Virus record (IMG/VR): IMGVR_UViG_3300033072_001097
Location: 1-64,000 of that record
Length of the DNA stretch: 64,000 nt
Reading direction: 5' to 3' (one strand)
Source of the DNA: a virus
Lineage: Duplodnaviria; Caudoviricetes
A model generated the notes under the pieces. It was not told the DNA's origin. It searched no databases and worked only from the letters and a program-made list of their open reading frames with translations. The translations under genes and the position numbers were made by a program. Shown here in pieces: positions 1-64,000 of the stretch; the stretch's first letter is position 1; the number at the start of each line of letters is the position of its first letter.

Positions 1-547
1 GAATGGATTTATTCTTTTGTCTGCTGATTGCAGTGGAATTAAATATATATCCTTCATAATTATCCCACAATTTTTCATGCCGCCGCATCTGGGAGAGATC
101 AAAGAATGACCAGTAGGTCGTCGGCCAGATACGTTCGTCCGGCTTGTTGATAGACATAGTCTCGATGCGTGGCACACCAACTAACCGTTCTAGCGGTGCC
201 TCTATGATAGATGGCCCATTACCGATGATGATAAGAATTTTGCCGAGTCCTAATCCGTGGATCGATTTGATTTTATCCAGTGAGCCTGGAACTGGATCGG
301 CAGTTCGGTATTGGACTTGCGTCGTTTTGCGGACGCTTCGCCGTTTGAGGTTTCTTTGTTGTACTACGGCAGAAGATTCAACCCTCGGTTGTTTAGGTTT
401 TTCCGCTGGCGGACGTACATCTTGTAGTTTTAGGACTTTTTGATGCGATGGTTGGGCTACGACTTTGATAGTCGGTGTTGTTTTGACTATAGCCCGTCTA
501 CGGATCAATTGTGGTTTCACCCGACACACGACTATATTTTTGGCCAT
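1..547 (-). CDS. Partial gene (runs off the window start); MptE-like/Maf (sialyltransferase-like) domain after a basic low-complexity N-terminus
   Basis: Translated by hand (absent from ORF track): MAKNIVVCRVKPQ...GLGKILIIIGNGPSIIEAPLERL...TMSINK; the IIGNGPS motif is typical of this fold. Confidence 0.6.
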   Translation of the reverse strand, partial: MAKNIVVCRVKPQLIRRRAIVKTTPTIKVVAQPSHQKVLKLQDVRPPAEKPKQPRVESSAVVQQRNLKRRSVRKTTQVQYRTADPVPGSLDKIKSIHGLGLGKILIIIGNGPSIIEAPLERLVGVPRIETMSINKPDERIWPTTYWSFFDLSQMRRHEKLWDNYEGYIFNSTAISRQKNKSI

Positions 548-758
548 GTGTATCTTCCAAGTTCTTCAAGATTGTGCCTAACAAGGAGGCTAATTGTCCT
601 CCTTTATCTTTATCTAGCATCTTGATGAACACGCTCACAGCACTTTCATTGGAAGCCGCAACGGGATCGACATAGATAATTACTACTTCTTGATGATCAC
701 AAAATAGTGTCTTTATCTCTGTCGAAGCTGTATCAATTTGAACGTTTGCTTTTGACAT
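498..758 (-). CDS. Hypothetical protein
   Basis: ORF 498..869; the ATG at 758 (MSKANVQ) has an AAGGTG RBS-like site upstream. Confidence 0.5.
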   Translation of the reverse strand: MSKANVQIDTASTEIKTLFCDHQEVVIIYVDPVAASNESAVSVFIKMLDKDKGGQLASLLGTILKNLEDTHGQKYSRVSGETTIDP

Positions 759-977
759 TGCCGCACCTTTGTTTTGGTGACTATCATATGGTCCGCTCAT
801 CCTACGATCGATCGGTCTATGGGCCACCCAACATTCGACGCGAATGTTATGCAGACAATCTTCCGACAAGTTTTCCTCCTTCGACGCTTGTTCTAATAAT
901 ACATGAGAATATATTGCGAAATAATATTTATGTTCGGTTGTCGTTATCCGAGGTATTAAGTAATTGACATGAACTCA

Positions 978-1736
978 TTAGTGTGATCTAATGAGAGTAC
1001 GGATGGTCGGCACACGGACGCTTCTGCCCACCTCAGGCAAGACGCCTGCTGCAGCATCATCTATTAATTTACGCATACTATATTTCTGATTGTTCTTCTT
1101 GTTCGTTATACTGTACATGATACGATAAGTAGTCGTGGTCAGTAGATTGAACACGGGAGCACGACCTGGCATGTATACCAGTCTGCCTGACACGAGTTTA
1201 TTCGTGACCTGCAAGAAGGCATCAGATGCCAGATCTTGCTGTTCTTCTTCACTAGGCAAATGGAATTTCATTGAAATACCATTACAGATATTTCGAATAT
1301 TCTCGAGCATGATGTGCCAACTATGCTCTGTACTGAATTCTTGCACATACCCCATTGCATGTAATTCAGCGATTAATGCCGCGTCTGTGGATGGTGCGTG
1401 CTGTAGCAACTTTTCCGTATTAAATGGTACGGTGGTGGGGGTAGGTGGATCTGACAACTCACCCCAATATAATAGCGTTTCTGGTAAACAGCCGTTGTTT
1501 GTGGAGAAAAACAATGGCTGATCGAGTGCCAAACAATGTCTGCGAATTTGATAGGATGGATCTGGTAGTGGTTTTCCGTTTGTTAAAATCACCTTGCCAT
1601 CATGCTGTGCGTATCCTATCACCTTTGTCCATAATATTCCTATCTCTCGGAATATCTCTAATTGTGGGACGGACGAGCTTAATATCCAATGATACCAGTA
1701 ACGTTCCAATTTCTGACTATCACAATATTGACCCAT
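978..1736 (-). CDS. T4 gp55-like (late) sigma factor, divergent
   Basis: Start MGQYCDSQKL with AGGAA upstream; QDLASDAFLQVTNKL..YMPGRAPVFNLLTTTTYRIMYSITNKKNNQK parallels the gp55 region-2 pattern D-M-I-S-D...NPFAYFTQI.Y.AF...I.KEKKQ. Confidence 0.5.
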   Translation of the reverse strand: MGQYCDSQKLERYWYHWILSSSVPQLEIFREIGILWTKVIGYAQHDGKVILTNGKPLPDPSYQIRRHCLALDQPLFFSTNNGCLPETLLYWGELSDPPTPTTVPFNTEKLLQHAPSTDAALIAELHAMGYVQEFSTEHSWHIMLENIRNICNGISMKFHLPSEEEQQDLASDAFLQVTNKLVSGRLVYMPGRAPVFNLLTTTTYRIMYSITNKKNNQKYSMRKLIDDAAAGVLPEVGRSVRVPTIRTLIRSH

Positions 1737-1914
1737 TGCATGTTTCCTGTAACAAATTGGCGAGTGTCTCCCGTTGTCACCAATACGGCGACGTCCCGAA
1801 TAAACGGGGTACACTTTTTTCTGTTGTGCAACGTTGGTTTCAGGAGGATTCTGTATGCCGTTACCACGACAACTCCCGAAGTTGTGCCTACGGGGTAGCT
1901 TAGCCAACATTACT

Positions 1915-3159
1915 ATGGCGAATATCACGCCACAAGAAAGAGAAAGGATCAACAACCTTACCATCCAGATTGCCAACCACCCAGAGTTGCAGCCCAAACG
2001 GACGAGCATAATCAAGAATTATGCCGCAACAATTGGTGGTGACTACCACGACCGTTCTGTTGCCGATAACGAATATTTAATTTCAATTTGGCGTGGCGTC
2101 GTCAACCTCTTCTATCACCGCAAATACACTTTCCGCTGTGCTGCCTGCGGCGAGGCGCATTACACCACCAAACGCAATAGAATAGCTCCTATCGACCGTC
2201 AGCAATTGGTTTGTCCCAATTGTGGTCAAGTCAAGGTTTCTAATGCCGGTGCGACAGGTCTGGCTGTCGGCCAATTTATCTCGTACGACGAATTTGAGAA
2301 TATCGCCAGTCAATTTCCGGATGGACAGGCACCAAGCTGCCAGACTCCTATAGAATATATTCCTGGTGATCGTATCTATCAGAACCCGGAAGATTTGCTT
2401 GCCGACAAAGTACAAGTCAGAAAGTTTTTCGGCGAGGTTAGTTGGAATTATGTTAGGCAACAGATTCGTGAGAACGCTCGCGTAGAACACAAAAAGGACG
2501 TTCAAACGATTACTGGCCGTGCCGATGAGATTATTTTTCAAGAATTGATCTCATTGTGTCGTAAAATGAAGTTAGATTGTCGGTATGATTTGGATTTATC
2601 CACTTACAAGAACAAAACTTTTGACGTCTGTATCACAGGTTTGCTTACTCCGCCAGAATTTTCAGCTGAATTAGCCTTGTTGCGAAAGCGTGCTTTGCAA
2701 AATGACGTGGTGTTGTTTTCTGAAAAGAATTGTGTCTGCGTGTTGAAGGACAGCAGTGCTCCGTTTATTACTGGCAAAGTCAGTATGCCGGAGCATGTAA
2801 TGTACCATGAGGAATGTGGCAACGACCAAGATGGATTTACTATTGGTCAACTTTGGTTTAAAACTCGTGGAGGAGAACGCATGGAGCCGGACGATCATGT
2901 TAAACGCACCGATATCATGGATGTATTGGAAGCAATTCGGCGAGCGCTACCAGATGGGACTTGCCAAGCTGTCTTTGATATTGTCAGCGGGCAGGGTGAC
3001 ACTTACAAGGCGTTCAGTGACGAATATGGCGATAGTTCCCCCAGGAAATGCCAAATAGCGGAATTCTTGCGGGTACCTCACCGTGTGGTTGGCGTATGCC
3101 GCCAACAGATCAAAATCAATTGCTTGTTACATGGATTCGAGCCAGGGGCAGTGTCGTAA
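1915..3159 (+). CDS. Sigma70-like factor with Zn-ribbon insertion
   Basis: Region-2-like segments (DNEYLISIWRG; FFGEVSWNYVRQQIREN) flank CAAC...CPNC; C-terminal region-4-like HTH (DVLEAIRRALP...RKCQIAEFLRVPHRVV). Confidence 0.5.
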   Translation: MANITPQERERINNLTIQIANHPELQPKRTSIIKNYAATIGGDYHDRSVADNEYLISIWRGVVNLFYHRKYTFRCAACGEAHYTTKRNRIAPIDRQQLVCPNCGQVKVSNAGATGLAVGQFISYDEFENIASQFPDGQAPSCQTPIEYIPGDRIYQNPEDLLADKVQVRKFFGEVSWNYVRQQIRENARVEHKKDVQTITGRADEIIFQELISLCRKMKLDCRYDLDLSTYKNKTFDVCITGLLTPPEFSAELALLRKRALQNDVVLFSEKNCVCVLKDSSAPFITGKVSMPEHVMYHEECGNDQDGFTIGQLWFKTRGGERMEPDDHVKRTDIMDVLEAIRRALPDGTCQAVFDIVSGQGDTYKAFSDEYGDSSPRKCQIAEFLRVPHRVVGVCRQQIKINCLLHGFEPGAVS

Positions 3160-3226
3160 AAGATATTAACAGCAGCGTTCGTTCTGCAACATTGTTGTGG
3201 AGTACCAGACATGTATTATATAGATA

Positions 3227-3385
3227 GCGGCTGAGTGCCGCCCATTAAACTTGCGTGGTCTAAACCAAGACACTCTCCTTTTATGGGGAGGAATGCCGGG
3301 TAGGGTCCGGACCGCCTAAATTAGATTTTTATGTAGTATGTCTCAAAAACCGGCCTCATGGGTCTAACAAGGCTCATGGGGCCTC
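3227..3385 (+). other. Structured intergenic segment (candidate small RNA or leader)
   Basis: Hairpins GCGGC/GCCGC 3227-3241 and CTCTCC/GGGGAG 3273-3290; 13-bp stem 3352-3383. Confidence 0.35.
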
Positions 3386-3795
3386 AATTTATTATGATCC
3401 AGAAATCAGCTTGTAGTGCAATCGTCAAGGGCTTAGCGTCCAGCCTTCGCAAAACGTATAAGAATTTGCGTATCGAAGGACATCCTAGTGTAGTACCACA
3501 AGATTCCGTCTTGGCTCCTCTCGCCGTTGCAATTCTGAATATCAAAGATATTACCAATACGTACGGCGTCTGTATTAAGATAACAGAAACTCGATTTTGC
3601 GACACAACGCTGTTTGTATATCGACAATCATTTGTTGATGGAAACGCTCGTAAATGGGCAAAGTGGAGTACTGTTGATCTGTTGCATCCAAATTCTATCG
3701 ACAACCTTGAATCGCAAATTCGTATGGCCATCGATGATCTATTATCAAAGCATAAAGGCGAATCCGTAGAACATGTTGCGACCAACGAAGTTTGA
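3358..3795 (+). CDS. Hypothetical protein
   Basis: ORF overlapping the helicase start; true start probably slightly downstream (MIQKS). Confidence 0.55.
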   Translation: MGLTRLMGPQFIMIQKSACSAIVKGLASSLRKTYKNLRIEGHPSVVPQDSVLAPLAVAILNIKDITNTYGVCIKITETRFCDTTLFVYRQSFVDGNARKWAKWSTVDLLHPNSIDNLESQIRMAIDDLLSKHKGESVEHVATNEV

Positions 3796-5545
3796 ATTGT
3801 CGGCGATAGACGCCTCCTTCCCTAAACCGACCTATCGCGATGGACAAAAAGAAGCGATCGAATTCGCTCTAAAATCGTTCAACAACGGCAAACGAATAGT
3901 CATCTTGGAATGCCCGACCGGTAGTGGCAAATCGGCCATTGGTATGACTATCGCCGATATGGTCCCGCAATCATATTATCTGACTATCACTAAGATTCTC
4001 CAAGACCAATTGGTTGCTGACTTTGGTGATTCGATCGTAGAGCTAAAAGGACGCAACGCCTATCCCTGCACATTTTATAAGAGGGAAGGCCAAAAATTAG
4101 TCGATCGCAAATTGTGGAAAGCGGACCAACTGGCGAAAGCTGTATCAGAACTGCCCACGTGTGCTACCGGATTTTGTCGCACAAAGACGAATCGAGACCA
4201 ACCAGGAGCTTCTTCCAGCTATTGCCGACAATGCTTCCCGGTGGAAGGTCCATTGGGAGATGGAAAGTATAAGGGTGATTTGTCGCGATTGCCAATGGGC
4301 ATGCATTATTCAGCTTGCCCTTATTACGAGCAAGTATTTGCTGCTATCCAATCGCGTAAAGTGGTCATGAATTTCTCGAGCTTTCTGTATCAAACCACTC
4401 TTACCAAACGCTTTGCTGTCCCACGGGACTTGTTGATTATAGATGAATGTCACAATATTGAACCGCAACTATTGGATTTCGTTTCTTTTTCGATCAACGA
4501 TATGCATCTCCAGCAGCATGGCATTTTTATTCCGGAATTGGAGAATCCGTATGATTATTACGTATGGCTACGTGATGTGAAAGTGGCGGAATATCTTGCG
4601 GATGCTGTCAGACAGGCTCGGGAGGATGAAAATCCTCGTCTCGAAGACGATCTAATGCGTTTGCTCAAGAAGTACCAATTATTCGTCCACCGAATCGAAG
4701 ATACGGCTGATACGCGGGGCACTGAATGGGTATCGGAATATGAAGAGAAATTGACTAGCACAGGTGAAGTGTCCTACCGATCGGTGACTATCAAGCCAGT
4801 ATTCATCAATGGGTATGCTCACGATTTATTATTTAAGTATGCGGGCAGAATTTTAATGATGTCGGCAACTGTGTTGGACGTTAACGTTATGATTGATGCT
4901 CTAGGTCTGGAGAGGTCGGAAGTGGCCTCCAAGAGGCTCAAGAATCGATTCCCTGTTGCTAACCGCCCTATCCATCTAAAAACCGTGGCGAAAATGACGG
5001 GTGGCAAAGAAGCCATGGCGAACTGGGCACCGCAATTGGTGGCCGGTGTGGACGACATCGTGGAATCTCATGCTGGGCAAAAAGGAATAATTCACACACA
5101 TAATTTCGCCATCATGGATCACTTGATGACTCGGTGTCGCCCATCAGTGAAATCCAGATTCCTATGCCAACGCGATTTCTTTGACAAGGCCAGAATGCTA
5201 GTAGAGCATGAGAATCGGGAAGATTCTGTTATCATTGCCCCGGCTATGCACGAGGGGCTGGATTTAATAGATTCATTGAGCCGATTCCAAATTATTTGTA
5301 AGGTACCATACGCCAATTTCTACGATAACAAGCAGCTAGCGCGTAGGATAGAGGTAGATCGCAAGTATTATACTTGGCTAACTGCGTTGAAGTTAGTGCA
5401 ATCGTATGGCAGAAGTATTCGTAGTGAAACCGATCATGCTATCACATATATTTTGGATGAGTCTATTTACAAATTCCTAAAAGATGCTAAGCAAATGCTA
5501 CCCAGTTGGTTCCTAGAAGCCATTCAAGATCATGCGAGTTTATAG
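3773..5545 (+). CDS. DinG/Rad3 (XPD-like) SF2 helicase
   Basis: Walker A ECPTGSGKS, LKGRNAYPC, Cys cluster (ACPYY), DECH box, MSAT, EGLDL, QSYGRSIR. Confidence 0.92.
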   Translation: MLRPTKFELSAIDASFPKPTYRDGQKEAIEFALKSFNNGKRIVILECPTGSGKSAIGMTIADMVPQSYYLTITKILQDQLVADFGDSIVELKGRNAYPCTFYKREGQKLVDRKLWKADQLAKAVSELPTCATGFCRTKTNRDQPGASSSYCRQCFPVEGPLGDGKYKGDLSRLPMGMHYSACPYYEQVFAAIQSRKVVMNFSSFLYQTTLTKRFAVPRDLLIIDECHNIEPQLLDFVSFSINDMHLQQHGIFIPELENPYDYYVWLRDVKVAEYLADAVRQAREDENPRLEDDLMRLLKKYQLFVHRIEDTADTRGTEWVSEYEEKLTSTGEVSYRSVTIKPVFINGYAHDLLFKYAGRILMMSATVLDVNVMIDALGLERSEVASKRLKNRFPVANRPIHLKTVAKMTGGKEAMANWAPQLVAGVDDIVESHAGQKGIIHTHNFAIMDHLMTRCRPSVKSRFLCQRDFFDKARMLVEHENREDSVIIAPAMHEGLDLIDSLSRFQIICKVPYANFYDNKQLARRIEVDRKYYTWLTALKLVQSYGRSIRSETDHAITYILDESIYKFLKDAKQMLPSWFLEAIQDHASL

Positions 5546-5864
5546 ATTAATATCACAGCATCCATATAATGAAACGCGATATGATCGAACCACAGAGTGC
5601 AGTGCTTTACATATTAAAGCGTTGGATGTACATCGTCGATTAATGTATATTAGTGAAACTGGGATGGATATTCCAGATACACCCTGTATTATCATCGATG
5701 ACGACGTCAAGCGCGGGACGCCAGCGAGAGTTATATTACCAAATGGTGATATATGGAATTTGGGTGGTCGCACCTATACACATCGAGATTGTTTTGTAGC
5801 AGCACATTATGCTAGTTTAGACCCAACTGACATGATCGCTTACATCATTTGGAAGAATAAATGA
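5532..5864 (+). CDS. Hypothetical protein
   Basis: ORF overlapping both neighbours. Confidence 0.55.
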   Translation: MRVYRLISQHPYNETRYDRTTECSALHIKALDVHRRLMYISETGMDIPDTPCIIIDDDVKRGTPARVILPNGDIWNLGGRTYTHRDCFVAAHYASLDPTDMIAYIIWKNK

Positions 5865-6412
5865 TTAGTATAGTCTCATCACGTGTTGAATTATACGATA
5901 AATTTCTACCCAAGAACGCAATTGGTGCAGAATTGGGAGTGTATGCGGGTGAGAACGCTATCAATTTAGTTAGATATACCAATCCGCAGAAACTATATCT
6001 CTGTGATGATTGGTGTGCTGATATCCCGGAGCACATTTACCAGGCGGCTAGACAAGTTGCTTTAGTATATTGTCGTATGGAAATTGTTAGGCAACAGGAT
6101 CAACATTGGTTGCGTACGTTGCCAGATAAATTTTTAGATTGGGTGTATCTGGACACCCAGCATACATATGAACAGACGAAATTAGAACTGCAATGTTTAC
6201 GAGGGAAAGTTTCGCAGATTATAGCTGGTCACGATCTTATGTGCACGGGATACCACAATAATGTGGCTGACACTTGGGACGGCGGTGTGATGCGTGCACT
6301 AATGGAAGAATTAGCTGAGGGTTGGTTAGAAGTAATTGCTATTACCAAGCCGCAGCCTAATGCGGAATTCTTCGACTTATTCCCCAGCTGGGCATGCAGA
6401 GTAAAGAACTAA
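5861..6412 (+). CDS. Class I SAM-dependent methyltransferase (Methyltransf_24-like)
   Basis: GAELGVYAG, LDWVYLDTQHTYE, IIAGHD. Confidence 0.85.
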   Translation: MISIVSSRVELYDKFLPKNAIGAELGVYAGENAINLVRYTNPQKLYLCDDWCADIPEHIYQAARQVALVYCRMEIVRQQDQHWLRTLPDKFLDWVYLDTQHTYEQTKLELQCLRGKVSQIIAGHDLMCTGYHNNVADTWDGGVMRALMEELAEGWLEVIAITKPQPNAEFFDLFPSWACRVKN

Positions 6413-6597
6413 CGATGTACAGTCTGACTGCATGCACACATATGAGGAATACCAACGCACTTATCGCCAAATTTTTGGCATTGGATTTCTTTTTCGATTA
6501 CGTCCCACATCTCATCCAGATCGATATCGCCATCGCGGAACGCATTGACTAAGGTTGTGATTAACATGATCCCTGAATTATCTTGTAAACGGAACAT
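6409..6597 (-). CDS. Small hypothetical protein
   Basis: Strong GGAGGTG RBS upstream. Confidence 0.55.
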   Translation of the reverse strand: MFRLQDNSGIMLITTLVNAFRDGDIDLDEMWDVIEKEIQCQKFGDKCVGIPHMCACSQTVHR

Positions 6598-6668
6598 TTC
6601 ACACCTCCAACGTCTTCCCGTTCTACTATATCTTTGGTTAATGCTAGCATCGTCCTACACTTAATTGG

Positions 6669-7757
6669 TTAGACTTCCGATTGTTCTACTGCATATAATT
6701 CGTCGCCTTCTACGACGATCTCGTTGTGGGTCGTGAAGAGGACCTTTTCGTCCAAACCTTTTCGTCCCTTAACGTCTGCCTCATACCAGGCTAAAAATAA
6801 ATCTTTATGGGTATGTGAATCGTGCTTTGTAATCTCAGTTGGTTCTTGTTTGAGATTCAACCAACGCACAGATTTGGCCCCCATGGACAATAATCTGTTT
6901 TTCATATCCTGCTTTTCTAAGTGTGTATAATCTTTTTGCAGAGCGATACGTACAATATTACCTTTTACGTGTTGCTCTGTCTTCTCGGCTAACAATTCGT
7001 CTAATAATGTTACGAATTGGGGTGGTGCCTCTTCGCCTGGGAGGAATCTCTCACCAGCTTTCCAAATATTGATGAATTTGTGCGTATCGGTATCTAAGTC
7101 TAAACAATAGAAACCATGAGCGACATCGCCCTCATCGAACTTAAAAGGTATTGGCGATCCAGGATACCAGACGTTTTCCCCGATCTGTTGCTTATTATGA
7201 AAATGACCGGTATAAACTTTATGGAATGCAAATTCTTCAAAATCAATTATAGACCAATTCTGTAATAGGAAACAAGTATTCATAGTAGCGCCACGAATAC
7301 CAATATGTGTCAATAAATTATCGCCCTCTTGAGCTTTGGACTGAATAGCCTTGAGGACGCGCATATATGATTTTTCATAAGTTATGAATGGCAACACCCA
7401 AAATCGCGTCTCATCTATTTGCAAAACTTTGACGTCTTCTATTACTGTGAGATGCTTCCGCAGAGGCGTGAGGCTGTTGATATCCCACGAATGTCGCAGG
7501 AACATATCATGATTACCCGGAAACACAATCCATTGTTGGTGGTAATCGTCTGTGGTCTGTTCGAAGAATCGCGAGACATGCGATAACACTTCGATATCTA
7601 GACTGCGGCGATCGTGGAACAAGTCGCCTAAGACTAATACTGTATCGATGCCTGCGGCATAACAATATTCGCGGATTGTGCGACAGGCCCATAAAATGTC
7701 ATTTAGACGTCCTGGGACACCAAAATGAATGTCACTGGTGATTGCTATCTTGGACAT
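6669..7757 (-). CDS. sbcD: SbcD/Mre11/T4 gp47-like metallophosphoesterase nuclease
   Basis: SDIHFG, LGDLFH, GNHD, TGHFH, YPGSP motifs. Confidence 0.92.
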   Translation of the reverse strand: MSKIAITSDIHFGVPGRLNDILWACRTIREYCYAAGIDTVLVLGDLFHDRRSLDIEVLSHVSRFFEQTTDDYHQQWIVFPGNHDMFLRHSWDINSLTPLRKHLTVIEDVKVLQIDETRFWVLPFITYEKSYMRVLKAIQSKAQEGDNLLTHIGIRGATMNTCFLLQNWSIIDFEEFAFHKVYTGHFHNKQQIGENVWYPGSPIPFKFDEGDVAHGFYCLDLDTDTHKFINIWKAGERFLPGEEAPPQFVTLLDELLAEKTEQHVKGNIVRIALQKDYTHLEKQDMKNRLLSMGAKSVRWLNLKQEPTEITKHDSHTHKDLFLAWYEADVKGRKGLDEKVLFTTHNEIVVEGDELYAVEQSEV

Positions 7758-7811
7758 TTTGCTATCTCCTGTTTTTATATACGCAGAAAACTAAACATGC
7801 GTACATTATAA

Positions 7812-8009
7812 TTACCAAGATCGCAAGATCACTCTTTGATTACAGTTGGGACACGTGATATATTCTTCGCCGTCGGGGCCACCCGAATAATCGTGTCCAT
7901 CGCGGCGTTGCACTTCGATAGGTAAGTACTGTAGTTTCACACCACAAGATCTACAGGTCACTTTTTTGGCAACAGATGGATCGGGTGTTGGATCAATAAT
8001 ATTGACCAT
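7812..8009 (-). CDS. Small Zn-ribbon protein
   Basis: CRSC...CPNC; AGGAG RBS. Confidence 0.7.
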   Translation of the reverse strand: MVNIIDPTPDPSVAKKVTCRSCGVKLQYLPIEVQRRDGHDYSGGPDGEEYITCPNCNQRVILRSW

Positions 8010-8062
8010 TTTAAACTCCTAAGAGCACTAGCCAAACTATAAATAATACATGGAGAATATCA

Positions 8063-8404
8063 ATGAAAGCCAAGCCAATACGTTTAATCCCGTCTCCACC
8101 GGGGTATTGCCAATGTAGTCCAGAAGAGGCGACGCACGTAATTCTACATATGCCTGGTCCAATCCCAGATCGTGTTATTCCGGTACAATTACGTGGTACG
8201 CGAGCGGGAACTGGTAATTGGTCGTGGAATGGCGATACGGAAAAACCAACACTAAAGCCATCTATTAAAACTAGAATGCCACCGGTATGTGAATGTTGCC
8301 ACACACTCGTGAATGATGGTCGGGTGCAATTTTTAACAGATTGCACACACGATCTGGCAGGGCAAACGCTAGATCTATTAGACGTAGATGAGTTTCCGCA
8401 TTAG
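8063..8404 (+). CDS. Conserved small phage/bacterial protein (DUF6527-like)
   Basis: WSWNGDTEKPTLKPSI...CHTLVNDGRVQFLTDCTHDLAGQT pattern. Confidence 0.7.
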   Translation: MKAKPIRLIPSPPGYCQCSPEEATHVILHMPGPIPDRVIPVQLRGTRAGTGNWSWNGDTEKPTLKPSIKTRMPPVCECCHTLVNDGRVQFLTDCTHDLAGQTLDLLDVDEFPH

Positions 8405-8811
8405 GATGACCAAATCTCACCAATTGGTCCGTGAAGCTTTTTGACAATATCTCGCGTGGCATGCTCTGGGCATAAATGATAGACAGAATACCCACCAAAC
8501 CAAACGACATGAGTTGTCCAAATTCCACATTCTTGGCACTTATGTTGCTCGTTGCTCGATTCCGACTCACGTAGATGGAAATCAAGCTCATATTCTAGAT
8601 AACAATCACAAGCTTCTTCGGGGGTGGCGTGCCCATCGGTATGAAATTTATGTCGATGTGGCTCACACGAAGCAACCCATTCTTCATAACCGTGAATGTT
8701 ATGAGGATTATCAGATTTGGGGAAGCCACCGCAGTAGCCGGTTGGATGGCCCTGTCGAGTGAAATCCCATCGTTGGTCGGCTGCTCGCTGTCTGGCACAA
8801 CAATGTTGCAT
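8401..8811 (-). CDS. Cys/His-rich hypothetical protein
   Basis: Start MQHCCARQ with GAGGA RBS; HATPEEACDC, CQEC, LCPEH. Confidence 0.6.
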   Translation of the reverse strand: MQHCCARQRAADQRWDFTRQGHPTGYCGGFPKSDNPHNIHGYEEWVASCEPHRHKFHTDGHATPEEACDCYLEYELDFHLRESESSNEQHKCQECGIWTTHVVWFGGYSVYHLCPEHATRDIVKKLHGPIGEIWSS

Positions 8812-8818
8812 ATTATCC

Positions 8819-9940
8819 TCACAATTCTGGCGTTGCCGATGGCGGCCATTTACAATAAAAAATCTCGTATGACGGTTTCCAAAACACCGGTAATTTTCGT
8901 CGCCGCAGGCAGTATGTGTCTGGGATAAACCTGACAGATAGACCACGATCGGCAAAAAAACTGGTGATCACATCAGTGTCCGGTTTCCCCTCGCACACAT
9001 ATAACACATCCACATTCGCTTCGGCTGTCTGAATGAATTGTATATTTAGATATTTTGCTTGTAATCTATTAGCCAAATTCAAATCATATACGATATTTCC
9101 GTCAGGCGAACGAATTGTATATTCGATGCGGGGGATGAAAGTCTCGATCGCTCTATATTTCCTACCACATCGGCACACCTGAATTTCCGGCGATAAGACC
9201 ATCAAATCGTCTATGGGCCATATTGGGCGCTGTGTCAGATTCAACAAATTGACTATACCGTTTGAGGTAGGAATGAACGTTGGTAAAAAATGCTTTATTC
9301 CGTACTGACAGGTATAAAAATGCATGGTGGTCGTCCAGTTCACCATATTATTATTAAAATGAATTCGTTTGGGTGGGTTTGCGAAGAATCCCTCCCAATT
9401 AGTTGACATCGCGGACGTCAAATTAGAATGATTAAGATAATATCTAAATATTGGATCGGATAACAAATATAACCAGTTATTCGGACAGGAAAATAGGGCG
9501 CATTGACCAATTTGTTTTAGTTGCGATATCAGATATTCCACAGCTCCTGGTTTATCCAACCGTGCGTATATTAAGTAATGATGCGGGATAGTAGCACCAG
9601 GACAATCACGCTCATCGGTACGAAATTGTTCTACTGTTTCCAACATTGGCATCGCCAATGTCACGTATGAACTCTGAAGACGATATTTGGTGTGATCCTC
9701 GAGACATTTCAACCAGAAATCGGTATTTGGTCCGAATGTGATATTTCTGAAATTCCCAGTCGTTCCGCCGCTGGTGAAGAAATAATCAACTAATTGTAAA
9801 CGAATACCAGCCTCGACGCGAAGTGGTATTAGTTCTTCTAATGGTGTCTCAAATTGATATGATAAGATCTTATCCCATAAGTCATAGGCATTTGGCGCGA
9901 TCGGATCATGGTAATATTTCTGATATGCGTCGTAGAGCAT
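8819..9940 (-). CDS. PaaK/CapK-like adenylate-forming ligase (copy 1)
   Basis: P-loop-like FTSGGTTG and C-terminal CRCGRKY; ATG 9940 lies just after the upstream peptide stop; paralog of 33727..34833. Confidence 0.6.
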   Translation of the reverse strand: MLYDAYQKYYHDPIAPNAYDLWDKILSYQFETPLEELIPLRVEAGIRLQLVDYFFTSGGTTGNFRNITFGPNTDFWLKCLEDHTKYRLQSSYVTLAMPMLETVEQFRTDERDCPGATIPHHYLIYARLDKPGAVEYLISQLKQIGQCALFSCPNNWLYLLSDPIFRYYLNHSNLTSAMSTNWEGFFANPPKRIHFNNNMVNWTTTMHFYTCQYGIKHFLPTFIPTSNGIVNLLNLTQRPIWPIDDLMVLSPEIQVCRCGRKYRAIETFIPRIEYTIRSPDGNIVYDLNLANRLQAKYLNIQFIQTAEANVDVLYVCEGKPDTDVITSFFADRGLSVRFIPDTYCLRRRKLPVFWKPSYEIFYCKWPPSATPEL

Positions 9941-9941
9941 G

Positions 9942-10154
9942 CTAACAAGATGCTGGAACTGGTTGTGTCTGGTTGCATACACCAACTGCTATTAAACACA
10001 AACAATCGACCTCCGGCACTCCTGGACTATCAGTACCACTTTCGTATACGCCGCAACGTATCGTATCGCTCTCCATATATTTCTCGACAAGTACCGCCAC
10101 ATCCTGTTCGCCTGGCAGCCCGAATTTTGCTCGTTCTTCTTCTGTGAAAATCAT
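9942..10154 (-). CDS. Putative RiPP precursor peptide (copy 1), 70 aa
   Basis: Lies between rSAM and ligase; leader FTEEERAKFGLP..DVAVLV shared with 34826..35104; Cys-containing C-terminus DCLCLIAVGVC. Confidence 0.55.
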   Translation of the reverse strand: MIFTEEERAKFGLPGEQDVAVLVEKYMESDTIRCGVYESGTDSPGVPEVDCLCLIAVGVCNQTQPVPASC

Positions 10155-10164
10155 GTGTTTGTCC

Positions 10165-11301
10165 TTATGCTAATTTGCCGTCTGCTGCCATCTTTTGTAT
10201 ATGCTCAATGAGTGCTGCTTGGTCACAGATATCACTTAATTTTTTATAAGCGACTTCCGAAGAAGTACATCCTCCCCAGCAATATCCCACAGCGGGACAT
10301 TCACGGCATTTTGGATCGCTGAATACGCACGCTGTTGCATTTAACTCCATTTGCCGTTGATTAATTGTATCAACACTGTCATAAATTGTGCCGAGGTGGC
10401 TACGACTATAGTAGTCGCTCGTGACGTTCCCGTCATAGTCAATGAGCATCATACCGACTCTATATTTACAACATCTTTGTGTTGTTAATTTGGGGCGTTG
10501 CAATGCTTTGGTATAAGAAGCAGTCACCGCCGGTTGCTTTATTGTTGGCAAAATCCGGCTAATTAAAACCTTCTGCACACCGAATTGTATCATTGTTTCA
10601 TAATATTGTCGTCGGTCCTCGACAGTGAACTTGTCACCGTCTACACAAGCTTGGATAATGAGCTTATCTTTTAGACCAGCAAATACGAGTTTCTTTAAAT
10701 TAGCTATTGTGGCTTGATAAGCATTCAGACTCTTGTCTAGAGGTAAGCGTTGATTGTTATGACAATCCTCTAAGCCGTCTATACTGACAGCCATATTGGT
10801 TAACTTCCTGAACAGCTCGAAATGTTTGTCCGTCAGTTCGACTGTGAGGTTTGTAACCATGTGATATGTTATATCTGTCGCTACATCCTCAAGACGCCGC
10901 ATTATCTCCAAACAGCGGTCGACCACCAATAAATTCTCACCGCCACTGAAATGAATTGTTAGCAACGGTGTCTTATATTCTGTGGTATATCTGCGGATGA
11001 AATCGACAATACCTGGAATATCTAGTTCATGATCTTCTTTTGCCACCAATTCATGACTTATTAAACAATGTGGGCATCTGAGATTACATTGTCGAGTGGT
11101 GATAATATGGGTAGAAAATCTCTTTATGCGCTGGTCATACACGCTTTGCAGTGCCTGCTCTTCTTGACCGGCCAAGAAGAAATCTTGCCGTAATTGTTCC
11201 TCAGGAGAGTCCAACGGTAAGGATTTTCTGGTAACGGTGTTGAAATATACTAATCGAGAATTAGTGTCCGTCGTTTGGACGACATGCCGCGATAATCGCA
11301 T
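10165..11301 (-). CDS. Radical SAM/SPASM maturase (copy 1)
   Basis: CNLRCPHC, FSGGE, VSIDG, C-terminal CCKY...CRECPAVGYCWGGC...C. Confidence 0.9.
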   Translation of the reverse strand: MRLSRHVVQTTDTNSRLVYFNTVTRKSLPLDSPEEQLRQDFFLAGQEEQALQSVYDQRIKRFSTHIITTRQCNLRCPHCLISHELVAKEDHELDIPGIVDFIRRYTTEYKTPLLTIHFSGGENLLVVDRCLEIMRRLEDVATDITYHMVTNLTVELTDKHFELFRKLTNMAVSIDGLEDCHNNQRLPLDKSLNAYQATIANLKKLVFAGLKDKLIIQACVDGDKFTVEDRRQYYETMIQFGVQKVLISRILPTIKQPAVTASYTKALQRPKLTTQRCCKYRVGMMLIDYDGNVTSDYYSRSHLGTIYDSVDTINQRQMELNATACVFSDPKCRECPAVGYCWGGCTSSEVAYKKLSDICDQAALIEHIQKMAADGKLA

Positions 11302-11915
11302 TATAGTTGAATCCAGAAATATGATGGTGTGCCACGCCGGTGCCCTAGCTCACCAGTCAAATACATAGAACCTATGCCGTGCGCTAAACGATATGCGGTA
11401 ACTGCCTCAATGATACCAAATCCACCACCCCAGCCTGGACTGGGAGTATAATCGTGCCCCGCAACTATCCCACCACTACGCACCTTCGGTGCCCAATGGA
11501 TTAAATCCACCATCACATTATCAAAATCGTGGGCAGCGTCAATATACACAAAATCCAACGAGCCATTTGGAACAGTGCGAGATGCGTCCACACTAGACAT
11601 CTGTCGGACAGTGACACCAGGAAGATGCCGATATACTCGTCTGGCTCTATTCCTGTGCATCAGCATCTGCTGCTCGTTTACGATGTCGGCGTATGGTAAC
11701 CACTGATCCACGCACAACAGTTTTAGATTCGGATTTGCCGCACATAGCACAGTGGAATAATCGCCCTCGAATACTCCGATTTCTGCGCCGTTGTTGAATC
11801 CTAGTTCTGCGAATAGTGTCGCCAGAGTGACACGGGTGCCTGTTTTAGAATAATATATTGGATATGAATTATCGATTTGGAAACGTTCGGCGATCAGATC
11901 GTGCGTAGAAGCCAT
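11301..11915 (-). CDS. Class I SAM-dependent methyltransferase (Methyltransf_24-like)
   Basis: GAEIGVFEG, LDFVYIDAAH, KVRSGGIVAGHDY. Confidence 0.88.
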   Translation of the reverse strand: MASTHDLIAERFQIDNSYPIYYSKTGTRVTLATLFAELGFNNGAEIGVFEGDYSTVLCAANPNLKLLCVDQWLPYADIVNEQQMLMHRNRARRVYRHLPGVTVRQMSSVDASRTVPNGSLDFVYIDAAHDFDNVMVDLIHWAPKVRSGGIVAGHDYTPSPGWGGGFGIIEAVTAYRLAHGIGSMYLTGELGHRRGTPSYFWIQL

Positions 11916-11917
11916 AG

Positions 11918-12259
11918 CTATTTTGGCTGTTGATCTGTTTTTTCTAAGAGTACGATTCTGTTAACTAATGTTATGGGAATATCAACTACTTCTAATTTGC
12001 CATCTTTGGCATGTTCTAGTAATTCTTTTATTTCCCGCAGATTGATGCGGGCTGTGGTTTCTATGGTGAGACCATCTTGGACTTCGGCGACAGTCTTTTT
12101 GCTGGATTCCAGCAACTCATTGAAATCTTCGGCTGCGGCTGTAACGATTTTACCTATAAGGGATGCTAAACCTTGGATATCATTCATGGTGGCATGACCA
12201 TGAGTGGCGGCATCCTGAACGGCATCATTGACTACATTACGGATTCGGTTACCAAACAT
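11918..12259 (-). CDS. Hypothetical protein
   Basis: ORF in operon orientation. Confidence 0.6.
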   Translation of the reverse strand: MFGNRIRNVVNDAVQDAATHGHATMNDIQGLASLIGKIVTAAAEDFNELLESSKKTVAEVQDGLTIETTARINLREIKELLEHAKDGKLEVVDIPITLVNRIVLLEKTDQQPK

Positions 12260-12332
12260 ACTGAATTCCGATACAATAAGAGGTGTTTTACATCATAGAT
12301 TTGTATTCAGTCAATAGATATGAAGAATTGTG

Positions 12333-12878
12333 TTAGGTACCATATCCGCTGCGAGTCATAAATTGTTGTGGCATCCCCATCATACTATTCTTGGTGGCGT
12401 ATGGCTCGCCAACCTTCTTCGGATTCATCGGCACAGTCAGGTCCACATAACCAGCTTGGTGGGACTCCAAGACCCTCGTAATGAATGTAATCACTCTCCG
12501 TGGGGTGGTTTGTCGCCGAGCATTGGTGACTGTCCCTTCCGGAATCATCAGGAAGCCACTTTGGAGCTGTCGGGCTAAACCTCGAAGGTCATTGTGGTAT
12601 GTCTGGCCCAGGTACATTCGCTGGTTTCCCAAGACAAACAGATTCCATCCGAGAACCGCTTTGCCTTGGTAGGTGTCCACTTCTTCCGCAAAGGGGACGA
12701 TTTCTACCTTCGTCGTAAGTTGCGGAATGGCCATAGTAATATCTTGCAGAATGGCCGGATATAAATGCCGATCGAAGCTTTCCGTGAAGCCCTTCTCTAT
12801 AAAGTAACGAATAAGCATGCGACGGATAACTTCCGTGTTAGAGACATGCTTAATATTTTCAATAGTATGCGAATCCAT
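12333..12878 (-). CDS. Hypothetical protein
   Basis: ORF with GGAG RBS. Confidence 0.65.
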   Translation of the reverse strand: MDSHTIENIKHVSNTEVIRRMLIRYFIEKGFTESFDRHLYPAILQDITMAIPQLTTKVEIVPFAEEVDTYQGKAVLGWNLFVLGNQRMYLGQTYHNDLRGLARQLQSGFLMIPEGTVTNARRQTTPRRVITFITRVLESHQAGYVDLTVPMNPKKVGEPYATKNSMMGMPQQFMTRSGYGT

Positions 12879-12967
12879 AGGAATACTCCGGATAAAAATT
12901 TAGCCAAATTATATTTGAATATATAACTTAGGCAAACCACAGAGTGTTCATAAGGTCCGCAGCCGGA

Positions 12968-14044
12968 TCAGTTGCCGGTTTTGAGTCCCGCCATAAAGCC
13001 TTCCCCGCCTTTAGACCTATCAATCTTGCCAGCCGCCATGATTTTGTCAAAATCGGCTTTCGTGCAATAATTGATATAAATTAAACCAGCTGGCTCATCC
13101 TGGTAAAAGCTAGGCTCATTCGGATCGAGACTACATACCTCTTGTTCGATCTTAGCACCGGCCCCGATCTCTAGTTGTTCTACCTCCAAATTAGTATTAT
13201 CAATTCGTGCAGTATATGTCTCATCATTGCCTTGGCAGTTGAACGACAATGATGACATTACCTCAGAACTGGTGTCAAGCCAACGTGTCGGTTCACCAAC
13301 ACTAAAAGAATGTGCTGTAATACTTTGCCCTGAAATACCGCTCGATTTCAATTTATTACCAAAGCTCCCAAAGCTAGCCGTCCGCAAGACGTTTTGCGGC
13401 GGCGCAGGTTTAGGGGCCTTAGACAAATAAAAGCCCACCCCGATTGCCCACACGCGATCTTCGCCAATAATCTGTTGAGCAATTCCACGTAATGTTTCAC
13501 TCGTGATCAGAAATCCACGGATGGTGTTGTTTTCGGCTCTCCATCCGTCAATCCACAATGCACCACCTTGATGGCGTGCTGTGGTCATGTAATTCTGCGG
13601 TGGCCATTTACTTGGCATGGTCGTAACTGGCGAGCCATCGTAAACGCCCGGAACGTTATCATTACATTGTTGGCAGAAACGGTCGGCACCAAAATCGCAA
13701 CCATGAATTATACACTTGCTGCGATATTGCTCGAGCCGCAATGACTTCGTCGGTAGTCCCGTAATCGGATTGATACCTTGGACTGACAAAACGATTGCCA
13801 CATAATGGCTATGTGACCAATTTTTGTTAAAATCGAGCCATAAGTGTTTACCGGATTCGACCGGCAAAAAGTATGAGGCGGCATTACCGCTCCCATGCAT
13901 CCAATTGATGGGGCAAGCATAATCGTCTACTTGATAGACGTTTTGCAGATTGTACGGTGGGAGCCCATGTACGCCGTCGCCTTGTGGGGCGTCTGGTAGA
14001 TTGATCTGGGCATACAGGCCATTTACTGACATAATATTATTCAT
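12968..14044 (-). CDS. Conserved uncharacterised protein with Cys insert
   Basis: YFLPV..HLWLDF, VQGINPITG, QNYM, WIDGW, IGAGAKIEQ motif series; start MNNIMS with AAGGA RBS. Confidence 0.65.
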   Translation of the reverse strand: MNNIMSVNGLYAQINLPDAPQGDGVHGLPPYNLQNVYQVDDYACPINWMHGSGNAASYFLPVESGKHLWLDFNKNWSHSHYVAIVLSVQGINPITGLPTKSLRLEQYRSKCIIHGCDFGADRFCQQCNDNVPGVYDGSPVTTMPSKWPPQNYMTTARHQGGALWIDGWRAENNTIRGFLITSETLRGIAQQIIGEDRVWAIGVGFYLSKAPKPAPPQNVLRTASFGSFGNKLKSSGISGQSITAHSFSVGEPTRWLDTSSEVMSSLSFNCQGNDETYTARIDNTNLEVEQLEIGAGAKIEQEVCSLDPNEPSFYQDEPAGLIYINYCTKADFDKIMAAGKIDRSKGGEGFMAGLKTGN

Positions 14045-14111
14045 TGGTGTTTCCTTGCTGATGGCGGCTCTGCATATACAGAGCCGCATGGGATGGAAGA
14101 ACAACTAAGAA

Positions 14112-14972
14112 TTAAGAGCGAACGTGAAGAACGTGAAACGGATCGTTCGACTTTTGTCCGCTACTACCAATACGGATTTTGAGTTGTGGGAGAGTATTGG
14201 CTTGCTTTCGCAATTGGAATTGTTTGGCAGCCTGTTGCCAGCGTTTGGCCACTTGGTTGAAGCTCTGCCCAGCGACTTTCTCCCAAAGTTCATATTCGCT
14301 GTGAGGGGCAGCTTCTTTGGTCTCTTTGACGGCGATGTACAGGAGTTGTTGTACATCAGTCGGGATAGTAGACCAATCAAAATCCGGCATCTTGCTGAGT
14401 GGTGTGCCGGGTTTGGCAGGATTCTCTGATACGAATCGGTCTGGTCGTTGTCCGACGGCATATGTAGGGAGTCCGACCACACCGCCAACGCTTACAATAT
14501 CACGTTCTGGATAACCATCCAGAATTTCTTGGACGAGCAATTTGCTCATTTCCACGTCGTACCGTCCTTCTTCGTCAAATGCCAAGCATTTGCGTTTGCC
14601 GGTAGCTTCTGCGATCCGTCGCCCGTAGGGGCTGGTCGGATCATCAGGACGATAGTATTCAACACATTCGACTGGTGACAAGGAAATAGCATGCTTTTCC
14701 GGGTCACTGGTGACGTCGATTACCATTTTGGTCGGCGGGGGAGTATCGTCGTCTTGTCCTCTAAAAATAAGGGCGATACGGCGGGCTTTACCTCGTGGTA
14801 ATCCGCAATCTTCTAAGTCTTCAAAGCGAAGACAAGATATATCATCTTCCTTGATTTTGTCGATGGAATTGTAGCCGAAGAATTCAGCTAACTTCTTGCA
14901 GAAATGGTCCCAATTGACCGAGGTGCCTTCAAGATTGGCACGCGCTGACGCTAACTTTGTCTCGATGGACAT
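14112..14972 (-). CDS. Hypothetical protein with N-terminal SAM (sterile alpha motif)-like segment
   Basis: LRFEDLEDCGLPRGKARRIA; AGGAG RBS. Confidence 0.6.
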   Translation of the reverse strand: MSIETKLASARANLEGTSVNWDHFCKKLAEFFGYNSIDKIKEDDISCLRFEDLEDCGLPRGKARRIALIFRGQDDDTPPPTKMVIDVTSDPEKHAISLSPVECVEYYRPDDPTSPYGRRIAEATGKRKCLAFDEEGRYDVEMSKLLVQEILDGYPERDIVSVGGVVGLPTYAVGQRPDRFVSENPAKPGTPLSKMPDFDWSTIPTDVQQLLYIAVKETKEAAPHSEYELWEKVAGQSFNQVAKRWQQAAKQFQLRKQANTLPQLKIRIGSSGQKSNDPFHVLHVRS

Positions 14973-14985
14973 GTTCTTTCTCCTA

Positions 14986-15126
14986 ACTCTCTACTCTCTC
15001 GAAACTCGACTCACTCTCTACTCACTCTACTCCAGGCTTACCACCCTGGCGTGGTTAAAAGGCTTGCTGTCGGAACCAATCCCTCCGGGTCCGAACCATC
15101 GCTGGAATTGGATCAGCAAGCACGCC
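14986..15126 (-). promoter_or_regulatory. Structured 5' leader with GAGT/GAGAG repeats before the RBS
   Basis: Nested stems 15048-15053/15121-15126 and 15062-15069/15114-15121; hairpin 15032-15049; purine repeat tract 14986-15032. Confidence 0.45.
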
Positions 15127-15156
15127 TCTACCCTTAAATACGTTTGATTATAATCA

Positions 15157-15450
15157 TCAAAGTATTTCTATATCTCCGTCTACAGATGCTGCTCTTTTAT
15201 ATTCTGCATTACACTGTTCACACCAGTCACCCTCGATCACACCATGTTCGCATATGTCAGGATCGGGCTCATACTGCCGCAATCGTGCTTGTAAATGCTT
15301 GATTTTTGTTTCTAGAATAGCAATTTTCTCTTGCAATTGAAGAGTCTCTGCTATTACTCGATTGTTTTCGTCTTGTGTCACTGGATATGGTGTAAAAATT
15401 TCACCACTATCGTTGCTTGACCCATGTGGTCCCGTCCCAGTGTGGCCCAT
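15157..15450 (-). CDS. Hypothetical protein
   Basis: Coiled coil plus CEHG...WCEQC. Confidence 0.6.
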   Translation of the reverse strand: MGHTGTGPHGSSNDSGEIFTPYPVTQDENNRVIAETLQLQEKIAILETKIKHLQARLRQYEPDPDICEHGVIEGDWCEQCNAEYKRAASVDGDIEIL

Positions 15451-16331
15451 TATTTTTCCTCCAATTGTTGTGTATATTTAGTTATCCACTCTGGGACAGT
15501 CTTTGGACCTTCAATCCCGCCGATATTCAAATACATCAACAATGCGTCTGAAATAGCTGATCGTTCATCAAATTTGCCGTTCATGACTGCTATAGCTACC
15601 TCATACGCCAGTTTGTCGGCAGCGACAAGTCGCTGCCGAAGGGAGTGCTGGTCAAGGTCCAACACATTCCATTTTTCATACCACTTTCCCTTCTCAGCTT
15701 CCGCCGCCGTTAGTTTGTTGGCGGAATCCATTGCCGCACGTACGGCACCTTCCGTAATCGCTTTTTGATCGGCGACTATACCCCTCCAGCCGTTGCGATG
15801 TACGTCACAATCACCGTCGTAGTTGTGGTCACGTTCACAACATTGTACTAATGGTTTCATCCGCTCAATTTCGGCTAAGGCGGTTTTGAGTTTCCTGTTC
15901 GCCTCAACAAACTTCATTTCCATCTGGGTTTCGCGGATGTCGGACCCTTGTAACCGTCGGTTGTCCTCCCGCAACGAAGCGATTTCAGCCTCCATTGCGA
16001 TGAGGCGTTGTTGTAGCTCACCGATTGCACGACTGTGGTCGTCGTCACCAGCGACGATCTCCCGCAGTGCGTCTAATTCCTGCTCTGCAAGCGATCTGTC
16101 GTAGTCTGGTACCCGACTGGATTCGTTCGTCACTACTTCTCTCCCGCTGACTTCATCTTCTGGCCAGATGATTGTGTCATATTTCCCAGTGAATGCACGC
16201 CACGCTTCCCTGAGTCGCTCGCGTAACGTACGCACCTTCCAGTTGACTGGTCTTGCTGGCACCCAGTGACCGGAGATGCAGGTTTGTGGGACATCCTCAC
16301 GAATCAAATCCATAAGCCGCCATGTTGTCAT
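15450..16331 (-). CDS. Hypothetical coiled-coil phage protein
   Basis: ORF in small-gene array. Confidence 0.65.
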   Translation of the reverse strand: MTTWRLMDLIREDVPQTCISGHWVPARPVNWKVRTLRERLREAWRAFTGKYDTIIWPEDEVSGREVVTNESSRVPDYDRSLAEQELDALREIVAGDDDHSRAIGELQQRLIAMEAEIASLREDNRRLQGSDIRETQMEMKFVEANRKLKTALAEIERMKPLVQCCERDHNYDGDCDVHRNGWRGIVADQKAITEGAVRAAMDSANKLTAAEAEKGKWYEKWNVLDLDQHSLRQRLVAADKLAYEVAIAVMNGKFDERSAISDALLMYLNIGGIEGPKTVPEWITKYTQQLEEK

Positions 16332-16334
16332 CGT

Positions 16335-16658
16335 TCACCTAACATGTTGATGTATATGCCAACGGATAATTTCTGGGGCTAGTGAAGTTGTACCCTGTTC
16401 AACCCATGTTAGATAACCAACGAGTTGAATGTCTAGATAAGCAGGATCTTGGACTGCCTGATCGAAGATAGTGTCTAGGTGGGCGAGGTCGTCTGGCTCG
16501 ATTGTCTCATATCGGCTCTTCCAGAATTGCCACCATTTGGGTTGGATTGCTTTGGGCACCCATTTGGATTGTCTTTTACCGAGGGTGATCCAATCGTGTG
16601 TAGCACGTGATCTGGCTCGGACTTCGTAGAGGTCGTATACTATTCGGTATGTTGCCAT
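16335..16658 (-). CDS. Hypothetical protein
   Basis: ORF in array; PKWWQFWK motif. Confidence 0.6.
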   Translation of the reverse strand: MATYRIVYDLYEVRARSRATHDWITLGKRQSKWVPKAIQPKWWQFWKSRYETIEPDDLAHLDTIFDQAVQDPAYLDIQLVGYLTWVEQGTTSLAPEIIRWHIHQHVR

Positions 16659-16673
16659 ATTAATCTTCGGTCT

Positions 16674-17174
16674 TTACATGACTCGCATTGCCTTAAACTG
16701 CTTCAAATCTTCGGTCAGTAGTTCAATCTCAGCCTTTGCGACGGCGAGACGCTTATTAGCGTCGTCCCGCTCGTTCCAATATCGTTGTTTTTCAAGCTGC
16801 TCCTTTTGCAAGTCGTTTTCCGCCCGCGATAATCGCTCGAGCGCAATAGCTTTCTCAGCATTTGCAGCGGCGAGCTTCTCTGTGGCTTCCTTCTCTCGTT
16901 TCAGAGCAGCCTTGAATTGCTTGACAACTGATTCCACTTCCAGCAGCGGCAATTTGTCAGGACCAACGCCACATCGTCGATTTACACCCTCGACAAATGC
17001 TTTCATGCGAGCGGTGAGTCGCTCATTTTCACGCGATAATTCTGCCGTTCTTCGTAATTGGGTGATAAACTGACGCTTGCGAGCGTCATCATCCTCCAGT
17101 GCCTCCCACAGCAATCCACCTGCTGTTGTTTCACTCATTCTCCACACCCTCCTCGCGCATAACTGCTGCAACAA
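16674..17174 (-). CDS. Hypothetical coiled-coil protein
   Basis: ORF in array; true start probably MSETTAGG. Confidence 0.6.
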   Translation of the reverse strand: MLQQLCARRVWRMSETTAGGLLWEALEDDDARKRQFITQLRRTAELSRENERLTARMKAFVEGVNRRCGVGPDKLPLLEVESVVKQFKAALKREKEATEKLAAANAEKAIALERLSRAENDLQKEQLEKQRYWNERDDANKRLAVAKAEIELLTEDLKQFKAMRVM

Positions 17175-17373
17175 GCCACGGAAACTCTTTCACCCAGTCC
17201 TTAATATTATCACAGCCGTCATAGTCCCGCGTGTCTGTAAACATACGAATTGCAGCTGATTTCCAGTCTGTGATTGACGGTGGTTGTGGCGGCACCCAAC
17301 CACAAAAACGGCATCGACCAGAGAAGCTGGCACGATGGATTCCATCGGACGCCTTTGGACATATATCCATCAC
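17131..17373 (-). CDS. Small hypothetical protein
   Basis: Cys-rich N-terminus; WVKEFPWLV. Confidence 0.55.
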   Translation of the reverse strand: MMDICPKASDGIHRASFSGRCRFCGWVPPQPPSITDWKSAAIRMFTDTRDYDGCDNIKDWVKEFPWLVAAVMREEGVENE

Positions 17374-17561
17374 TCCCTTTCTCCCACCTTCATGGCTTCT
17401 TTACCCCATGTTCCGTAGCCTTCTTTTGCTAGCTGTTTTAGTTTTTCAACTTCGGAAGGCGTGAGGAACGCTTCCCACTCGCCAACACCTAACCCTGCTC
17501 GATAAGCTCTATCTGCTGCGCAATATTCAATTTCTTCCGCAATCTTTTTACGTGCGTTCAT
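17370..17561 (-). CDS. Small hypothetical protein
   Basis: ORF coupled to the next gene by TGATG. Confidence 0.55.
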   Translation of the reverse strand: MNARKKIAEEIEYCAADRAYRAGLGVGEWEAFLTPSEVEKLKQLAKEGYGTWGKEAMKVGERE

Positions 17562-17695
17562 ATAGCTCCACTTCCTTTAATATTGTTTCAATTTCATCTG
17601 CTGCGCGGCAGACAACGCAGCGATAGTCAACTCTGTTTGTGCATTCAGCATATGGATCTAATTGTCCGCACAACTTCCGCAGTTCGTGAACTAGG

Positions 17696-18058
17696 TTATT
17701 GTCCATCACCCGTCTTCGTGGTTTCATCTGTTACTTCGTCCACTAACCAGGGCCATTCCTTCACACACCATTTCGCATCATCGCTTGACAAGGCCGGAAC
17801 AGCAAGTTCAAACAGTTTGCGTGCGGCGAGCCGGGCGGTGGAGTCCTGTTGAGCGATCTGGATGCCCTTTGTCATCGCTAATCGGTACTGCTCAGTCAGC
17901 CATTGAGCGAATCCGGCAGAATCAATGTCGTCTGGAATCGCAGTGTCGGATGGCATGCGATGTCTATTCTTGATCGAGTATGCAATTTGGTCTGGTGTAT
18001 ACCAGTCACATGCAAACTCCCATGCTGTCTTTCCATTTAGTCTCTCGTTCGTCATCAC
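17696..18058 (-). CDS. Hypothetical protein
   Basis: ORF in array; WCVKEWPWLV. Confidence 0.6.
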   Translation of the reverse strand: MMTNERLNGKTAWEFACDWYTPDQIAYSIKNRHRMPSDTAIPDDIDSAGFAQWLTEQYRLAMTKGIQIAQQDSTARLAARKLFELAVPALSSDDAKWCVKEWPWLVDEVTDETTKTGDGQ

Positions 18059-18215
18059 CCTCCCGCCTTCGCTTCGATTTCAGATCGAACCTGCAACATG
18101 ATTCCCAATTTCGCTTGCAGGGCACTCACTTCTGGCTTGTCCGAATACCCAAATCCATATACTTTTTGCAGTGCTTCAAGAATCAAACCTATTTCTTTCG
18201 CCGTAAGTGTCATCA

Positions 18216-18566
18216 TCACACCGCCGCCTTCGCGGCTTCATCTGAAGAATACCATTCGCTGAATTTCCATGTTGTCGCACCATTGCAGAGTCCGTTATCG
18301 TCTTCTGGAACGACATAACACAGCTTGACTTGCATCGTCACTAGATCACCATCTACGTACCGAAACAGTTGCGTTCCGTCTGTGATGGCAGCTCCATCTG
18401 CGGTGCGTGGAGTACCATTCAACGCAGCCTCCGCCTCCGCGAGCCGCTCCTCTGCCGCGATGGCCCTGGCACGCAATTGTCCATTCGTTTCGCGCAGATC
18501 AGCAGTAATATTCGCATCCGTTCGGTCAGCCATCCGTGTAATGTAGTCGTCTAGTCGCTCACTCAT
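18216..18566 (-). CDS. Hypothetical protein
   Basis: Start MSERLDDY at a TGATG junction. Confidence 0.6.
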   Translation of the reverse strand: MSERLDDYITRMADRTDANITADLRETNGQLRARAIAAEERLAEAEAALNGTPRTADGAAITDGTQLFRYVDGDLVTMQVKLCYVVPEDDNGLCNGATTWKFSEWYSSDEAAKAAV

Positions 18567-18799
18567 CACACCCCTCCCGCCTTCGTCAGCCATGCAAACA
18601 ATCCCGACAACACACCGTCTTCGAGTTTTCCAGTTAGCTTGTACTCCAGCCATTCCTGGAACAGCGGAAGCAGGTCGTTCTCGTTCAGATCCACCGTCTC
18701 TCCTGACAGCGTCTCTACCTTACACCACAGGCTTCCCCCTCCACGTGTCCACAGGAACCCGTTCTTGCAGTCCACCTGCTTACGGACGAATCCCATCAC
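18566..18799 (-). CDS. Small hypothetical protein
   Basis: ORF ending KAGGV* in the junction repeat. Confidence 0.55.
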   Translation of the reverse strand: MMGFVRKQVDCKNGFLWTRGGGSLWCKVETLSGETVDLNENDLLPLFQEWLEYKLTGKLEDGVLSGLFAWLTKAGGV

Positions 18800-19073
18800 A
18801 CCCTCCAGCCGCCTTCGCAGCTTCTTCCTTGTAGTTGTTCACGATCGCCTGGATGCACTCGCTTTCCTCCCAGTGTTGGCAATCGCCAGTGAAGCAACCG
18901 AACTAATTCAGGTTCCGTATCACCCAGGCAGCAAGATTGATACGGTCTGTCGCACGCTCAGTCTCCGCAGTGGCTAGCTTCGTTTCCAGGTCATCGATTC
19001 GCTGGTGTATTGCGCACATCTTCACCAGTTTGACGCCATCCCACGTACACTTACTACATTGTTGTTCGTTCAT
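18780..19073 (-). pseudogene. Small ORF interrupted by an in-frame TAG (18903-18905)
   Basis: MNEQQCSKC...VIRNLN*FGCFTGDCQHWEESECIQAIVNNYKEEAAKAAGG. Confidence 0.4.
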
Positions 19074-19226
19074 ACATTTATCCCTTCTCTTTCGATTCCT
19101 CTCCCGCTCTGTAAAGACCGTAAGTAGCAGCGAATATACAAATTATACAAGACATCCATGCACCCTTCATCCCAGCGGCAAATGCAAGCCCACACGTAAA
19201 ACCAGCCTGCCAGACCCATGCATATT

Positions 19227-19421
19227 TCACCCCACACCTCCCACCGTATTGGTGACTAACGGAATAGGCTTGCTGCACGTTTCACATTGGCAGACAGCAT
19301 GACGTCGCAACGTGATTATCTCTTTCGCGAGTGCATGCAAAGCACGAATGCACTCCTCCTGCGACGGATACTCACATATTGATGGACATATTTCTTTGAT
19401 AATAATAGTTGTTTGATACAT
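19227..19421 (-). CDS. Small hypothetical protein
   Basis: GGAGG RBS; Cys-rich. Confidence 0.5.
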   Translation of the reverse strand: MYQTTIIIKEICPSICEYPSQEECIRALHALAKEIITLRRHAVCQCETCSKPIPLVTNTVGGVG

Positions 19422-19452
19422 CGTACACCTCCCGCCTTGATGTTACAAACAA

Positions 19453-19650
19453 TCAATTAGCGTTAGATGACTCTGCTTGCTCACTCGGTACGCTATGAAC
19501 TTCTAAACGGCATTGTACGCCGCTACATATCATTATACCAACCAGCAAAACCACACACCACAACCAATAATTCGGTCCAGAGTCGTTCTCATCAGTCAAC
19601 CAATCGTCCAATATTTTCATCGCCGCTGGAGTCGGATTTTTAATCTTCAT
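19453..19650 (-). CDS. Small membrane protein
   Basis: One hydrophobic helix; ATGA overlap with sbcC. Confidence 0.55.
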   Translation of the reverse strand: MKIKNPTPAAMKILDDWLTDENDSGPNYWLWCVVLLVGIMICSGVQCRLEVHSVPSEQAESSNAN

Positions 19651-21455
19651 ACGGCCATCCGCAAATGTGAGAAACGATCCTGTCGCACCACTCTGATCTC
19701 ATTCGGGAAAGTATCAAACATCAAGTCCCTGTGCGAAATAACCAAAATGGTTTCCACCTTAGAACTCAAGTCATCCTTAATAATATTAATTAACGCATCA
19801 ATCCCATCATCATCTAGACGCCCATCTACTTCATCTAATACTAATACATTACACTGCCGCCCATACATCTGTTCATGAAAATCAAACATCGCCAACATAA
19901 ATGCCACGTCTGTCCGCTTCCGCTCCCCACCAGACTCAAACTCATACCCCCACAAATTGCTGCTAATCCCCAATGCCGACGTCAACTCCACATGAATATC
20001 CAAGCCAAATACATCTAAGTAATGCTTAATTCGTTCATTGATATATGGAATATGTTCTTGGAATACGTAGCTCTTAATTTTCGCCCGATCGTTGTAAGCC
20101 CTATAAATATATTGGTAATGTTGACTCAAAAATGCCTTCTCTTCGCGATCTTTTTTGATCTTCTCGAGCTTCGTACCGCGACTAGTCAATGCATTTTGTG
20201 CGTCTGTTATTGATTGTTCGTGCGGGTTTACTTCCGTGTCGATGTTTTGGATTTGCCGCTTCAACCTGTCAATTTCCTTCGTCTTCGCAGCATGCCGCTC
20301 ATGTACTGCCTCAGCTTCCTGCATTGACATAGATGGATATTTCTCAGTCACAATCTGATCGGTTTTAGCGATAGTGTTCCGAATTTGCTTATGCTGTTCC
20401 GTCTGCTCCGCTATCAAAGTGGTAATAGAAATTAATTCTGTTTGGAGCGGTTCAATTTTAGTGGCGATATGGTCCTTTGGGACGGGTTGCTCACAGGAAG
20501 TACAAATTTTACCAGACTTCTCAGTCCACAGACCAATTTTTCGTTCTAAAGAATTCTTGGTCCCCGTCAATTCTGCGATATGACTGGCGATCCGGTTGGC
20601 TTCCGCTCGATATTCACCCAGCTTTTTGTTAATTTGGGCGACCACAGCCCATCGAGCTTTGAGCTTATCTAAGTCCGGAAGTTTCATATCAGCCTGTTCG
20701 GCCTTGATTTTGCTTATTACATTCTGTAGTTCTTTTTTGCGAGCTTCTTTCCCGTCTTCAAAAGTGTTTGCAGAATTTTTAAGCCTATCTATTGAGGCGG
20801 TGATGCGTTCAATATCAGAAGTAATACTTTGTATTTGGAGATCAGCGGCGTTTGCGTCGGCCTCGATCCTATCTAGTTTCCCTTTCGCGATTTTCGAATA
20901 ATATTCGAAACGATCGACGTGGAGTGCTCGTTCAATAGCCTTCTTACGCGGCTGATCGGCCATTTCCATCCATGGCTTACTATATTGGTTAAAGAAAACC
21001 GAGCCACAAAACATTTCCCAGTCTAAATTGAAAGCTCGCGTTAACTGCTTCTGCTGATTCTGGATGGTGGATAGAGTGTTAGCAGTGACAATTGTTTCGT
21101 TACCGTCCTTTACGAATACGAGTTCGTTAACACCATCGAGATTTCTGGTGCGAGTGACACTATCACCGTTTTTGAATTCGACCTTAGCCCAGCAATCTTT
21201 TCCGGTGAAATGGTTAACTATTTTACCACCAGGGCTAGGTGAATGCATTGTCCGCCCGAAGAGAACCCATTGGATGACACTGGGGATAGTCGATTTCCCA
21301 GCTCCATTACTCTTGCGAATTGGGTTGTCCTTGTCCTCCGTTTCGAGGACTTCACCTGTGATTAGGCATTGACCTAAGCTGGTGAGATCAATGGTGGAGA
21401 TATAATCTCCATAACTCATGAAGTTCCGCCAAGAGACACTCTTTAATTCAAGCAT
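19647..21455 (-). CDS. sbcC: SbcC/Rad50/T4 gp46-like ATPase
   Basis: Walker A SNGAGKS, coiled coil with zinc hook CTSCEQ, signature ESGGERKR, Walker B VLVLDE, ISH. Confidence 0.93.
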   Translation of the reverse strand: MLELKSVSWRNFMSYGDYISTIDLTSLGQCLITGEVLETEDKDNPIRKSNGAGKSTIPSVIQWVLFGRTMHSPSPGGKIVNHFTGKDCWAKVEFKNGDSVTRTRNLDGVNELVFVKDGNETIVTANTLSTIQNQQKQLTRAFNLDWEMFCGSVFFNQYSKPWMEMADQPRKKAIERALHVDRFEYYSKIAKGKLDRIEADANAADLQIQSITSDIERITASIDRLKNSANTFEDGKEARKKELQNVISKIKAEQADMKLPDLDKLKARWAVVAQINKKLGEYRAEANRIASHIAELTGTKNSLERKIGLWTEKSGKICTSCEQPVPKDHIATKIEPLQTELISITTLIAEQTEQHKQIRNTIAKTDQIVTEKYPSMSMQEAEAVHERHAAKTKEIDRLKRQIQNIDTEVNPHEQSITDAQNALTSRGTKLEKIKKDREEKAFLSQHYQYIYRAYNDRAKIKSYVFQEHIPYINERIKHYLDVFGLDIHVELTSALGISSNLWGYEFESGGERKRTDVAFMLAMFDFHEQMYGRQCNVLVLDEVDGRLDDDGIDALINIIKDDLSSKVETILVISHRDLMFDTFPNEIRVVRQDRFSHLRMAV

Positions 21456-21508
21456 GATGATACCTCGTATACATAAATACGCAGTGTATCATCGCGATTG
21501 TCTCAGAA

Positions 21509-22243
21509 TTATAGAGTAGCCAATTTTTCCAATAATGCTTTTTGTATTAACCGGAGCGGTTGGATTGGCTCGCTGCGTTCCAAATATTCTCGATAACGAG
21601 TCCGGATAGCTTCTTCTGGGATGACTGAATAGTCACCACATCCTCTGCGCTTATCACTATCGCTTATACGTGGTATATATCTCTGCCATCTCTGTACGGT
21701 ATATTCTTCGCCAAGTTGATTATAATGCCGGAGGCGATGTCCTTTAACAATCGGACAATCAGGACGTGCTCTATGAGCACCATTGCGGTAATTTACACCC
21801 TTTATGCTGTTATTGAATAAGACCATTTTATCAAATTTTCCTCTGGAAACGCCATATGGTATAGTAGCACGGTCGATGTCTTCCAGAGCTTGACCATCGA
21901 CACCCATCATTTCCACACCATAACATTGGAATACTATCTGATCCTGATGTGCTAGGAATAAATCCACATCAATCTCTAGAAATTCATCGGCGTCACAGAC
22001 AATAGACCATTCGGTGGTATCATTCTTCCAACACTCATTCTTGATGGCCGCCATGGCTCGATTATTTTGTTTATCTCCACTGCAATATGGGATAACAGTG
22101 ACTTTCGGATGTGGTGGGACTGGCTCCGTGCTCTCATTATCATGCACTATAATATACTTCGTGAAGATGGCATAGTGATCATAAAAGCGTGGTAGTAAGA
22201 ATTGTTCATTCCAAGCTAGAACATGTACAGTGATATCTAACAT
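21509..22243 (-). CDS. Glycosyltransferase family 2-like
   Basis: AWNE..LP, HDNES, WSIVCDADEFL. Confidence 0.8.
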   Translation of the reverse strand: MLDITVHVLAWNEQFLLPRFYDHYAIFTKYIIVHDNESTEPVPPHPKVTVIPYCSGDKQNNRAMAAIKNECWKNDTTEWSIVCDADEFLEIDVDLFLAHQDQIVFQCYGVEMMGVDGQALEDIDRATIPYGVSRGKFDKMVLFNNSIKGVNYRNGAHRARPDCPIVKGHRLRHYNQLGEEYTVQRWQRYIPRISDSDKRRGCGDYSVIPEEAIRTRYREYLERSEPIQPLRLIQKALLEKLATL

Positions 22244-22920
22244 TATATAATCAAAGTTACTATCTCATTGAGCTTGATCTGACAACGCCTGCAAATCTCC
22301 GGAGCCGCAGCCACAAATTCTTCGGATACAATCCGTCGATATTCCAAATGTGTCTTAACTATGGCCGGAAATCCATCTTTAAATACGTTCAATCGCGTAA
22401 CGATGCCCATATAGTCGGCACAGCACAAATGGTGATTGCCAAAGGCATCAATAACCAACTCAACATATGGACGGAAACAAGGCCGTCTAGTGCGTCTGCC
22501 AGGCAATATACGATTATCAAATCGTGGCCTAATAATATCTATATTCGGATGGGCTGGCCAATCAGTTCGACCCTCATAATTGGACAATTTAATACAATTA
22601 AACTCTTTCCATATATCTGTATTTGTCCCATTCGTCCATAATAAAAATTTAGCGGATGCACATATCTCTCTGATCTTCGCTATGAGTCGAGTTAATCGTT
22701 CACTCTCGAGGCTTGGTTCATTATAATAGTGGAAGGCATGGGCTCCTTGAAAACCCATCTCATAAGCTTGTCGCACATTATCCAGGATAGTTTCGTCATC
22801 TAGTACCCGTTCGGTATTTAGGAACCGCTCTGGGTTAGCTGACGGACATTTGGCAGAATGTGCAGCGGCCAGATTACAAATAGGACCAATTTCATGTACT
22901 AATAGTTGTGTCTGTTGCAT
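22243..22920 (-). CDS. Degenerate radical SAM protein with SPASM/twitch C-terminus
   Basis: ICNLAAAHSAKCP (atypical Cys motif), YYNEPSL, WTNG, CFRP...LCCADY...ICRRC. Confidence 0.7.
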   Translation of the reverse strand: MQQTQLLVHEIGPICNLAAAHSAKCPSANPERFLNTERVLDDETILDNVRQAYEMGFQGAHAFHYYNEPSLESERLTRLIAKIREICASAKFLLWTNGTNTDIWKEFNCIKLSNYEGRTDWPAHPNIDIIRPRFDNRILPGRRTRRPCFRPYVELVIDAFGNHHLCCADYMGIVTRLNVFKDGFPAIVKTHLEYRRIVSEEFVAAAPEICRRCQIKLNEIVTLII

Positions 22921-22922
22921 GC

Positions 22923-23483
22923 TTATTGGAGTGGTTTGGCCCACCACCACACAGAACCTCGAGAGCGTTGTATTTCTAGACCCCAAGCCGTCGCCATATG
23001 GCAGACAGCCCGTTTTACATTACGGAATTCGAAACTGAAGTCATGCCCACATAAGATACCACCAGGGCGGACTTTAGGCCACCATAATTCAATGTCTTGT
23101 CTGACATATTGGTAGGAATGGTTGGCGTCGATGAATACTAAATCAAGATTGTCAGGAACGATTGTGGATGCTTCCTCGGACGTTGTCTTGATGACAGTGC
23201 GGCGTGTCGCCGCGAATTTAGTGACTGCTAGGGCGGTTTTGTAGTTATTCTCTACAGCATCGGCTATTAACACATTCTCACCGCCAATATCTATGATGCG
23301 TTGCTCTGGTGTGGGTTGTAGCACACTCCAGACATCTACCATGAATAAGTGTAGTTTGGGAAATTCTAATAACAAAACTTCTGAAGTTTCTCCTCGGAAG
23401 ACGCCGATTTCAGCTACAGTCTGTTGTTCGATATGAAGGCTGTGAATTAGTTGGCAGATTGATTTAGCGTGTCTGGTTAGCAT
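22923..23483 (-). CDS. Class I SAM-dependent methyltransferase (Methyltransf_24-like)
   Basis: VAEIGVFRG, LDLVFIDANHSY, KVRPGGILCGHDF. Confidence 0.88.
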   Translation of the reverse strand: MLTRHAKSICQLIHSLHIEQQTVAEIGVFRGETSEVLLLEFPKLHLFMVDVWSVLQPTPEQRIIDIGGENVLIADAVENNYKTALAVTKFAATRRTVIKTTSEEASTIVPDNLDLVFIDANHSYQYVRQDIELWWPKVRPGGILCGHDFSFEFRNVKRAVCHMATAWGLEIQRSRGSVWWWAKPLQ

Positions 23484-24022
23484 AAATCACTGAGGTGTTT
23501 TGTTAATGATTTCCAGCATAACTTCTCATCTGGTTCTGATTGATTATCTTTTGCATTGTTGTCTGGTGCGGACCAGCCACGTTTGGTTTTAACGAGGTGT
23601 GAATTGCCTTCGTTTTTGCCGGGGATGAAGATGAAGTGCGGATGCATATATTGGGACATGTATGGTTTTTCGATGTGGCCGTCTTTGATTTCGCAGCGGA
23701 AATAACAGATTGGGTTTTGCCAGTCGCCACCGGCTTTCCATAATTCGCAGTAGAATTTGCGATCGTTTATTTTGATGTCGCGGCTGGCGACGTTGTCATC
23801 GTTTTCTAGATCAAACGAGATTTTATATTCTTTCATGGCGTCGCGGATGAGGTCACGCCACATGGTTTTTGATGGGATGTTGTAACAAAATTCTTCTGTG
23901 ACTGGTGGTCCGTATCGTTCGCAGACTTCGCAGTTTTTTACGTCGGGATATGGTTCGTCTTTTTTGAAGGGTTTGCCGCATCCGGGGCAGTTTCGTTTTT
24001 TAGAGATTTGTGATATTTTCAT
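23477..24022 (-). CDS. Hypothetical protein
   Basis: Start MKISQIS with GAGG RBS; CPGC..CEVC; AGGDWQNP. Confidence 0.65.
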   Translation of the reverse strand: MKISQISKKRNCPGCGKPFKKDEPYPDVKNCEVCERYGPPVTEEFCYNIPSKTMWRDLIRDAMKEYKISFDLENDDNVASRDIKINDRKFYCELWKAGGDWQNPICYFRCEIKDGHIEKPYMSQYMHPHFIFIPGKNEGNSHLVKTKRGWSAPDNNAKDNQSEPDEKLCWKSLTKHLSDLC

Positions 24023-24075
24023 GGTTGACCTCAAGGAATAATATTATTGTTCTTGTATAGTTTTGCTGGTATTTA

Positions 24076-24795
24076 GCGGGTGACGGTGTGGTCAATCCCG
24101 TCGTTGAATATAGTGGCTCTGTTTGCCACGGTTTGGTTAGTTCCGTTACTCAGTCGGTCAAAACAATACGGTTTGTTAAACGTTCGTTTATGATCCTTTG
24201 GGATCTGGATCAGGCGTCTGAAGGACGAAGGTCTCCGGTTTTGACTACTTGTCAGGGATCGACATGCTAAAAGCGAAAGACTCTGGAGGCGGTGGAGCCG
24301 CTTCGGGTAATTGGCTGAGGACCCCGGACCCGGTTATCCGTTATTGACACCCTCAACGTACCCCCGGTGGATTTAGGCAAGAGAGTGAAGTTGCAAAGTC
24401 TTGGAGATGAATTGTCTGGTCGATATTTTATCATCATGATTAGTTGAAATAGTTGAATAGTTGTTAAGTTGAATATGATTGTGATTCGCAGCCTAGGCGA
24501 AACCGGAAGCGTTGGCAGTGATAATGAGGCAGGATACTCATTGGGGTGGTAATCGGCGAACTCGAAGTTCCTGAGGCACCAAAACTGGTGGAGTGTACGG
24601 CTTCCTTGGCGGGAAGTGATGACGGCAGGAATTGGAGACAGATTTCGACCAACACATATTAAGCCCCCGTGAAAGATAATAGATGTTGGTGCTTGTCTGT
24701 AATCCCTCGAGCGAAATAACGCTATAGTCCTTAATAATAAAATTTTTTGTTTATTATTATTATGAGGACGGGGGAGCATCACTCTAGACAGAGAT
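24076..24795 (+). ncRNA. Candidate large structured ncRNA (or origin region), ~700 nt
   Basis: No credible ORF; many short hairpins, a possible pseudoknot and AGTTG repeats (see findings). Confidence 0.45.
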
Positions 24796-24805
24796 TGACA
24801 AGAAT

Positions 24806-24997
24806 ATGTCCAGAATGATAATTGGTTGGCTACGATCACAATTCCAAAAGCCACAAGAAATAACTTGTTATCAACACGAAGACCAAATTATTCTTACGAT
24901 TAATAAAGAGATATACTACGAAGGCCCACTCTCGATTGCCCCAGCAGATGTAAAAGAAAAATTACGAATTTTTCATTCATATCACGATACACTCTAG
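24806..24997 (+). CDS. Small hypothetical protein
   Basis: MSRMIIGW... reads from ATG 24806 on the + strand (the track labels it -). Confidence 0.5.
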   Translation: MSRMIIGWLRSQFQKPQEITCYQHEDQIILTINKEIYYEGPLSIAPADVKEKLRIFHSYHDTL

Positions 24998-25054
24998 ATA
25001 AATATTACCGGGCCGCTGCAATCTCTACAAAAATATTATAAATGGGATCACCAT

Positions 25055-26719
25055 ATGGCTAATATAGGCAAATTTCCACGAAACCCAACCGACGGCGATC
25101 AAGTATCTGATGCCTATGGTAATCGCTGGCAATATACAGCCGAAAGCGACGCTTGGATCTCCAAAGGCGTAGTGACCGGCCCGCCAGTGGTCACCGAAAA
25201 CACTAATGGCATCATTGATTCCGAAATTTACACCAAACTCAGCAAACTCGACAACTATCTAAAGACTGGTGTAGATCTTCGCCCACTAAAATTATACCCA
25301 GGCACCGATGCCTATTGGTATTATTTCCGCTCTAGCGACAAATTATTTCGCTTTACCCCCGAAGGCGAATCAATCCTCCGTATCGAAATAGACAAAGGGC
25401 GTCTATTTCAGATCTTGATGAAGCAGATTTGTCCGGGTGTGCGAGGCCCCAAAGGACCGAAGGGCGACAAAGGTCGAGATGGCTTACCGGGAGCCCCTGA
25501 AATTTGTTATTATCCCTCGGCTGTAGAAGAAAATCGTTTGGATTTTGCGATTTACACCCCGGTGCCATTATTGCCGGATGGTGCTGTATTATTGCCAAAT
25601 AATCATGTTCCGGAGATTTCTGTCAGATTATTCGCGGTGTCACCAGAAACAGTGAACGCTAAATTTGACCAGATGCAACATTTGGCTATCGTATATAGCA
25701 AGCATCACACGGCAGAACTTCCGAAATTCCAGCGGACTCGTGATCTGCTGTTGAAGAGGGCGATGGGCGAGAAGTATGCCAATTTATGTAATATTCCGAT
25801 GAGTTCTGTGGCTGCTTTTTCCGATGGGGCGGAAGTGGCTAGTTCGCCGTCCGTGACGATAGAAGTGAGTCCGATAGACCCAACCGATATTACTATTCTT
25901 TCTGATGAGTTGGATATTGATGAAGTAGAGACGAAGGCGACTATTCGATTTGATCTGGCAACAGGAATAGTATGCGGTTCAATTTTCTTGAATGATCGTA
26001 CGTGGGCAACGATCGCATCGGAATGGTGTATTAAATCGCGGCAAAAGGGACCAGACGGGCTGACTGGAGATCCTGGCGAATGTTATATGCGGATTGTAGA
26101 GTGTACCATTGATGATACTAATTTTACGGTTAGTTGTCCAATTATCAATGCTCGTTTGGATTGTGATTTAGATATTATTTATACGTTGTGTGCTGACTTA
26201 TTAGAGGAGATTTGTGTTAATCAGGTGACGTTGTTGGCGAATTCGGACACGTTGACCGATAACTCTGTGTTTAAAAGTGTGTTTGCTTCTGCTCAAATGA
26301 CATTGGAGGAGTGCAAATATGTTAACCGGTATGAGATATCCCTTGAAAACGATGATCTGCCTGAACTGGATCTTGTTCATTGGGACCCTCAACCCGGCTG
26401 TGTGACGCAGAGGCATTATGATAGGCATGAATTTAATTGGATTCCTGACACAGATATCCCGGCTTGCGATGTTACGGCTACATGGTTCGGCCCGGATGAA
26501 ACGCGGCCTGGAAAGTATCCTTGGGAGATCGTTATTGGATTACCAAAAGAAGATGAATGTTGCGAGGACAGTTTCTTCTGGTGTCCTAATGTCCAAGATC
26601 CACCACTCACTTGTGAAGAACCGGAGGCAGCGGCAGTATCAGAAGTATCAATACCAGACGTACGACAGTTAAAGAAGCCGCAAATAGGATCTGGAATACT
26701 GGCTGACGACAAGGATTGA
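25055..26719 (+). CDS. Virion structural/fibre-like protein with collagen-like triplets
   Basis: N-terminal FPRNPTDGD...WQY...W, GPKGPKGDKGRDGLPG, Cys-rich C-terminal half. Confidence 0.6.
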   Translation: MANIGKFPRNPTDGDQVSDAYGNRWQYTAESDAWISKGVVTGPPVVTENTNGIIDSEIYTKLSKLDNYLKTGVDLRPLKLYPGTDAYWYYFRSSDKLFRFTPEGESILRIEIDKGRLFQILMKQICPGVRGPKGPKGDKGRDGLPGAPEICYYPSAVEENRLDFAIYTPVPLLPDGAVLLPNNHVPEISVRLFAVSPETVNAKFDQMQHLAIVYSKHHTAELPKFQRTRDLLLKRAMGEKYANLCNIPMSSVAAFSDGAEVASSPSVTIEVSPIDPTDITILSDELDIDEVETKATIRFDLATGIVCGSIFLNDRTWATIASEWCIKSRQKGPDGLTGDPGECYMRIVECTIDDTNFTVSCPIINARLDCDLDIIYTLCADLLEEICVNQVTLLANSDTLTDNSVFKSVFASAQMTLEECKYVNRYEISLENDDLPELDLVHWDPQPGCVTQRHYDRHEFNWIPDTDIPACDVTATWFGPDETRPGKYPWEIVIGLPKEDECCEDSFFWCPNVQDPPLTCEEPEAAAVSEVSIPDVRQLKKPQIGSGILADDKD

Positions 26720-26855
26720 AAAATGAACTTCAAGCGTAGACGGCCACGTAAAAATCCGCGATCTGTAATGAGCAGTTCAGATAGAATCTTCCAATTACAC
26801 AGTGACAGACAAAAGTTGAAAAAAGAGGCAGCACAACAAATAAACGAACATATTA

Positions 26856-27059
26856 ATGACAGACGACGATAGTACTTTCATTTGTGAGAAATGCGGTAAG
26901 ACCTTACCGCGTTATATTGATGGTGAATTCCAACCATCCCTAGGCATGAATATGGGATGGGGTGCGATGGAATGGTGTCGGCAATGTGCTCCCCCTGGCG
27001 GCAATGTCGAAGATATTATCCGCGATTTCGAATCATTCATGATTCCGCCGGAAGAATGA
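26856..27059 (+). CDS. Small Zn-finger protein
   Basis: CEKC...WCRQC. Confidence 0.55.
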   Translation: MTDDDSTFICEKCGKTLPRYIDGEFQPSLGMNMGWGAMEWCRQCAPPGGNVEDIIRDFESFMIPPEE

Positions 27060-27078
27060 TATCTACTGTAAATAGGAT

Positions 27079-28503
27079 ATGGCTAGCTTTATAATCTATT
27101 GTCGTAATGCTGATAATTTACATCGAACACTCTGTGATCTTGTAGACAAAACACCACCACAGGTGTTGCAAGAGATCATTCTTTGTGATGATGGGCCGGT
27201 GGGCCTATCTGCGGAATCATATTTATATGATGATGTCCGCCACAAGATTACAGTGATCGCATCTAATTGCATAGGCAAATCGCAAGCGTGGAATCGAGCT
27301 GGTCGTCTAGCCAAAAGTTCTCATTTGGTGTTTTTGACGCAGGCTATGAAATTTGGCTCCGATTGGTGGTTAGAATTGGAGAAGCAATTCGCTCCTAAGC
27401 GGCTGCTTAGTCCGGTAACTTATCCTTTAGACGTTGGGTTATGGGCAACTGAGTCACATGGGTGTCGCCGTTACGGGATGCGATGGGATCTGAGTGTTTA
27501 TAATCGCAAGTTGGGATCACGGTCGCCGTTAGCGGCATATTGCATGATTATTGAAAAGGATTTTTGGGAACAGATTGGTGGTTTTGACGATCAGGCTGAT
27601 GTGGGTCCCGGTGATAATATTTGTTTGTCGTTGAAAGTATGGATGGCTGGTGGTGAAATAGTAGTTGTTGATGATAGTTATGTGGCTGTGGTACACGAGG
27701 TAGAAGCTGGCTCTAAGCGGAATTTGGCTAGATTGGTGGAAGCTTGGTTCCCGAAGTATGCTGGTTTGTTTTATGATATGGCTGGGATTGCTCGTGGATC
27801 TTTAGATCTTGGTAGGCTTAATAATTTAGTGCAGTTCGCCGAAAGCAGCGAGCGATCATCGCAGGAATGGTTGGAGAATTTACATCCGGAATTACTGGGT
27901 GTGCATAAGTTGCGGGGATTAGCCCAGGGAGAACGGATAGCGATAGTAGGGGATGGGCCTTCGCTTGATTATATAAATTGGTCGACTATTAATAGTCATG
28001 ATCTGGTGATTGCAATTGATTATATCGGGTTGTTGTTTGATTGTGATTTTGTGGTAACTGAATCGTTGGATGTGGTGAGCGAATTACGGGCGAAATATTC
28101 TGATAAGCAATTAATTGTACCATATGTGTTGGAGCATAAGATCGCTGGGGAGTATGTGACGGCTACGGAGGCTGTACCTGGTGCCACCGCATTTGAGCTT
28201 GGTGAGATTAGGCAGGTTAATTCGGAGTTTCCGCCTTTTTGTAATTTTGGTACTTGTGTGCATATGGCGTTGCATTTAGCGTTGTTTATGCAGCCGCGTA
28301 GTATTTCTTTGTTTGCGTGTGATAATAAAATTATAGCGGGTAAGAGTCATACTTCTCGATCAGAATTTTATAATGGTGGTGAGATCTGGGCGGATTCTGA
28401 TCATTCTAGGAAGCGTTTTTCTTTTTATGAGGTTGGTGTGGCTCAGCTTAGTAAGTTAGCTCTGCGATTAGGTATTCCTGTCATTCGAATTGGGCATGCA
28501 TGA
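27079..28503 (+). CDS. GT2 glycosyltransferase fused to an MptE/Maf-like domain
   Basis: EIILCDDG, WNRA, IGGFDD..GDNICLSLKVW; second domain IAIVGDGPSL. Confidence 0.75.
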   Translation: MASFIIYCRNADNLHRTLCDLVDKTPPQVLQEIILCDDGPVGLSAESYLYDDVRHKITVIASNCIGKSQAWNRAGRLAKSSHLVFLTQAMKFGSDWWLELEKQFAPKRLLSPVTYPLDVGLWATESHGCRRYGMRWDLSVYNRKLGSRSPLAAYCMIIEKDFWEQIGGFDDQADVGPGDNICLSLKVWMAGGEIVVVDDSYVAVVHEVEAGSKRNLARLVEAWFPKYAGLFYDMAGIARGSLDLGRLNNLVQFAESSERSSQEWLENLHPELLGVHKLRGLAQGERIAIVGDGPSLDYINWSTINSHDLVIAIDYIGLLFDCDFVVTESLDVVSELRAKYSDKQLIVPYVLEHKIAGEYVTATEAVPGATAFELGEIRQVNSEFPPFCNFGTCVHMALHLALFMQPRSISLFACDNKIIAGKSHTSRSEFYNGGEIWADSDHSRKRFSFYEVGVAQLSKLALRLGIPVIRIGHA

Positions 28504-28991
28504 TTTGGATTCTCATTATTATAATTGTGGTTTCTGTTGGTAGTACAGTGTATTTGGGAGTCAAAAGTTTACAAGCCCAACAACAATTAATTCGTGCTTT
28601 AGAGGCCCTGGCGAATGCTCTCCAAAAACGGCAAAGTTTTGACGGTAATACAGTCGCATATCCAGCAGAGAGTCATACAACAGCGGTTAGAAAAGTCGTT
28701 GAACTCGCGCCTGAAATCATCGCCCCGAATCTCAAAACTCCACCCAGAGCGAGGGGAGGGTTCGGGACCGCAGTTCGTACAGATGACGATATACAAATTC
28801 GACAAACCAGTGGAAGCGAAACAAGAAGTGAAGGTTGTCAAATCGGTGGTGGACAATCGGACCAAAACATTGCCACATCCGCCAAAGCCGGTCAATGTAC
28901 TTCCAGTTCCGACTCCCAACGACCAGCCATTGATTGTTCCGACAAGCCAGGAGATTATACTCCCGACACCGGACCCGGCCCCATCCAATGA
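28500..28991 (+). CDS. Single-pass membrane protein
   Basis: N-terminal TM helix followed by coiled coil. Confidence 0.55.
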   Translation: MIWILIIIIVVSVGSTVYLGVKSLQAQQQLIRALEALANALQKRQSFDGNTVAYPAESHTTAVRKVVELAPEIIAPNLKTPPRARGGFGTAVRTDDDIQIRQTSGSETRSEGCQIGGGQSDQNIATSAKAGQCTSSSDSQRPAIDCSDKPGDYTPDTGPGPIQ

Positions 28992-29079
28992 CGACCACGC
29001 CGACGTCCCCCAGGTTGAGGGACTAAGCGACTACCAAGTACATAGACTCGGCGATGTTTACACCGGCAGGAGATGTCTA

Positions 29080-30180
29080 ATGAAACACCTAGGCATAGAT
29101 ATTGGCACACGCACAGTAGTACTAGCATATCGCGACGGCGACGGGAAAGTCCATTATATCTCTGAAATCAACGGCTATTGGCCATTTGAACGTGCTACGC
29201 CATTCATCAAAAACATGTTAGATGATCCCAATAAAGTCCGCAGTGATGGAACACAACGGCCAGCTCGCTGGATCGAAATGCCCGACACAGGCCAAGCTAT
29301 CGTGCTCGGCCAAGACGCAGAAGAATTTGCGTATGCCAAGAATGACACGCTGTGTCGCCCTATGGCTGAAGGCGGGATAACCGCCGATGAGGAAGCCATG
29401 ACTGTGTTGGGGAGTATCGTCCAAGGTCTGATGGAAATGGCCGAAAATGAAGTGGGCAAATTCGACGGTGATATACAAGTTTGTTATTGTACAACCGCTC
29501 CAGCTCTCAATAAAGACATCAACGTGGATTACCACGAGCGTGTGATTAATATTGTTATTGACGGCTATCAAACCAAGGCGAAAATTAGGCGTAAGGCTAT
29601 CCGTGAATCTCATGCGATTGTCATTAATATGAGCCCCGATGGTACTGGGATTGGTATTTCATGGGGTGCTGGAACCGTCACGGTTAGCTATGTGAAGTAT
29701 GGTATCGAAATATTTTCATTCTGTTGGGTTGGTGCTGGTGATTGGATCGACGAGCAAGTTGCGATTCGTCACGGTTATAGCCAACACGCCTCCAAAATCC
29801 GCAAGAAGACAGCTAAAGAGACTCCTACGACTGTTTCCAAGCGGAAAATGAGCGTCGATTTGACACCAGGTAAGGAACCAGATGATAGAGTTGGTTTAGA
29901 TATTGTACTACATTACGATGTATTGATTAGTACGGTGATTGATGGTATCATCAAGGGCTTCGAGGAGAATGAGTCAGAAGCTCGTTTAGATGGTGATGCT
30001 ATTAATGTGTATATGGCTGGCGGGACTAGTTCGCCCAAGGGCTTTGGGAAGCGTGTGGCTAAGAAGTTCGATGAATTAGAGGTGCCTTTCGAGATTGGCA
30101 CTATTACTTGTTCTGATATACCTTTATATTGTGTGGCTACCGGTTGCTTAGAAGCAGCTGAAAAGGGTATTGTTGGGTAG
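29080..30180 (+). CDS. Actin-like ATPase (volactin/MamK-like)
   Basis: GIDIGT, RPMAEGG, GISWGAGT, GAGDWIDE, AGGTS, PLYCVATG; AGGAG RBS; frame is open upstream with a Pro-rich stretch. Confidence 0.85.
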   Translation: MKHLGIDIGTRTVVLAYRDGDGKVHYISEINGYWPFERATPFIKNMLDDPNKVRSDGTQRPARWIEMPDTGQAIVLGQDAEEFAYAKNDTLCRPMAEGGITADEEAMTVLGSIVQGLMEMAENEVGKFDGDIQVCYCTTAPALNKDINVDYHERVINIVIDGYQTKAKIRRKAIRESHAIVINMSPDGTGIGISWGAGTVTVSYVKYGIEIFSFCWVGAGDWIDEQVAIRHGYSQHASKIRKKTAKETPTTVSKRKMSVDLTPGKEPDDRVGLDIVLHYDVLISTVIDGIIKGFEENESEARLDGDAINVYMAGGTSSPKGFGKRVAKKFDELEVPFEIGTITCSDIPLYCVATGCLEAAEKGIVG

Positions 30181-30294
30181 GCTAATGAAAGATTATACGC
30201 CGTTTGTGGTTACAGTGGTTCTTATGCTACTGGGGGTATGGAAGATCGTTGATATTATTATGTGGTTAATGTCGCATTTAGCGTGGGTTAGCTA

Positions 30295-30573
30295 ATGGAT
30301 CGCGACGAAATAATGCAATTAGCTGCTGATAAGGCTATCAAGGAACTCAGTTGGGATAGTATTGAGTTTTTGTTTCGTCCAGCCACTCTGTTTGAATTGC
30401 TTTTGCGGACTGACTTCGATAATATGGTGCGAAAGACAAATGAATGGGTAGCTGATCCCAGTGTTTTACCGTGGAATTCTTATTATTCATCAGAACAATT
30501 GCGTATTATACGACGAGCGATTCAAGTAGAAGAATTCTATCGTTTGTTGTGTAGTATGCGGGATAAGCCATGA
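30295..30573 (+). CDS. Hypothetical protein
   Basis: ORF with ATGA overlap to the next gene. Confidence 0.55.
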   Translation: MDRDEIMQLAADKAIKELSWDSIEFLFRPATLFELLLRTDFDNMVRKTNEWVADPSVLPWNSYYSSEQLRIIRRAIQVEEFYRLLCSMRDKP

Positions 30574-31550
30574 TTAGATTAGATATTCGGGCTACATGCG
30601 GTTATTATTCAAGCAATCATATTAAATGCTTATTGCGATTAGAACCGGAGTTACGCAATTTAGGCATCGAATTTGTCACGCATAATGGTGATATCCAACT
30701 AATCCAATGTGTCTCTGATGTTGCTCATCTTGTCGATAGAAACATACCAACAATATTACAAGATATTTATTTAGGCCCGGAAATATATTGGCATGGTCTT
30801 CGCGAATTCATGCTAAGGGACAACGTCAAAGCGGTCTTGAAAACGTCCAAGTTCGTTGATCCGGCGATGTACGACATGCGTTTTCAAGATGATATGAAGC
30901 ACGTAGCTGTATTGGCGAGAAACGAACAAGTGCGTGCGTATGGTACTAATATCAGCCATGTTTATCATAAAGTACATGTTTTTGCGAATTTAATAGCTTG
31001 GGATCACTTTCAACATTCTTGGCAACCGCCTGATCTGGATGCCCGTCGTGATATTGATGTCAATATTATGCTTGGTAATATCGATGAGCATGCTTATCCC
31101 GTTGAAGAGACTCGTTCGCATAGATGGGCTGCGCTCTACGAAGTTAAAAAGTTGTTTCTTAAATATCCTCATTTGAAAGTATATCTGCGCACGCCACAAG
31201 ACAAATACTTGAATGGTGGTGAATATCATCAGGTTATGCAAAACAGCAAGGTTTGTTTATCACCGTGGGGTTATGATATTACGTGTTGGCGTGATTATGA
31301 GTGTGCGTTGTGCGGTGTGCTTGTTATTAGACCGCATATGCCTTGGGCAACCACTTGGCCAGAGTTGCCTATAATCACATGTGAACCAGATTTATCGAAT
31401 TTCGAAGATGTTGTGATGGCCGTGTTATCGAATTTTAGTGGTTATCGCACACAAAGATTGACAGCGTACAATACAGCTTCATTAGGTATGGACAATAAAG
31501 TGTTAGCAAAGAGGTTGGCCGATATCATCAAATTAAGTCTGTATTCATGA
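30570..31550 (+). CDS. GT-B type glycosyltransferase
   Basis: YHQVMQNSKVCLSPWG...WRDYECALCG. Confidence 0.7.
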   Translation: MIRLDIRATCGYYSSNHIKCLLRLEPELRNLGIEFVTHNGDIQLIQCVSDVAHLVDRNIPTILQDIYLGPEIYWHGLREFMLRDNVKAVLKTSKFVDPAMYDMRFQDDMKHVAVLARNEQVRAYGTNISHVYHKVHVFANLIAWDHFQHSWQPPDLDARRDIDVNIMLGNIDEHAYPVEETRSHRWAALYEVKKLFLKYPHLKVYLRTPQDKYLNGGEYHQVMQNSKVCLSPWGYDITCWRDYECALCGVLVIRPHMPWATTWPELPIITCEPDLSNFEDVVMAVLSNFSGYRTQRLTAYNTASLGMDNKVLAKRLADIIKLSLYS

Positions 31551-32833
31551 ATTCTATACAATTATTGAATATTCTAATTGATAGATATGGATATAAGTCA
31601 TACGCCGGTTTTAATGAATTCACAGATGTGGAATGCTACAGACCGACGCACGGGCTACCAAAACATTTTGATATTATTCATCTAGATTGTTCTACGCCGA
31701 CCATCGAGCAGAATATTCAATTAGCTTTAGGGTATTTAAATCAATATGGTTGCTTAGTCTTGCAAAATTGTTTCACACAGATAGCCAGCATTTGGCGGCT
31801 CATAGTTCAGTTACGGCAATTGAATAATCTAGATACGATGGTTGTCAGTGAAGATGGCGGTATCGGGCTGGTTTTTAAAGTTCCTAATACTGATATATTA
31901 TCAAACGATATTGGTGATACAGAGCGATGTTGTGTAGAATGGTTACGGATAATTTCCGTTAATGACTTGTTGGGTGTGTTACCAGCACCACGTAATCATC
32001 GCAATATTACTGTTTCTGTCGATGCCGCGTGGGGTCGGATAGGTCACCAGTTTAATGATATTATGACAGGCCCGATAGTAGCCGAGCTATTTGGATTGAA
32101 GTTTTGCTACAAGGGCTTCAGTGATTTAGATTCAAATATTAATAATTTTATTAATTTGGCGGATTTCTATGGTAGATTGGATAATGAGAACCCGGTGTTG
32201 GCATTATCCACTTATTTAAATGCACGTAAGTGGTCTGGGATGAGCCTCGAGTTTTTACGCAGATATGTGCGTGTTATTCCGGTTAACACGAATTTGGTGT
32301 TCCGGGAGTCTACTTTTTTCAGTATGAATTCTTTATTGTTGGCTGAACAACGACACGATGTTTTGCCGGGAACGCATGCAAAATTGTTGAAGCAGCTGCG
32401 TGAGTATATTGTTCAAACCCATCTATATAAGTTGTTTAACTCTGATTTTGCCGACAATTCTGTAGTTAACGTGGCTGTGTATGTGCGAGGAGGTGGTAAA
32501 ATTCGAGATAATGCCGGTTATGAATATAGCAAAGCAATATATGACCGCATTCTAGAACGTATCAGGCAAGACTATGAAGGCAAACAGTTGCGTGTTGTGT
32601 ACTATACGCAAGGTCCTATTTCGGATTTAGTTGGTGATTATAGTGAAGAAGATGTTGTTATTTGCGATGATGAGTATCCTAGGATATATGAAATAATTAA
32701 AACTTTTTTGACTGTCGATGTTTTTGTAGCTGGTAATTCTGGTTTCTCCACAACTATTTCGATGTGGAGGGATGGCCCTACATATTGTTCATCCAATCGT
32801 TTTGCATTAAATGGTGATAATATAATTATATAA
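31547..32833 (+). CDS. Methyltransferase-like N-terminus fused to a fucosyltransferase-like domain
   Basis: FDIIHLD..LNQYGCLVL; GRIGHQF, VAVYVRGG, DVFVAGNSGFS. Confidence 0.55.
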   Translation: MNSIQLLNILIDRYGYKSYAGFNEFTDVECYRPTHGLPKHFDIIHLDCSTPTIEQNIQLALGYLNQYGCLVLQNCFTQIASIWRLIVQLRQLNNLDTMVVSEDGGIGLVFKVPNTDILSNDIGDTERCCVEWLRIISVNDLLGVLPAPRNHRNITVSVDAAWGRIGHQFNDIMTGPIVAELFGLKFCYKGFSDLDSNINNFINLADFYGRLDNENPVLALSTYLNARKWSGMSLEFLRRYVRVIPVNTNLVFRESTFFSMNSLLLAEQRHDVLPGTHAKLLKQLREYIVQTHLYKLFNSDFADNSVVNVAVYVRGGGKIRDNAGYEYSKAIYDRILERIRQDYEGKQLRVVYYTQGPISDLVGDYSEEDVVICDDEYPRIYEIIKTFLTVDVFVAGNSGFSTTISMWRDGPTYCSSNRFALNGDNIII

Positions 32834-33710
32834 TTTGTGTGTCTATCGTTTGAGATAGGCAATCTTTTAGTCCTAGAGATGCCAGCTTTTTCCGCATTTT
32901 GTGTAGGGCTATTCTATAATAATTGTAGTAATCAAATAAATGAGTGTCTTTACCGCATTCTATGAGTGTGACGGTGATTTCGGAATAGTGGATGAACACT
33001 ATTGGCATTCCACAAATTAAGGTGGTACTATTCACTCGTTCTCTGGCGAGTGAATCGGCGTTCCATCCTGCCACATTACACCCGTAGTGTTTCAATACTT
33101 CTACGTTATCGAAGTAGATTGGTGCTAGATCCAAATATCGTTGATCGACATAGGTATAAGCTTTTTCCGATCTGGTGCATTCTATGGCACACATTTCTGC
33201 CCACCACGTCAGCATCTTTTCACAACCGGCACCAAATCCGACAAACCCAGCATTATAGATTCCATGTTTGAAATTAAACATGAAGTTGATGTTGAACGGG
33301 CTGATTTGCCGCCAATGTGGGGTGAGAATAACAGATGCCGTCTGTAATTTGTCCATTATGAATTGATAATCTCCGTAGAAGCAGAGATCGCAATCTACAT
33401 AACAGATGATCGGATGTTCTTTTCGCAGGTAACTGATGAAAATTGGCTTCAACGACCATCGTAATTCATCTACAGTCCTGGCATATTTGTTAGCTATGAT
33501 TCGTGCTATACATTGATCTGGCTCACTGATTACCTCTTCCATATCATATACATGGAAGTCAGGAAATATTTTCAACTGGTCGATCGTTTTGGGTTTATAA
33601 TCCACCACCAAGACATGCATTGTAGTTGGCGCGAAAGTATTCAAAGACTCGTGTAAAACGAGTGCTTTATCAATATGATTGGTTGTTACGATGGTCGCAA
33701 AATGATGCAT
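32826..33710 (-). CDS. GT-A glycosyltransferase (GT8-like)
   Basis: Start MHHFATIV with GGAG RBS; YVDCDLCFY, LTPH, YNAGFV, DQRYLDL, NVAGWN. Confidence 0.8.
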   Translation of the reverse strand: MHHFATIVTTNHIDKALVLHESLNTFAPTTMHVLVVDYKPKTIDQLKIFPDFHVYDMEEVISEPDQCIARIIANKYARTVDELRWSLKPIFISYLRKEHPIICYVDCDLCFYGDYQFIMDKLQTASVILTPHWRQISPFNINFMFNFKHGIYNAGFVGFGAGCEKMLTWWAEMCAIECTRSEKAYTYVDQRYLDLAPIYFDNVEVLKHYGCNVAGWNADSLARERVNSTTLICGMPIVFIHYSEITVTLIECGKDTHLFDYYNYYRIALHKMRKKLASLGLKDCLSQTIDTQII

Positions 33711-33726
33711 AATTGTCTCCTGTAAA

Positions 33727-34833
33727 CTATTTATCCACAACCAGATTATCGCGCCAGTCTTTATATTGTGGTGTTGTGAAAGCATTCCAAAATACCGGTA
33801 GCTTTGCGCCCATTCGATAGTATTTATCGCTGATATAACTGGTTGAGAATCCCAATTTTGAAAAATAGTGATGCAGTGTGTCGTCTGGCTGATTCGTGCC
33901 AATATATAATATGTCGATAGTGTTGCCGTGCTGGATGAATTGTAGATTGAGATAAGTTGCGTGTAGTCGGTTGGCTAATTCTAGGTCGAAAACAGTTTGG
34001 CCATTTTTAGTGACGCTGTGTGCGATATGTGGCACAAACTGAAATTGTTGATACTTTCGTCCACATGCACACTGTCGAATCGCTGCCTCGATATGCATAT
34101 GATCATCAATTGGCCACAATGCCGGTCTGCTCAGATTTAACAGGTTGACGATACCGTTTGTTGTCGGTATGAATGTTGGTAAGAAATGTTTGGTCCCATG
34201 TTCACAAGTATAAAAATTCATGGTAGTGGTCCAATTTACCATATTATTATTAAAATGGATATTAGGTGGCGGTGTTTTATAAAATCCCTCCCAGTTGGTT
34301 GAAGTTGCCATTGTTGGTGTATGTTGGCACAGATACTCGCGAAATCGTTGCGACGATAAGAGATATAGCCAGTTATTAGGATTAGTTGATATAGCATATT
34401 CTTCTAATGCTGATAATCTCGTAATCAGAAAGTCCAGACCATTCGGTTTGTGCAGTGGTGCTGAAATAATATGATGAACGGCGTCTTCGCGAATTTGCGA
34501 TGGTGGTATTCTTTGATGATCACAAACGCCACCCATATATGGTATAGCCATAATTGATACGAATTTATTTTGCCGACGACATTTGATGAAGTCTTCGATT
34601 TGTGTTAACCAAAATTCAGTGTGCGGGCCGAATGTAAAATATCTGATATACCCGGATGTGCCATTACTAGCTAGAGAATAATCCGATAAGTGTAACTGCG
34701 GAGCTAGTTTACACCGATATTCTAACAGTTCTGTGAATGGTTCTGAATAATCATATTCCGCAATTTTGGTCCATAATTGTTTTGCTAATTTGAGAGTTGG
34801 GCTCTGGTAGTATCGTAGATAGGCGTCAATCAT
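33727..34833 (-). CDS. PaaK/CapK-like adenylate-forming ligase (copy 2)
   Basis: ASNGTSG, PNNWLYLLS, STNWEGF, CACGRKY; paralog of 8819..9940. Confidence 0.6.
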   Translation of the reverse strand: MIDAYLRYYQSPTLKLAKQLWTKIAEYDYSEPFTELLEYRCKLAPQLHLSDYSLASNGTSGYIRYFTFGPHTEFWLTQIEDFIKCRRQNKFVSIMAIPYMGGVCDHQRIPPSQIREDAVHHIISAPLHKPNGLDFLITRLSALEEYAISTNPNNWLYLLSSQRFREYLCQHTPTMATSTNWEGFYKTPPPNIHFNNNMVNWTTTMNFYTCEHGTKHFLPTFIPTTNGIVNLLNLSRPALWPIDDHMHIEAAIRQCACGRKYQQFQFVPHIAHSVTKNGQTVFDLELANRLHATYLNLQFIQHGNTIDILYIGTNQPDDTLHHYFSKLGFSTSYISDKYYRMGAKLPVFWNAFTTPQYKDWRDNLVVDK

Positions 34834-35104
34834 CTTCTAATTCGGCTGCTGGGATACTGGCTGAAATAGCACATTCAGTCCCGTTCCACCCTGTACCACC
34901 CGCTGTACAAAATGTGCAGCTGCAATATGCATTGGCTATTGCGTAATCGCTGCCCCAGGAGGATGCTTGGACATTTCCGCTGGCCAACTCCGCTTGGCGG
35001 CGGCGTTGCACAAAGATGACTACTTCATCATTACTGGGTAGGCCGAGTTGAACCCTCTCGATTTCGGTGAAATATTCTTGTCGGACGAGTGGTGAGTGAC
35101 TCAT
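34826..35104 (-). CDS. Putative RiPP precursor peptide (copy 2), 92 aa
   Basis: Leader FTEIERVQLGLP..EVVIFV; C-terminus YCSCTFCTAGGTGWNGTEC; overlaps both neighbours. Confidence 0.55.
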   Translation of the reverse strand: MSHSPLVRQEYFTEIERVQLGLPSNDEVVIFVQRRRQAELASGNVQASSWGSDYAIANAYCSCTFCTAGGTGWNGTECAISASIPAAELEDD

Positions 35105-36291
35105 ATGTTGATATGCCTTTCATCTGGTTTGTTAACTTGTGGGATCAGATTACCTTCTTTTGCCAGCGATTCAACATGCGCTATTAGGCCATGCTGATCA
35201 CAATATTTACTGAGATTATGTCCAGTGTTTTCGACTACCGTGCATCCACCCCAGCAATATCCTACTACTGGACATTCTTTACATTTCGGATCGTTAAACA
35301 CTGGCATCGTGTTTAAAGTAAGTTTGGCTTGTTGTTTTTCCAACGTTTCGAGATCGTCGTATATCGTTCCTATCGGAGTATATGTATAATAATCGCTGAA
35401 TATATTTCCTGAGCAATCAGTTAAATAAATATGTTGTCGATACTTACAACAACATCGTTGGCTGAGTCGCGGTTGCCGCAAACCGCTGATATACATGTCA
35501 CTAGGTTGTGGATGTAATTTGGTTGGTGATATCGTTCCAATATTTATTCGGTCATAAGCAACGCCGAACCGTACGATCATTTCATAGACTGCTAAGCGGT
35601 TCTCCAGTGTGTTGAATTCGTCTTTTAGACAAGCTTGGACTTCGATCTTGTCTTTGAGCCCTGCTAATACTAATTTGCGTAGATTTGACATGCTCACTTC
35701 GAATGGATTTATATGCCCATTTAATGGGATTCTTTGCGTATTGTGTTGTTCTTCTAGGCCGTCTATGCTTACGCCTATAGAATACAATTTCCGCAAGAAG
35801 TCGATGTGTTCTTCTGTTAGTTCGACTGCCAAATTTGTGTATAGACTAAATCTGGTTTCTAGTCCTTCAATAGATGATATAGAATCCATTAATTCCACGC
35901 ACTTGGGGACAGCCAACAAACTTTCCCCACCATAGAATTGGATGGGAAAGTTTGTTGTTCCATATCTCGCCATACACCGCAGTGCAAAATCTTTGATGGC
36001 TGGAACGTCTATTTCCTTTTCTTGTGATCTCACTAATTGATGCTTCACCATACAATGTGTGCATCGTAGATTGCATTCCCAAGTCGGCGCAACGAACAAG
36101 AAAAATGATTTACCCATAGGACGCCGCATGATTTGCCATACCAAAGCATCATGCTCCTGACCAGCTAGGAAGAACTTGGAGTGAAAGCGATCTATAGTTG
36201 CATCAATTGGTAAATGTCGCCGTGTAACTGTATTAAAATATACTTGTTGATTATTGTGGGTGGTTTGTACAACATATTTCGAAAATCCCAT
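35101..36291 (-). CDS. Radical SAM/SPASM maturase (copy 2)
   Basis: CNLRCTHC, FYGGE, VSIDG, CCCKY...CKECPVVGYCWGGC...C. Confidence 0.9.
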   Translation of the reverse strand: MGFSKYVVQTTHNNQQVYFNTVTRRHLPIDATIDRFHSKFFLAGQEHDALVWQIMRRPMGKSFFLFVAPTWECNLRCTHCMVKHQLVRSQEKEIDVPAIKDFALRCMARYGTTNFPIQFYGGESLLAVPKCVELMDSISSIEGLETRFSLYTNLAVELTEEHIDFLRKLYSIGVSIDGLEEQHNTQRIPLNGHINPFEVSMSNLRKLVLAGLKDKIEVQACLKDEFNTLENRLAVYEMIVRFGVAYDRINIGTISPTKLHPQPSDMYISGLRQPRLSQRCCCKYRQHIYLTDCSGNIFSDYYTYTPIGTIYDDLETLEKQQAKLTLNTMPVFNDPKCKECPVVGYCWGGCTVVENTGHNLSKYCDQHGLIAHVESLAKEGNLIPQVNKPDERHINI

Positions 36292-37007
36292 TACGCATCC
36301 CTAAGAAAAATAACCGGATTAGTAGCAGCGCGACTTTTGGCTACCGTTATCCAATCTACATCGTGCTCTATAGCCCAAATTGAATTCGGATGACTTCGCT
36401 TTTGTACTAATATTTCTGGCACAATATCTATAGCGAACTCTCGATTGAGTCGTAACCAATAATTGTAGTCTTGCGCACATCGGACGGTAGGATCAAAATA
36501 ACCGATTCGTTCAAAAGCCTGCCTAGTGAACATCGCGCCGGGCGACAATACACAATTTTTTTCTGGTAGTAATCTTTCGACTTCATCACCAGTCTGACAC
36601 ACGTCTGCCAGCCAAGCATCTGGTACAACATTTCCATTTTCGTCGATGGCTTCTGCCCAGCAACTTACTAGACCAACTCTGTTGGTCATTAATGCTAACT
36701 CTCTGTTCAATCGGTCTGGGAAAGCGATGTCATCGCCATCGTGTCTGGCGAATATTGTACCAGTGGCTTGGTCGATAGCTATGTTCAGGCATTTGGTTAA
36801 TCCAATGTTGCGTGCAAGTCGGATTATTTTTAGGCGTGGGTCGTAATAACAACGAAGAATATCTTGGACGTCATTATCAGAGCCATCATCTACCAGAATT
36901 ACTTCTAAATCTTTAAGAGTTTGATTTAATATGCTATCTAACGATGCTCGTAAAAATTCTGAGCAATTGTATACAGCCATTATCACGGAAACTAAGGGTG
37001 CGTTCAT
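36291..37007 (-). CDS. Glycosyltransferase family 2
   Basis: VSVIMAVYN, VDDGS, RHDGDD, QDY. Confidence 0.9.
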   Translation of the reverse strand: MNAPLVSVIMAVYNCSEFLRASLDSILNQTLKDLEVILVDDGSDNDVQDILRCYYDPRLKIIRLARNIGLTKCLNIAIDQATGTIFARHDGDDIAFPDRLNRELALMTNRVGLVSCWAEAIDENGNVVPDAWLADVCQTGDEVERLLPEKNCVLSPGAMFTRQAFERIGYFDPTVRCAQDYNYWLRLNREFAIDIVPEILVQKRSHPNSIWAIEHDVDWITVAKSRAATNPVIFLRDA

Positions 37008-37936
37008 AGGTAGACAAAATTACCGACCGGCTCGCGTAATGGTAATTGTTGTTGTACAACATCTGTGACTATTAGCGTGCCGAACCATAATAATCGTTGC
37101 CGGAGCTGAACCACAATGACGTGTCTGTCTAACGCTTGTAGCATCTTATCTACGTCTAACGAGGATGGATGGTCTGAGAATAATAGGTACTCAGCGTTCG
37201 TGTTCCGGATAACATCATTGATCACTCTGAGATCATATGGGATAACCAAATGGGCGTTATTGTCTATGGGGTAGTCACCACTAATCTGGATTAATTTGAC
37301 CTGGTCACAACATACACCTTTGGCTATATGAAACGGGAGGTCGTCAATATTCTTGGAGCGATTTGACTGATGTTCTCTATGGAAATGAATTCCGGTTTGT
37401 TTGGTTGTCGGGCATCCGGCTCGAATTAGCCGTCGCCAAAATACCCAATCTTCGTGGCAATTGAGAGGTGGTGTGGGATAGAAAGCATCACTTATTTCGA
37501 TGCTCTGTCTACTCACTAGACTGGCTACTGCCAAATAATTTTCTTGTGATATACATTGTTGATGATAGAATAGTTTGCGATCGATGTTGCCAAATTGTTG
37601 TACATCGCAATATACGATATTATTGTCTGTTTTGACCGCTAGGCCAGCGGCAATATAGTCATCACTGATAAAGTCGTCAGCGTCTAAGAAACAGACGACT
37701 TCTTTGGTGGTTTGTTCAAATCCAGCTTTGCGACTAAGAAAAGGGTTGCCGTATTGTACCTGTAGATATGGGAGCAGTGTAATGCTAGGTTTGGTCTGGT
37801 CGTATACTATTAATATCTCATCTGGCGGGACTGTTTGGGTGCAAACACTGTCCAGAGCTTTGGGAAGGTATTGATGATATTCATCACAGCATGTGATGAC
37901 AACGCTGACAGTGCGTTTGTGGTTGTCTAATATCAT
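37004..37936 (-). CDS. Glycosyltransferase family 2
   Basis: VSVVIT, FLDADD, EDWVFW. Confidence 0.85.
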   Translation of the reverse strand: MILDNHKRTVSVVITCCDEYHQYLPKALDSVCTQTVPPDEILIVYDQTKPSITLLPYLQVQYGNPFLSRKAGFEQTTKEVVCFLDADDFISDDYIAAGLAVKTDNNIVYCDVQQFGNIDRKLFYHQQCISQENYLAVASLVSRQSIEISDAFYPTPPLNCHEDWVFWRRLIRAGCPTTKQTGIHFHREHQSNRSKNIDDLPFHIAKGVCCDQVKLIQISGDYPIDNNAHLVIPYDLRVINDVIRNTNAEYLLFSDHPSSLDVDKMLQALDRHVIVVQLRQRLLWFGTLIVTDVVQQQLPLREPVGNFVYL

Positions 37937-38609
37937 GATTATTCAGTATGTTGAAGGTGAAGTTACTATCTTTGAAGTGAATGGGAAGATATATTATTTC
38001 AGAGATTCACCGAATTTTCCAGAATTGTTTGACGATCAGTTACACAAGTTGATTGTTCCGAATCTGGATCATTGGATTCAAGCTGCCACTGATCAGCGGC
38101 ATTCCTTGCGTGGGTTACAAGATATGAGTGTTGCGTTCTTAGCTGGTCTTCATTGTGGTGTTTCCGATCAGGATGCACATATTTTAGTTAATAATACAAT
38201 CAATGCGACTAGACAAATGATTTTCCACACGGATCTTGCTAATCGCTATGGGCGTATGTATTTCATTGAGTTGATTGACCCAACCAAAATTGAATCTGTG
38301 CATACAAAGTCTATTGCGGCAAATTTTGATAAGTTGTTAGAAAAATGCGGTCGCACAAAGTTGTATAATTATCTATGTAGGTTTTGGCAAGCATGTAATT
38401 ATACATTGCCGAGTGTGGCGGCTGTTTTTGAGGCTTTTATACGCCGATTGGGTTTACAACCGACGACTCCTGAATATCCAGAGACTGGTGATTTAGATAA
38501 TGAATTGAAAGAGAAAGTGTGTCGGATGGTGTTTAGGAAAATGTCGGTTTATCACATTTCAGATGAAATGATTATCAATGCCAGAAGAATTCAAACCCGA
38601 AGAATATAA
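37935..38609 (+). CDS. Hypothetical protein
   Basis: ORF leading into the dnaE operon; probable start MIIQYV. Confidence 0.6.
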   Translation: MIIQYVEGEVTIFEVNGKIYYFRDSPNFPELFDDQLHKLIVPNLDHWIQAATDQRHSLRGLQDMSVAFLAGLHCGVSDQDAHILVNNTINATRQMIFHTDLANRYGRMYFIELIDPTKIESVHTKSIAANFDKLLEKCGRTKLYNYLCRFWQACNYTLPSVAAVFEAFIRRLGLQPTTPEYPETGDLDNELKEKVCRMVFRKMSVYHISDEMIINARRIQTRRI

Positions 38610-39996
38610 AGGTCCTACCGAATTTGTTCATTTACATAACCATACCGTCTTCTCTGCTTTAGATGGTGTGGCGACGCCAGAACAATATGCTGAACAATGC
38701 TTCAGTCGTGGCTATCCGGCTATGAGTGCCACTGAACATGGGCATATGGCATCTGTCCCGGATATGTATTTGGCGTTCAAGAAGCACGGAATAAAGTATA
38801 TTCCAGGATGTGAAATCTATTTCAACGACTACGAACCACAACGCCAGGAATTGGTTGCTTCTGGTTTCAAAATTCGTTCTAAAGAGTGGCGTGAACAAAA
38901 TCCTGACTTGGCATATAGAATAGGTCGCAACAGGCATCTGACCATATTATGTAAGAATGAAATTGGTTTTCATAATTTGGTTCGCCTAACTACGCAGGCT
39001 TATGACACTGGTCTGTTTGGGATGGGGCGTGCCCAATATAATCGAATATGGTTTGATAAATTATGCGAGTTCCGCGAGGGCTTGATTGTTTTGTCGGGGT
39101 GCCTGAACGGACCGGTATCACACGAGCTGCGACATAAACAACTTACCGATCGTGAAGGTAAAGTTGTATTTGAGCGGAAAAAACGTGAGCGGGTAGATGC
39201 GGCTGTCGATTATATCAAGAAATTTCGTCAAGCCTTTGGTGAGGATTTTTATTTAGAAGTCCAAATGCCAGGCATCCCGGATGACCACAAAGTCTTTCAC
39301 CATCTGATAACTATTTCCGATATGTATAAGATTCCGGTGGTGTTGACCAATGACTCACATTATCTAAATCGGGAAGACTTTATATTACAAAAATTGATGA
39401 TGGCCACCGCTCAAGAAACTACTATCGATTCACCTGATTTGTTTCATGTAAACAGTGACGAGCAATTCATGAAATCCCGTGCGGAGTTGTGGGCGACTTT
39501 TCGAAATGGGGAATATTGTAATGGGGTGAGTGACAGCGTCTTTGAGCAGCTATGTGACAATTCATTAGTAATCGCTGACCGCTGTGAAAAATTTAGTGTC
39601 GATACTAGTCCTAAGATTCCGGAAATCAAAAATGCCGATGATGAGTTGCGCATGATTGTTGCGCAAGAATTGCATCGTCGAGGATTATATAAATGTGATC
39701 AACGATTCCTGATTGATGGTAAAGAGGTATCATACGTCCAACAAGCTAAAATTGAATTGCAACGCTTTATCGATAAGGGATTTGCCAGTTATTTCTTGAT
39801 TACTCGCGATTTGATTCAATATGGTAAGAAGAGAGGTTGGCCATTTAGCCCGCGTGGTAGTGCCGGTGGTTCACTAGTATGCTTTTTGTTGGGGATTCAT
39901 GTTTTAGATCCGTTGTTATGGGGTTTGTCGTTCGACCGTTTTCTGGCTTCTAGCAGAGGCGGATACATGCTCAATACTCGTATGCCGAATGAGTAA
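38578..39996 (+). CDS. dnaE: DNA polymerase III alpha, N-terminal part (PHP domain + start of palm)
   Basis: FVHLHNHTVFSALDG, TEHG, GCE, NDSHY, GFASYFLI, PRGSAGGSLV, FDRFL; ends before PDIDxD. Confidence 0.92.
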   Translation: MPEEFKPEEYKGPTEFVHLHNHTVFSALDGVATPEQYAEQCFSRGYPAMSATEHGHMASVPDMYLAFKKHGIKYIPGCEIYFNDYEPQRQELVASGFKIRSKEWREQNPDLAYRIGRNRHLTILCKNEIGFHNLVRLTTQAYDTGLFGMGRAQYNRIWFDKLCEFREGLIVLSGCLNGPVSHELRHKQLTDREGKVVFERKKRERVDAAVDYIKKFRQAFGEDFYLEVQMPGIPDDHKVFHHLITISDMYKIPVVLTNDSHYLNREDFILQKLMMATAQETTIDSPDLFHVNSDEQFMKSRAELWATFRNGEYCNGVSDSVFEQLCDNSLVIADRCEKFSVDTSPKIPEIKNADDELRMIVAQELHRRGLYKCDQRFLIDGKEVSYVQQAKIELQRFIDKGFASYFLITRDLIQYGKKRGWPFSPRGSAGGSLVCFLLGIHVLDPLLWGLSFDRFLASSRGGYMLNTRMPNE

Positions 39997-40002
39997 GGAA
40001 TT

Positions 40003-40485
40003 ATGGGATATTACACACTAGCCGAGACTTTAGCAGAATTGAAGCATTCTGTGTATACGCATGTCACACTCCAAGCTGGCCCGAGTCCACAATTATCAGC
40101 ATTTTTAGTAAAGCTCTTGGATACTACCGATGATCTGTGTGGTATTATCGATGGGAAGCAGGATAGAGAAGTAGCATTGAAACGCATCAACGAAGAATGT
40201 GCTTTGTTAGCTTTTCATGTCATTGAAGCTTTGGCGGTATGGTTACAGCGAGTGGTTGATGATCGTAAGGCTAAAGCACGATCGCGTGGTGAGAATTTTC
40301 CAGAGAATGTTCAACATTGTAGTGATGGCCTGATGGTGTTGGTTGGTAGAACGCGAAGTTTTCCCGACAAACTAGCTGCTAAGAATGCTGTGCTTCGTGG
40401 GATTGCTGAGGTCTTACGAGCATTGCAAACCTATACGAAGTCAACATATCCAGAAATACGCGATGTTAAGAATAATCTATTATGA
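40003..40485 (+). CDS. Hypothetical helical protein
   Basis: ORF between the dnaE parts; AAGGA RBS. Confidence 0.6.
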   Translation: MGYYTLAETLAELKHSVYTHVTLQAGPSPQLSAFLVKLLDTTDDLCGIIDGKQDREVALKRINEECALLAFHVIEALAVWLQRVVDDRKAKARSRGENFPENVQHCSDGLMVLVGRTRSFPDKLAAKNAVLRGIAEVLRALQTYTKSTYPEIRDVKNNLL

Positions 40486-40928
40486 TTGATGTCTATTGTG
40501 CAGTGTCTGCTGAGAATGTGGAGGAAATCACACAGCTGACTAGCTGTGGTATTTTGTTAATATTTCAAGATTCTCCTCATATTCGTTGTAGACTGATGGG
40601 ATATGGGCTGGGGGCATCGTCGCTAGAACTAGCAAATATCCAGGCGATGAGGTTGGCATTAGCGTCAGTAAACCCGGCTTACCGTCGATCCACCGTGCAT
40701 ATACATGTGGCCGATGAGAGTGTGCTTCAATTATTGGCGTCTCCTGAACCATCCGAGGCTGTTAGTGCGTTATTGTGCTGGTGTGAGTATTATACTGATT
40801 TGGGTTTTATAATCGAGTCTCCAAATAATGAAAACATGATGGTATGCCGTTCGTTGGCACGAGATATTTGTGCTACCCAACAAACATACGATTCTCGAAC
40901 TTTGGATCACCTACCATATGAACGGTAA
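40482..40928 (+). CDS. Degenerate RNase HI-fold protein
   Basis: Layout ELANIQAMRLAL...VHIHVADESV...NENMMVCRSLA resembles RNase HI, but the catalytic acids are not conserved. Confidence 0.45.
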   Translation: MIDVYCAVSAENVEEITQLTSCGILLIFQDSPHIRCRLMGYGLGASSLELANIQAMRLALASVNPAYRRSTVHIHVADESVLQLLASPEPSEAVSALLCWCEYYTDLGFIIESPNNENMMVCRSLARDICATQQTYDSRTLDHLPYER

Positions 40929-41325
40929 GATCGATTTTAAGGCTACAGCTTTCATTTTAGTTAAACCGCCTAGCCGAATTATTTCACAACATAAGCTGAA
41001 AAACGTAGCCGAATATCAAGATTTACTTGATAAGGCTATCGCTAGTAATTATTGCTTATATTCTGCACCGATTGTTAAACGCAACGGTACATATATTGCT
41101 ATACAGCCATGGCAGTTGCATATGGATACTATTCCGCGATTGGATGTCAATGAAGAAGAACCAATTACCGTGTCAGCGGAGCCGGATCAACTGTGTTGTC
41201 CATTCTGTGATAAGCCGGTCGCCAGTACACCCGGACGAACATTACATGTTAAAAGTAATCACGCTGATCGTTTTGAGGAATACCAACAGTGGCTGAAATC
41301 TCTTGGGAAGAAATCAAAAAAGTAG
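40918..41325 (+). CDS. C2H2 zinc-finger protein
   Basis: CPFCDKPVASTPGRTLHVKSNH. Confidence 0.6.
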   Translation: MNGKIDFKATAFILVKPPSRIISQHKLKNVAEYQDLLDKAIASNYCLYSAPIVKRNGTYIAIQPWQLHMDTIPRLDVNEEEPITVSAEPDQLCCPFCDKPVASTPGRTLHVKSNHADRFEEYQQWLKSLGKKSKK

Positions 41326-44024
41326 CAGCTACTGCTTTGCTGAAGCGGAAATGTCCGCCGCAATATACAGCTAGACTCAAATTCGAATTAAAAGAAATAG
41401 AGAAACAGGGTGCCATCACATATTGGCAAAACCTGTATAGTGACGGCAAGAAGTTCAAATCGAACCCTAGCTTTCTACTCCTACCATGGCTGTTGGGGAT
41501 GGTCCAAGAGGACCCGATTAAGACTCGCACTGTGCCTATGCTTAATTCTGTGCGGGCATCCACCGTTGCTGAATTCTTTAAAGAAAATGGATATATCCCT
41601 GTAGACTTAATTAAAGATCCTGATCAGCCCGACATCGATATTGATTGTCTACCAGAAGCCCGCGACCCGATTAAGGATTATGCTACCGAAAAATATGGGG
41701 CACATATTAAAGACGGATATGGGGCAGTTTGCAGTGTCGGGACTTGGCAGACGTATAAGTTTAGATCTGCTATTATCGACGTCAGTGCTGCTACTGGTTG
41801 GTTAGATAAACAAGAAGCATTGGCACTCACTACTACTCTTCCAGACAATGTGGACGAATTAAAAGACGGTGGCAAAGCCGCTTGTAAAGGCCGTATCATT
41901 GGAGCTGATACCGGCGAAGACGTCGAATGTGGCTTCATGCATGATGATATCAAATGCCCTAAATGCGGGTCTGTTGATACCGACGGTATCACCATAGGAA
42001 AGCTGCTGCAAGAACACGAAGCATTATCTGCATTCGCCCATAAGCATCCCAAGATTATCGAATATGCTGTGAAGCTGGTCGGGCGTGTTCGCAATATGGG
42101 TATGCATGCTGGTGCTCTCATTATTGCCGATCGCTCATTGTATGGGAATATACCGCTTGCTAAGAGTAATAAGAAGGGTTATTGGATTAGCATGTGGACG
42201 GAAGGCCGAAATACCCAGCTATCCAAATTTGGATATGTAAAATGGGATATTTTGGGTCTGAAAACGCTGAAGTATATCTTCGAATGTTGTAAATTGATTG
42301 AGCAGAATAGAGGTATTTCGTTCGGTAAGAACATGGATGGGTGGGACGATATTGACCCATCACAAAACCGCGCTGGTCATTTTTTTGACCGCCATGGCAA
42401 TAAACGATATATTGAACTGAACGACGAGTACGTCCTGAAATTAGCGAACGCACAAAAGACAGACGGTGTATTCCAATTCGATACCGATCTTGCTAAAAGC
42501 ATTTTGAAAAATGGTGTTCGCAATTTTGAAGATTTGATGCTCTTCAACGCTATGGGGCATCCAGGGCCGATGGCTTCTATACCAGAAGCGGTGGCCAATC
42601 GTGATGACCATCGCGGCGTCTGGAAGAATAAGTTACATCCTGATATCTATGAGGTGTTAAAGGACACCTATGGTGTCATCGTTTATCAAGAACAATTGCA
42701 AGCGATTTGGCAAATGGTGGCAGGATTTACGGCCCCTGAAGCTCAAGAAGCCCGGAAAGCGGTGGCGAAGAAGTGGACGCATAAGCTGAAACCGATTCGT
42801 GAGAAGTGGATGAAAGGTGCCGCCCGCGTCCTAGGCGAACGAGAAGCTGAACAGTGGTGGGCGAAAATGGAGACGTTTGGTCGGTACGCATTCAACCGTT
42901 CACACGCTGTCAGCTATTGCTTGGTAGCCCATCGTTGTTTGTGGTTGAAGGCTCATTTTGCCCCCGAATTTTGGGCGGCGGTAATGAGCGATTGCCATCC
43001 TGATAAATTGGTTCGTTATATGGGTGTGGCCCGTTCCGAGAATTGGGAGCCGACGGACATCACATATTGCGGGACGTTTCAACCGAGTGAACGTAGCAGA
43101 GGTGTAAAATTTGGTACAATCAATATAGAAAATCTCACTGCGAGTTTTACCGTTACAGGCGATGTGGTTAATCAAGGATTAATTGGTGTCAAGGGGCTTG
43201 GTGAAACAGCGGCGAGTGTATGGACTGGGCAGCGCAAATTTACTGGTCTAGATGCTCTGGTCGATTTGATGGGTAAGGATAAGACTGCCTTTGAGAGGTT
43301 TATCAAGTTAGGTGCCTTCAAAGAATTTCCAGGATATGAGAATTCCAAAGCTACGTGGGAATATTACCGCTATAAATATTGCACTGGGAAGGATATAACA
43401 GCTCTTAAGAAAGTAATTCGCCAACAGTTGTTAGAGGTAGATGGTTGGAATGAGGAAACCATCAAAGCTGAACGCGAACGGCAAGTTGAAGAATATCTCA
43501 AATCGTACCCCAATCGCCGCAAGATCCCTGCAAAATTGCAAAATTGGGCTCCTGTCCCAGACGACTCTGTCGCCAAAGTGATGGCTTTATTTCCGACAGA
43601 TTTCGAATTGCATGAAGTGTTACAATTTGAGAAAGAATATCTTGGATATTACTTGCATTCGCCATTGGACTTATATAATACTAGAGGTAATTGTACTATT
43701 GAAAACGCGAAATTAGCGTCTAAAAAGCACGGTGAAGCTGGTCTGGAGGGTGTGGTGGTGGATTTCCAGACAGCGGAATCTAAAAATAAAAACATCTATG
43801 GTCGATTGATTTTGAGCGATGGTATTCAAACGACCTTAGTGCTGATATTTGGGAAGCAGTTGCAAATGCAAAATTTGGAGCTGTTCAGACAAGGCACTGG
43901 TATCCAATTGATTGTAGAATATGATGAGATGCGGAATACCTTTAGTTTGGCACGTGGTGAAATTATAATTAAATTGTTGCCGAAAACCGATCAACACCAG
44001 CGTGCCGCTAAAGCAGATAAATAA
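41289..44024 (+). CDS. dnaE: DNA polymerase III alpha, catalytic C-terminal part
   Basis: PDIDID, GMHAGA, KWDILGL, GVFQF, VYQEQ, YAFNRSHA, EKEYLGYY, OB fold. Confidence 0.92.
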   Translation: MAEISWEEIKKVAATALLKRKCPPQYTARLKFELKEIEKQGAITYWQNLYSDGKKFKSNPSFLLLPWLLGMVQEDPIKTRTVPMLNSVRASTVAEFFKENGYIPVDLIKDPDQPDIDIDCLPEARDPIKDYATEKYGAHIKDGYGAVCSVGTWQTYKFRSAIIDVSAATGWLDKQEALALTTTLPDNVDELKDGGKAACKGRIIGADTGEDVECGFMHDDIKCPKCGSVDTDGITIGKLLQEHEALSAFAHKHPKIIEYAVKLVGRVRNMGMHAGALIIADRSLYGNIPLAKSNKKGYWISMWTEGRNTQLSKFGYVKWDILGLKTLKYIFECCKLIEQNRGISFGKNMDGWDDIDPSQNRAGHFFDRHGNKRYIELNDEYVLKLANAQKTDGVFQFDTDLAKSILKNGVRNFEDLMLFNAMGHPGPMASIPEAVANRDDHRGVWKNKLHPDIYEVLKDTYGVIVYQEQLQAIWQMVAGFTAPEAQEARKAVAKKWTHKLKPIREKWMKGAARVLGEREAEQWWAKMETFGRYAFNRSHAVSYCLVAHRCLWLKAHFAPEFWAAVMSDCHPDKLVRYMGVARSENWEPTDITYCGTFQPSERSRGVKFGTINIENLTASFTVTGDVVNQGLIGVKGLGETAASVWTGQRKFTGLDALVDLMGKDKTAFERFIKLGAFKEFPGYENSKATWEYYRYKYCTGKDITALKKVIRQQLLEVDGWNEETIKAERERQVEEYLKSYPNRRKIPAKLQNWAPVPDDSVAKVMALFPTDFELHEVLQFEKEYLGYYLHSPLDLYNTRGNCTIENAKLASKKHGEAGLEGVVVDFQTAESKNKNIYGRLILSDGIQTTLVLIFGKQLQMQNLELFRQGTGIQLIVEYDEMRNTFSLARGEIIIKLLPKTDQHQRAAKADK

Positions 44025-44583
44025 GTTTATGCAAACCAGCGACAAAAGCGGCATAATTTGTGACCTTTGTAGTATCTCCTTCAGAGATGATTTTATATAT
44101 TATTCTTTTGATTTTCGTCATGCTGTTGTCACAGATGGGCGAATACCTAGCTTAGATACTCTCAGGCATACTCATGTGACATGCTCGTTGGATATATGCA
44201 CTGCATGTTTCACAAATATTAGCCAGACTGTCGTGGAGAATTATAAGAAGATTATGTCTGGTACTAGAAGAGCGAGGCCACCACATATTTGTGAATTAAC
44301 CGGGTCAATGATGTCTGGTAATTATAATTATTATTATTGTGTTATCACGAAAGCGAATGTGCAACTGACTGGGCAACCGAATATTTGCACTAAGTGTCAA
44401 AAGAAGGCATATGAAGCGAGTGTTGTTTGTGGCTGTGGTAATAAGACTTTCATACGGCCAGCGTTAGTGAAAACCGACAACCGCTTTTTAGAATTCAGTC
44501 TGTCAGAACAAGCGTTTGTAAATCTCCGACGGAAAGCTGAAGAAGTCCGTAAATCAGCTGGTAGTTGGACAACAGAATCATGA
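44002..44583 (+). CDS. Cys-rich hypothetical protein
   Basis: Several CxxC pairs. Confidence 0.6.
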   Translation: MPLKQINKFMQTSDKSGIICDLCSISFRDDFIYYSFDFRHAVVTDGRIPSLDTLRHTHVTCSLDICTACFTNISQTVVENYKKIMSGTRRARPPHICELTGSMMSGNYNYYYCVITKANVQLTGQPNICTKCQKKAYEASVVCGCGNKTFIRPALVKTDNRFLEFSLSEQAFVNLRRKAEEVRKSAGSWTTES

Positions 44584-44590
44584 GGTTCTA

Positions 44591-45172
44591 ATGTATAACC
44601 CATATGACCTTATACCGATGGAAATAAATGGTGTTCCGACATATGGACGCCCCACAGAATTTGATTCTGAAATAACAGATTTCGAAAAAATGGAAAATGC
44701 TTTTGGCCATCCTGTTAAACCTAAGAAACTATCCACCACATGCCCAGGTTGTGGGCAGGGTTTGGAAGTGGAAGTTAAGCTGGCCGATCCACCGTTTTCT
44801 GTGATTACACATACTTGCCAATATTGCTCTCCGGAGGTCGAAGCACCTGCAGACCCGTTCAGCAATCCGCTCGAGACTGGGCGTATGGCTTTTCATGAGT
44901 TAGATCCTTTATTGCATAATCCTAATGCGCAGGTTGTTCCGCAATCGAAATCTGTAGCTGATAGGGTCGATATATCTAAGTTGGCATCTATTTCCGAGCT
45001 TCCAGAAGGCCCTCCCGAAAATTCACAACTAGTTGTGGATGAGAACTTGGTGCAAGCTCTCGAACTTAAGAAGAGCAAAGGGAAAAAGCGGAAGACCATC
45101 AAGAAGGTAGAACCAGCCGAAGGATTGGAAGAAGAACAATTTTTTGATGACGACCTGGCGGAACCAGAATGA
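44591..45172 (+). CDS. Hypothetical protein with Zn motif and acidic tail
   Basis: CPGC...CQYC. Confidence 0.6.
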   Translation: MYNPYDLIPMEINGVPTYGRPTEFDSEITDFEKMENAFGHPVKPKKLSTTCPGCGQGLEVEVKLADPPFSVITHTCQYCSPEVEAPADPFSNPLETGRMAFHELDPLLHNPNAQVVPQSKSVADRVDISKLASISELPEGPPENSQLVVDENLVQALELKKSKGKKRKTIKKVEPAEGLEEEQFFDDDLAEPE

Positions 45173-46116
45173 ATGTTATTTTCGGCTCCGGCGTAGTAGG
45201 ATTATTAGCACGAAAAATTTTGGGGCCTTCTTGGAAGGTGGTCCCATTTTATCGCAGCCGTTTCTTTTCTTTCAACCCAGCTTTAGATGATAATTTTATT
45301 ATTCGAGATGACCAGCTAGACCCATTTATTCATGATTTATACGGACAATCATTACCAATATATGTCTACAAACGTGCTTGGTCAATCGGTGGACAAATCA
45401 TCCCAGAATACAATTCTGGTTTGTGTAAAGACTGGCTTGCGAAGATATTTGGCGGAGAAATACCACCACAGAGTGAGGTATATCATGCAAACCGCATGAA
45501 CTTGTTTGTATATGATATTCGTGTCAATGGATTATATCAAAATCTAGTCAACGAATATTTGGACGACTTGAAAACTGAGGCCGCTAGAGGCGAAGTGACG
45601 GCTATAGGCGATCATTTCTTTGTGCGTGATGGTAAGCGTGAAGACTTCGACAATGCTGTTAGTACTATCCCATTAGATTCTCTTTGTAAACTAATGGGTG
45701 TCAATGTTTCTTTGCCATCCAAAACAGCCCATTACCTGCACATCGAGACAGATGTGTTGAATTTCGAGGGATATAATCAATTACTTGTTGTTGATGGTGT
45801 CTTTTCATTTTTCAAAGCGACAAACGTAGCAAGTAATAGATACCTGGTCTATTGCCATGAAGAAATACCGAATCCTGGTATCTATTTCATGGGTTTCTTG
45901 CCTAGATTTGATATTATTGATGGAACCTCGATAGAACATGCTATTCCTATGGGTTCTTGCCCCAAATTAGATAACGTGGAACGGATTGGTGTTTATTGCG
46001 TTGGTAGTTATGCTCAATGGGATTGGTGTATGGACGTAGGGAGTTGCATACTAAGACTACTAAAATACGCTCAACGTGAATTCAAGCCAGCTCCTATGAA
46101 GACCGTTTTGCCATGA
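45169..46116 (+). CDS. FAD/NAD-dependent oxidoreductase-like protein (UDP-galactopyranose mutase/amine oxidase fold)
   Basis: IFGSGVVGL, AVSTIPL, VGSYAQW...MD. Confidence 0.6.
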   Translation: MNVIFGSGVVGLLARKILGPSWKVVPFYRSRFFSFNPALDDNFIIRDDQLDPFIHDLYGQSLPIYVYKRAWSIGGQIIPEYNSGLCKDWLAKIFGGEIPPQSEVYHANRMNLFVYDIRVNGLYQNLVNEYLDDLKTEAARGEVTAIGDHFFVRDGKREDFDNAVSTIPLDSLCKLMGVNVSLPSKTAHYLHIETDVLNFEGYNQLLVVDGVFSFFKATNVASNRYLVYCHEEIPNPGIYFMGFLPRFDIIDGTSIEHAIPMGSCPKLDNVERIGVYCVGSYAQWDWCMDVGSCILRLLKYAQREFKPAPMKTVLP

Positions 46117-46925
46117 CGCAGTCGAAATATCAAGTATTTAAAGATCGTCTAAAGCATGTTGATATTCCCGACGTTGATTCCCATCCGTCGGCTCTAGAGT
46201 CATTCGATTGGTTCAATTTTGTGAGCACCGCTCCGTCGGAGGTATTTGTGCCAGATTTTATTAGTATTATTGACGTTGAAGGGAAAGAGACTGTCCGCGA
46301 ACGACATCTGCGAATGTTGCGACAATTATCAAGCACTTGTACGGCTTGTTCGATGTGTGAATTGGGTTTGAAGGGTGCAGAGAGAAATGGTTCTGTGCGT
46401 GACCCACATGTGCTCAGCAATAAGAATCCATCGCCGTTTTTCATAGTAGGTCAAAATCCGGGTTGGAACGAGTTGGAGAAGCGAGAGCCATTTGTAGGGG
46501 CGGCTGGGGCCAATTTTAATGAAGAGATCGCCAAGCATGGCGTTGATAGGGATTGGTTTTATATTTCCAATACTGTCCGTTGTTATACCCAAGACAATCA
46601 AAAGCCGACACAGCGGCATATGGATAGATGCGAGCCGTTTTTGCGGATGGAAATTGGCTTAATGAAGCCAAAATTAATCATTACTTTGGGTGCGGTTGCA
46701 TTCAATCAGCTATGCCCCGATGCTGATTACAGCACGTCTTTGAAGAAAATCACCAAAAGTGTGAAGTTCGACGTATCTGTCTTTGCTATATATCACCCAT
46801 CACCGCTCAATTTTCGCGACAGTAATCGCAGGGATGCATTCAACGAACAGATCCGAGTGATGTGTGGTTTAATAAAAGCTATTAGGGCTAAGACTCTTCC
46901 GACTCTTCCTGATCAGACTTGTTGA
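46113..46925 (+). CDS. udg: Uracil-DNA glycosylase family 4
   Basis: CSMCEL, VGQNPG, PFVGAAG, SNTVRC, CEPFL..EI, YHPS. Confidence 0.9.
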   Translation: MTQSKYQVFKDRLKHVDIPDVDSHPSALESFDWFNFVSTAPSEVFVPDFISIIDVEGKETVRERHLRMLRQLSSTCTACSMCELGLKGAERNGSVRDPHVLSNKNPSPFFIVGQNPGWNELEKREPFVGAAGANFNEEIAKHGVDRDWFYISNTVRCYTQDNQKPTQRHMDRCEPFLRMEIGLMKPKLIITLGAVAFNQLCPDADYSTSLKKITKSVKFDVSVFAIYHPSPLNFRDSNRRDAFNEQIRVMCGLIKAIRAKTLPTLPDQTC

Positions 46926-47322
46926 ATGGGATGAATACGTAGCACGGTTCACCACCAATCCTTTTGCGGACAATGGCGTATGGATTTCCTTTGTCTCGCA
47001 GTATTTTCTTCATGCGTAGAGTGAATGCAGATATATTTGGTATGGCGGTGAGGACAATGACGCCGATGTTATCGATAGAAACGCCTTGTTCACCGGCTTC
47101 TTCCAGTGCCTTATAAGCCTCCATCATGACATTGTTGACTTTATCGTCGGCTGCTTTAACTTCTTGTTTCTTTTGGTCTTTTAATGCCGCTGCTTTTTTA
47201 GCAACGGCTATGGCGGTTTCTAATTCTTTCTGGGCTTCCCCTACTAGCCCCACCACGTCTTCGTTGATCAAATCACTAATATTAAATCCAAGATCGATTT
47301 CAATGATAGATACTTTTGTCAT
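46888..47322 (-). CDS. Hypothetical protein (possible winged-helix C-terminus)
   Basis: Coherent ORF on the opposite strand. Confidence 0.55.
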   Translation of the reverse strand: MTKVSIIEIDLGFNISDLINEDVVGLVGEAQKELETAIAVAKKAAALKDQKKQEVKAADDKVNNVMMEAYKALEEAGEQGVSIDNIGVIVLTAIPNISAFTLRMKKILRDKGNPYAIVRKRIGGEPCYVFIPFNKSDQEESEES

Positions 47323-47348
47323 TGGTATACTTTCTGGAGGGTAGTTGA

Positions 47349-48164
47349 ATGTCGCAATGTATCTACTGCGGTAGTTCTAAAAATTTAAACACATCGTTGA
47401 CCATCACGCTGGATAATGGTAGTAAGCACACAGTTGATATTTGTGATGAGCACGCAGAGGACGCAAGCGTCAAAACTGCTAAGGCTGCGTTCTTGGAAAA
47501 GCAAGATAAGATTAAACAATTATTAGAGCAGGCCAAGGCGTTGGGTCTAAATGTATCCGAGACAAGCGGTGGTCTATTGATTGCCGAAACGACGACTCCA
47601 GAGAGCACATCACGATGGGGCGGTATAGAAAGATCGCCAGATGCAGATCTAATCCCAGAAGCGGTCGAGCAGCAAGTCCCAAAACCGCAACCGGCCATAG
47701 AGATGGAAGACGGATTTGTATCGACAGAATTTGTAGACAGACAACGGAATATCACCAGCGTTGGTGGTAATACTATATCTGGTAGTGTCCAATCGTATTC
47801 TAGTTATGACACGTCTGATGTTAGAGCCAAATTGCCTGAAAATGCCCTCAAAGGAAAAGTGAAGATGGGTATTGTGGAAGGCCGCGAAGGCCAACCATTG
47901 GCTTTGCCACAGCAGCGAGTAGATGGCACTGGTACAACGCGGATCAATATTTCTAAAGCCGAAGACGATAGAAAGTTGCAAGAGCGTTTCAAAAAGATGG
48001 CCCAAAGCTCTATGCAAGACCAAGCTCCGGACTTTGCACGATCTGGGTACCAAAATAGCACCGCCACCTGTCCTATATGTCGTGGGGATGGGGCCGTAAA
48101 AATGGGCAAAAATATGCAATCATGCCCTAAGTGTAGTGGTAGCGGGATTATATCGATTCTTTAG
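47349..48164 (+). CDS. Hypothetical protein with DnaJ-type Zn finger at the C-terminus
   Basis: CIYC..CDEH; CPICRGDG...CPKCSGSG. Confidence 0.65.
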   Translation: MSQCIYCGSSKNLNTSLTITLDNGSKHTVDICDEHAEDASVKTAKAAFLEKQDKIKQLLEQAKALGLNVSETSGGLLIAETTTPESTSRWGGIERSPDADLIPEAVEQQVPKPQPAIEMEDGFVSTEFVDRQRNITSVGGNTISGSVQSYSSYDTSDVRAKLPENALKGKVKMGIVEGREGQPLALPQQRVDGTGTTRINISKAEDDRKLQERFKKMAQSSMQDQAPDFARSGYQNSTATCPICRGDGAVKMGKNMQSCPKCSGSGIISIL

Positions 48165-48173
48165 GAGTCAGCA

Positions 48174-49973
48174 GTGGTAGACCAATCAGTTGTGGGGGCA
48201 CCCATTGTCGATACAGCTCAATGGCTGAAAGATCTACGTCAGGGCTTTTGGCGTGGTCAGTCTTTTGCGCATATTGACGAAACATTGCAGAAATTGTTGT
48301 TTGCGAAATTCTTCGCAGAAGATCGTGGTCTACAATTCACTGCTGATAATTATATAAATATTTATGATGATGCTCGCGAAGATTATCACTCCATGACGAG
48401 CGTAGACATGGGTGGCTTACCTGAGTCTATGGTAGCCGAGCCATATAATTATCTAAACACAATTGAAATGATCGGGCAGGCACAAGTTTCTGCCGACCCC
48501 GGCATTTGGCATATCATTAATAATCTATGGACTGAACGTAGTCTACGCAAAGAGGATGGCCAATATTTTACCCCATATGCTATCAAGCGGTTTATGTGCG
48601 AGATATACCCTCCAACCGTAGACACCAAAATTTGTGATCCATGCGGTGGGAGTGGTGGATTTGTCATCATGGCGGCAGATATGCTGCCGCAGATTGAACC
48701 AGATAAATTTTACTATTACGATGCCGACGGCGAAAAAATCGTCAGAGTAGCCAAACGAGCATTCGTGACTTATAAACATCATACCACATTACAGAATCTT
48801 ATTGGTATAAATATTGCTGTCCATAATTCACTGGACGACGTATGGCACTGCAAAATGGATCGGATTTATACCAATGTTCCTTTTGGACATAAAGTAACTG
48901 CGGCCACCAGGAGTAAAAACGGGCAACGTCTGTTGTTGGGTTATGATGTTGGTAGAGAGAAATCCAGTGAATTATCACAATTATTGTTTATCGAGAAGTG
49001 TATCAATCAATTGGAAGACGGCGGTCTATTCGCCACTGTAGTTGATAAAGGTATTGTTACTAATCATAAATATACCCGCGAACGAGCGATATTGGCTAAG
49101 AAAGCTGCTTTGGAATTAGTTGTAGAATTACCAGCGGCTGCTTTTGAACATTTTGCTGGGACCACATTTCCAACATTCTTGTTGTTCTTTCGGAAAGGTG
49201 TACCCACTTTCACCAGATATGAGAAGGTACAAAATATTGGATATTCTGCAACCAGTTATAATATTGTCGATGAGAATGCCGGTCCTTTCGACTCTAGTCT
49301 AGAAGACGTGAATTATAACAATTGTGATTTATCCACGATCGTGCAGCGTTGGCGGTCTAAACAATGGCCGAACCATCCGGATAGCGATCATGATTTCCCA
49401 TACTCTACTACAGAATCTGGGAATTGGTTATGGGGGTATTGGAAATATGAGAGTGTTCAATCTCAACGATTGCGAGATGTAGCTCAATTGGTTACGGCTA
49501 AGTGGAGTGGTGAAAACGACCGCAATCCTACTGTTGATCGCAAATATCGATATGTCAAAGAAACGCATTTAAAGCCGAAAGCGAAATCCAAGACTAGAGC
49601 ACTTAAAGCCAATTGTTTATTGATGAGTCGGTTATTGTCTGGGAAGCAAACGCCCGCTTGTGGTGTAATTCCCGAAAAATATCACGATGCCGGATGTACA
49701 AATGAGAATTATATTATCAAAGCCGATGATACACATTGGTTGGTAACGATTTGGTATCTGATAAACTTTGACAATTATTGTCATGAATATCTATGGTCGC
49801 ACTGCCGTGGCCAGGGACGTGCCCGTATTATGGTGGATGATTTGCTGGCTATGCCTATTCGTGAGTTGACTACCGAGGAGATGAGTCGGGCAAAAGATTT
49901 GATCGATAGTTTGAATAACAAAATGTGGATAGACGAAATTATAGAACAGAAATTTCATTGTATTAATAAATAA
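48174..49973 (+). CDS. N6-adenine DNA methyltransferase (HsdM-like) fused to a TRD-like C-terminus
   Basis: GQYFTP, DPCGGSGGF, TNVPFG; C-terminal RLRDVA...RGQGRARI..DDLLAMPI. Confidence 0.8.
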   Translation: MVDQSVVGAPIVDTAQWLKDLRQGFWRGQSFAHIDETLQKLLFAKFFAEDRGLQFTADNYINIYDDAREDYHSMTSVDMGGLPESMVAEPYNYLNTIEMIGQAQVSADPGIWHIINNLWTERSLRKEDGQYFTPYAIKRFMCEIYPPTVDTKICDPCGGSGGFVIMAADMLPQIEPDKFYYYDADGEKIVRVAKRAFVTYKHHTTLQNLIGINIAVHNSLDDVWHCKMDRIYTNVPFGHKVTAATRSKNGQRLLLGYDVGREKSSELSQLLFIEKCINQLEDGGLFATVVDKGIVTNHKYTRERAILAKKAALELVVELPAAAFEHFAGTTFPTFLLFFRKGVPTFTRYEKVQNIGYSATSYNIVDENAGPFDSSLEDVNYNNCDLSTIVQRWRSKQWPNHPDSDHDFPYSTTESGNWLWGYWKYESVQSQRLRDVAQLVTAKWSGENDRNPTVDRKYRYVKETHLKPKAKSKTRALKANCLLMSRLLSGKQTPACGVIPEKYHDAGCTNENYIIKADDTHWLVTIWYLINFDNYCHEYLWSHCRGQGRARIMVDDLLAMPIRELTTEEMSRAKDLIDSLNNKMWIDEIIEQKFHCINK

Positions 49974-50065
49974 TCATTTCTAATTTTCCATGTATTTCAT
50001 AATACGAACTTACTATTTGATTCTTGTGTCTAAGATACGGTTAATCTAACAAATCGGAGGATATC

Positions 50066-50812
50066 ATGCCTAAGTTATGTCAAATCACTGCTCTACTGAC
50101 TGGCAAGAAGACTGCCGCTGTCAAGGCTCTCACTGACATTTACCATCGGTTCCAAAAGCCAGTGTTGTTCTATGGTCTCACCAAGCGATATCAGCCGTTG
50201 GATGAAGAGGGCGAGACTTTCCCGGACGAGCGGCAAAACGTTCAGCAGACTGCCCAAGGTTGCTTGGCGGAAATTAGGGAAGTATTGGTGAATGTGTTGG
50301 ATTTGGTGGCGACTCAAGACAAGACCAATGCCGTCGCGAAAGCCGATGTGAAGGTCGATGGGCGTGCTATTTTAACGGAGGTGCCGGTGACGCATCTTCT
50401 GTTCTTGGAGAAACAATTGACCGATTTGCATACGGCTTTAAGTGCGCTTCCGATTCTGGAGCCGCAAGAGACGTGGGTCTATGACGCGAACGTGGCTTGC
50501 TACAAGTCCGAACCGACTGAAACCAACAAGACTAAGAAGATTCCTCGAACACATGTGAAGTACGAGGCAACTGAGCAACACCCGGCTCAAACTGAAATGT
50601 ACCACGAAGACGTGGTGATTGGCCGATGGAAGGTTATCAAGTTCAGTGCAGCACTTCCTTGGCAAGAAAAGCGGGAATTGTTGGCTCGTCTTGAAAAATT
50701 ACGAGATAGCGTGAAGATAGCCCGCGAAGAGGCTAATTCGATTGAAGCGGTGCTAGTAAATACTTTTGGAGATGCGATTTTCGACTACATCTTGTCTCCT
50801 GGGACACGATAG
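50066..50812 (+). CDS. Conserved uncharacterised helical protein directly upstream of the ncRNA
   Basis: YQPLDEEGE, KADVKVDG, VPVTHLLFLEKQL, TKKIPR.HVKYEATEQHPAQ, KFSAALP, AREEAN; GGAGG RBS. Confidence 0.85.
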   Translation: MPKLCQITALLTGKKTAAVKALTDIYHRFQKPVLFYGLTKRYQPLDEEGETFPDERQNVQQTAQGCLAEIREVLVNVLDLVATQDKTNAVAKADVKVDGRAILTEVPVTHLLFLEKQLTDLHTALSALPILEPQETWVYDANVACYKSEPTETNKTKKIPRTHVKYEATEQHPAQTEMYHEDVVIGRWKVIKFSAALPWQEKRELLARLEKLRDSVKIAREEANSIEAVLVNTFGDAIFDYILSPGTR

Positions 50813-50821
50813 TTAACAAAA

Positions 50822-51200
50822 GAGTGCAAGCTTAATCTTAATTTCAAGCTTAAATAGGAAAAAGTGCAGGTTCGACTCCTGCCCCCGCCACTTTCAATTA
50901 TGGCGGGGTAGCCCAAGTGGCAGAGGCAACCCTAAATGAGACTTAGGCTATCACTCCAAGTTGACAACCTGGATGGTCAGTCGTCCAATCAAGGGCCAAG
51001 TTCAATAACCACGTAAATGCCAGTGCAATTCCGGCCCCCGCCTCTTGTGGGCAGAACTTATAAGGCGGGGTGGTCTAAAAGAACGACGATGTGGCGATAA
51101 ACTAAAGCTTGGCTTAAACGGAAATAGTGGACGACTGGTGATTATCACTAGTCCAACCGCCCCGGCCTTATGTGATAAAAAGGTCGGGGCACTTTTATTT
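50822..51200 (+). ncRNA. Structured RNA with two circularly permuted tRNA-like modules (YrlA-like topology)
   Basis: Module 1: T arm 50866-50882, closed acceptor stem 50883-50908, D arm 50911-50927. Module 2: 51019-51087. Enclosing stems and a terminator. Confidence 0.75.
51159..51200 (+). terminator. Intrinsic terminator
   Basis: GCCCCGGCCTT/AAGGTCGGGGC stem followed by ACTTTTATTT. Confidence 0.75.
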
Positions 51201-51232
51201 CAGAATATATTATAGCGAAGAAAATTAGCAGA

Positions 51233-51475
51233 TTATAATCGAATAGCCCCGGAACGTCGTTCCAACCCCAAATATTGCCTATGCCGTTGTTTCTTAGGAA
51301 TCCCGGTAGGCATTAGGGTAGCACCGGCTGTACTAGCACTGGCATCATGACCAGTACTTGGGGTATAGTTGAAGGTGGTTTGCAGATTCGGTCGCATGAA
51401 GTATGGACCGTTGGATGCTAGGGCGGTCCTGAGCTGCTGCATCATCAGATTTTCGCTGATTTGTCGCAGTTTCAT
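51233..51475 (-). CDS. Small basic hypothetical protein
   Basis: MKLRQISE; ATGA overlap. Confidence 0.55.
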   Translation of the reverse strand: MKLRQISENLMMQQLRTALASNGPYFMRPNLQTTFNYTPSTGHDASASTAGATLMPTGIPKKQRHRQYLGLERRSGAIRL

Positions 51476-52032
51476 ACTTGTCGGTTTTTAGTGTTTTCGT
51501 CTTCGCTGGGGGTTCGGCTGGGGCTGGCATTGCCTTTATCCCATTCGACATTAGCTTCAGTCGGCCAGCCTTCGACTTCTTCTATTTTGAAGTCCAGAGG
51601 TTGTTCTGGCTGGCTCATCTCTTTAATTTCATCTAACTCTGGGTGGAAGCCGAAGTCTTTTTCCGACCACTCTTTCTGTTCTTCTTTGAGTTCTTGAATG
51701 ATGGTCGGTATCCAACCGGTGGCTTTTCCCCGCTCTTCCTTTGGTATTCCTTGAGCCACCATTTCTTTTTCCATGGCGGTCTTGAAGGACGGGTCATCCA
51801 GATATTTGTAACTGTGTACTTTGCGGAATGCTTGGCATATACCATCAGCATGCACTAGATCAGATGCTCGCAAAGCGAACATTTCATCGATTTGATTATG
51901 TAGATATTCGTAGCCACGTTCGGCTGATTGTTGAGTATCATCCTTATGGATGGACAATCCTAACATGGCGTCTTGCCCGAGCATGCTATTGATTGCCTCG
52001 AGCAGTAACTGTTCTTTTTTATCGAGTGGCAT
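51472..52032 (-). CDS. Hypothetical protein
   Basis: Start MPLDKKE with GGAGG RBS. Confidence 0.65.
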   Translation of the reverse strand: MPLDKKEQLLLEAINSMLGQDAMLGLSIHKDDTQQSAERGYEYLHNQIDEMFALRASDLVHADGICQAFRKVHSYKYLDDPSFKTAMEKEMVAQGIPKEERGKATGWIPTIIQELKEEQKEWSEKDFGFHPELDEIKEMSQPEQPLDFKIEEVEGWPTEANVEWDKGNASPSRTPSEDENTKNRQV

Positions 52033-52071
52033 AATAATCCTCCGATTATTTCTTAAATTAAATTTGAGCGA

Positions 52072-52353
52072 ATGGACAAACAAATTAAAATATCTCGGTT
52101 CGATCAAGTTCGATTATTATCTACTAAGAATATCAAGTATTTATCAGCACCACCTGGCACACAAATATCCCCGCAGGGCATTTGGTCGGTGGCTGCTGTC
52201 GTCGGCGAAGAATTGTTGTTGGTAAAGAATAATGTTGTTATCAAAACACCAATCTCGGATGTGTTAAGAATAGCTAGTTACGACATTTCACGTATACTAG
52301 GTCGGTTAGGGAGGTTATCACGTGGCAAAGAAACCGGAAAAAGTGAAAGCTGA
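52072..52353 (+). CDS. Hypothetical protein
   Basis: ORF overlapping the recA start. Confidence 0.55.
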   Translation: MDKQIKISRFDQVRLLSTKNIKYLSAPPGTQISPQGIWSVAAVVGEELLLVKNNVVIKTPISDVLRIASYDISRILGRLGRLSRGKETGKSES

Positions 52354-53434
52354 TGTACCAAATAATATCAAAGATCTGCTAGATTATATGGACACCAAAT
52401 TTGGGGCCGGTGCCGTCATTAAGGGTCGGCATGCCATTATTGACGTAGACGCCTTCCCTACTGGGATCATCACCATTGATAGAGCCTTCGGGTGTGGTGG
52501 AGTCCCACTCGGTAGAATAATGGAATTATATGGAGCAGAGAGCAGCGGTAAAACCACTACGACATTGCGATTCATAGCTGCTTGCCAAAAGCACTTTTTC
52601 ACCAAAAAAGATCGCTATGGAGTGGCGGCATTCGTAGATGCTGAGCATGCTCTTGACCCTGAGTGGGCGAGTAAAAATGGTGTCGATATGGAAGAATTAA
52701 TCATATCACAACCGGATAGCGGTGAAGATGCTTTGAATATTGTGGAAGCATTCCTCAGATCCAACCAAGTGGATTTGATCATCGTTGATTCGGTAGCCGC
52801 CCTTGTGCCGAAGGCTGAATTGGAGGGGGAAGTCGGCGATCATCATGTGGGTGCTCAGGCCAGAATGATGAGTCAAGGTTTGCGGAAACTGAAGGGGGTG
52901 GCTTCTCACGCCGGGGCGACGGTGGTTTTCATCAATCAGGTACGCGAGAAAGTTGGCGTCGTTTTTGGGAATCCAGAAGTGACTCCTGGTGGGCGTGCTC
53001 TGAAATATTACGCGACAGTCCGGGCAGAAGTATCGCGTACTGGCGTCATTAAGCACAATGATGATTCCATAGGCATCAACACCAAGATCAAAATGGTTAA
53101 GAACAAGGCTGCTGCACCTTTCGCGATTGGTGAATATGATATTTGTTTCGGTAAGTCTGCTCGTCCTGTTTTCGGTATTGATCCTATTTCTGCGATGACG
53201 ATAGTTGCCGAAGAACTTAAGATATTATCTAAGAAAGGTAGTTTTTATCGTTTCGGGGATGTGTCTCTCGGAAATGGTGCGACCAATGTCGCGAATTTTT
53301 TGCGAGAAAATCCTGAAATCTATAGTCAGATTGAGCAACAAACCTATAGTAGCGTTTTTCACTGTAATGCTGCGAGAGTCGAAGACGCTTCCAGGGGTGT
53401 CGACGATATATTAGAAGAATTGGACGAAGAATAA
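52322..53434 (+). CDS. recA: RecA recombinase
   Basis: GAESSGKTT, FVDAEHALDP, SQPDSGE, IVDSVAAL, ARMMSQ, FINQ, TPGGRALK. Confidence 0.97.
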   Translation: MAKKPEKVKADVPNNIKDLLDYMDTKFGAGAVIKGRHAIIDVDAFPTGIITIDRAFGCGGVPLGRIMELYGAESSGKTTTTLRFIAACQKHFFTKKDRYGVAAFVDAEHALDPEWASKNGVDMEELIISQPDSGEDALNIVEAFLRSNQVDLIIVDSVAALVPKAELEGEVGDHHVGAQARMMSQGLRKLKGVASHAGATVVFINQVREKVGVVFGNPEVTPGGRALKYYATVRAEVSRTGVIKHNDDSIGINTKIKMVKNKAAAPFAIGEYDICFGKSARPVFGIDPISAMTIVAEELKILSKKGSFYRFGDVSLGNGATNVANFLRENPEIYSQIEQQTYSSVFHCNAARVEDASRGVDDILEELDEE

Positions 53435-53761
53435 ATGAACGCTCCTAAATACGATATAGGTGCTGTTGTTTATCTCAAGGAATCCGCTGCGATGGGTTTC
53501 TTGGAGGCGGTAGTGATTAGCGGCATCACTCACAACGGCTCCAAGTGGATGTATACTATTAGGGCTGGACGTGCTCAACCGACTGGTGTCGCCTATTACG
53601 GTGACCGTATAACTGCTGTTCATGCCAAGACGCTGTATTTCACGGAAGACGAATTTGTCACACATTGTGATGCCTTAACGTTAGCAGAGGCTAATGCCCA
53701 ACGTGCATTAGAACGCATACAATTACAAAGAGCCGGTTTGTGTCCGGATACTACTGAATAA
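53435..53761 (+). CDS. Hypothetical protein
   Basis: ORF coupled between recA and the helicase. Confidence 0.6.
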   Translation: MNAPKYDIGAVVYLKESAAMGFLEAVVISGITHNGSKWMYTIRAGRAQPTGVAYYGDRITAVHAKTLYFTEDEFVTHCDALTLAEANAQRALERIQLQRAGLCPDTTE

Positions 53762-55098
53762 TGGCTACTGACACTCTTGCAAAACTTGCCGAAGACGATG
53801 ATCAACCACACCGCCCATTTGGCCCATATGAAGAAGAAGCGATAGTCTCTCTCGCTTTAGATCACCCAGAATTTTTCACCGGCGTTGGTCGGTTCATGAA
53901 ACCAACCATGTTCAACCGGTTGGAGTGCCAATGGGTGATGGCGGAAATTCTCAATAGCTATGAGAAATATGGGGTGGTTCCTACTCGCCCCATGCTCAAG
54001 GATCGCTTATATCACTCTTTTACAGAGGACGATCCTTATGAACCAGTCATTGCTTTGGTGGAACGCCCATCAAATCCGCGAGAAATCCCGCTGGTCAAGG
54101 ATACCATGCTCAGATGGGCTAAAGATCGAGCATATGGATTGATATATAGCGAGGAGGCACAAGAAGCATATACTCGTGGAGATTACGAACATCTTGAAGA
54201 TCTGGTCAAGCAGGCCAATCGTATCGCCGATGTGGGGCAGAAAGGCTTCTGGTTCTTCGAAAATTATGAAGTCCTTTTTGAACCAGACATTATGGAGCAT
54301 CGGACTACTGGTTTTGCTAAATTAGACAGGATGTTGAATAACGGTGGTCCATCGCCGAAAGAGGTGGTGTGTTGGCTAGCCGGGACGAATGTGGGTAAAT
54401 CGATCTTACTATGTAATAACGCTATTTCGTCGCTACAGGGCATTGGTCCGGATGGAACGCCTGGACAAAATGTTTTGTTGATTACCTTTGAACTAGACAC
54501 ACTTAAAACTGCTATGCGATGTCTGGGTACTGCTACTGACATCCCTATGAATAATATTGTCGAGCATCAAGATTTTGTACGCCGCATCATTAGCAAGATG
54601 CAGAAGACGTATAACAAGCGATTTGCTATCTATGAGTGGGCTCCCGAAGAATGCAGTGTGTCTGATATCTATGCATTATTGGATAATCTATATAGAGTCC
54701 ATTCGTTCAAGCCGGATGTGATTATTATTGATTATATGGATTTGATGATTAGTCGCAATAATGCGTATAATAAGGATGATTATATTCGACAAAAACATAT
54801 AGCTGCAGAGCTACGTGGTTTAGCAAAAAATGAAAATGTTCTTCTTTTTACAGCCACGCAGACGAACAGGTCTGGTTCTAGTGGAGAAGAACTGGCGGAT
54901 ATGAACAAGGTTGCAGAGAGCTTTGGTAAACAGTTCGCTCTGGATTATGTTATTAGTCTCAACCAAAGCAAATCACAACGTTGTGCTGAACCACCACGAA
55001 TCACGATGTATATAGCTAAGAACAGAAATGGTCCACGTGCAGAACGTGTTGAATGTACAATAAATTATAACACCATGGTGGTTCGGGAGGAGATATGA
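53761..55098 (+). CDS. Replicative helicase (DnaB/T4 gp41-like)
   Basis: AGTNVGKS, ITFE, IIIDYMDL, TATQTNR, VAESF, AKNRNG. Confidence 0.9.
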   Translation: MATDTLAKLAEDDDQPHRPFGPYEEEAIVSLALDHPEFFTGVGRFMKPTMFNRLECQWVMAEILNSYEKYGVVPTRPMLKDRLYHSFTEDDPYEPVIALVERPSNPREIPLVKDTMLRWAKDRAYGLIYSEEAQEAYTRGDYEHLEDLVKQANRIADVGQKGFWFFENYEVLFEPDIMEHRTTGFAKLDRMLNNGGPSPKEVVCWLAGTNVGKSILLCNNAISSLQGIGPDGTPGQNVLLITFELDTLKTAMRCLGTATDIPMNNIVEHQDFVRRIISKMQKTYNKRFAIYEWAPEECSVSDIYALLDNLYRVHSFKPDVIIIDYMDLMISRNNAYNKDDYIRQKHIAAELRGLAKNENVLLFTATQTNRSGSSGEELADMNKVAESFGKQFALDYVISLNQSKSQRCAEPPRITMYIAKNRNGPRAERVECTINYNTMVVREEI

Positions 55099-55301
55099 AA
55101 CTCCGCATTGTTATTGATGTCGAAGTATCTGATACGATCGCCGAAACAATGCAAAGGACAGGTTTTCTAATCGAGCCAGATGGTTCGGCCATGAAAATCA
55201 AAATCCCCAACACACCAACCATCCCAAAACGTAAAACCAAAGTCACATTTCTAAAAGACCATCAACCTAGTGCGGATGAAGCGATAACAGCAAGTAAATA
55301 G
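55095..55301 (+). CDS. Small hypothetical protein
   Basis: ATGA overlap; GGAG RBS. Confidence 0.5.
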   Translation: MKLRIVIDVEVSDTIAETMQRTGFLIEPDGSAMKIKIPNTPTIPKRKTKVTFLKDHQPSADEAITASK

Positions 55302-55333
55302 TCGCATCTCCCCATTTGTAGAAAAGGATAATC

Positions 55334-55768
55334 ATGGCTATACCCAAAACCGCCAAGTTGTCAGAAGCAGACAAGCAGATTGCTGAAATGAAGGCCCCTT
55401 CTGTGTTATTAGATGCAGGCAGTGAAGATACAGGGCCAGTACAAATCCGCGTCATTCAGTGTCTAAACGATTTTGTGGCTATTCTCCAAACCACTACCAA
55501 ATCGAACATTGCTATTCCAGACGCTTCTAAATACAAGAACGAAGGAATCGTGGTTGGTGTTGGCCCAGGTGTAAGTGATGGAGCAGGAGGACGGCTGCCA
55601 CTTTCTGTTGCTGTAGGCGATGTGGTATTATTCGGTGAGAAAAATATCATTGCCGTCTTAGAATCCGACAGTCCGCCTTATGTCGGCAAGCGTGTTATCA
55701 TCGTGTCAGAACGTAATATTATTTGCAAACTGCCGCGCAAAGTCGAGTTCGAATATGCCGAGGTATAA
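55334..55768 (+). CDS. groES: Co-chaperonin GroES-like
   Basis: IAIPD...EGIVVGVGPG...VAVGDVVLF...IVSERNII. Confidence 0.85.
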   Translation: MAIPKTAKLSEADKQIAEMKAPSVLLDAGSEDTGPVQIRVIQCLNDFVAILQTTTKSNIAIPDASKYKNEGIVVGVGPGVSDGAGGRLPLSVAVGDVVLFGEKNIIAVLESDSPPYVGKRVIIVSERNIICKLPRKVEFEYAEV

Positions 55769-56207
55769 TTATATCTGCAATAAGTGCGAGAAAAAGGCAC
55801 GCAAGCAGTTCGGCGATGATATTACGCAAGAGCAATTCGAACAACATGTGTTGTTCGAAACCTCGCATAGTATGGAGCCCACCCCCGACGAATTAGCAGA
55901 AGCCGCCAAATGTCCGCGTTGCAATAGTCACGATTGTGCTATAACTGTTTACGGATCGGACGTAGTCAGTTTCATCAAAGGCTACGGTTGGGCTGATAGA
56001 GATGGTGCACGCCGGGATATGAATATGTTCCATCTAACCGAAGACGACCCATATGCTAAATATCGGGTACCCGGCGAGGTAGATGATATGAAATCTAAGC
56101 TTAGACGGGCTGGCAGGCATGGGTCTGCACCTAAAAAACATTTTGTGCAAAATACCAAAGAAATACAAAAGGCCGTGGAGAAGGTTACACGTTCCAAGCC
56201 TGAATGA
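55755..56207 (+). CDS. FmdB-type Zn-ribbon protein
   Basis: MPRYNYICNKC...CPRC...FIKGYGW. Confidence 0.75.
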   Translation: MPRYNYICNKCEKKARKQFGDDITQEQFEQHVLFETSHSMEPTPDELAEAAKCPRCNSHDCAITVYGSDVVSFIKGYGWADRDGARRDMNMFHLTEDDPYAKYRVPGEVDDMKSKLRRAGRHGSAPKKHFVQNTKEIQKAVEKVTRSKPE

Positions 56208-56262
56208 ATTCACTCGCGTCCCTGTCATGTTTCAGTGTATTAGGCGGGCCGAGGCATGATAG

Positions 56263-57585
56263 ATGCGAGCGATATATCTCTACACATTATTGGATAAGAG
56301 GACGCACAAACCGTCTTGTGTTGGTATACAAATAGGTTCCGAAATAGTAATTAAAGAATTATATCGCCCAGGTGCTGGCAAACTTTTGGCTGATATTTTA
56401 GGATCTATCAAATACGTCCAAGATATTATTATTAGAGCCAATGATCGCAATATTCCGATTGTAACATCTGATTTCAAGGCTCAACTCAAAGCTCTTGATT
56501 TGCCGCTCTTACAGCAACCATATTCCGTATATGACTTGCATTTTCCTGTCTTCGATTCTACGGGCTTTGCCGATAGAGATGAGATGATATTGCGGCGGAT
56601 TTTAGAGAAGATGACCAAACAGACACCGCGTGAGTACCAAAAGATTCTTGCGAATGCCGCTGTCGTATATGAAGATCTGGAACGAACCGGCTTGGTGTTC
56701 AATTATCAGCATGTGGAGCCGATTTATTCACAACATACCTATTCTGGCCGTAGTAAAACGACCAAATTCAACATACAAGGGTTAGCTGATCAGGTGTATA
56801 TATGGCCAGCAAGTTGTAAAGATAGTTATATTTTATTACATTTCGATTGGATCTGTGCGGATATTCGAGCTGCCGCTTTGTTATCCGGTGATCAAAAACT
56901 GACAGACACATTTACGTCATCAGATCCATATACGCAGATGATGCACGAAATAAATGCTAATGCTTCTTCCACGATGACTCGAGAAGAATGCAAGCGATTT
57001 TTGTTGAAATCTATTAATTCTATGGACTGCCAAAGTGAACCGTTGACTGATATTTATCCTAAGCTTGGTCGGTGGATTCGTGGTTGTCGCAAAACGCTGA
57101 ATGATGGTGGGTTTTTGGAGACAGTTCTTGGTCGAAAATTCAGGCCAATGCAAGCCAAGAATAATTTGGCGGCACTTAATGGTGCAATGCAAGGATCTGT
57201 TGCACATGCCATGCAATTAGTAATCCGAAAAATTTGGGAAAAATTGGGTGCCAAGCTCGTTACTGAAATTCATGATTCTTTGGTTGTGTCGTGTGCTCCT
57301 AATCCGATACACGTAGATTATGTGATAAATACCGTTGCTGAAATCATGCTACGACCATTTACAGGCGTTTTAGATGATGATCCTGTATTTCCTGTTAACG
57401 TAAGCATGGGGCGTAAATGGAAGAAATGGAAATTGTGTCGTACGTATAGAGAAAGCGGAGTTACTCGTTGTGTCCAAAAACTCACCGAAGAAGACTGCAC
57501 GACGCAGAAAGCGGGAATTGAAGAAGCAACGGAAGGTGCAAATATCCCGGATCAAGGAAATATTGAAGACGCGACAGCAAGTTGA
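56263..57585 (+). CDS. Divergent family-A DNA polymerase domain
   Basis: SGR, motif A HFDWICADIR, altered motif B REECKRFLL, NGAMQGSVA, motif C EIHDSL. Confidence 0.75.
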   Translation: MRAIYLYTLLDKRTHKPSCVGIQIGSEIVIKELYRPGAGKLLADILGSIKYVQDIIIRANDRNIPIVTSDFKAQLKALDLPLLQQPYSVYDLHFPVFDSTGFADRDEMILRRILEKMTKQTPREYQKILANAAVVYEDLERTGLVFNYQHVEPIYSQHTYSGRSKTTKFNIQGLADQVYIWPASCKDSYILLHFDWICADIRAAALLSGDQKLTDTFTSSDPYTQMMHEINANASSTMTREECKRFLLKSINSMDCQSEPLTDIYPKLGRWIRGCRKTLNDGGFLETVLGRKFRPMQAKNNLAALNGAMQGSVAHAMQLVIRKIWEKLGAKLVTEIHDSLVVSCAPNPIHVDYVINTVAEIMLRPFTGVLDDDPVFPVNVSMGRKWKKWKLCRTYRESGVTRCVQKLTEEDCTTQKAGIEEATEGANIPDQGNIEDATAS

Positions 57586-57754
57586 TAAAGCAATAACTTC
57601 GCAACGCCTGGAAAAGTCGTTCGACACAAAGTCGTGGACGATGTTACGGCCATCAGATAATATCATGTTAGAAAAAGCAAATGATAGTGTATTAAATAAA
57701 AGTCGAGAATTCGATCCGAGCAAATGGCGACCAGTAAATGAACAAAATACCTGA
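57470..57754 (+). CDS. Small basic hypothetical protein
   Basis: ORF overlapping both neighbours. Confidence 0.45.
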   Translation: MSKNSPKKTARRRKRELKKQRKVQISRIKEILKTRQQVDKAITSQRLEKSFDTKSWTMLRPSDNIMLEKANDSVLNKSREFDPSKWRPVNEQNT

Positions 57755-58268
57755 AAATTCTGTCTTACCGGCTTGGATCTCTGATAATATACCGCAAGAA
57801 TTGGTTGAATCTACCGTTTTTAGATTCACTGTCAAATTACAGGCTATTGATCCATCTACATATAAGAATCGGGTTATACTGGTAGATATCTTACCAGATT
57901 TGGATTTGGATTATGATTTATTAGAAGAGGAAGTCCAGACTCTACCGGCGAAATATGCATTTTGGGCTGCCGTCTACTCAGAAGCGCGTAATATGGTGGC
58001 GGTGGCCGAACGGGCTGTGAAGGTTCGCCGCGCCGAAGCAATAAAAGCCGTTCAGCGGCAAGCGCAAGCCGATAAGGTTAAGTTTACGGCGGAACAAGTT
58101 AAACAATTAGTGGAAGCTGATGCTTTGCTGGTGCAGGCAGATCGGAAATTAGCAGAATTCCAAATGAAGGCTGGTAAGTTGTTTCACATGTTGGAAGCTT
58201 TGAAAATGAAGGCTGAGTTGTCCCGATCTCTTGCCGGTTTCAAGCGTCAAGAGCAGGACAAGAGTTAA
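57738..58268 (+). CDS. UvsY-like recombination mediator
   Basis: Helical; LEEEVQTLPAKYAFW...ALKMK pattern; sits directly upstream of the SSB. Confidence 0.55.
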   Translation: MNKIPENSVLPAWISDNIPQELVESTVFRFTVKLQAIDPSTYKNRVILVDILPDLDLDYDLLEEEVQTLPAKYAFWAAVYSEARNMVAVAERAVKVRRAEAIKAVQRQAQADKVKFTAEQVKQLVEADALLVQADRKLAEFQMKAGKLFHMLEALKMKAELSRSLAGFKRQEQDKS

Positions 58269-58300
58269 TTAGTGGTGTTTCATAGTTTGGGAGTTTGTTT

Positions 58301-59410
58301 ATGACATACGATGTTGAATCAATTCGGAAGAGACTGAAGCAGTCGATGGGCGGGAAGTTCACCGACCCGGATCAATTCCATCCAGACAGTGCCAAGTCGG
58401 CGACAGACCCGATCAAGTATCGATTTTTTGTTTTGCCACCGCTAATGGAAGGCGACGAACTCAAGACCGGTGTTGTCAAAAAGTCCATGGACCAATTTTT
58501 TGTCCAGCACGCTAACCATTGGGTTAATAATCGCCCAACACCATGTCCACGTGCTTGGGATAATAGTGATTGTCCTATTTGCAGCGCTGGTTTCGATCTG
58601 CTCCGCGACGAGAAGAACGACGAAAAACGTCGGTTTATTGTGAAGACGTGGATGCCGACGACCTATTATATGGTCAATATTTTCTTCCCGAAGTGGGAAG
58701 GCAATCCCGAAGAATTACGTGGGTGTGTGAAATTCTATAACGCCCCCAAGACATGCTTCGACCAATGGACTGCCGCTCTGCTTCGGGACGATAAAGGTGA
58801 CGACCAAGAGCCTCAGGCTCATGGTGTTTTCTTTGATGAGAATGCAGCGTTCTTGTTCCAATTGGAAGTGCTGAAGCAAGGAAAGCAGAACAGCTACAAG
58901 ACGAGCAAGTTCGTCACGCCCGATGGCAATCCGATTCCGATGATTGGTAAGCGCGGAGAGCCCAATACTGCCCAGATCGAGAAGTTGTTGAAGGCACGTC
59001 ACAACTTATGGGAAAAGATTGAAGTTCCCGATATGGAGAAAGTCCAACGGGTGTATCGAACCATGTTGGATGGTGATGACGACGACGATCGCAATGGTGG
59101 ATTTGACGACGACGAGACGGCTGATAAGCCGGTCAGTGAGTCTAAGAAAGAATCCAAGCCGACAACGAAGTCAGAGCCGAAGGCCAAATCGGAGCCGAAA
59201 CCCGAGCAGAAGAAGGCCACCAAGAAGCCAGAACCAGATTTGGAGCTGGAAGACGATGGCTTAGCAGACGATGAAATTCCGGATAAGAAACCAGTTTCGG
59301 AAAGCGAAGATTTTGACGCCCCGTTTGGTGATGACGATGATGATGACAACAAGTCAGTCAATTCATCGGAAATTGACGCATTGTTGAACCAACTCGAAGA
59401 CGACGATTAA
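58301..59410 (+). CDS. T4 gp32-like single-stranded DNA-binding protein
   Basis: RFFVLPP, HW...CPR....CPIC, YYMVNI, SYKTSKF, very acidic tail. Confidence 0.8.
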   Translation: MTYDVESIRKRLKQSMGGKFTDPDQFHPDSAKSATDPIKYRFFVLPPLMEGDELKTGVVKKSMDQFFVQHANHWVNNRPTPCPRAWDNSDCPICSAGFDLLRDEKNDEKRRFIVKTWMPTTYYMVNIFFPKWEGNPEELRGCVKFYNAPKTCFDQWTAALLRDDKGDDQEPQAHGVFFDENAAFLFQLEVLKQGKQNSYKTSKFVTPDGNPIPMIGKRGEPNTAQIEKLLKARHNLWEKIEVPDMEKVQRVYRTMLDGDDDDDRNGGFDDDETADKPVSESKKESKPTTKSEPKAKSEPKPEQKKATKKPEPDLELEDDGLADDEIPDKKPVSESEDFDAPFGDDDDDDNKSVNSSEIDALLNQLEDDD

Positions 59411-59424
59411 AGAATGACTGGCGA

Positions 59425-59483
59425 GGCGGAGAGACTCCCCGTGTTGATCCTTATGGGATTGATGCTGGTGTGTTCTCTCCGCC
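59425..59483 (+). promoter_or_regulatory. Long intergenic hairpin
   Basis: GGCGGAGAGA 59425-59434 pairs with TCTCTCCGCC 59474-59483; inner stem present. Confidence 0.5.
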
Positions 59484-59492
59484 ATATTTTAT

Positions 59493-60332
59493 ATGTCTCA
59501 ACCTGCACTACTCATCGACGCACGAAACGCATTGTATCGTGCTATCTATGCGGTCAAAGCTGATCGCCGCCATCAGGTAAAATACCACTATTTTGTGGTG
59601 TTTTTACGGCAATTAACCAACTGGATGAATAAATATCGTCCTAGCTCTGTTCACGTCTTCTGGGACGCACCTCGCTCTACCGTTTGGCGGCGAATGCTGT
59701 TGGAGGGATATAAAGACCGCTCTACTAGCACATATGTTGAGGATATCTCTGAAGATTTAGCACGAACCACGCAAGTTGCCAAAGCTTTCTTCAAAGTAAT
59801 GAATGTCCGCCAATATGAGCGGCAGCAGATGGAAGCAGATGATTTGATTTATGCTGCTACTGTGAATTTACATCCACAGCCATCGGTAATTGTGTCTACC
59901 GATTCTGATATGATCCAAATTCCATTTACATTTTCGAGTTCCAGGGTCTACGACCCGAAGAAACAAGAAGAGGTACCGATACCAGAATATAATCCTGTTT
60001 TACAAAAAGCATTAATCGGTGATAAAGCAGACTCTATCAGTGGATATTATGGTATTGGCCCGGTGAAGAGTTCTGCATTGTTAGCCGATCTACCTACGCT
60101 ATATCGATTCTTTGATACTAATGGTCGGAAAGTGTTTCAGAGGAATCTCTTGCTCATTGACTTATCACTCTGTCCGCGAGTATTTTCGAATAGATTATAT
60201 ATTCATAAAGTGATGGCTAGGGAAGTCAAATTTGATAAGGTTGAGATCGTTCAGCTAATCAATAAATATAAGGTGGTCGGATTACAAAGTGAATTTACTG
60301 ATCTGATTACTCCGTTCATAAATCTACAGTAG
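59493..60332 (+). CDS. 5'-3' exonuclease/flap endonuclease (T4 RNase H-like)
   Basis: LLIDA, FWD, YKDR, EADDLI, STDSD, GDKADSISG..GIGP. Confidence 0.9.
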   Translation: MSQPALLIDARNALYRAIYAVKADRRHQVKYHYFVVFLRQLTNWMNKYRPSSVHVFWDAPRSTVWRRMLLEGYKDRSTSTYVEDISEDLARTTQVAKAFFKVMNVRQYERQQMEADDLIYAATVNLHPQPSVIVSTDSDMIQIPFTFSSSRVYDPKKQEEVPIPEYNPVLQKALIGDKADSISGYYGIGPVKSSALLADLPTLYRFFDTNGRKVFQRNLLLIDLSLCPRVFSNRLYIHKVMAREVKFDKVEIVQLINKYKVVGLQSEFTDLITPFINLQ

Positions 60333-60359
60333 TCAAAAATATAATCAGGGAGAATTTCC

Positions 60360-60638
60360 ATGGCGATTAGTATACATGTTGCTCGGGTAGCATTCTTGAA
60401 AGTCAATGCGGTTGGAACAGTTGTTTCCAAGGATGATTCCGCGACCGCTATCTCATCCCACCTGTCAGGTTCCCACGAACACCGAGTATTGGCTGACGCT
60501 GCTCTCCCTCACACAGCCAATAATCCCGCCGTCAAACAATATCTAGAGTTGGAAGCCGCCGACGATTTTGTTCTCAATTACATGGATCAAAACACCATCA
60601 TCACCTATAAGAGAACTGCGGCTGGCGGATTCGCATAG
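60360..60638 (+). CDS. Hypothetical protein
   Basis: GGGAG RBS. Confidence 0.6.
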   Translation: MAISIHVARVAFLKVNAVGTVVSKDDSATAISSHLSGSHEHRVLADAALPHTANNPAVKQYLELEAADDFVLNYMDQNTIITYKRTAAGGFA

Positions 60639-60827
60639 CGAATTGTATGGTAAATATAAAGGCATTACTCGTCAAAAGGGTGATGATACTTAGCCATCGA
60701 CGTGGCCGAGAAATGACTATAGACAATGTCTTACAGCGGGCGTACCATCTATCCGATTTTCTTGCCGACCAAGGTGCTAAATCGGATATTATATCTACCT
60801 TGGAACTCATGATCGAGTTGCTGGACA

Positions 60828-61496
60828 ATGGAACTGACGAGCGAACAAAGAGAAAAATTTTCTAAAGTAGGCAAATCCAACGTCCACACCGCTAAGTGCC
60901 ATGAGCGCCGAGTAGCCAAACTACTCACCGACTGGTCCGGTAAACAATTTCGTCGTCGTCGAGTAGAAGGTCGCGGAGACGATGTGCGAGTAGTCGAAGG
61001 CGTAGCTGATGTTATACCGGTAGAGGGCGATATTATCTTCGCCATCGAAGCGAAAAAGGGCAAAGACTTTAGTATTGATGGTCTCATGCTCAATCCAGCT
61101 GGTGCCCGATTTACCGAATGGTGGCATCAAGCCTCTTATGACGCTAAACTATTGACTGAGAAGACTGATATTCAACGTTATCCTATGGTATTCTTTAAAC
61201 CACACCCGAATTGGGATTGGGTGGCAGTACCATTCGAATTATTTCAACAAAATATATTGCAACCACGAGATATTCTATCAATTCCGCCTATTCCGGATAG
61301 ACGTAAAAAATCAGAAGTATGGTTTCCACACATTCATTTCGACGCTTATGCTTGGTTGGGGAAGGTTGAACATAATGTGTCGAAATCAAAACGCAACAAA
61401 GTTATGGTCGCCTTAGATCTGCAACCAGTTGTGTTTTGCCGGTGGCGTGATTTTGAGGAATTCGTCGATCCGGAATCAATATTTATACAAATCTAA
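60828..61496 (+). CDS. PD-(D/E)xK nuclease, Holliday junction resolvase-like
   Basis: ERRVAKLL..W...FRR, VADVI, FAIEAK, WWHQA. Confidence 0.7.
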   Translation: MELTSEQREKFSKVGKSNVHTAKCHERRVAKLLTDWSGKQFRRRRVEGRGDDVRVVEGVADVIPVEGDIIFAIEAKKGKDFSIDGLMLNPAGARFTEWWHQASYDAKLLTEKTDIQRYPMVFFKPHPNWDWVAVPFELFQQNILQPRDILSIPPIPDRRKKSEVWFPHIHFDAYAWLGKVEHNVSKSKRNKVMVALDLQPVVFCRWRDFEEFVDPESIFIQI

Positions 61497-61510
61497 TGTA
61501 GGGATTTATT

Positions 61511-61678
61511 ATGGGTTGTGGTGGTTGCTCCAAAAGTAATGGCCCATTGCGGGTTCTGAAGCATAACTCCGGCAGCCCTAAAATAACTAGGCCAAGTGGC
61601 GTAACTATTGCAGCCAAACGGAAATTGTTTGGCCAAAGTATTGCCACCAGGCCAGCCAACAATGATAATAGGGTGTAA
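61511..61678 (+). CDS. Small basic protein starting MGCGGC (55 aa)
   Basis: Translated by hand; below the track cutoff. Confidence 0.5.
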   Translation: MGCGGCSKSNGPLRVLKHNSGSPKITRPSGVTIAAKRKLFGQSIATRPANNDNRV

Positions 61679-61680
61679 CC

Positions 61681-61932
61681 ATGGGTTGTTGTGGTGGTAG
61701 CCCGCGCAATATTCGTAAGCAATCCGTTGCAACTAAACCAACTGCTAAAAAAACAGTTGTGCAACGTGTTCCTCGTTCTGGCGGGCGTACTCAAAAACTA
61801 GAAGTCAATAGACAATATGTAGTTCCACGTCAGACGTGCCCTAAATGCGGCTATCCGACAATGTTGGTAAATATTGCTAACCGAGAACGAAACCAATGTT
61901 CTAATGCTAATTGTCGACACATTCTACAATGA
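61681..61932 (+). CDS. Small basic Zn-ribbon protein starting MGCCGG
   Basis: CPKC...CSNANC. Confidence 0.6.
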   Translation: MGCCGGSPRNIRKQSVATKPTAKKTVVQRVPRSGGRTQKLEVNRQYVVPRQTCPKCGYPTMLVNIANRERNQCSNANCRHILQ

Positions 61933-62399
61933 TTCTGACGATACTGACAATATTACTGTTAATCATTGCCGTTGAAGCCACCACTGAAATAATAACTTCT
62001 TCTAAACTAGTAAGTCCCCTACAAACAAAATGGCGTGAATGGACATACCCTATAGATCGACCGCCTCCTACTGGGATTGTTCAGGCGGTACGAGTTTTCA
62101 TCGATAATCTGTGGAATTGTGGTTATTGTGCTAGCGTGTGGGTTGCCGCTTTCTATAGTGCTTTCGCACCAATCATCATTCAAGAGTACTTTATAAATTG
62201 GTTGGTGTTTGTTTTTGTGTTGCATAGATTATCTAATTGGATGCATGTTATATATGAATTGATGAAGCGTGGACGGGTCAATTCATTAGATATATTATTA
62301 CGAGTTACGGAGGATTGTGATGGAACAATTGGACAAAGCGTTGGCGAGGCAACAACAGAGGTTACAACCGAGCATTTTGAATCCGGTGGAAGTGCGTAA
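61929..62399 (+). CDS. Membrane protein (DUF1360-like)
   Basis: TM helices; LWNCGYCASVWVA. Confidence 0.6.
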   Translation: MILTILTILLLIIAVEATTEIITSSKLVSPLQTKWREWTYPIDRPPPTGIVQAVRVFIDNLWNCGYCASVWVAAFYSAFAPIIIQEYFINWLVFVFVLHRLSNWMHVIYELMKRGRVNSLDILLRVTEDCDGTIGQSVGEATTEVTTEHFESGGSA

Positions 62400-62829
62400 T
62401 CTAGAAGATATCAAACGGTTGGTATCGCAACTAGATCCAGCTCGAAACCCCCGCCAACAAGAAGTATCGGTTGGAGCAATAGTATCCGCACAGGACGAAA
62501 CAACTGGTGCGGAACAACGTTTCCAAGTCTCTGCCCCAACCCGTTCTAAAAGCAAAAGAGATATGCTTATAGAAGGGTTGGATATTATCAAGAATCGATT
62601 GGAGTCAGAAAACCGCTTATCCGATACTGCAGCCATCGAGGTGAATGGCAAATTAATGAAGCCAGCTGCCGTCGGTACTGGTAGTTTGGGAAAGACTTGG
62701 GTAGACCCATTGATACTGCAGTGGCTTGGTGGGTACAGGGATGGTATATACATCTGTTGGCAATTAAACGATGGTTTTGTCTACAGATATAATATTTATG
62801 AGCACAAACTTACCAGAGTCGAGGGTTAA
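62320..62829 (+). CDS. Hypothetical protein
   Basis: GGAGG RBS. Confidence 0.6.
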   Translation: MEQLDKALARQQQRLQPSILNPVEVRNLEDIKRLVSQLDPARNPRQQEVSVGAIVSAQDETTGAEQRFQVSAPTRSKSKRDMLIEGLDIIKNRLESENRLSDTAAIEVNGKLMKPAAVGTGSLGKTWVDPLILQWLGGYRDGIYICWQLNDGFVYRYNIYEHKLTRVEG

Positions 62830-62842
62830 CAACCAGACAGCT

Positions 62843-63142
62843 ATGCCGCCTTTGGCGCAGTATCGATCACGGAATGAGTACAAGCCAAATTACGGTGACT
62901 ACTTTGTATGGTCCAGATGGTTTTCCACTTGGCACGGCCTGATTGTCAATTATGATAAGACGACAGACGAGTTGTATATCATAATGGCTGGACTACCGTT
63001 TTTGCTTTTCACCATGCCAGATTCCGATTACGAAAAAGAAACTGTCAGAATAAAATTATCTGACATAAAACGAGCACCAAATGGCAAATACGCGATTCAG
63101 CACCACGACCAAACCCAAAACGCAGTTATCTGGTACATCTAA
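62843..63142 (+). CDS. Hypothetical protein
   Basis: ORF in operon; probable start MPPLAQY. Confidence 0.55.
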   Translation: MPPLAQYRSRNEYKPNYGDYFVWSRWFSTWHGLIVNYDKTTDELYIIMAGLPFLLFTMPDSDYEKETVRIKLSDIKRAPNGKYAIQHHDQTQNAVIWYI

Positions 63143-63716
63143 TCCCTTACCAGAACTATTAAAATATCCAACTCTCCTACCATTGGCTACTACGCCAAGT
63201 ATCGAAAATATTTTCTGTTATATAATCAAGCATTACGGCCATGATGGTTTATCTGTGCTTATTTATAGACAGCCTAAGAACGACCAAGTCGTCGTGATCT
63301 GTGGTGATTGGAAGGGTAATAAGATTGATGTCGTTGCAACTGAGCCGACAGAATTAACACGACTTGCCAACAAATTTGTCACGCAAGACGTGATGTTGTT
63401 TTACGAAACTATGCGTCTGATAAAAATAGAACAAGCACAATTCTTTTTTGCGGTTGTCGATGCGGAACTCGTGCTAGTAGATGTACAAATATCGTTGAAT
63501 AAAATGGCTTCCCCAGGTATGGTGAACGATATCTTTGGCAAAATTTATCCGAGCCAACAAATTGTTAAAACAGAGATATTAGACGAGCGGGCCATGGAAT
63601 TCATCTTGAAAGGTAGGGGTACGTACGTTGGAGATTTGATTTTTAAGCCAAGCAGATTCAGATTGTTTGAATCTGCTGGACATTATCAACCATTATACGC
63701 AGAACTTGTGAGATAA
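63081..63716 (+). CDS. Hypothetical protein
   Basis: ORF in operon. Confidence 0.6.
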   Translation: MANTRFSTTTKPKTQLSGTSNPLPELLKYPTLLPLATTPSIENIFCYIIKHYGHDGLSVLIYRQPKNDQVVVICGDWKGNKIDVVATEPTELTRLANKFVTQDVMLFYETMRLIKIEQAQFFFAVVDAELVLVDVQISLNKMASPGMVNDIFGKIYPSQQIVKTEILDERAMEFILKGRGTYVGDLIFKPSRFRLFESAGHYQPLYAELVR

Positions 63717-63718
63717 TC

Positions 63719-64000
63719 ATGCCTGAATATATCAACCCAAATTCATATTCAGTGCATTTGGTGGGTCCTAATAACGAGCAAATTCGTGTAAAAGCTGGTC
63801 AGAGAGTGATCCTCGACGAGTACTATGATAAATATCGAACGCGTGGATACCTGCGAAGAATTAATGAAGTAAAGGCGGCTAAACAAGCCCAAACACAGAC
63901 AACCCCTAGATCTGCTAAACAAGTACCAAGTCGCCAAATACGCAGTAAATTGCAACTCACAAAACCAAAGCAAACACAACAAACGTTACCCAAACCAGCG
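63719..64000 (+). CDS. Partial gene (runs off the window end)
   Basis: Translated by hand: MPEYINPNSYSVHLVGPNNEQIRVKAGQRVILDEYYDKY... Confidence 0.6.
   Translation, partial: MPEYINPNSYSVHLVGPNNEQIRVKAGQRVILDEYYDKYRTRGYLRRINEVKAAKQAQTQTTPRSAKQVPSRQIRSKLQLTKPKQTQQTLPKPA

Follow-up and report, generated by a model that had tools for sequence, protein, structure and literature searches.

Introduction

In the thioether-forming (sactipeptide/ranthipeptide) systems of the SCIFF/CteB and PapB type, a SPASM-type radical SAM (rSAM) enzyme is encoded beside a short, cysteine-bearing precursor peptide with a conserved leader. Mycofactocin and PQQ also depend on a SPASM rSAM that acts on a small ribosomal peptide, and the mycofactocin pathway additionally uses a GT2 glycosyltransferase and methylation, which gives a gene set that resembles SPASM rSAM, small peptide, GT2 and methyltransferase. 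In Grasp-with-spasm systems (NCBIfam), an ATP-dependent carboxylate ligase and a SPASM rSAM share a single precursor; these systems are bacterial and their ligase is an ATP-grasp enzyme. Carboxylate activation is also known from the PaaK-family ANL enzymes, including the CoA-independent ester and amide formers NatL2, AjiA1 and ClxA, which have a two-domain fold, a P-loop-like motif and a C-terminal lysine. A phage-borne example of a modified, cysteine-containing peptide is sublancin on prophage SPbeta, which has a GT2-family enzyme nearby and involves neither an rSAM nor an ANL enzyme. RiPP pathways have rarely been reported in phages, and a survey found phage BGCs to be rare and mostly ordinary bacteriocins, carried mainly by temperate phages (10.1101/2020.10.01.322628).

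Here we describe two copies of a three-gene cassette in a 64,000-nucleotide stretch of viral DNA (positions 1 to 64,000 of IMG/VR record IMGVR_UViG_3300033072_001097; Duplodnaviria, Caudoviricetes), hereafter the window. Each copy consists of genes for a SPASM-type rSAM, a small cysteine-bearing peptide and a ligase. Similar to the SCIFF/CteB- and PapB-type systems, the rSAM gene lies beside a short, cysteine-bearing precursor candidate with a conserved leader; unlike in those systems, there is an obligatory partner with an ANL fold and the carrier is a jumbo phage. The combination of one peptide with a carboxylate ligase and a SPASM rSAM recalls Grasp-with-spasm, although the phage ligase has an ANL fold instead of an ATP-grasp fold and we saw no relationship in sequence. 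Moreover, like mycofactocin genes, the phage cassettes are flanked by GT2 and methyltransferase genes, and like sublancin they represent a phage-borne set for a candidate modified peptide with a GT2 enzyme nearby. In contrast to the mainly temperate phages of the survey, the cassette carriers are uncultured jumbo-phage contigs.

Results

Both triads lie at the positions that an earlier note on this DNA, made from the letters alone, had assigned to them, and all six genes are on the minus strand. Copy 1 comprises an rSAM gene (10165..11301, 378 aa), a precursor-like peptide gene (9942..10154, 70 aa) and a gene for an ANL-fold, PaaK-like ligase (8819..9940), for which we take the ATG at 9940 as the start (373 aa); the frame could be extended to a TTG at 9985, but homologue starts match the ATG. 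Copy 2 has the same order, with an rSAM gene (35101..36291, 396 aa), a peptide gene (34826..35104, 92 aa) and a ligase gene (33727..34833, 368 aa). The genes are tightly packed: the copy 1 peptide ATG has a ribosome-binding site (AAGGA) 8 nt before it, its TAG stop codon lies one base from the ligase ATG, and the junctions of copy 2 are overlaps of 4 nt and 8 nt. Pairwise BLASTP gave 44% identity between the two rSAMs (E 4e-121) and 46% between the two ligases (E 9e-113), and all motifs that had been quoted as common to these enzymes are present in the alignments. The small ORFs could be aligned over their N-terminal 52 residues only (29% identity, E 1e-6), in line with the earlier claim that they are alike at the N-terminus and in a CxC motif and nowhere else, and a six-frame scan of the window with the leader motif matched just these two peptide ORFs. 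A recent duplication within this genome was considered and rejected, because each copy has closer relatives outside it; the copy 1 ligase, for example, shares 65% identity with P0012 and the rSAM of that copy 55% with P0171, both with 100% support. Judged from their sequences, the two copies appear to be old and diverged.

Genes for putative tailoring enzymes are closely associated with both units. A SAM-dependent methyltransferase gene (11301..11915, minus strand; Methyltransf_24, Pfam PF13578, E 2.8e-15) has a stop codon that overlaps the start of the copy 1 rSAM gene and is for this reason likely to be a tailoring gene of copy 1. The copy 2 operon begins with a GT2 glycosyltransferase gene (37004..37936, minus strand; Pfam PF00535, E 2.4e-12), followed by a second one (36291..37007, minus strand; PF00535, E 1.9e-28) whose stop codon overlaps the start of the copy 2 rSAM gene, and both are syntenic in the related locus L005. 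Downstream of copy 2 lies a conserved gene (32826..33710, minus strand; 294 aa if read from an internal ATG, as in the L005 orthologues), for which no Pfam match was obtained at E 0.01 and which has two orthologous copies after the ligase gene in L005. A scan for promoters and terminators did not define the operon limits, with 5 terminator-like sites against 5.9 expected.

Linkage of the three genes extends beyond the window. In all eight loci with enough flanking sequence (the window, counted twice, and L002, L003, L004, L005, L012 and L014), an rSAM of this clade, a small cysteine-rich ORF and the ligase occur together, in three different gene orders. GT2 and methyltransferase genes flank most cassettes, and the triad stays while the glycosyltransferase and methyltransferase families change. 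The distant locus L008 keeps the ligase and a Cys/Gly-rich peptide with a different rSAM, and in the partial records L006/L007 and L021, ligase homologues lie beside a GT2 gene (in L006 also a methyltransferase gene) without an rSAM of the clade. Searches of 50,697 GenBank phage records (blastn with the region, tblastn with the ligase and rSAM) returned no match in isolated phages, and a ligase-profile scan of prokaryote genome contigs found no relative. Among viral contigs, a degenerate DNA pattern yielded nine stretches, of which only the L005 locus, already known, encodes a ligase; a single-sequence scan gave no match, and a broad-profile scan with a very narrow pattern added only L021. A search with a profile of the peptides returned only peptides that were known already, and no RNA dataset with the cassette was listed among public runs.

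The small ORF has the characteristics of a RiPP precursor, namely a short gene adjacent to a maturase gene, a conserved leader, a variable core and, in L005, tandem copies. In the copy 1 peptide, a leader block (residues ~2-27) is accompanied by a GTDS motif, an invariant CxC (C51, C53) and a cysteine at the C-terminal end. In the copy 2 peptide, the same block precedes a core that contains CxCxxC...NGT.C, and this peptide is orthologous to both tandem precursors of L005. Type A peptides have in common only the leader (consensus [FY]-T-[ED]-x-E...G-[LI]-P...[DE]), a GT[ND]S-like motif and CxC, the remainder being variable; a second peptide type with a different leader exists, and from cassette to cassette the cores vary widely in both length and sequence. 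The L005 tandem genes, which show 32 synonymous and 11 non-synonymous codon differences in 83 codons, appear from these counts to be under purifying selection. The copy 1 peptide gene has 15 differences from that of a related strain, and among the 11 listed (5 synonymous, 6 non-synonymous) all cysteines and leader residues 1-18 are unaltered; 22 of the 28 listed differences in the ligase gene of the same copy are synonymous. The reading of the small ORF as a leader-plus-variable-core precursor, which the earlier note had put forward, is supported by the linkage in eight of eight loci, by the variable core and by the modelled leader contact described below. Conservation over the full length or a lack of linkage to the rSAM elsewhere, which the note had named as grounds for abandoning this reading, were both looked for, and neither holds. 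A complete RiPP cluster would also include a leader peptidase and/or an exporter; neither operon revealed a leader peptidase, a double-Gly site or an exporter, and no peptidase or transporter family turned up among the scanned neighbours, several of which belong to no family. We also considered a cyclophane (triceptide) product for copy 1, which is unlikely given that no aromatic residue is seen in the core, taken as V-D-C-L-C and everything C-terminal to it.

Both rSAMs are predicted to belong to the radical SAM superfamily, with 36.4 and 34.3 bits against Pfam Radical_SAM (PF04055; gathering cutoff 29.5) and a CxxxCxxC cluster motif (C72/C76/C79) that is invariant in 16 sequences. Seven further cysteines of the copy 1 enzyme (C277, C278, C332, C335, C341, C345 and C359) are invariant as well. 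SPASM domains are defined by a seven-cysteine motif, C-x9-15-G-x4-C ... C-x2-C-x5-C-x3-C ... C, which binds two auxiliary clusters. The C-x2-C-x5-C-x3-C element and the final cysteine are invariant in the phage enzymes, whereas in place of the usual first half they have a CC doublet and then G-x4-D, a difference from the C-x(9-15)-G-x4-C of the SCIFF/CteB- and PapB-type enzymes. The Pfam SPASM model did not match the cassette rSAMs in our scan, and relatives of these rSAMs carry the JGI name 'SPASM domain'. Weak NCBIfam matches were obtained to the HxsB, PapB, SCIFF and anSME maturases, and the best neighbours are all peptide maturases. The best scores for PapB (NF047865), the SCIFF maturase (TIGR03974) and HxsB (TIGR03978) are 45-63 bits against cutoffs of 340-425, and those for anSME (TIGR03942) are 49-52 bits (E 4e-13 to 4e-14) against a cutoff of 349; because the scores lie far under all NCBIfam maturase cutoffs, the chemistry of the rSAM cannot be read from family membership. 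PADLOC reported only a generic (viperin) similarity for the rSAM (35-38 bits) and no match for the peptides or the ligase.

An AF2 model of the copy 1 rSAM (pLDDT 90.5) has CteB as its best structural match (5why; Z 22.3, rmsd 6.1, 339 aligned), together with ChlB (9gm3; Z 21.3, rmsd 4.0, 308 aa) and anSME (4k36; Z 21.2, rmsd 4.0, 306 aa), and all three alignments are full-length and include the C-terminal cluster domain. The earlier assignment as a SPASM-type, peptide-maturase-like enzyme finds support in the Pfam match, the NCBIfam neighbours and these structural matches of the model. In the model, the N-terminal domain has about 55 residues that form three strands and two short helices and align, from model residue 4 onwards, with the N-terminal part of CteB. 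An RRE is an N-terminal winged helix of ~85-100 aa that binds the leader, and the modelled domain appears too short for a canonical RRE, unlike the full RRE of SCIFF/CteB- and PapB-type enzymes.

We modelled the copy 1 peptide with its rSAM, as had been suggested, and the conserved N-terminal block was placed on the enzyme. The complex scored 0.78 compared with 0.01 for the best of three controls, a pass that may in part echo the solved leader-rSAM complexes of CteB, SuiB and ChlB, with shallow alignments used; the mark applied is passed by 58 of 80 solved complexes and by 2 of 110 mismatched pairs. Agreement among runs reaches at least 25% of contacts, with a partner pLDDT of no less than 52. 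The confidently modelled contacts join peptide residues 1-33 to rSAM residues 199-249 and do not lie at the N-terminal domain of the rSAM.

The ligase matched no Pfam or NCBIfam model at E 0.1 and no PHROG or PADLOC entry, and TIGR02155 had no match anywhere in the record. Likewise, a ligase profile gave 0 matches to PDB sequences at E 10, and the hhalign probability with E. coli PaaK was 0.4. The AF2 model of the copy 2 ligase (pLDDT 85.7), in turn, aligned with PaaK1 (2y27; Z 14.9, rmsd 4.9, 303 aligned), and Foldseek returned ClxA, NatL2, AjiA1 and PaaK at E about 1e-7 with probability 1.0. The best matches in BFVD were viral AMP-ligases; the ESM Atlas, whose ligase model is of poor quality (pLDDT 0.38), gave no usable match. 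The third gene is predicted from its model to have the two-domain PaaK-type ANL fold, and the PaaK-like identity proposed in the earlier note holds at the level of the fold. ANL enzymes are recognized by the A3 P-loop, [ST]-[SG]-G-[ST]-[TS]-G-x-P-K, and by the catalytic lysine of motif A10, and candidates for both were found. The 103 family members keep a P-loop [ST]-[NS]-G-[ST]-[TS]-G-x-x-[RK] (position 56 S/T in 100%, G58 in 92 of 93 ungapped sequences, position 59 S/T, G61 in the majority, position 64 R/K in 56), and K344 is invariant across all of them in a G-x-K context (after G342). From their order and the fold, we infer that this P-loop is equivalent to A3 and K344 to A10.

CxCGR had been taken as a further mark of PaaK-like enzymes, which is not established: in a weak local alignment to E. 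coli PaaK, CxCG is paired with no like motif. Its cysteines are part of an invariant C-H-C-C set (Cys210-His216-Cys255-Cys257) that may be a zinc site. Thus, the phage ligase has the two-domain fold, the P-loop-like motif and the C-terminal lysine in common with PaaK-family ANL enzymes, but differs from them in having no detectable sequence similarity, in being ~60 residues shorter, in the C-H-C-C set and in its genomic partners, which are an rSAM and a peptide and not an aromatic-acid pathway. It founds a new, unnamed enzyme family with an ANL fold, made up of ~248 clusters at 50% identity whose members are always ~350-390 aa, and none of the members checked is annotated. It is tied to the peptide by gene linkage alone.

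Discussion

We believe, with a probability of roughly two in three, that each cassette encodes a RiPP-like unit for peptide maturation, in which a SPASM rSAM works together with a novel ligase of the ANL fold, and that a jumbo phage carries it as accessory cargo. The small ORF would be the precursor, with an N-terminal recognition leader, a GT[ND]S-like motif and the invariant CxC within a variable, cysteine-bearing core. The SPASM-type rSAM would dock the leader and modify the core, most likely at or from cysteines, through thioether cross-links of the sacti- or ranthipeptide kind or through another cysteine-directed radical reaction. The ligase would spend ATP on activating a carboxylate, which could belong to the peptide or to a small acid, and would form an amide, ester or thioester, and the neighbouring GT2s and methyltransferases probably tailor the same product. 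Reaction types, order of steps, product and role in infection are what we infer here, beside the gene content, folds, linkage, selection and modelled leader-enzyme contact presented above; the thioether chemistry and the acylation or amide formation, both raised in the earlier note, are guesses.

The joint recurrence of SPASM rSAM, small peptide, GT2 and methyltransferase genes would also be expected if the peptide were consumed as a scaffold on which a small molecule or cofactor is made, as for PQQ, mycofactocin or pearlin. The rSAM would then cross-link or oxidise a few core residues, and the ligase, glycosyltransferases and methyltransferases would build or release a small glycosylated, methylated product that is not a peptide natural product. 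That CxC, a very small portion of the core, is all that is invariant in it, and that neither exporter nor peptidase was seen near the cassettes, is consistent with this idea. However, cofactor precursors keep a fixed reactive end, a C-terminal dipeptide in the case of mycofactocin and PQQ, whereas the phage cores vary strongly, come with two peptide types and include tandem precursors. In addition, no gene for a separate RRE chaperone (PqqD/MftB-like) was found, and the PqqE and MftC models are absent among the best 25 of 61 and the best 25 of 55 NCBIfam matches, and we regard a scaffold role as unlikely. The same flanking genes, present at most cassettes, could instead reflect a pathway for glycans or virion glycosylation, in which the CapK/PaaK-like ligase, GT2s and methyltransferases act on sugars or structural proteins and the rSAM and small cysteine-rich protein form an accessory redox or metal-binding pair. 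In support of this, the ligase homologues of L006/L007 lie with GT2 and Methyltransf_24 genes, and without an rSAM of the clade, directly upstream of putative scaffold and major capsid genes. Yet a metal-binding fold would call for a fixed cysteine spacing or for conservation along the whole sequence, and the small ORF has neither; the complex model, with clean controls, puts the conserved block of this peptide on the rSAM, and all of the enzyme's nearest structural relatives modify peptides or proteins. The triad also persists as the glycosyltransferase and methyltransferase families change, and we consider such a pathway quite improbable.

A different question concerns the radical reaction itself. 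With anSME among the top neighbours in both sequence (TIGR03942) and structure (4k36, Z 21.2), and Cys-x-Cys as the sole invariant feature of the core, the rSAM might convert a cysteine of the CxC to formylglycine, an aldehyde handle that would then be conjugated, instead of forming thioether rings. We give this very little credence: there is no sulfatase-type C/S-x-P-x-R motif after the cysteine, the 49-52 bits stand against an anSME cutoff of 349, and anSME needs no leader, whereas here the leader is conserved and modelled as the contact. Returning to the peptide maturation unit that we favour, a bolder version of it is possible, if tentative. The cassettes might represent a new RiPP class, largely confined to huge phages, in which the rSAM cross-links the CxC core, a probably zinc-bearing ANL ligase cyclises or conjugates the peptide via an adenylated carboxylate, and GT2s and methyltransferases decorate it; the phages might keep two non-redundant versions for manipulating the host, or for competition with other bacteria or phages, during infection.

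In our literature searches, we came across no ANL enzyme described as the partner of a SPASM rSAM in peptide maturation, and no relevant paper joining PaaK, radical SAM and precursor peptide, or phage, SPASM and RiPP. With only three small genes, the cassette could be co-expressed to look directly for new peptide chemistry, and it prompts one to ask how production of a modified peptide during infection might benefit a large phage. The cassette is maintained in several uncultured jumbo phages, often as two apparently old, diverged copies wired into glycosyltransferase and methyltransferase operons, and three of these phages carry two cassettes apiece. The carrier contigs encode SbcCD, a helicase and a DNA polymerase; one is a 354 kb record that is 98% complete, and activated sludge is among the habitats of the cassette-bearing phages (at least one).

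Results

The window is part of an IMG/VR record of 92.5 kb with a completeness of 25% (CheckV), which points to a full genome of several hundred kb, and its other genes include ones for SbcC/SbcD-like nucleases, a helicase and a DNA polymerase. Both three-gene cassettes described in the earlier note are present at exactly the coordinates it gave, all on the minus strand: copy 1 comprises a radical SAM enzyme (rSAM; 10165-11301), a small Cys-bearing ORF (9942-10154) and a ligase (8819-9940), and copy 2 the corresponding genes at 35101-36291, 34826-35104 and 33727-34833. Between copies, the rSAMs share 44% identity (E 4e-121) and the ligases 46% (E 9e-113), while the small ORFs can be aligned over their N-terminal halves only (29%, E 1e-6). 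The ATG of the copy 1 peptide is preceded by AAGGA and one base separates its stop from the ligase ATG; in copy 2 the overlaps between adjoining genes are 4 nt and 8 nt long. A six-frame scan of the window recovered the leader motif in these two small ORFs and no others.

Both rSAMs pass Pfam Radical_SAM, and their best NCBIfam neighbours (HxsB, PapB, SCIFF maturase, anSME and CcpM; E 1e-13 to 1e-17) are without exception peptide or protein maturases. Neither reaches any NCBIfam curated cutoff, scoring far below every one, and because they fall outside every named equivalog their chemistry cannot be read from family membership. Three cluster cysteines and seven C-terminal cysteines, the latter including C-x2-C-x5-C-x3-C, are invariant in 16 clade members, which carry a CC doublet followed by G-x4-D in place of the first SPASM half-motif; the domain ahead of the cluster motif is only ~55 residues long. 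An AF2 model (pLDDT 90.5) matches peptide-modifying SPASM enzymes along its whole length, with CteB (5why; Z 22.3, rmsd 6.1, 339 aa), the triceptide cyclophane synthase ChlB (9gm3; Z 21.3, rmsd 4.0, 308 aa; PMC12912966) and anSMEcpe (4k36; Z 21.2, rmsd 4.0, 306 aa) followed by TigE, SuiB and SkfB, and these matches identify the cassette enzyme, as modelled, as a SPASM-type peptide-modifying rSAM.

When rSAM 1 and peptide 1 were modelled as a complex, with a separate alignment for each, the score was 0.78 versus 0.01 for the best of three controls; 58 of 80 solved complexes attain the mark used, as do 2 of 110 mismatched pairs. At least 25% of contacts agree across runs and partner pLDDT is at least 52. 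The confident contacts join peptide residues 1-33, the conserved block, to rSAM residues 199-249 (helices 194-207 and 227-238 with the intervening strands), and the core is unplaced. This model supports leader binding by the rSAM, although part of its pass may reflect likeness to leader-rSAM complexes that have been solved.

The ligase has no match in Pfam, NCBIfam, PHROG or PADLOC, and sequence comparison found no similarity to PDB chains or to E. coli PaaK (hhalign probability 0.4). Its AF2 model, built from 15 homologues (pLDDT 85.7), nevertheless predicts a clear PaaK-type ANL fold: Foldseek returned ClxA, BT_0428, AjiA1, NatL2 and PaaK (E about 1e-7, probability 1.0), VIA-align matched PaaK1 2y27 (Z 14.9, rmsd 4.9, 303 aa), and the best BFVD matches are viral AMP-ligases. 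The earlier assignment to PaaK/CapK-like ANL enzymes was thus right as to fold; the CxCGR motif, cited there as a PaaK mark, is not established for PaaK and instead marks a new ligase family. An exhaustive profile search placed 248 clusters (50% identity) in this family, 139 with E below 1e-30 and nearly all of 340-395 aa; the ten looked up are all metagenome proteins lacking a name, and several of them are encoded on contigs of 170-650 kb. Among 103 members, C210, H216, C255, C257 and K344 are invariant, and a P-loop-like [ST]-[NS]-G-[ST]-[TS]-G-x-x-[RK] and a DD hinge (D244) nearly so. We infer that K344 is the A10 lysine and that the C-H-C-C set is probably a zinc site.

The rSAM, small ORF and ligase occur together in all eight informative loci (the window twice and six related loci, L002, L003, L004, L005, L012 and L014), which bears out the linkage of small ORF and rSAM on which the earlier reading depended. 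Gene order varies: a 340 kb phage (L004/L013) has rSAM, a 57-aa ORF and ligase; L002 has peptide, ligase, rSAM; L003 has ligase, a 2OG-Fe(II) oxygenase, then rSAM and peptide; and L005, on a 113 kb record, has two GT2 genes, rSAM, tandem ORFs (92 and 91 aa), ligase and two copies of a conserved downstream gene, in full synteny with copy 2. L012 and L014 are two cassettes of one phage (354 kb, 98% complete). A distant variant on a low-GC viral contig (L008 5401-9374) comprises a ligase homologue, a zinc-ribbon protein, a 69-aa Cys/Gly-rich ORF and an rSAM that differs from the cassette clade, being longer (493 aa) and matching Pfam Radical_SAM only. The window's phage and two other jumbo phages (G001 and G002) hold two cassettes apiece. 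In trees the two window copies do not group together, each instead joining relatives found in other samples, so that the two are old paralogues or separate acquisitions. A few kb from the full cassette of the 340 kb phage lies a second, far more diverged pair (L013 1-2067; G002:C1:113893-116142), in which an ORF resembling the ligase (E 4e-12 against the family profile) is convergent with an rSAM of 22% identity.

Consistent with the conserved leader and variable Cys-bearing core proposed earlier, type A peptides have in common the leader block, a GT[ND]S-like motif and an invariant CxC, with hardly anything beyond these. In type B peptides (L003, L014 and, distantly, L008) the leader is rich in Lys and the end is of the GGC...C...CP type. 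Across 83 codons, the L005 tandem precursors show 32 synonymous and 11 non-synonymous differences, the latter mostly at the last residues, and this synonymous excess indicates that both genes are translated and subject to selection. The copy 1 peptide is also spanned by contigs from a related strain (sequencing run X6), with 15 differences from the window; among the 11 listed, five are synonymous and six mostly conservative, with none in leader residues 1-18 and none at Cys, and in the copy 1 ligase 22 of the 28 listed differences are synonymous. Judged from sequence, this variation is what a precursor would be expected to show, its leader constrained and its core evolving faster, and not what a folded subunit would show.

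Upstream of copy 1, the stop of a Methyltransf_24 gene overlaps the start of the rSAM, and copy 2 is embedded in a glycosyltransferase operon; Methyltransf_23 and GT2 family genes are common to the flanks of L003, L004 and L014. SbcD-like and SbcC-like nuclease genes are normally adjacent. In the window (6669-7757 and 19647-21455) they are separated by ~12 kb of accessory genes, mostly unannotated and on the minus strand, and this stretch, which includes copy 1, appears to be an accessory island that inserted between the two. Immediately downstream of ligase 1 is a small Cys/His-rich ORF (8401-8955, minus strand) with C-x-C and C-x2-C pairs and no Pfam match, whose listed TTG start overlaps the ligase end.

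Discussion

SPASM rSAM enzymes adjoining Cys-rich precursors are of a known kind; what is new is that an ANL-fold enzyme of an unnamed family is an obligatory partner, that the carriers are jumbo phages with two cassettes apiece, and that the cassettes are wired into GT/MT operons. In the literature consulted we found no paper joining these features, and the genes are absent from 50,697 GenBank phage records (blastn of the region, tblastn of ligase and rSAM). One survey reported that phage BGCs are rare and carried mostly by temperate phages (10.1101/2020.10.01.322628).

We put at roughly 65% the probability that the leader guides the SPASM rSAM, which would modify the Cys-bearing core, that the ANL-fold ligase would form a bond with ATP in the same pathway, and that GT2 and MT enzymes would tailor the product. 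The main points against this pathway are that annotation of the neighbours revealed no leader peptidase or exporter in either cassette operon, and that ligase homologues occur without this rSAM: the partial records of L006/L007 and L021 contain none of the cassette clade despite their ligase homologues. In L006/L007 (4044-9483) the homologue follows GT2 and Methyltransf_24 genes and directly precedes what we read as putative scaffold and major capsid genes, a possible sign that some family members act in modifying virions or glycans.

That context would suit a glycan or virion-glycosylation pathway with the small protein as accessory subunit; such a role sits poorly with precursor-like variation and with an rSAM whose nearest structural matches modify peptides or proteins, and we regard it as improbable. 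Slightly less so, if still unlikely, is that the peptide is a scaffold for a small glycosylated molecule, as the GT and MT neighbours would allow; against it, core length and sequence vary strongly from cassette to cassette. Least probable is anSME-like formylglycine formation at the CxC, for which the anSME matches and the invariance of that motif speak; against it, the Cys is not followed by a sulfatase-type C/S-x-P-x-R motif. The leader-guided pathway remains our preferred reading.

Activated-sludge metagenome contigs contain pieces identical to window 8819-11301 (two of the matching runs, X4 and X5, may be a single data set filed twice), and a strain ~3-4% different over this stretch is found in two further unlabelled runs. 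In copy 2 type cores (window 34826-35104; L005 5426-5988), an N-G-T tripeptide resembling an N-x-T sequon stands beside a Cys, and the conserved downstream gene (32826-33710, minus strand, in the window) follows the copy 2 ligase; these N-G-T-bearing peptides lie in an operon with at least three glycosyltransferase-like genes.

Follow-up and report, generated by a model that had tools for sequence, protein, structure and literature searches.

A DnaE-type DNA polymerase encoded in two intein-free halves, with a degenerate second copy of its palm segment, in uncultured jumbo phages

The split polymerase locus

The window, a 64,000-nucleotide stretch of viral DNA (IMGVR_UViG_3300033072_001097:1-64000), carries on its plus strand two genes for a DnaE-type polymerase, gene 1 and gene 2, with three ORFs in the 1.3 kb between them (Table 1). 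The ORFs abut or overlap, and a scan for terminator-like sites at the gene junctions found none. Both polymerase genes lie exactly where a first-pass annotation, made from the sequence alone, had placed them, with the translations that it had quoted. That annotation had described gene 1 as a PHP domain with metal ligands followed by palm motifs up to FDRFL and a stop before PDIDxD, a description borne out by Pfam (PF02811, PHP, E 1e-33; PF07733, profile positions 15-98) and by alignment to Mycobacterium tuberculosis (Mtb) DnaE1, of which residues 8-416 are covered. Gene 1 ends at the equivalent of FLNPER, and the break lies approximately five residues upstream of the catalytic PDIDxD.

The PHP ligands of gene 1 are H20, H22, D29, H54, E79, H120, C175, D259, and H261; all nine positions match Mtb DnaE1 and are invariant across 15 orthologues. 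PHP domains with the full ligand set, such as those of Mtb and Thermus aquaticus (Taq), are of the active-proofreader type, and the domain of gene 1 is predicted to belong to this type as well. The canonical palm segment that follows (palmN) contains the motifs YFLIT, PRGSAGGS (39850-39861), and FDRFL. PRGSAGGS, at residues 425-432, is invariant among orthologues, as are the individual residues R426, G427, S428, and R454, and palmN is the best-conserved region of gene 1, with a mean pairwise identity of 80% compared to 70% for the PHP domain. The short C-terminal tail stands where the link to PDIDxD would be, and 6 of its residues (G461, G462, Y463, L465, N466, and M469) are invariant in the 15 orthologues.

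Table 1. Features of the split polymerase locus; positions are counted from the first nucleotide of the window.
Feature	Coordinates	Strand	Evidence
Gene 1, N-half of DnaE: PHP and nucleotide-binding palm subdomain	38578..39996	+	ORF of 472 aa, Pfam, alignment
PHP domain, full metal-ligand set	38620..39477	+	Alignment to Mtb DnaE1, orthologue conservation
palmN, canonical palm segment, gene 1 residues 355-460	39640..39957	+	Alignment, conservation
C-terminal tail of gene 1, 12 residues, GGYMLN..MP.E	39958..39993	+	Orthologue conservation
ORF A, helical protein, 160 aa	40003..40485	+	Positional orthologues
ORF B, RNase H-like fold, 148 aa	40482..40928	+	Atlas structural matches
ORF C, small CxxC...H...H protein, 151 aa	40870..41325	+	Weak zinc-finger Pfam matches only
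Gene 2, C-half of DnaE: palmN', catalytic palm, thumb, fingers, HhH, OB	41289..44024	+	ORF of 911 aa, Pfam, AF2
palmN', degenerate palm-segment duplicate, gene 2 residues 1-112	41289..41624	+	Profiles, orthologues, fold
PDIDID, first two catalytic aspartates (D115, D117)	41628..41645	+	Alignment with Taq
Cys4 insert in palm (C199, C214, C223, C226)	41883..41966	+	Orthologue conservation
KWDILGL, third catalytic aspartate (D320)	42240..42260	+	Alignment with E. coli and Taq
Fingers (PF17657), HhH (PF14579), C-terminal OB fold	42267..43988	+	Pfam, structure match

In gene 2, located 1.3 kb and three ORFs downstream, the PDIDID and KWDILGL motifs and the cysteine insert that had been noted are all present. 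Pfam assigns it PF07733 positions 100-260, the fingers (PF17657, E 1e-31), and the HhH domain (PF14579, at 25.1 bits slightly below the cut-off of 25.6). PDIDID pairs with PDIDTD (460-465) of Taq and is invariant in 40 sequences, while KWDILGL pairs with the K(F/M)DFLGL of the E. coli and Taq enzymes, its D320 being invariant too. The AF2 model of gene 2 (pLDDT 87.9, pTM 0.78) matches DnaE structures with Z 20-22, with most of these matches beginning at residues 88-110, and OB-fold structures match residues approximately 800-900 of the model (Z 10-11.7). The Cys4 insert, modelled by AF2 as short strands, is almost invariant wherever it occurs, and is missing in the deep branch L026-L029 and L034.

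Of the intervening genes, ORF A has no Pfam or PHROG match, and its weak helical matches in the Atlas give no usable assignment; positional orthologues are present in 24 loci and form two BLAST clusters of 17 and 7. ORF B matches RNase H families structurally in the Atlas (TM 0.75-0.81) and has orthologues in 24 loci throughout the clade, the alignment of which has 0 columns at 85% conservation, with no conserved catalytic set and no conserved DEDD. ORF C is limited to a subclade (orthologues in 16 loci). Since its likeness to most of these orthologues starts at residue 21, ORF C may in fact begin with the ATG at 40918. None of the intervening ORFs matches an endonuclease family in Pfam or PHROG. 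We rejected the idea that the three are mobile-element cargo, because ORFs A and B keep their position clade-wide.

Conservation of the split and of the duplicated palm segment

The split point is conserved in relatives: we examined 32 loci, on IMG/VR jumbo-phage contigs that share the split at 45-82% identity, and in the loci of this clade both halves co-occur in one operon. Gene 1 has orthologues that are 82% and 75% identical, and 840 homologues of gene 1 were found at half length. For gene 2, 732 homologues have a similar length; all of the 120 among the matches listed are without a PHP domain. A search for an intact dnaE in close relatives found no fused form above 38% identity. At 38% identity or more, the longer homologues all consist of the N-half plus inteins, without fingers or HhH, and it is only at 35% or below that fused DnaEs are seen. 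A 98%-complete relative of 354 kb has one PHP domain and one set of PF07733 pieces and no other DnaE. Megablast of the region against GenBank phages gave no match, and the best tblastn matches are intact DnaEs that are approximately 32% identical. Purifying selection is strong on both halves. The split is conserved and old across this large clade of jumbo phages, which are uncultured. Annotation is affected as well: the half-size "DNA polymerase III alpha" calls that number in the hundreds in phage genomes from metagenomes are not fragments.

The first approximately 80 residues of gene 2 had been described as a copy of the palm segment that is degenerate and lacks RGS, and this description is backed by profiles and fold, not by pairwise BLASTP. 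The copy, palmN', retains Y26, R29, L30, E33, Q40, G41, L63, D75, and P76. GRGS is absent, as seen in both the translation and the orthologue alignment, and is replaced by NPS/NxN, with N59-x-N61 in its place. BLASTP of gene 1 against gene 2 is not significant (E 0.68) and Pfam gives no DnaE match for gene 2 residues 1-113 alone, so the claim of a duplication rests on profiles, orthologues, and fold. A profile of gene 2 N-termini matches 45 intact phage DnaEs at residues approximately 317-406, across their GRGS, with per-sequence E-values of 1e-5 to 2e-4, and hhalign sets the palmN' profile on residues 355-447 of gene 1 (P 0.0016-0.008). In tblastn, both halves overlap on one stretch of approximately 300 nt of intact dnaE genes. 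In addition, PF07733 spans positions 16-260 unbroken in the C-half of L029 (E 2.5e-34) and positions 11-154 in G001. The AF2 module of residues 1-108 superposes on residues 824-964 of PolC with an rmsd of 3.7 A over 86 residues (Z 7.8). The homology of palmN' to the palm segment is real at the level of the family and weak for the single sequence.

The mean pairwise identity of palmN' (43%) is similar to that of the HhH/OB region, and N59 is near-invariant. Among the 191 representatives that reach E 1e-3, each of the 150 listed has the module at its N-terminus, and many representatives are separate proteins of approximately 130 aa. The duplicate is under purifying selection, and in the best reading it would be kept as a structural module. 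Structural alignment of the full-length model gave no position for palmN'. A truncated AF2 model has a pTM of 0.51 and a linker pLDDT below 50, so that the domain orientation is not interpretable, and a collinear fit to E. coli alpha gives an rmsd of 14-16 A. AF2 does not confidently seat palmN' in the canonical position, which we regard as weak evidence.

A probable two-chain enzyme and its alternatives

We infer that the halves physically assemble and complement each other in trans, and likewise what palmN' does and how the arrangement evolved; the reading that we consider probable is a non-covalent two-chain DnaE with an active site assembled in trans and palmN' kept as a structural module. 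The replicase would be an obligate non-covalent two-chain enzyme, in which gene 1 would provide the PHP proofreading nuclease as well as the part of the palm to which the incoming dNTP binds with its triphosphate (via R426-G427-S428 and R454), and gene 2 the metal-binding D115, D117, and D320, together with the thumb, fingers, HhH, and OB. An active site would form only upon docking of the gene 1 palm segment on the catalytic sheet of gene 2. With its GRGS loop lost, palmN' would be retained by selection as a folded module that most likely stabilises or mediates assembly or, alternatively, covers the docking surface until the gene 1 product comes. As to origin, a duplication would have been followed by complementary truncation. 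The first-pass annotation had likewise proposed a heterodimeric C-family polymerase arising by partial duplication. The heterodimer fits all of the evidence, which is indirect: the motifs of the two halves are complementary, the halves co-occur with no fused form in the clade and no other DnaE in the 98%-complete relative, and both the GRGS segment of gene 1 and the three aspartates of gene 2 are conserved. The AF2 models agree with this reading, though weakly.

A more tentative idea, which we would not favour but take seriously, is that palmN' is no passive relic but a pseudo-subdomain sitting in, or guarding, the nucleotide-binding slot of the catalytic chain until docking of the chain with the PHP domain and GRGS displaces it. 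If true, the polymerase would be licensed only with the proofreading subunit present, coupling synthesis to editing, and the intervening helical and RNase H-like proteins could assist. The C-family replicase would then have multiple parts, with the stand-alone palmN' of relatives as a subunit for regulation or assembly that can detach.

The other option put forward initially, a PHP proofreader plus an RGS-less polymerase, is in our view unlikely, and it leaves the invariant nucleotide-binding loop of gene 1 unexplained. Here, gene 2 would be a self-sufficient PHP-less polymerase with palmN' in the canonical slot and NxN/KF in place of GRGS, and gene 1 would act as a stand-alone PHP exonuclease or as an accessory proofreader, with a palm fragment that serves only for docking or stabilisation. 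In principle, the conserved K-F-x-x-N-x-N of palmN' might stand in for the GS loop and make gene 2 self-sufficient. Moreover, palmN' is collinear with the canonical segment, has an equal fold, and is conserved, including at N59, and Pfam reads a complete PF07733 in some C-halves; trans-acting proofreaders are also normal for C-family polymerases, as exemplified by E. coli epsilon. However, the GS loop is a defining catalytic element of Pol-beta-like nucleotidyltransferases, and it is precisely the GRGS segment that is best conserved in gene 1, with R426, G427, S428, and R454 all invariant, for which a docking stub would have no need. The lack of canonical seating by AF2 and the occurrence of palmN' as a detached protein in many relatives also argue against a self-sufficient gene 2.

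Could the halves need ORFs A and B as bridging or regulatory subunits, in a four-part core loosely like alpha-epsilon-theta? Of 33 arrangements examined, 24 have members of the ORF A and ORF B families between the two halves, both families being found clade-wide, and both ORFs abut or overlap their neighbours. The RNase H-like fold of ORF B, without conserved DEDD, suggests a structural role, although ORF B could still be a divergent nuclease. All of this is evidence from gene order alone, and ORFs A and B evolve far faster than the polymerase, with identities among relatives of 35-67% versus 62-82% for the polymerase halves. At one locus (L011), furthermore, the C-half lies 10 kb from the cluster formed by the N-half, B, and C. 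We regard a four-part core as improbable.

We consider it very improbable that the halves are joined, whether an atypical split intein trans-splices the proteins, the RNA is spliced, or translation bypasses the 1.3-kb insert, even though precedents are close at hand. Relatives carry real inteins at other sites of the same polymerase gene, split-intein "fractured gene" arrangements occur for example at GRG|S in L019, L023, L024, and L032, and the stand-alone palmN' proteins of relatives bear weak HINT-like tails; atypical split inteins with very short N-parts also exist. At the break itself, however, neither half has a Hint or intein match in Pfam at E up to 0.1, in agreement with the intein-free break claimed earlier. 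The 12-residue tail of gene 1 has no Cys or Ser start block, and the N-terminus of gene 2 is DnaE-like rather than HINT, with DPDQ instead of HN-Cys/Ser/Thr ahead of PDIDID. Because of this DnaE-like N-terminus and the missing HN-Cys/Ser/Thr junction, we rejected an atypical split intein with a short N-part in the gene 1 tail and a long C-part in the N-terminus of gene 2. No free-standing homing-endonuclease gene was found between the halves, and Rfam at E up to 1 detects no intron or other family in 38000-44600. The insert consists of three conserved, selected ORFs. The contigs of an RNA library, which come from one sample, may include DNA, and leave 41094-41535 (the ORF C/gene 2 junction) uncovered, are collinear with the DNA across the gene 1/ORF A boundary and over ORFs A-C, unspliced and with no joints. 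Finally, an assembly artefact or a pseudogenised dnaE, for which one could cite the estimated completeness of the metagenomic contig (25%), is refuted by the 32 diverged loci of relatives and by independent DNA contigs of two studies that cover the region without gaps and differ by 12-16 mismatches, and both halves are under strong purifying selection.

Relation to known polymerases

The domain set and order at this locus are the same as in the single-chain DnaEs of M. tuberculosis (DnaE1; 5lew/7pu7) and T. aquaticus (2hpi/3e0d). All PHP ligands, the GRGS palm, the three aspartates, fingers, HhH, and OB are present, and of the features of a C-family DnaE only the single polypeptide is absent: there are two chains here, plus palmN' and the Cys4 insert. 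C-family polymerases, the enzymes that copy bacterial chromosomes, have so far been studied only as single or intein-religated chains. A two-chain DnaE would be a natural and widespread enzyme with its dNTP-binding loop and catalytic carboxylates on separate polypeptides, and assembly of a Pol-beta-like palm in trans would bear on the evolution of the fold. Split-polymerase engineering could also draw on it as a naturally occurring system, as could tests of the coupling between PHP proofreading and synthesis.

The closest described arrangement is the minimal split Pol III alpha of group 2.2 (T4-like) jumbo phages, which consists of two intein-free proteins, an N-terminal NTP-binding and a C-terminal Mg2+/template-binding subdomain, that are predicted to reconstitute one enzyme (Iyer et al. 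2021, PMC7824862). The break here, between FDRFL and PDIDID and likewise without an intein, agrees with the published description of that polymerase. However, the latter has no PHP or other Pol III alpha domains, and its genes are far apart and occur beside a family B replicase (PMC7824862), whereas the enzyme described here has the full set from PHP to OB, encoded by halves in one operon with conserved genes between them. In addition, the C-half here keeps a degenerate copy of the N-subdomain, while no duplicated segment was reported there. Our literature search, which was incomplete in coverage and provides weak evidence for novelty, found no description of a full-length split with a duplicate.

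Cyanobacterial split-intein DnaE and the "fractured genes", in which split inteins are combined with a free-standing homing endonuclease (Dassa et al. 2009, PMC2677866), also have dnaE in pieces. [quoted passage not shown] At the break in our phage, HINT motifs and an endonuclease gene are both missing, which leaves no way to religate the product, and the intervening genes are conserved cargo, not selfish elements.

Intein-free splits are known in family B, i.e., in the two-subunit PolB of Methanothermobacter and the split gene 43 of some T4-like phages. As here, a replicative polymerase is made from two genes, in those cases as a non-covalent heterodimer, but family and fold are different. 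To our knowledge, the break in these enzymes does not fall between the nucleotide-binding loop and the catalytic carboxylates, and we know of no retained duplicate. For the proposed evolutionary route, a parallel is the Drosophila monkey-king gene, a eukaryotic retrogene that underwent fission by duplication and complementary degeneration and has overlapping partial copies, each without the complementary part, likewise as here. In contrast to monkey-king, the overlap at the phage locus persists as a selected module in the active-site domain of a viral enzyme, which would make it a clear viral case of gene fission retaining an overlapping duplicate.

Two chains and the position of the break

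Our ORF calls agree with the layout given in the first-pass annotation (see table). The alignment of gene 1, the N-half of DnaE, to M. tuberculosis DnaE1 spans residues 8-416 of the latter; all PHP ligand positions are matched, as are YFLI, GRGSA-GSLV and F-RFL. Past the FLNPER equivalent, homology gives way to a tail of 12 residues. The PDIDID and KWDILGL motifs noticed earlier on gene 2, the C-half, align with Taq PDIDTD and the third-aspartate motif, respectively. AF2 gives gene 2 a fold (pLDDT 87.9) that matches DnaE structures at Z 20-22, with an OB fold at the C-terminal end. Given where gene 1 stops and which motifs gene 2 carries, the break falls approximately 5 residues ahead of the first catalytic aspartate, and it parts the nucleotide-binding loop (gene 1) from the metal-binding carboxylates (gene 2).

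Features of the DnaE region, its surroundings and related loci (palmN', degenerate palm copy; L025, L030 and L031, related jumbo-phage loci; G001, a 354-kb relative)
Feature	Location	Remarks
ORF, 238 aa	window 37893-38609	directly upstream of DnaE module; no meaningful Pfam match
Gene 1, 472 aa	window 38578-39996	PHP at E 1e-33, PF07733 at profile positions 15-98 (Pfam)
ORF A	window 40003-40485 (+)	
ORF B	window 40482-40928 (+)	
ORF C	window 40870-41325 (+)	
Gene 2, 911 aa	window 41289-44024	PF07733 positions 100-260, fingers, HhH (Pfam)
Cys4 insert of gene 2	window 41883-41966	C199, C214, C223, C226
ORF, 193 aa	window 44002-44583	directly downstream of DnaE module; no meaningful Pfam match
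UDG	window 46113-46925	downstream of DnaE halves
N6-DNA methylase	window 48174-49973	downstream of DnaE halves
RecA	window 52322-53434	downstream of DnaE halves
DnaB-type (DnaB-like) helicase	window 53761-55098	downstream of DnaE halves
PolA-like protein, short, 440 aa	window 56263-57585	matches C-terminal part of PF00476 only
Stand-alone palmN'	L025:10114-10572	
Stand-alone palmN'	L030:4864-5259	
Stand-alone palmN'	L031:10322-10747	
N-half of G001	C1:7649-9103	
C-half of G001	C1:19134-26051	

Reality of the split and search for rejoining signals

An assembly error had been named as a possible source of the split. DNA contigs of two independent studies (covering 38000-44360 and 38478-43121) cross the region with 12-16 mismatches and no gaps. 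Nine studies contain sequence near-identical to window 38000-44600 (share of sampled words 0.75-1.0) in their metagenomes, which come from sludge, activated sludge, freshwater, aquatic and soil samples; two metatranscriptome runs, both of a single sludge sample, contain it too. The N/C break is conserved in 32/32 related IMG/VR loci (N-half identity 45-82%, contigs of 20-408 kb), and there are 840 half-length homologues of the N-half and 732 of the C-half, with PHP absent from all 120 C-half homologues listed. The longer proteins at ≥38% identity are all N-halves with inteins, without fingers or HhH; no fused DnaE occurs above 35% identity among the longer homologues, fused forms starting at ≤35%. 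G001 (98% complete) has one PHP and no further PF07733 copy beyond the split enzyme, which is its sole C-family polymerase. The split is real, not an artefact, and old. In G001 the C-half lies approximately 10 kb downstream of the N-half, compared to approximately 1-4 kb in other loci, so tight linkage is not obligatory. The G001 C-half is itself split near residue 538.

As first reported, intein motifs are missing: neither half matches Hint or intein families in Pfam, gene 1 ends in its 12-residue tail, and PDIDID is preceded by DPDQ, not HN-Cys/Ser/Thr. No Rfam family matched at the DnaE region, the five ORFs adjoin or overlap each other, and a scan found no terminator-like site at the gene junctions. 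RNA-library contigs of one sludge sample, which may include DNA and have a gap at 41094-41535, cross the gene 1/ORF A, A/B and B/C boundaries unspliced and without joints.

True inteins of relatives sit elsewhere (N-half residues 78 and 259, C-half residues ~445-468). In relatives (L016-L020, L023, L024, L029, L032, L033), interruptions fall at N-half 78, 259 and 427/428 (GRG|S) and at C-half ~431, ~445-468 and ~537. Of the in-frame interruptions, those compared with Pfam (L017, L032) are inteins that bear Hint, LAGLIDADG or intein-splicing domains; in other cases the gene is split and a 360-aa ORF (weak DUF790 match) separates the pieces, like the "fractured genes" of Dassa et al. 2009, whose split-intein layout recurs at GRG|S in L019, L023, L024 and L032.

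The duplicated palm segment

Gene 2 had been said to begin with a degenerate copy (palmN') of the gene 1 palm segment. Single-sequence similarity does not bear this out (BLASTP of gene 1 versus gene 2, not significant, E 0.68; no Pfam match for gene 2 residues 1-113 alone), but profile, orthologue and fold comparisons do. On the phrog_405 profile, gene 1 covers positions 40-439 and gene 2 covers 357-1032, so the two overlap; by tblastn, both halves cover a common stretch of approximately 300 nt in intact phage dnaE genes. An HMM built from 134 gene 2 N-termini matches 45 intact DnaEs at residues ~317-406 (per-sequence E 1e-5 to 2e-4), a span that includes GRGS and stops approximately 17 residues ahead of PDIDxD, and hhalign places the palmN' profile on gene 1 residues 355-447 (P 0.0016-0.008). 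Pfam matches PF07733 positions 16-260 as a single stretch in L029 (E 2.5e-34), 11-154 in G001 and 6-85 at the L026 N-terminus (E 6.6e-4). The modelled module (residues 1-108) resembles PolC 824-964, the segment directly ahead of the PolC catalytic strand (rmsd 3.7 Å over 86 residues, Z 7.8); AF2 predicts a confident palmN' fold (pLDDT 83-95) whose placement against the palm is not reliable. Structural residues Y26, R29, L30, E33, Q40, G41, L63, D75 and P76 are kept, and N59-x-N61 occupies the GRGS position, in line with the reported lack of RGS.

Within gene 1, conservation is highest in the palm segment (mean pairwise identity 80% versus 70% for PHP), with R426, G427, S428 and R454 invariant and most of the new tail likewise. 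At 43%, palmN' is less conserved, on a level with the HhH/OB region, yet clearly constrained. The Cys4 insert occurs in most of the clade and is lacking in the deepest branch (L026-L029, L034); in L007 it holds a further Gly/Gln/Lys-rich insertion of ~38 residues.

The best-supported reading, which we consider probable, is a non-covalent two-chain DnaE: the gene 1 and gene 2 chains would associate non-covalently to build the active site in trans, and palmN' would be retained for a structural or assembly role. The heterodimer proposed in the first-pass annotation thus stands as the favoured reading; the overlap of the halves suggests that it arose by duplication and complementary truncation. 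The main rival, in which palmN' makes the gene 2 polymerase self-sufficient and gene 1 encodes a proofreader apart from it, is unlikely; it leaves the invariance of the gene 1 GRGS unexplained.

In L025, L030/L035 and L031, palmN' is an ORF of its own (131-152 aa) and the catalytic chain begins near PDIDxD. A library-wide palmN' profile search gave 191 representatives; the module is N-terminal in 150/150 of those listed, at least 20 of which are proteins of ~123-138 aa. These small proteins (P0368-P0420) have a common beta-rich tail of ~50 residues, whose likeness to PF14890, the intein splicing domain, is weak and sub-threshold (E 0.0016-0.05); a split intein, degenerate or of atypical form, may thus lie between palmN' and PDIDxD. 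At L030:5236-5500, a 24-nt tandem duplication (cttaagattggtgatgagatctga x2) sits at the end of the stand-alone palmN' ORF, and 7 extra nt (tagtgac, with TAG and TGA) between ...HPDVPD and DIDIDY shift the frame just ahead of the catalytic aspartates; L035 has the same layout, which may reflect a scar, a programmed event or decay.

Known split polymerases, intervening genes and genome setting

For group 2.2 jumbo phages, Iyer et al. 2021 (PMC7824862) described a Pol III alpha module of minimal form, split between NTP-binding and Mg2+-binding subdomains encoded by distant genes. The split logic is common to both, whereas the present enzyme carries all DnaE domains including PHP, its halves belong to a single operon together with conserved intervening genes, and it keeps a degenerate duplicate that is often detached in relatives. 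Our literature search, of incomplete coverage, found no description of a full-length split DnaE with such a duplicate.

The ORF A and ORF B families each lie between the halves in 24/33 arrangements, across the whole clade; ORF C is confined to a subclade. ORF A is helical, with uninformative structure matches. The fold of ORF B is RNase H-like, at TM 0.75-0.81 against RNase H families; since no catalytic (DEDD) column is conserved among 24 orthologues, the protein may have lost activity and serve a structural role. The genes between the halves represent conserved cargo; they are not homing endonucleases.

The source record (92.5 kb; its first 64 kb form the window) has a CheckV completeness of 25%, indicating a jumbo-phage fragment. 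The DnaE region sits inside a replication/repair module, and its flanking ORFs keep their position in 11 (upstream) and 14 (downstream) related loci, which may extend the conserved operon past five genes.

What the first reader, a model, noticed from the sequence alone, without database searches (positions are those of the whole stretch)
50066..51200. Conserved unknown protein followed by an ~380-nt RNA with two tandem circularly permuted tRNA mimics: candidate new RNP system
Seen: a highly paired region starts ~10 nt after the stop of the 248-aa ORF. Module 1 has a perfect T arm GCAGG-TTCGACT-CCTGC (50866-50882), then CCCCGCCA (50883-90), a 10-nt loop, TGGCGGGG (50901-08), TA, and a D arm GCC-CAAGTGGCAGA-GGC (50911-27). 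So the tRNA 3' half precedes the 5' half and the acceptor stem is closed by a loop. A long irregular stem encloses it (GAGTG 50822/CACTC 50952; AGCTTAA 50829/TTAGGCT 50943; TCTTA/TGAGA). Module 2 repeats the topology with different sequence: GCCAG-TGCAATT-CCGGC (51019-35, one mismatch), CCCCGCCT/AGGCGGGG (51036-43/51063-70), TG, GTC..GAC, closed by CCACGT/ATGTGG, GCCAAGTT/AGCTTGGC and a perfect 10-bp CAGTCGTCCA (50978)/TGGACGACTG (51128). An intrinsic terminator follows (51159-51200). Established: T arm, closed acceptor, D arm is the topology of bacterial YrlA Y RNAs, which are normally encoded beside a Ro60/TROVE gene and carry one such module. No Ro60 is visible in this window. From memory, the protein resembles a widespread uncharacterised helical family in actinobacteria and phages (unverified). 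Inference: a co-transcribed protein and double tRNA-elbow RNA form an RNP, possibly a decoy for anti-phage tRNA nucleases or a scaffold for tRNA-binding enzymes.
Basis: partly seen in the sequence, partly recalled or inferred. Interest (0 to 1): 0.92.

Follow-up and report, generated by a model that had tools for sequence, protein, structure and literature searches.

The report
Double tRNA-mimic RNA beside DUF7873
Just after an unstudied phage gene (DUF7873) lies a folded RNA of about 320 bases made of two back-to-front tRNA look-alikes; the same gene-RNA pair recurs in hundreds of bacteria and phages without Ro60, the usual protein partner of such RNAs, so it is probably an undescribed RNA-protein unit tied to tRNA handling.

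Summary
The ORF 50066-50812 is a full-length DUF7873 protein. The region 50822-51137 holds two different, circularly permuted tRNA mimics in the order T arm, 7-bp acceptor stem closed by a loop, D arm. Each is enclosed by its own long stem. The same pair follows DUF7873 in all but two (one lineage) of about 170 phage and bacterial loci examined. Covariation is heavy: 29 of 30 pairs in module 2 show double changes, and 0 of 500 shuffles reach the observed score. The RNA reaches no Rfam gathering score; YrlA matches only sub-threshold. Ro60 is absent from this record and from 5 complete phages and 2 of 5 bacterial genomes, and it is unlinked in the other 3. The Ro-binding motif is missing. No other neighbouring gene is conserved.

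Module 1 looks like tRNA-Leu (D arm, A73). Both closing loops start with N73-C74, often CCA, which suggests RNase P opening and CCA maturation as shown for M. smegmatis YrlA. DUF7873 has no solved fold relative and is predicted to form a homodimer.

A Ro60-independent RNP is the best reading, but binding, processing and function are all untested. A phage-only decoy cannot be the general role. The scan had already found this pair on other DNA, in at least 72 genomes.

The parts
50066..50812 (+). DUF7873 protein gene (248 aa), predicted homodimer, no solved fold relative
   Evidence: Pfam PF25283 at 309 bits against a cut-off of 27. AF2 model pLDDT 90.7. No Foldseek PDB or BFVD hit at E<=0.001; VIA-align best Z 8.4, on helical hairpins only. 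Dimer ipSAE 0.71 against best control 0.00.
50822..50956 (+). Module 1: permuted tRNA mimic with a tRNA-Leu-like D arm and discriminator A, enclosed by a long irregular stem
   Evidence: Sequence; fold; Rfam YrlA sub-threshold match at 50865-50927; model R1 hit at 50837-50959, 43 bits. Family covariation. D region nearest to tRNA-Leu in 116/124 loci.
50828..50851 (+). Four tandem ARNYUN hexamers (AAGCTT AATCTT AATTTC AAGCTT) forming the 5' arm of module 1
   Evidence: Three or more tandem hexamers occur in 64/124 module-1 5' arms and in 0/124 shuffles.
50866..50927 (+). Module 1 core: T arm 50866-82, acceptor 3' strand 50883-89, closing loop 50890-50901 (starts A-C-U), acceptor 5' strand 50902-08, U8-A9, D arm 50911-27
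50978..51137 (+). Module 2: second permuted tRNA mimic with a class-I-like D arm and discriminator U, enclosed by a four-segment stem. The stem carries the family's internal-loop motifs, here AAUCAA (50987-92) and CUUAAACG (51113-20).
   Evidence: model R1 hit at 50989-51119, 64 bits; covariation; motif census.
51019..51087 (+). Module 2 core: T arm 51019-35, acceptor 51036-42 / 51064-70 closed by a 21-nt loop starting U-C-U, D arm 51073-87
51160..51201 (+). Terminator-like hairpin (CCCCGGCC / GGTCGGGG, 14-nt loop) followed by a U tract
   Evidence: MFE fold. Not listed by the consensus terminator scan because of its loop size.

Best explanation
This is a self-contained two-part unit found in both phages and bacteria. 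A gene for DUF7873, probably a homodimer with a fold not seen in solved structures, is followed on the same strand by a non-coding RNA of about 320 nt that is probably co-transcribed. The RNA consists of two different YrlA-like, circularly permuted tRNA mimics in tandem.

Each module keeps an intact tRNA elbow (the D-loop GG and the T-loop UUCRA) and a 7-bp acceptor stem closed by a loop. In place of an anticodon loop it has a long stem formed by its own 5' and 3' flanks. Module 1 imitates tRNA-Leu. Module 2 imitates a class I tRNA.

Inferred, not shown:
(i) RNase P cuts 5' of G+1, and the 3' strand is trimmed or completed to N73-CCA, as demonstrated for the 7-bp-acceptor YrlA of M. smegmatis. 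This would leave nicked, tRNA-like ends.
(ii) The DUF7873 dimer binds the conserved stem motifs, one module per protomer, giving a Ro60-independent particle analogous to Ro60-Y RNA.
(iii) The particle presents tRNA-shaped surfaces to tRNA-handling machinery such as processing enzymes, synthetases, nucleases or the ribosome. In phages it therefore sits inside tRNA gene arrays.

The biochemical function itself is unknown.
For: Shown by tools:
- Family and spread of the protein. The protein is DUF7873. The family has 3768 clusters at 90% identity and 2652 at 50%.
- Modules in named phages. Two permuted modules lie downstream of the gene in phages of Arthrobacter, Gordonia, Pseudanabaena, Klebsiella and Ralstonia. 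At least one module is found in Vibrio and Rhizobium phages.
- Modules in wider sampling. A module pair was found in 73 loci of the 90 phage loci plus this window, with at least one module in 76 of 80 unique phage loci. 57 of 78 bacterial loci have exactly two modules and 18 more have one or three.
- Recovery by the covariance model. Model R1 recovers modules in 28 of the 30 loci where the pattern found none or one. Only L015 and L016, one lineage, lack any.
- Specificity. In whole-genome searches the top R1 hit in each of 5 bacterial genomes and 5 phage records lies next to DUF7873.
- Covariation. In module 2, 88% of cells are paired against 63.6% in shuffles (0/500 reach it) and 36-45% when partners are slid. 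29 of 30 pairs carry double changes, including the 9-bp outer helix that played no part in locus selection. In module 1, 14 of 15 core pairs carry double changes. There are 59 and 76 distinct acceptor sequences among 124 loci, with 7/7 pairing in 118-119.
- No other conserved neighbouring gene: at most 10 of 80 loci share one.
- No Ro60. TROVE is absent from the record, from 5 of 5 complete phages and from 2 of 5 bacterial genomes. It lies 0.14-9 Mb from the DUF7873 locus in the other three. The Ro motif GNCGAAN0-1G occurs in only 9 and 19 of 124 loci.
- Processing signature. C74 is present in about 85-90% of both modules. NCCA occurs in 42/124 (module 1) and 35/124 (module 2), where about 2 would be expected by chance. 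Position -1 is a pyrimidine in about 74%, and +1 is G in 79-88%.
- tRNA-Leu likeness. The module 1 D region is nearest to tRNA-Leu in 116/124 loci and has A73 in 104/124.
- Homodimer prediction. The model supports binding but does not show it. Score 0.71, best of 3 controls 0.00. That mark was reached by 20 of 30 proteins solved as pairs of one chain and by 1 of 23 solved as single chains. The runs agree in at least 90% of contacts and the partner pLDDT is at least 88.
- No promoter-like site lies between gene and RNA on the + strand.

From the literature: M. smegmatis YrlA, which has a 7-bp acceptor stem, is cut by RNase P and gains CCA in vivo. Most YrlA RNAs have shorter acceptor stems and stay closed (PMC4201824; bioRxiv 10.1101/312249).
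Against: - There is no transcript, binding or processing datum for any member.
- DUF7873 is near-neutral (median pI 6.0). That is unusual for a general RNA binder.
- Adjacency and co-orientation are equally expected if the RNA is only a 3' element of the mRNA.
- One locus (L134) carries the RNA on the opposite strand, and one lineage (L015/L016) lacks it.
- A stand-alone permuted module exists in a tRNA array 125 kb from the DUF7873 gene of one genome, so such modules can work without an adjacent partner.
- The loci sampled are mostly the closest 160 relatives. Only about ten distant ones were examined.
- An earlier in-scan check priced the RNP reading at 22/100.
Confidence: 0.5

Rival explanations
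1. The RNA is a trans-acting tRNA mimic in its own right. It could be a sponge, decoy or regulator for tRNA-binding factors such as RNase P, CCA-adding enzyme, LeuRS, EF-Tu or anticodon nucleases. DUF7873 would be functionally linked, for example as an enzyme of the same pathway or a maturation factor, but not a stable subunit.
For: The tRNA elbows are intact and the ends look like NCCA. A stand-alone module occurs in a 41-tRNA array. DUF7873 has pI ~6 and many invariant polar residues (H172, E181, D182, K158, R220, E221, N224), which suggests an active site or a specific pocket.
Against: The near-universal tight linkage and co-orientation with DUF7873, with no other conserved neighbour, is stronger than is usual for merely pathway-linked genes. 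The long stem motifs conserved outside the tRNA-like core look like a dedicated binding site.
Confidence: 0.2
2. The two tRNA-like structures are cis-acting 3' elements of the DUF7873 mRNA. They would serve as RNase P/Z processing signals and as 3'-end protection, as with tRNA-like structures that define 3' ends of other transcripts, and would have no function of their own.
For: The RNA is always downstream and on the same strand, starting about 10-40 nt after the stop codon. No promoter-like site lies between gene and RNA. The unit is embedded in tRNA arrays or follows a tRNA-Leu gene, so polycistronic tRNA-type processing is plausible.
Against: Two distinct module types, about 30-bp enclosing stems with specific internal-loop motifs, and hexamer-repeat arms are conserved across at least seven phyla and many phage groups. 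That is far more than a processing signal needs. L134 has the RNA in the opposite orientation.
Confidence: 0.15
3. They are ordinary Ro60-dependent Y RNAs (a YrlA/YrlB-type pair) that use a Ro60 encoded elsewhere, which for the phage means the host's Ro60.
For: The topology is that of YrlA. Full-length sub-threshold YrlA matches of 33-37 bits occur in relatives. Ro60 loci also carry two tandem Y RNAs (PMC4201824). 3 of 5 carrier genomes do have TROVE genes.
Against: All scores are far below the Rfam gathering score of 69. The Ro-binding motif is absent in over 85% of loci. No TROVE is found in 2 of 5 bacterial genomes or in 5 of 5 complete phages. In genomes with Ro60, separate weaker R1 hits lie about 1 kb from the TROVE gene, so these genomes have their own YrlA as well.
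Confidence: 0.06
4. They are genuine permuted pre-tRNA genes that mature into working tRNAs, or a two-piece tmRNA-like rescue RNA with DUF7873 as its SmpB-like partner.
For: 7-bp acceptor stems, N73-CCA and Leu-type identity features are present. There is a sub-threshold permuted-tmRNA match. The module 1 5' arm reads as [KR][LF] dipeptide repeats in one frame.
Against: There is no anticodon loop; the anticodon-stem analogue runs on into a conserved long helix. ARAGORN finds no tRNA or tmRNA. Bacteria are not known to have the circularising splicing pathway (10.1101/312249). The peptide-like frame has no consistent start or stop, and it always uses AGR, never CGN, even at 65% GC, which points to an RNA-level motif. 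Carrier phages such as Phendrix have a normal tmRNA as well.
Confidence: 0.04

Closest known systems
YrlA-class bacterial and mycobacteriophage Y RNAs with Ro60/Rsr (Rfam RF02553; Chen et al. 2014, PMC4201824; Wang et al. 2018, bioRxiv 10.1101/312249)
   Same: Circularly permuted tRNA mimic: T arm, loop-closed acceptor stem, D arm, and an anticodon-stem analogue formed by the 5' and 3' ends that continues into a protein-binding stem. The RNA is encoded beside its presumed protein partner. Ro60 loci often carry two tandem RNAs. The M. smegmatis member has a 7-bp acceptor stem, is cut by RNase P and receives CCA.
   Different: No Ro60 is nearby, and often none in the genome. The Ro motif GNCGAAN0-1G is absent. 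Scores are 22-37 bits against a gathering score of 69. Both tandem units carry a complete tRNA-like domain. Both acceptors are 7 bp as a rule. The partner is DUF7873, an unrelated ~245-aa protein. Module 1 carries tRNA-Leu features and hexamer-repeat arms.
SPFH/Band-7-associated 'novel tRNA-like molecule' of RNA-repair operons (Burroughs and Aravind 2016, NAR 44:8525). Recalled from memory and from an earlier scan note; the paper is not held in the library.
   Same: The idea of a tRNA-like non-coding RNA partnered with a scaffold protein other than Ro60.
   Different: DUF7873 gives no Band_7 Pfam hit. No RtcB or RNA-ligase neighbours are conserved. I could not check that paper's RNA against this one.
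Two-piece (permuted) tmRNA with SmpB (Rfam RF04321)
   Same: The gene order puts the T arm and 3' acceptor strand with NCCA before the 5' acceptor strand. The intervening loop is removed to give a nicked tRNA-like domain, and there is a dedicated small protein partner.
   Different: 20.7 bits against a gathering score of 47. This RNA has a full D stem, no pseudoknots or tag reading frame, two tRNA-like domains, and a partner unrelated to SmpB.
Circularly permuted tRNA genes of Cyanidioschyzon merolae and some archaea (as discussed in 10.1101/312249)
   Same: The 3' half precedes the 5' half. The acceptor stem is initially closed by a loop that RNase P/Z opens.
   Different: Those mature into real tRNAs with anticodon loops through a splicing endonuclease and ligase. 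Here there is no anticodon loop, and the termini form conserved long stems.

Membership tests
YrlA / bacterial Y RNA (Rfam RF02553) | tRNA-like domain in the permuted order T arm, closed acceptor stem, D arm | tested here: met
YrlA / bacterial Y RNA (Rfam RF02553) | Reaches Rfam's gathering score (69 bits) | tested here: not met
   22.1 bits in the window. 33-37 bits in phage and bacterial relatives. No match at gathering threshold.
YrlA / bacterial Y RNA (Rfam RF02553) | Encoded within about 4 kb of a Ro60/TROVE gene on the same strand (criterion of Chen et al. 2014) | tested here: not met
   No TROVE in the 92.5-kb record (incomplete) or in 5 complete carrier phages. In 3 bacterial genomes TROVE lies 0.14-9 Mb away, and it is absent from 2.
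YrlA / bacterial Y RNA (Rfam RF02553) | GNCGAAN0-1G motif near the 5' end (presumed Ro60 contact) | tested here: not met
   Present upstream of module 1 in 9/124 loci and of module 2 in 19/124. Absent in the window.
YrlA / bacterial Y RNA (Rfam RF02553) | Bound by Ro60/Rsr | not testable with these tools
   Needs immunoprecipitation.
tRNA, or permuted tRNA gene that matures to a tRNA | Anticodon stem closed by a 7-nt anticodon loop | tested here: not met
   ARAGORN finds none. The anticodon-stem analogue continues into a long conserved helix.
Permuted tmRNA (Rfam RF04321) | Gathering score of 47 bits; tag reading frame with pseudoknots | tested here: not met
   20.7 bits, covering only the T arm and acceptor. 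ARAGORN finds no tmRNA. The peptide-like frame has no consistent ends.
DUF7873 (Pfam PF25283) | Full-length match above the curated cut-off | tested here: met
   309 bits against 27, residues 1-243 of 248.
Ro60 / TROVE protein | TROVE domain (HEAT-repeat ring) in the adjacent protein | tested here: not met
   Pfam gives only DUF7873. The model has 4 long helices plus a beta sheet. Fold searches list no Ro60, which on its own is inconclusive.

The most novel reading that the evidence does not exclude
After RNase P opening and CCA maturation, module 1 (tRNA-Leu-type D arm, A73, no anticodon needed by LeuRS) is aminoacylated. The DUF7873 dimer would then use or sense the charged double tRNA mimic outside normal decoding. 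It could, for example, act as an aminoacyl donor or acceptor platform, report charging or tRNA-processing status, or enter the ribosome as a rescue or regulatory particle. That would make it a third aminoacylatable tRNA-mimic system, after tmRNA and the viral tRNA-like structures.
Probability: 0.1. Interest if true: 0.95.

Novelty: new variant of a known kind. Interest (0 to 1): 0.8.

Why it matters
Bacterial Y RNAs are the only described class of cellular tRNA mimics with a closed acceptor stem, and they are defined by their partnership with Ro60. Here the same RNA architecture is doubled and given tRNA-grade 7-bp acceptors and NCCA-like ends. It travels with a completely different, uncharacterised protein in thousands of sequence clusters from soil bacteria (Streptomyces, Nocardia, Myxococcus, Planctomycetota, Chloroflexota) and from large phages, where it sits among tRNA genes.

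If the pair is an RNP, it is a second, independent way of building a protein-tRNA-mimic particle. It would then be a handle on what tRNA mimicry is for in bacteria, which is still an open question for YrlA itself. It would also give DUF7873 a function and add a large structured RNA family that Rfam lacks. Cultured hosts and phages (Gordonia terrae phages, Arthrobacter phages, M. xanthus, Streptomyces) make it directly testable.

Tried and rejected
- Rfam at gathering threshold on the window: nothing. At permissive E-values on the window and on 11 related loci, only sub-threshold YrlA, tmRNA or chance matches.
- ARAGORN on the window: nothing.
- PHROGs, PADLOC and NCBIfam for the protein: no family.
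- PDB sequence profile search: nothing below E 0.05.
- Fold searches. Foldseek against PDB and BFVD gave no match at E<=0.001. VIA-align wide gave a best Z of 8.4 on generic helical hairpins, within the range the tool says is common for helical models.
- ESM Atlas: only DUF7873 clusters.
- Literature: no paper contains 'DUF7873'. Searches for tandem or double tRNA-like RNAs and for phage Y RNAs found only the Ro60/YrlA papers and a 2026 preprint on three other tRNA-mimic families (skipping-rope, DUF2693-FD, salivarius-1), which are different RNAs. Burroughs and Aravind 2016 could not be read.
- Small-ORF reading of the module 1 5' arm ([KR][LF] repeats, in frame with the DUF7873 stop in this window). 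Considered and set aside: no consistent start or stop, and exclusive use of AGR/AAR triplets even at 65% GC.
- Alignment-free cognate versus non-cognate duplex test of the enclosing stems. Cognate pairs were better (rank fraction 0.23-0.44), but the test is confounded by GC content and relatedness, so I did not rely on it.
- Fixed-offset test of the anticodon-stem analogue: blurred by variable D-arm ends. In A3 this helix is only 54% paired because of a one-column alignment offset.
- Extra R1 hits elsewhere in genomes: mostly artefacts of adjacent tRNA genes, for example two identical tRNA-Asn genes.
- The 50%-representative search listed only close relatives in its top 150, so it did not provide distant loci.
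Full report
**What is in the window.**

The ORF at 50066-50812 encodes a 248-aa protein that matches Pfam DUF7873 over its whole length (E 3e-92, 309 bits). Ten bases after its stop codon a densely paired region begins.

Module 1 spans 50822-50956:
- T arm GCAGG-TTCGACT-CCTGC at 50866-82.
- 7-nt strand CCCCGCC at 50883-89.
- A 12-nt loop beginning A-C-U.
- The complementary strand GGCGGGG at 50902-08.
- U-A, then a D arm GCC-CAAGTGGCAGA-GGC at 50911-27.
- An enclosing irregular stem made from the flanks: GAGTG/CACTC, AGCTTAA/TTAGGCT, TCTTA/TGAGA.

Module 2 spans 50978-51137 and repeats this topology with a different T arm, D arm and flanks. Its outer stem is a perfect 10 bp (50978-87 / 51128-37). 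A hairpin followed by a U tract sits at 51160-51201.

The 393-nt stretch folds at -131.8 kcal/mol, 4.4 sd better than dinucleotide shuffles. ARAGORN finds no tRNA or tmRNA, and Rfam finds nothing at gathering thresholds in the whole window. At permissive thresholds the only matches are YrlA (22 bits, gathering score 69) and permuted tmRNA (20.7 bits, gathering score 47), both on the module 1 core.

**The pair is conserved in phages.**

The window comes from an IMG/VR virus record of 92.5 kb, estimated 25% complete. tblastn finds DUF7873 in 75 cultured-phage records. The hosts are Arthrobacter, Gordonia, Rhodococcus, Pseudanabaena, Microcoleus, Vibrio, Rhizobium, Klebsiella/Serratia and Ralstonia.

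In every annotated example I opened, the gene is followed by an unannotated gap of 400-1160 nt. The gene usually sits inside or beside a tRNA gene array.

I wrote a strict pattern: a 5-bp T stem with a UUCRA-type loop, a 7-nt strand, a loop, a complementary 7-nt strand, 2 nt, then a D arm. It finds two modules about 150 nt apart in these gaps. It finds the pair in 73 loci of the 90 phage loci plus this window.

As a control, the pattern hits 146 times in 56 kb downstream of the genes (76 of 80 unique loci). It hits 1-3 times in equal lengths of coding sequence or shuffled sequence, and 9 times on the opposite strand.

**The pair is also conserved in bacteria.**

They include Streptomyces, Nocardia, Dactylosporangium, Actinomadura, Myxococcus xanthus, Planctomycetota, Chloroflexota, Deinococcales, Armatimonadota and Blastocatellia.

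In the 80 loci fetched, 57 of 78 with enough downstream sequence have exactly two modules by the strict pattern, and 18 more have one or three. All-against-all clustering of neighbouring ORFs shows no other conserved gene; the best cluster is shared by 10 of 80 loci. Those neighbours are ordinary and unrelated: an ABC transporter, a transglutaminase, an ATP-grasp enzyme.

The conserved unit is therefore DUF7873 plus the RNA, and nothing else.

**Structure and covariation.**

On a MAFFT alignment of 51 module 1 sequences, RNAalifold recovers the T arm, acceptor stem and D arm. 14 of 15 pairs show compensatory double changes.

Anchored alignments of 104-114 sequences add the enclosing stems. For module 1 these are GGAGCG/CGCUCC and AGCUGA/UCAGAUU. 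For module 2 there are four helices of 6, 6, 9 and 5 bp around a conserved internal loop, AUCGA on the 5' side and UUAAACG on the 3' side. Those motifs are present in 102 and 103 of 124 loci.

A formal count on a 30-sequence module 2 alignment gave these results (A3):

| Measure | Value |
|---|---|
| Cells paired, observed | 88% |
| Cells paired, column shuffles | 63.6% (0 of 500 reach the observed value) |
| Cells paired, partners slid by 1-3 columns | 36-45% |
| Pairs with double changes | 29 of 30 |
| Covariation score, observed vs shuffled | 0.67 vs 0.22 |

The 9-bp outer helix played no part in how I picked the loci, and it covaries at all nine pairs. Across 124 unique loci there are 59 (module 1) and 76 (module 2) different acceptor sequences, with 7/7 pairing in 118-119 loci.

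**Specificity of the association.**

I built a covariance model from module 2 (R1) and ran it over five whole bacterial genomes and five phage records.
- In every case the best hit (64-98 bits) is module 2 next to DUF7873, with module 1 beside it (34-54 bits).
- It also finds weaker hits about 1 kb from the TROVE genes of two genomes. These are presumably their genuine YrlA.
- Remaining hits lie in tRNA arrays, where the T arm and 3' acceptor strand of one tRNA abut the 5' acceptor strand and D arm of the next. Two identical tRNA-Asn genes are an example.
- In the 30 loci where the strict pattern had found no module or one, R1 recovers modules in 28. Only L015 and L016, one lineage, have none within 3 kb.
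- Distant relatives at 28-35% protein identity (Klebsiella, Ralstonia, Vibrio and Rhizobium phages) still carry one or two modules.

**Not a Ro60 system.**

- TROVE is absent from this incomplete record and from five complete carrier phages.
- It is absent from two of five carrier bacterial genomes and 0.14-9 Mb from the DUF7873 locus in the other three.
- The motif that Chen et al. associate with Ro60 binding, GNCGAAN0-1G, occurs in 9 of 124 (module 1) and 19 of 124 (module 2) upstream arms.
- The RNA scores 22-37 bits against the YrlA gathering score of 69.

By the family's own defining features this is not YrlA, although it clearly shares its architecture.

**Clues to how it works.**

*(a) The acceptor stems are tRNA-grade.* They are 7 bp, +1 is G in 79-88% of loci, and position -1 is a pyrimidine in about 74%. 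The closing loop begins with a discriminator followed by C in about 85-90% of cases. The full NCCA occurs in 42/124 (module 1) and 35/124 (module 2), where about 2 would be expected by chance. The minimal loops are 6-7 nt, such as ACCACAU and UCCACGU.

Chen et al. showed that the one YrlA with a 7-bp acceptor stem, from M. smegmatis, is cut by RNase P in vitro and in vivo and acquires CCA. Ordinary YrlA RNAs with shorter stems stay closed. I therefore infer that both loops here are opened and matured. This would turn the transcript into base-paired pieces with two tRNA-like ends. It is an inference, not an observation.

*(b) Module 1 imitates tRNA-Leu.* Its D region is closest to tRNA-Leu in 116 of 124 loci. 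In some phages it has the typical tRNA-Leu sequence UGGCGGAAUUGGUAGACGC. Its discriminator is A in 104 of 124. From memory, bacterial LeuRS relies on A73 and tertiary features rather than on the anticodon, so charging is conceivable. Six Dactylosporangium loci have a tRNA-Leu gene immediately upstream of DUF7873. Module 2 has a class I D arm, a discriminator of U or G, and no consistent isotype.

*(c) The protein.* DUF7873 models confidently (pLDDT 90.7) as four long helices plus a sheet with a long beta ribbon. The tip of the ribbon carries the invariant ATxxHPAQ motif. It has no convincing relative among solved or predicted viral structures.

A two-copy prediction supports a symmetric, extensive homodimer. 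The score is 0.71 and the best of 3 controls is 0.00. That mark was reached by 20 of 30 proteins solved as pairs of one chain and by 1 of 23 solved as single chains. The runs agree in at least 90% of contacts and the partner pLDDT is at least 88. The model supports binding but does not show it.

The ribbon tips are not in the predicted interface. Two protomers and two RNA modules make an attractive match, but this is only an inference. The protein's pI of about 6 argues against non-specific RNA binding.

*(d) Transcription.* No promoter-like site separates gene and RNA in the window. The RNA begins a median of about 30 nt after the stop codon: the T arm starts at a median of +90. Co-transcription is therefore likely.

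**Weighing the readings.**

The near-universal, co-oriented linkage with no other conserved neighbour, together with the long conserved stem motifs outside the tRNA-like cores, makes a dedicated DUF7873-RNA particle the best single explanation (0.5).

The rivals are:
- A trans-acting tRNA mimic that is only functionally linked to DUF7873 (0.2).
- A cis-acting 3' processing or stability element of the mRNA (0.15).
- Ro60-dependent Y RNAs acting with a distant or host Ro60 (0.06).
- True permuted tRNA or tmRNA-like genes (0.04).

The unit is chromosomal in hundreds of bacterial species. An anti-defence decoy therefore cannot be its general role, although phages may exploit it that way within their tRNA arrays.

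**Relation to earlier work in this scan and in print.**

The scan's notebook shows the same pair was reported from at least 72 other genomes, with the same conclusion. A later check there priced the RNP reading at 22/100 for lack of binding or transcript data. My sampling, including the covariance-model recovery, supports the pairing as a rule. It does not remove the lack of any experimental datum.

I found no paper naming DUF7873 and no Rfam family for the RNA. The nearest printed ideas are the Ro60-YrlA work (PMC4201824; 10.1101/312249) and, from memory, the SPFH/Band-7-associated tRNA-like RNA of Burroughs and Aravind 2016, which I could not read.

**Verdict.**

This is a new variant of a known kind: a Y-RNA-like tRNA mimic with a new partner and a doubled, tRNA-grade architecture. 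Interest is high because the unit is widespread, undescribed and directly testable.

Noticed in passing
window 50828-50851 and 50935-50970; all module 1 arms in related loci: The arms of module 1 are built from tandem quasi-palindromic hexamers ARNYUN, for example AAGCTT AATCTT AATTTC AAGCTT. Three or more in tandem occur in 64/124 5' arms and in 0 of 124 shuffles. In one frame they read as [KR][LF] dipeptide repeats (EHKLKLRLKL-like). In this window that frame continues from the DUF7873 stop codon. There is no consistent start or stop, and the triplets are always AGR/AAR, even at 65% GC, so an RNA-level motif is more likely. Its meaning is unexplained.
   Followed up: partly
L172:4017-4134 (-) = G004:C1, within 9149500-9158500: A Chloroflexia chromosome carries a 41-tRNA gene array. 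Between its tRNA-Met and tRNA-Arg lies a single stand-alone permuted tRNA-like module whose acceptor stem is closed by the loop ACCAGC (A73 plus CCA). It is 125 kb from the DUF7873 locus, in a genome with no TROVE hit.
   Followed up: partly
L098, L100, L102, L105, L110, L113 (Dactylosporangium), about 100-500 nt upstream of DUF7873: A tRNA-Leu gene lies directly upstream of DUF7873 on the same strand in six Dactylosporangium species. This echoes the tRNA-Leu-like features of module 1.
   Followed up: no
L134:5852-6101 (-); L114:6215-7031 (+): In one Ktedonobacter locus the RNA lies on the strand opposite to DUF7873. In one Ktedonobacterales locus four module hits suggest a duplicated RNA.
   Followed up: no
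L005:1072-1600 (+) (Gordonia phage Phendrix, MN096369.1): A full-length tmRNA (Rfam 89 bits) lies in the tRNA array. It is not among the annotated features listed for that stretch.
   Followed up: no
L115, L133, L165, L166, L168 at about 5753: ARAGORN calls a 'tRNA' (Ser, Phe, Val or undetermined) at the very start of the DUF7873-associated RNA in some bacterial loci. Parts of this RNA may therefore be mis-annotated as tRNA genes in public genomes.
   Followed up: no
window 45169-55098: The unit sits in a replication and recombination block: a UDG-superfamily protein, an N6 DNA methylase, then DUF7873 and the RNA, then RecA and a DnaB-like helicase. Unlike most phage relatives, no tRNA gene lies in the 64-kb window.
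   Followed up: no
L174:2274-2332 (+) = G004:C1, within 7699000-7703500: There is a 53-bit partial R1 hit (T arm plus closed acceptor stem) with no tRNA call and no TROVE in the genome. It may be another kind of closed-acceptor tRNA mimic.
   Followed up: no
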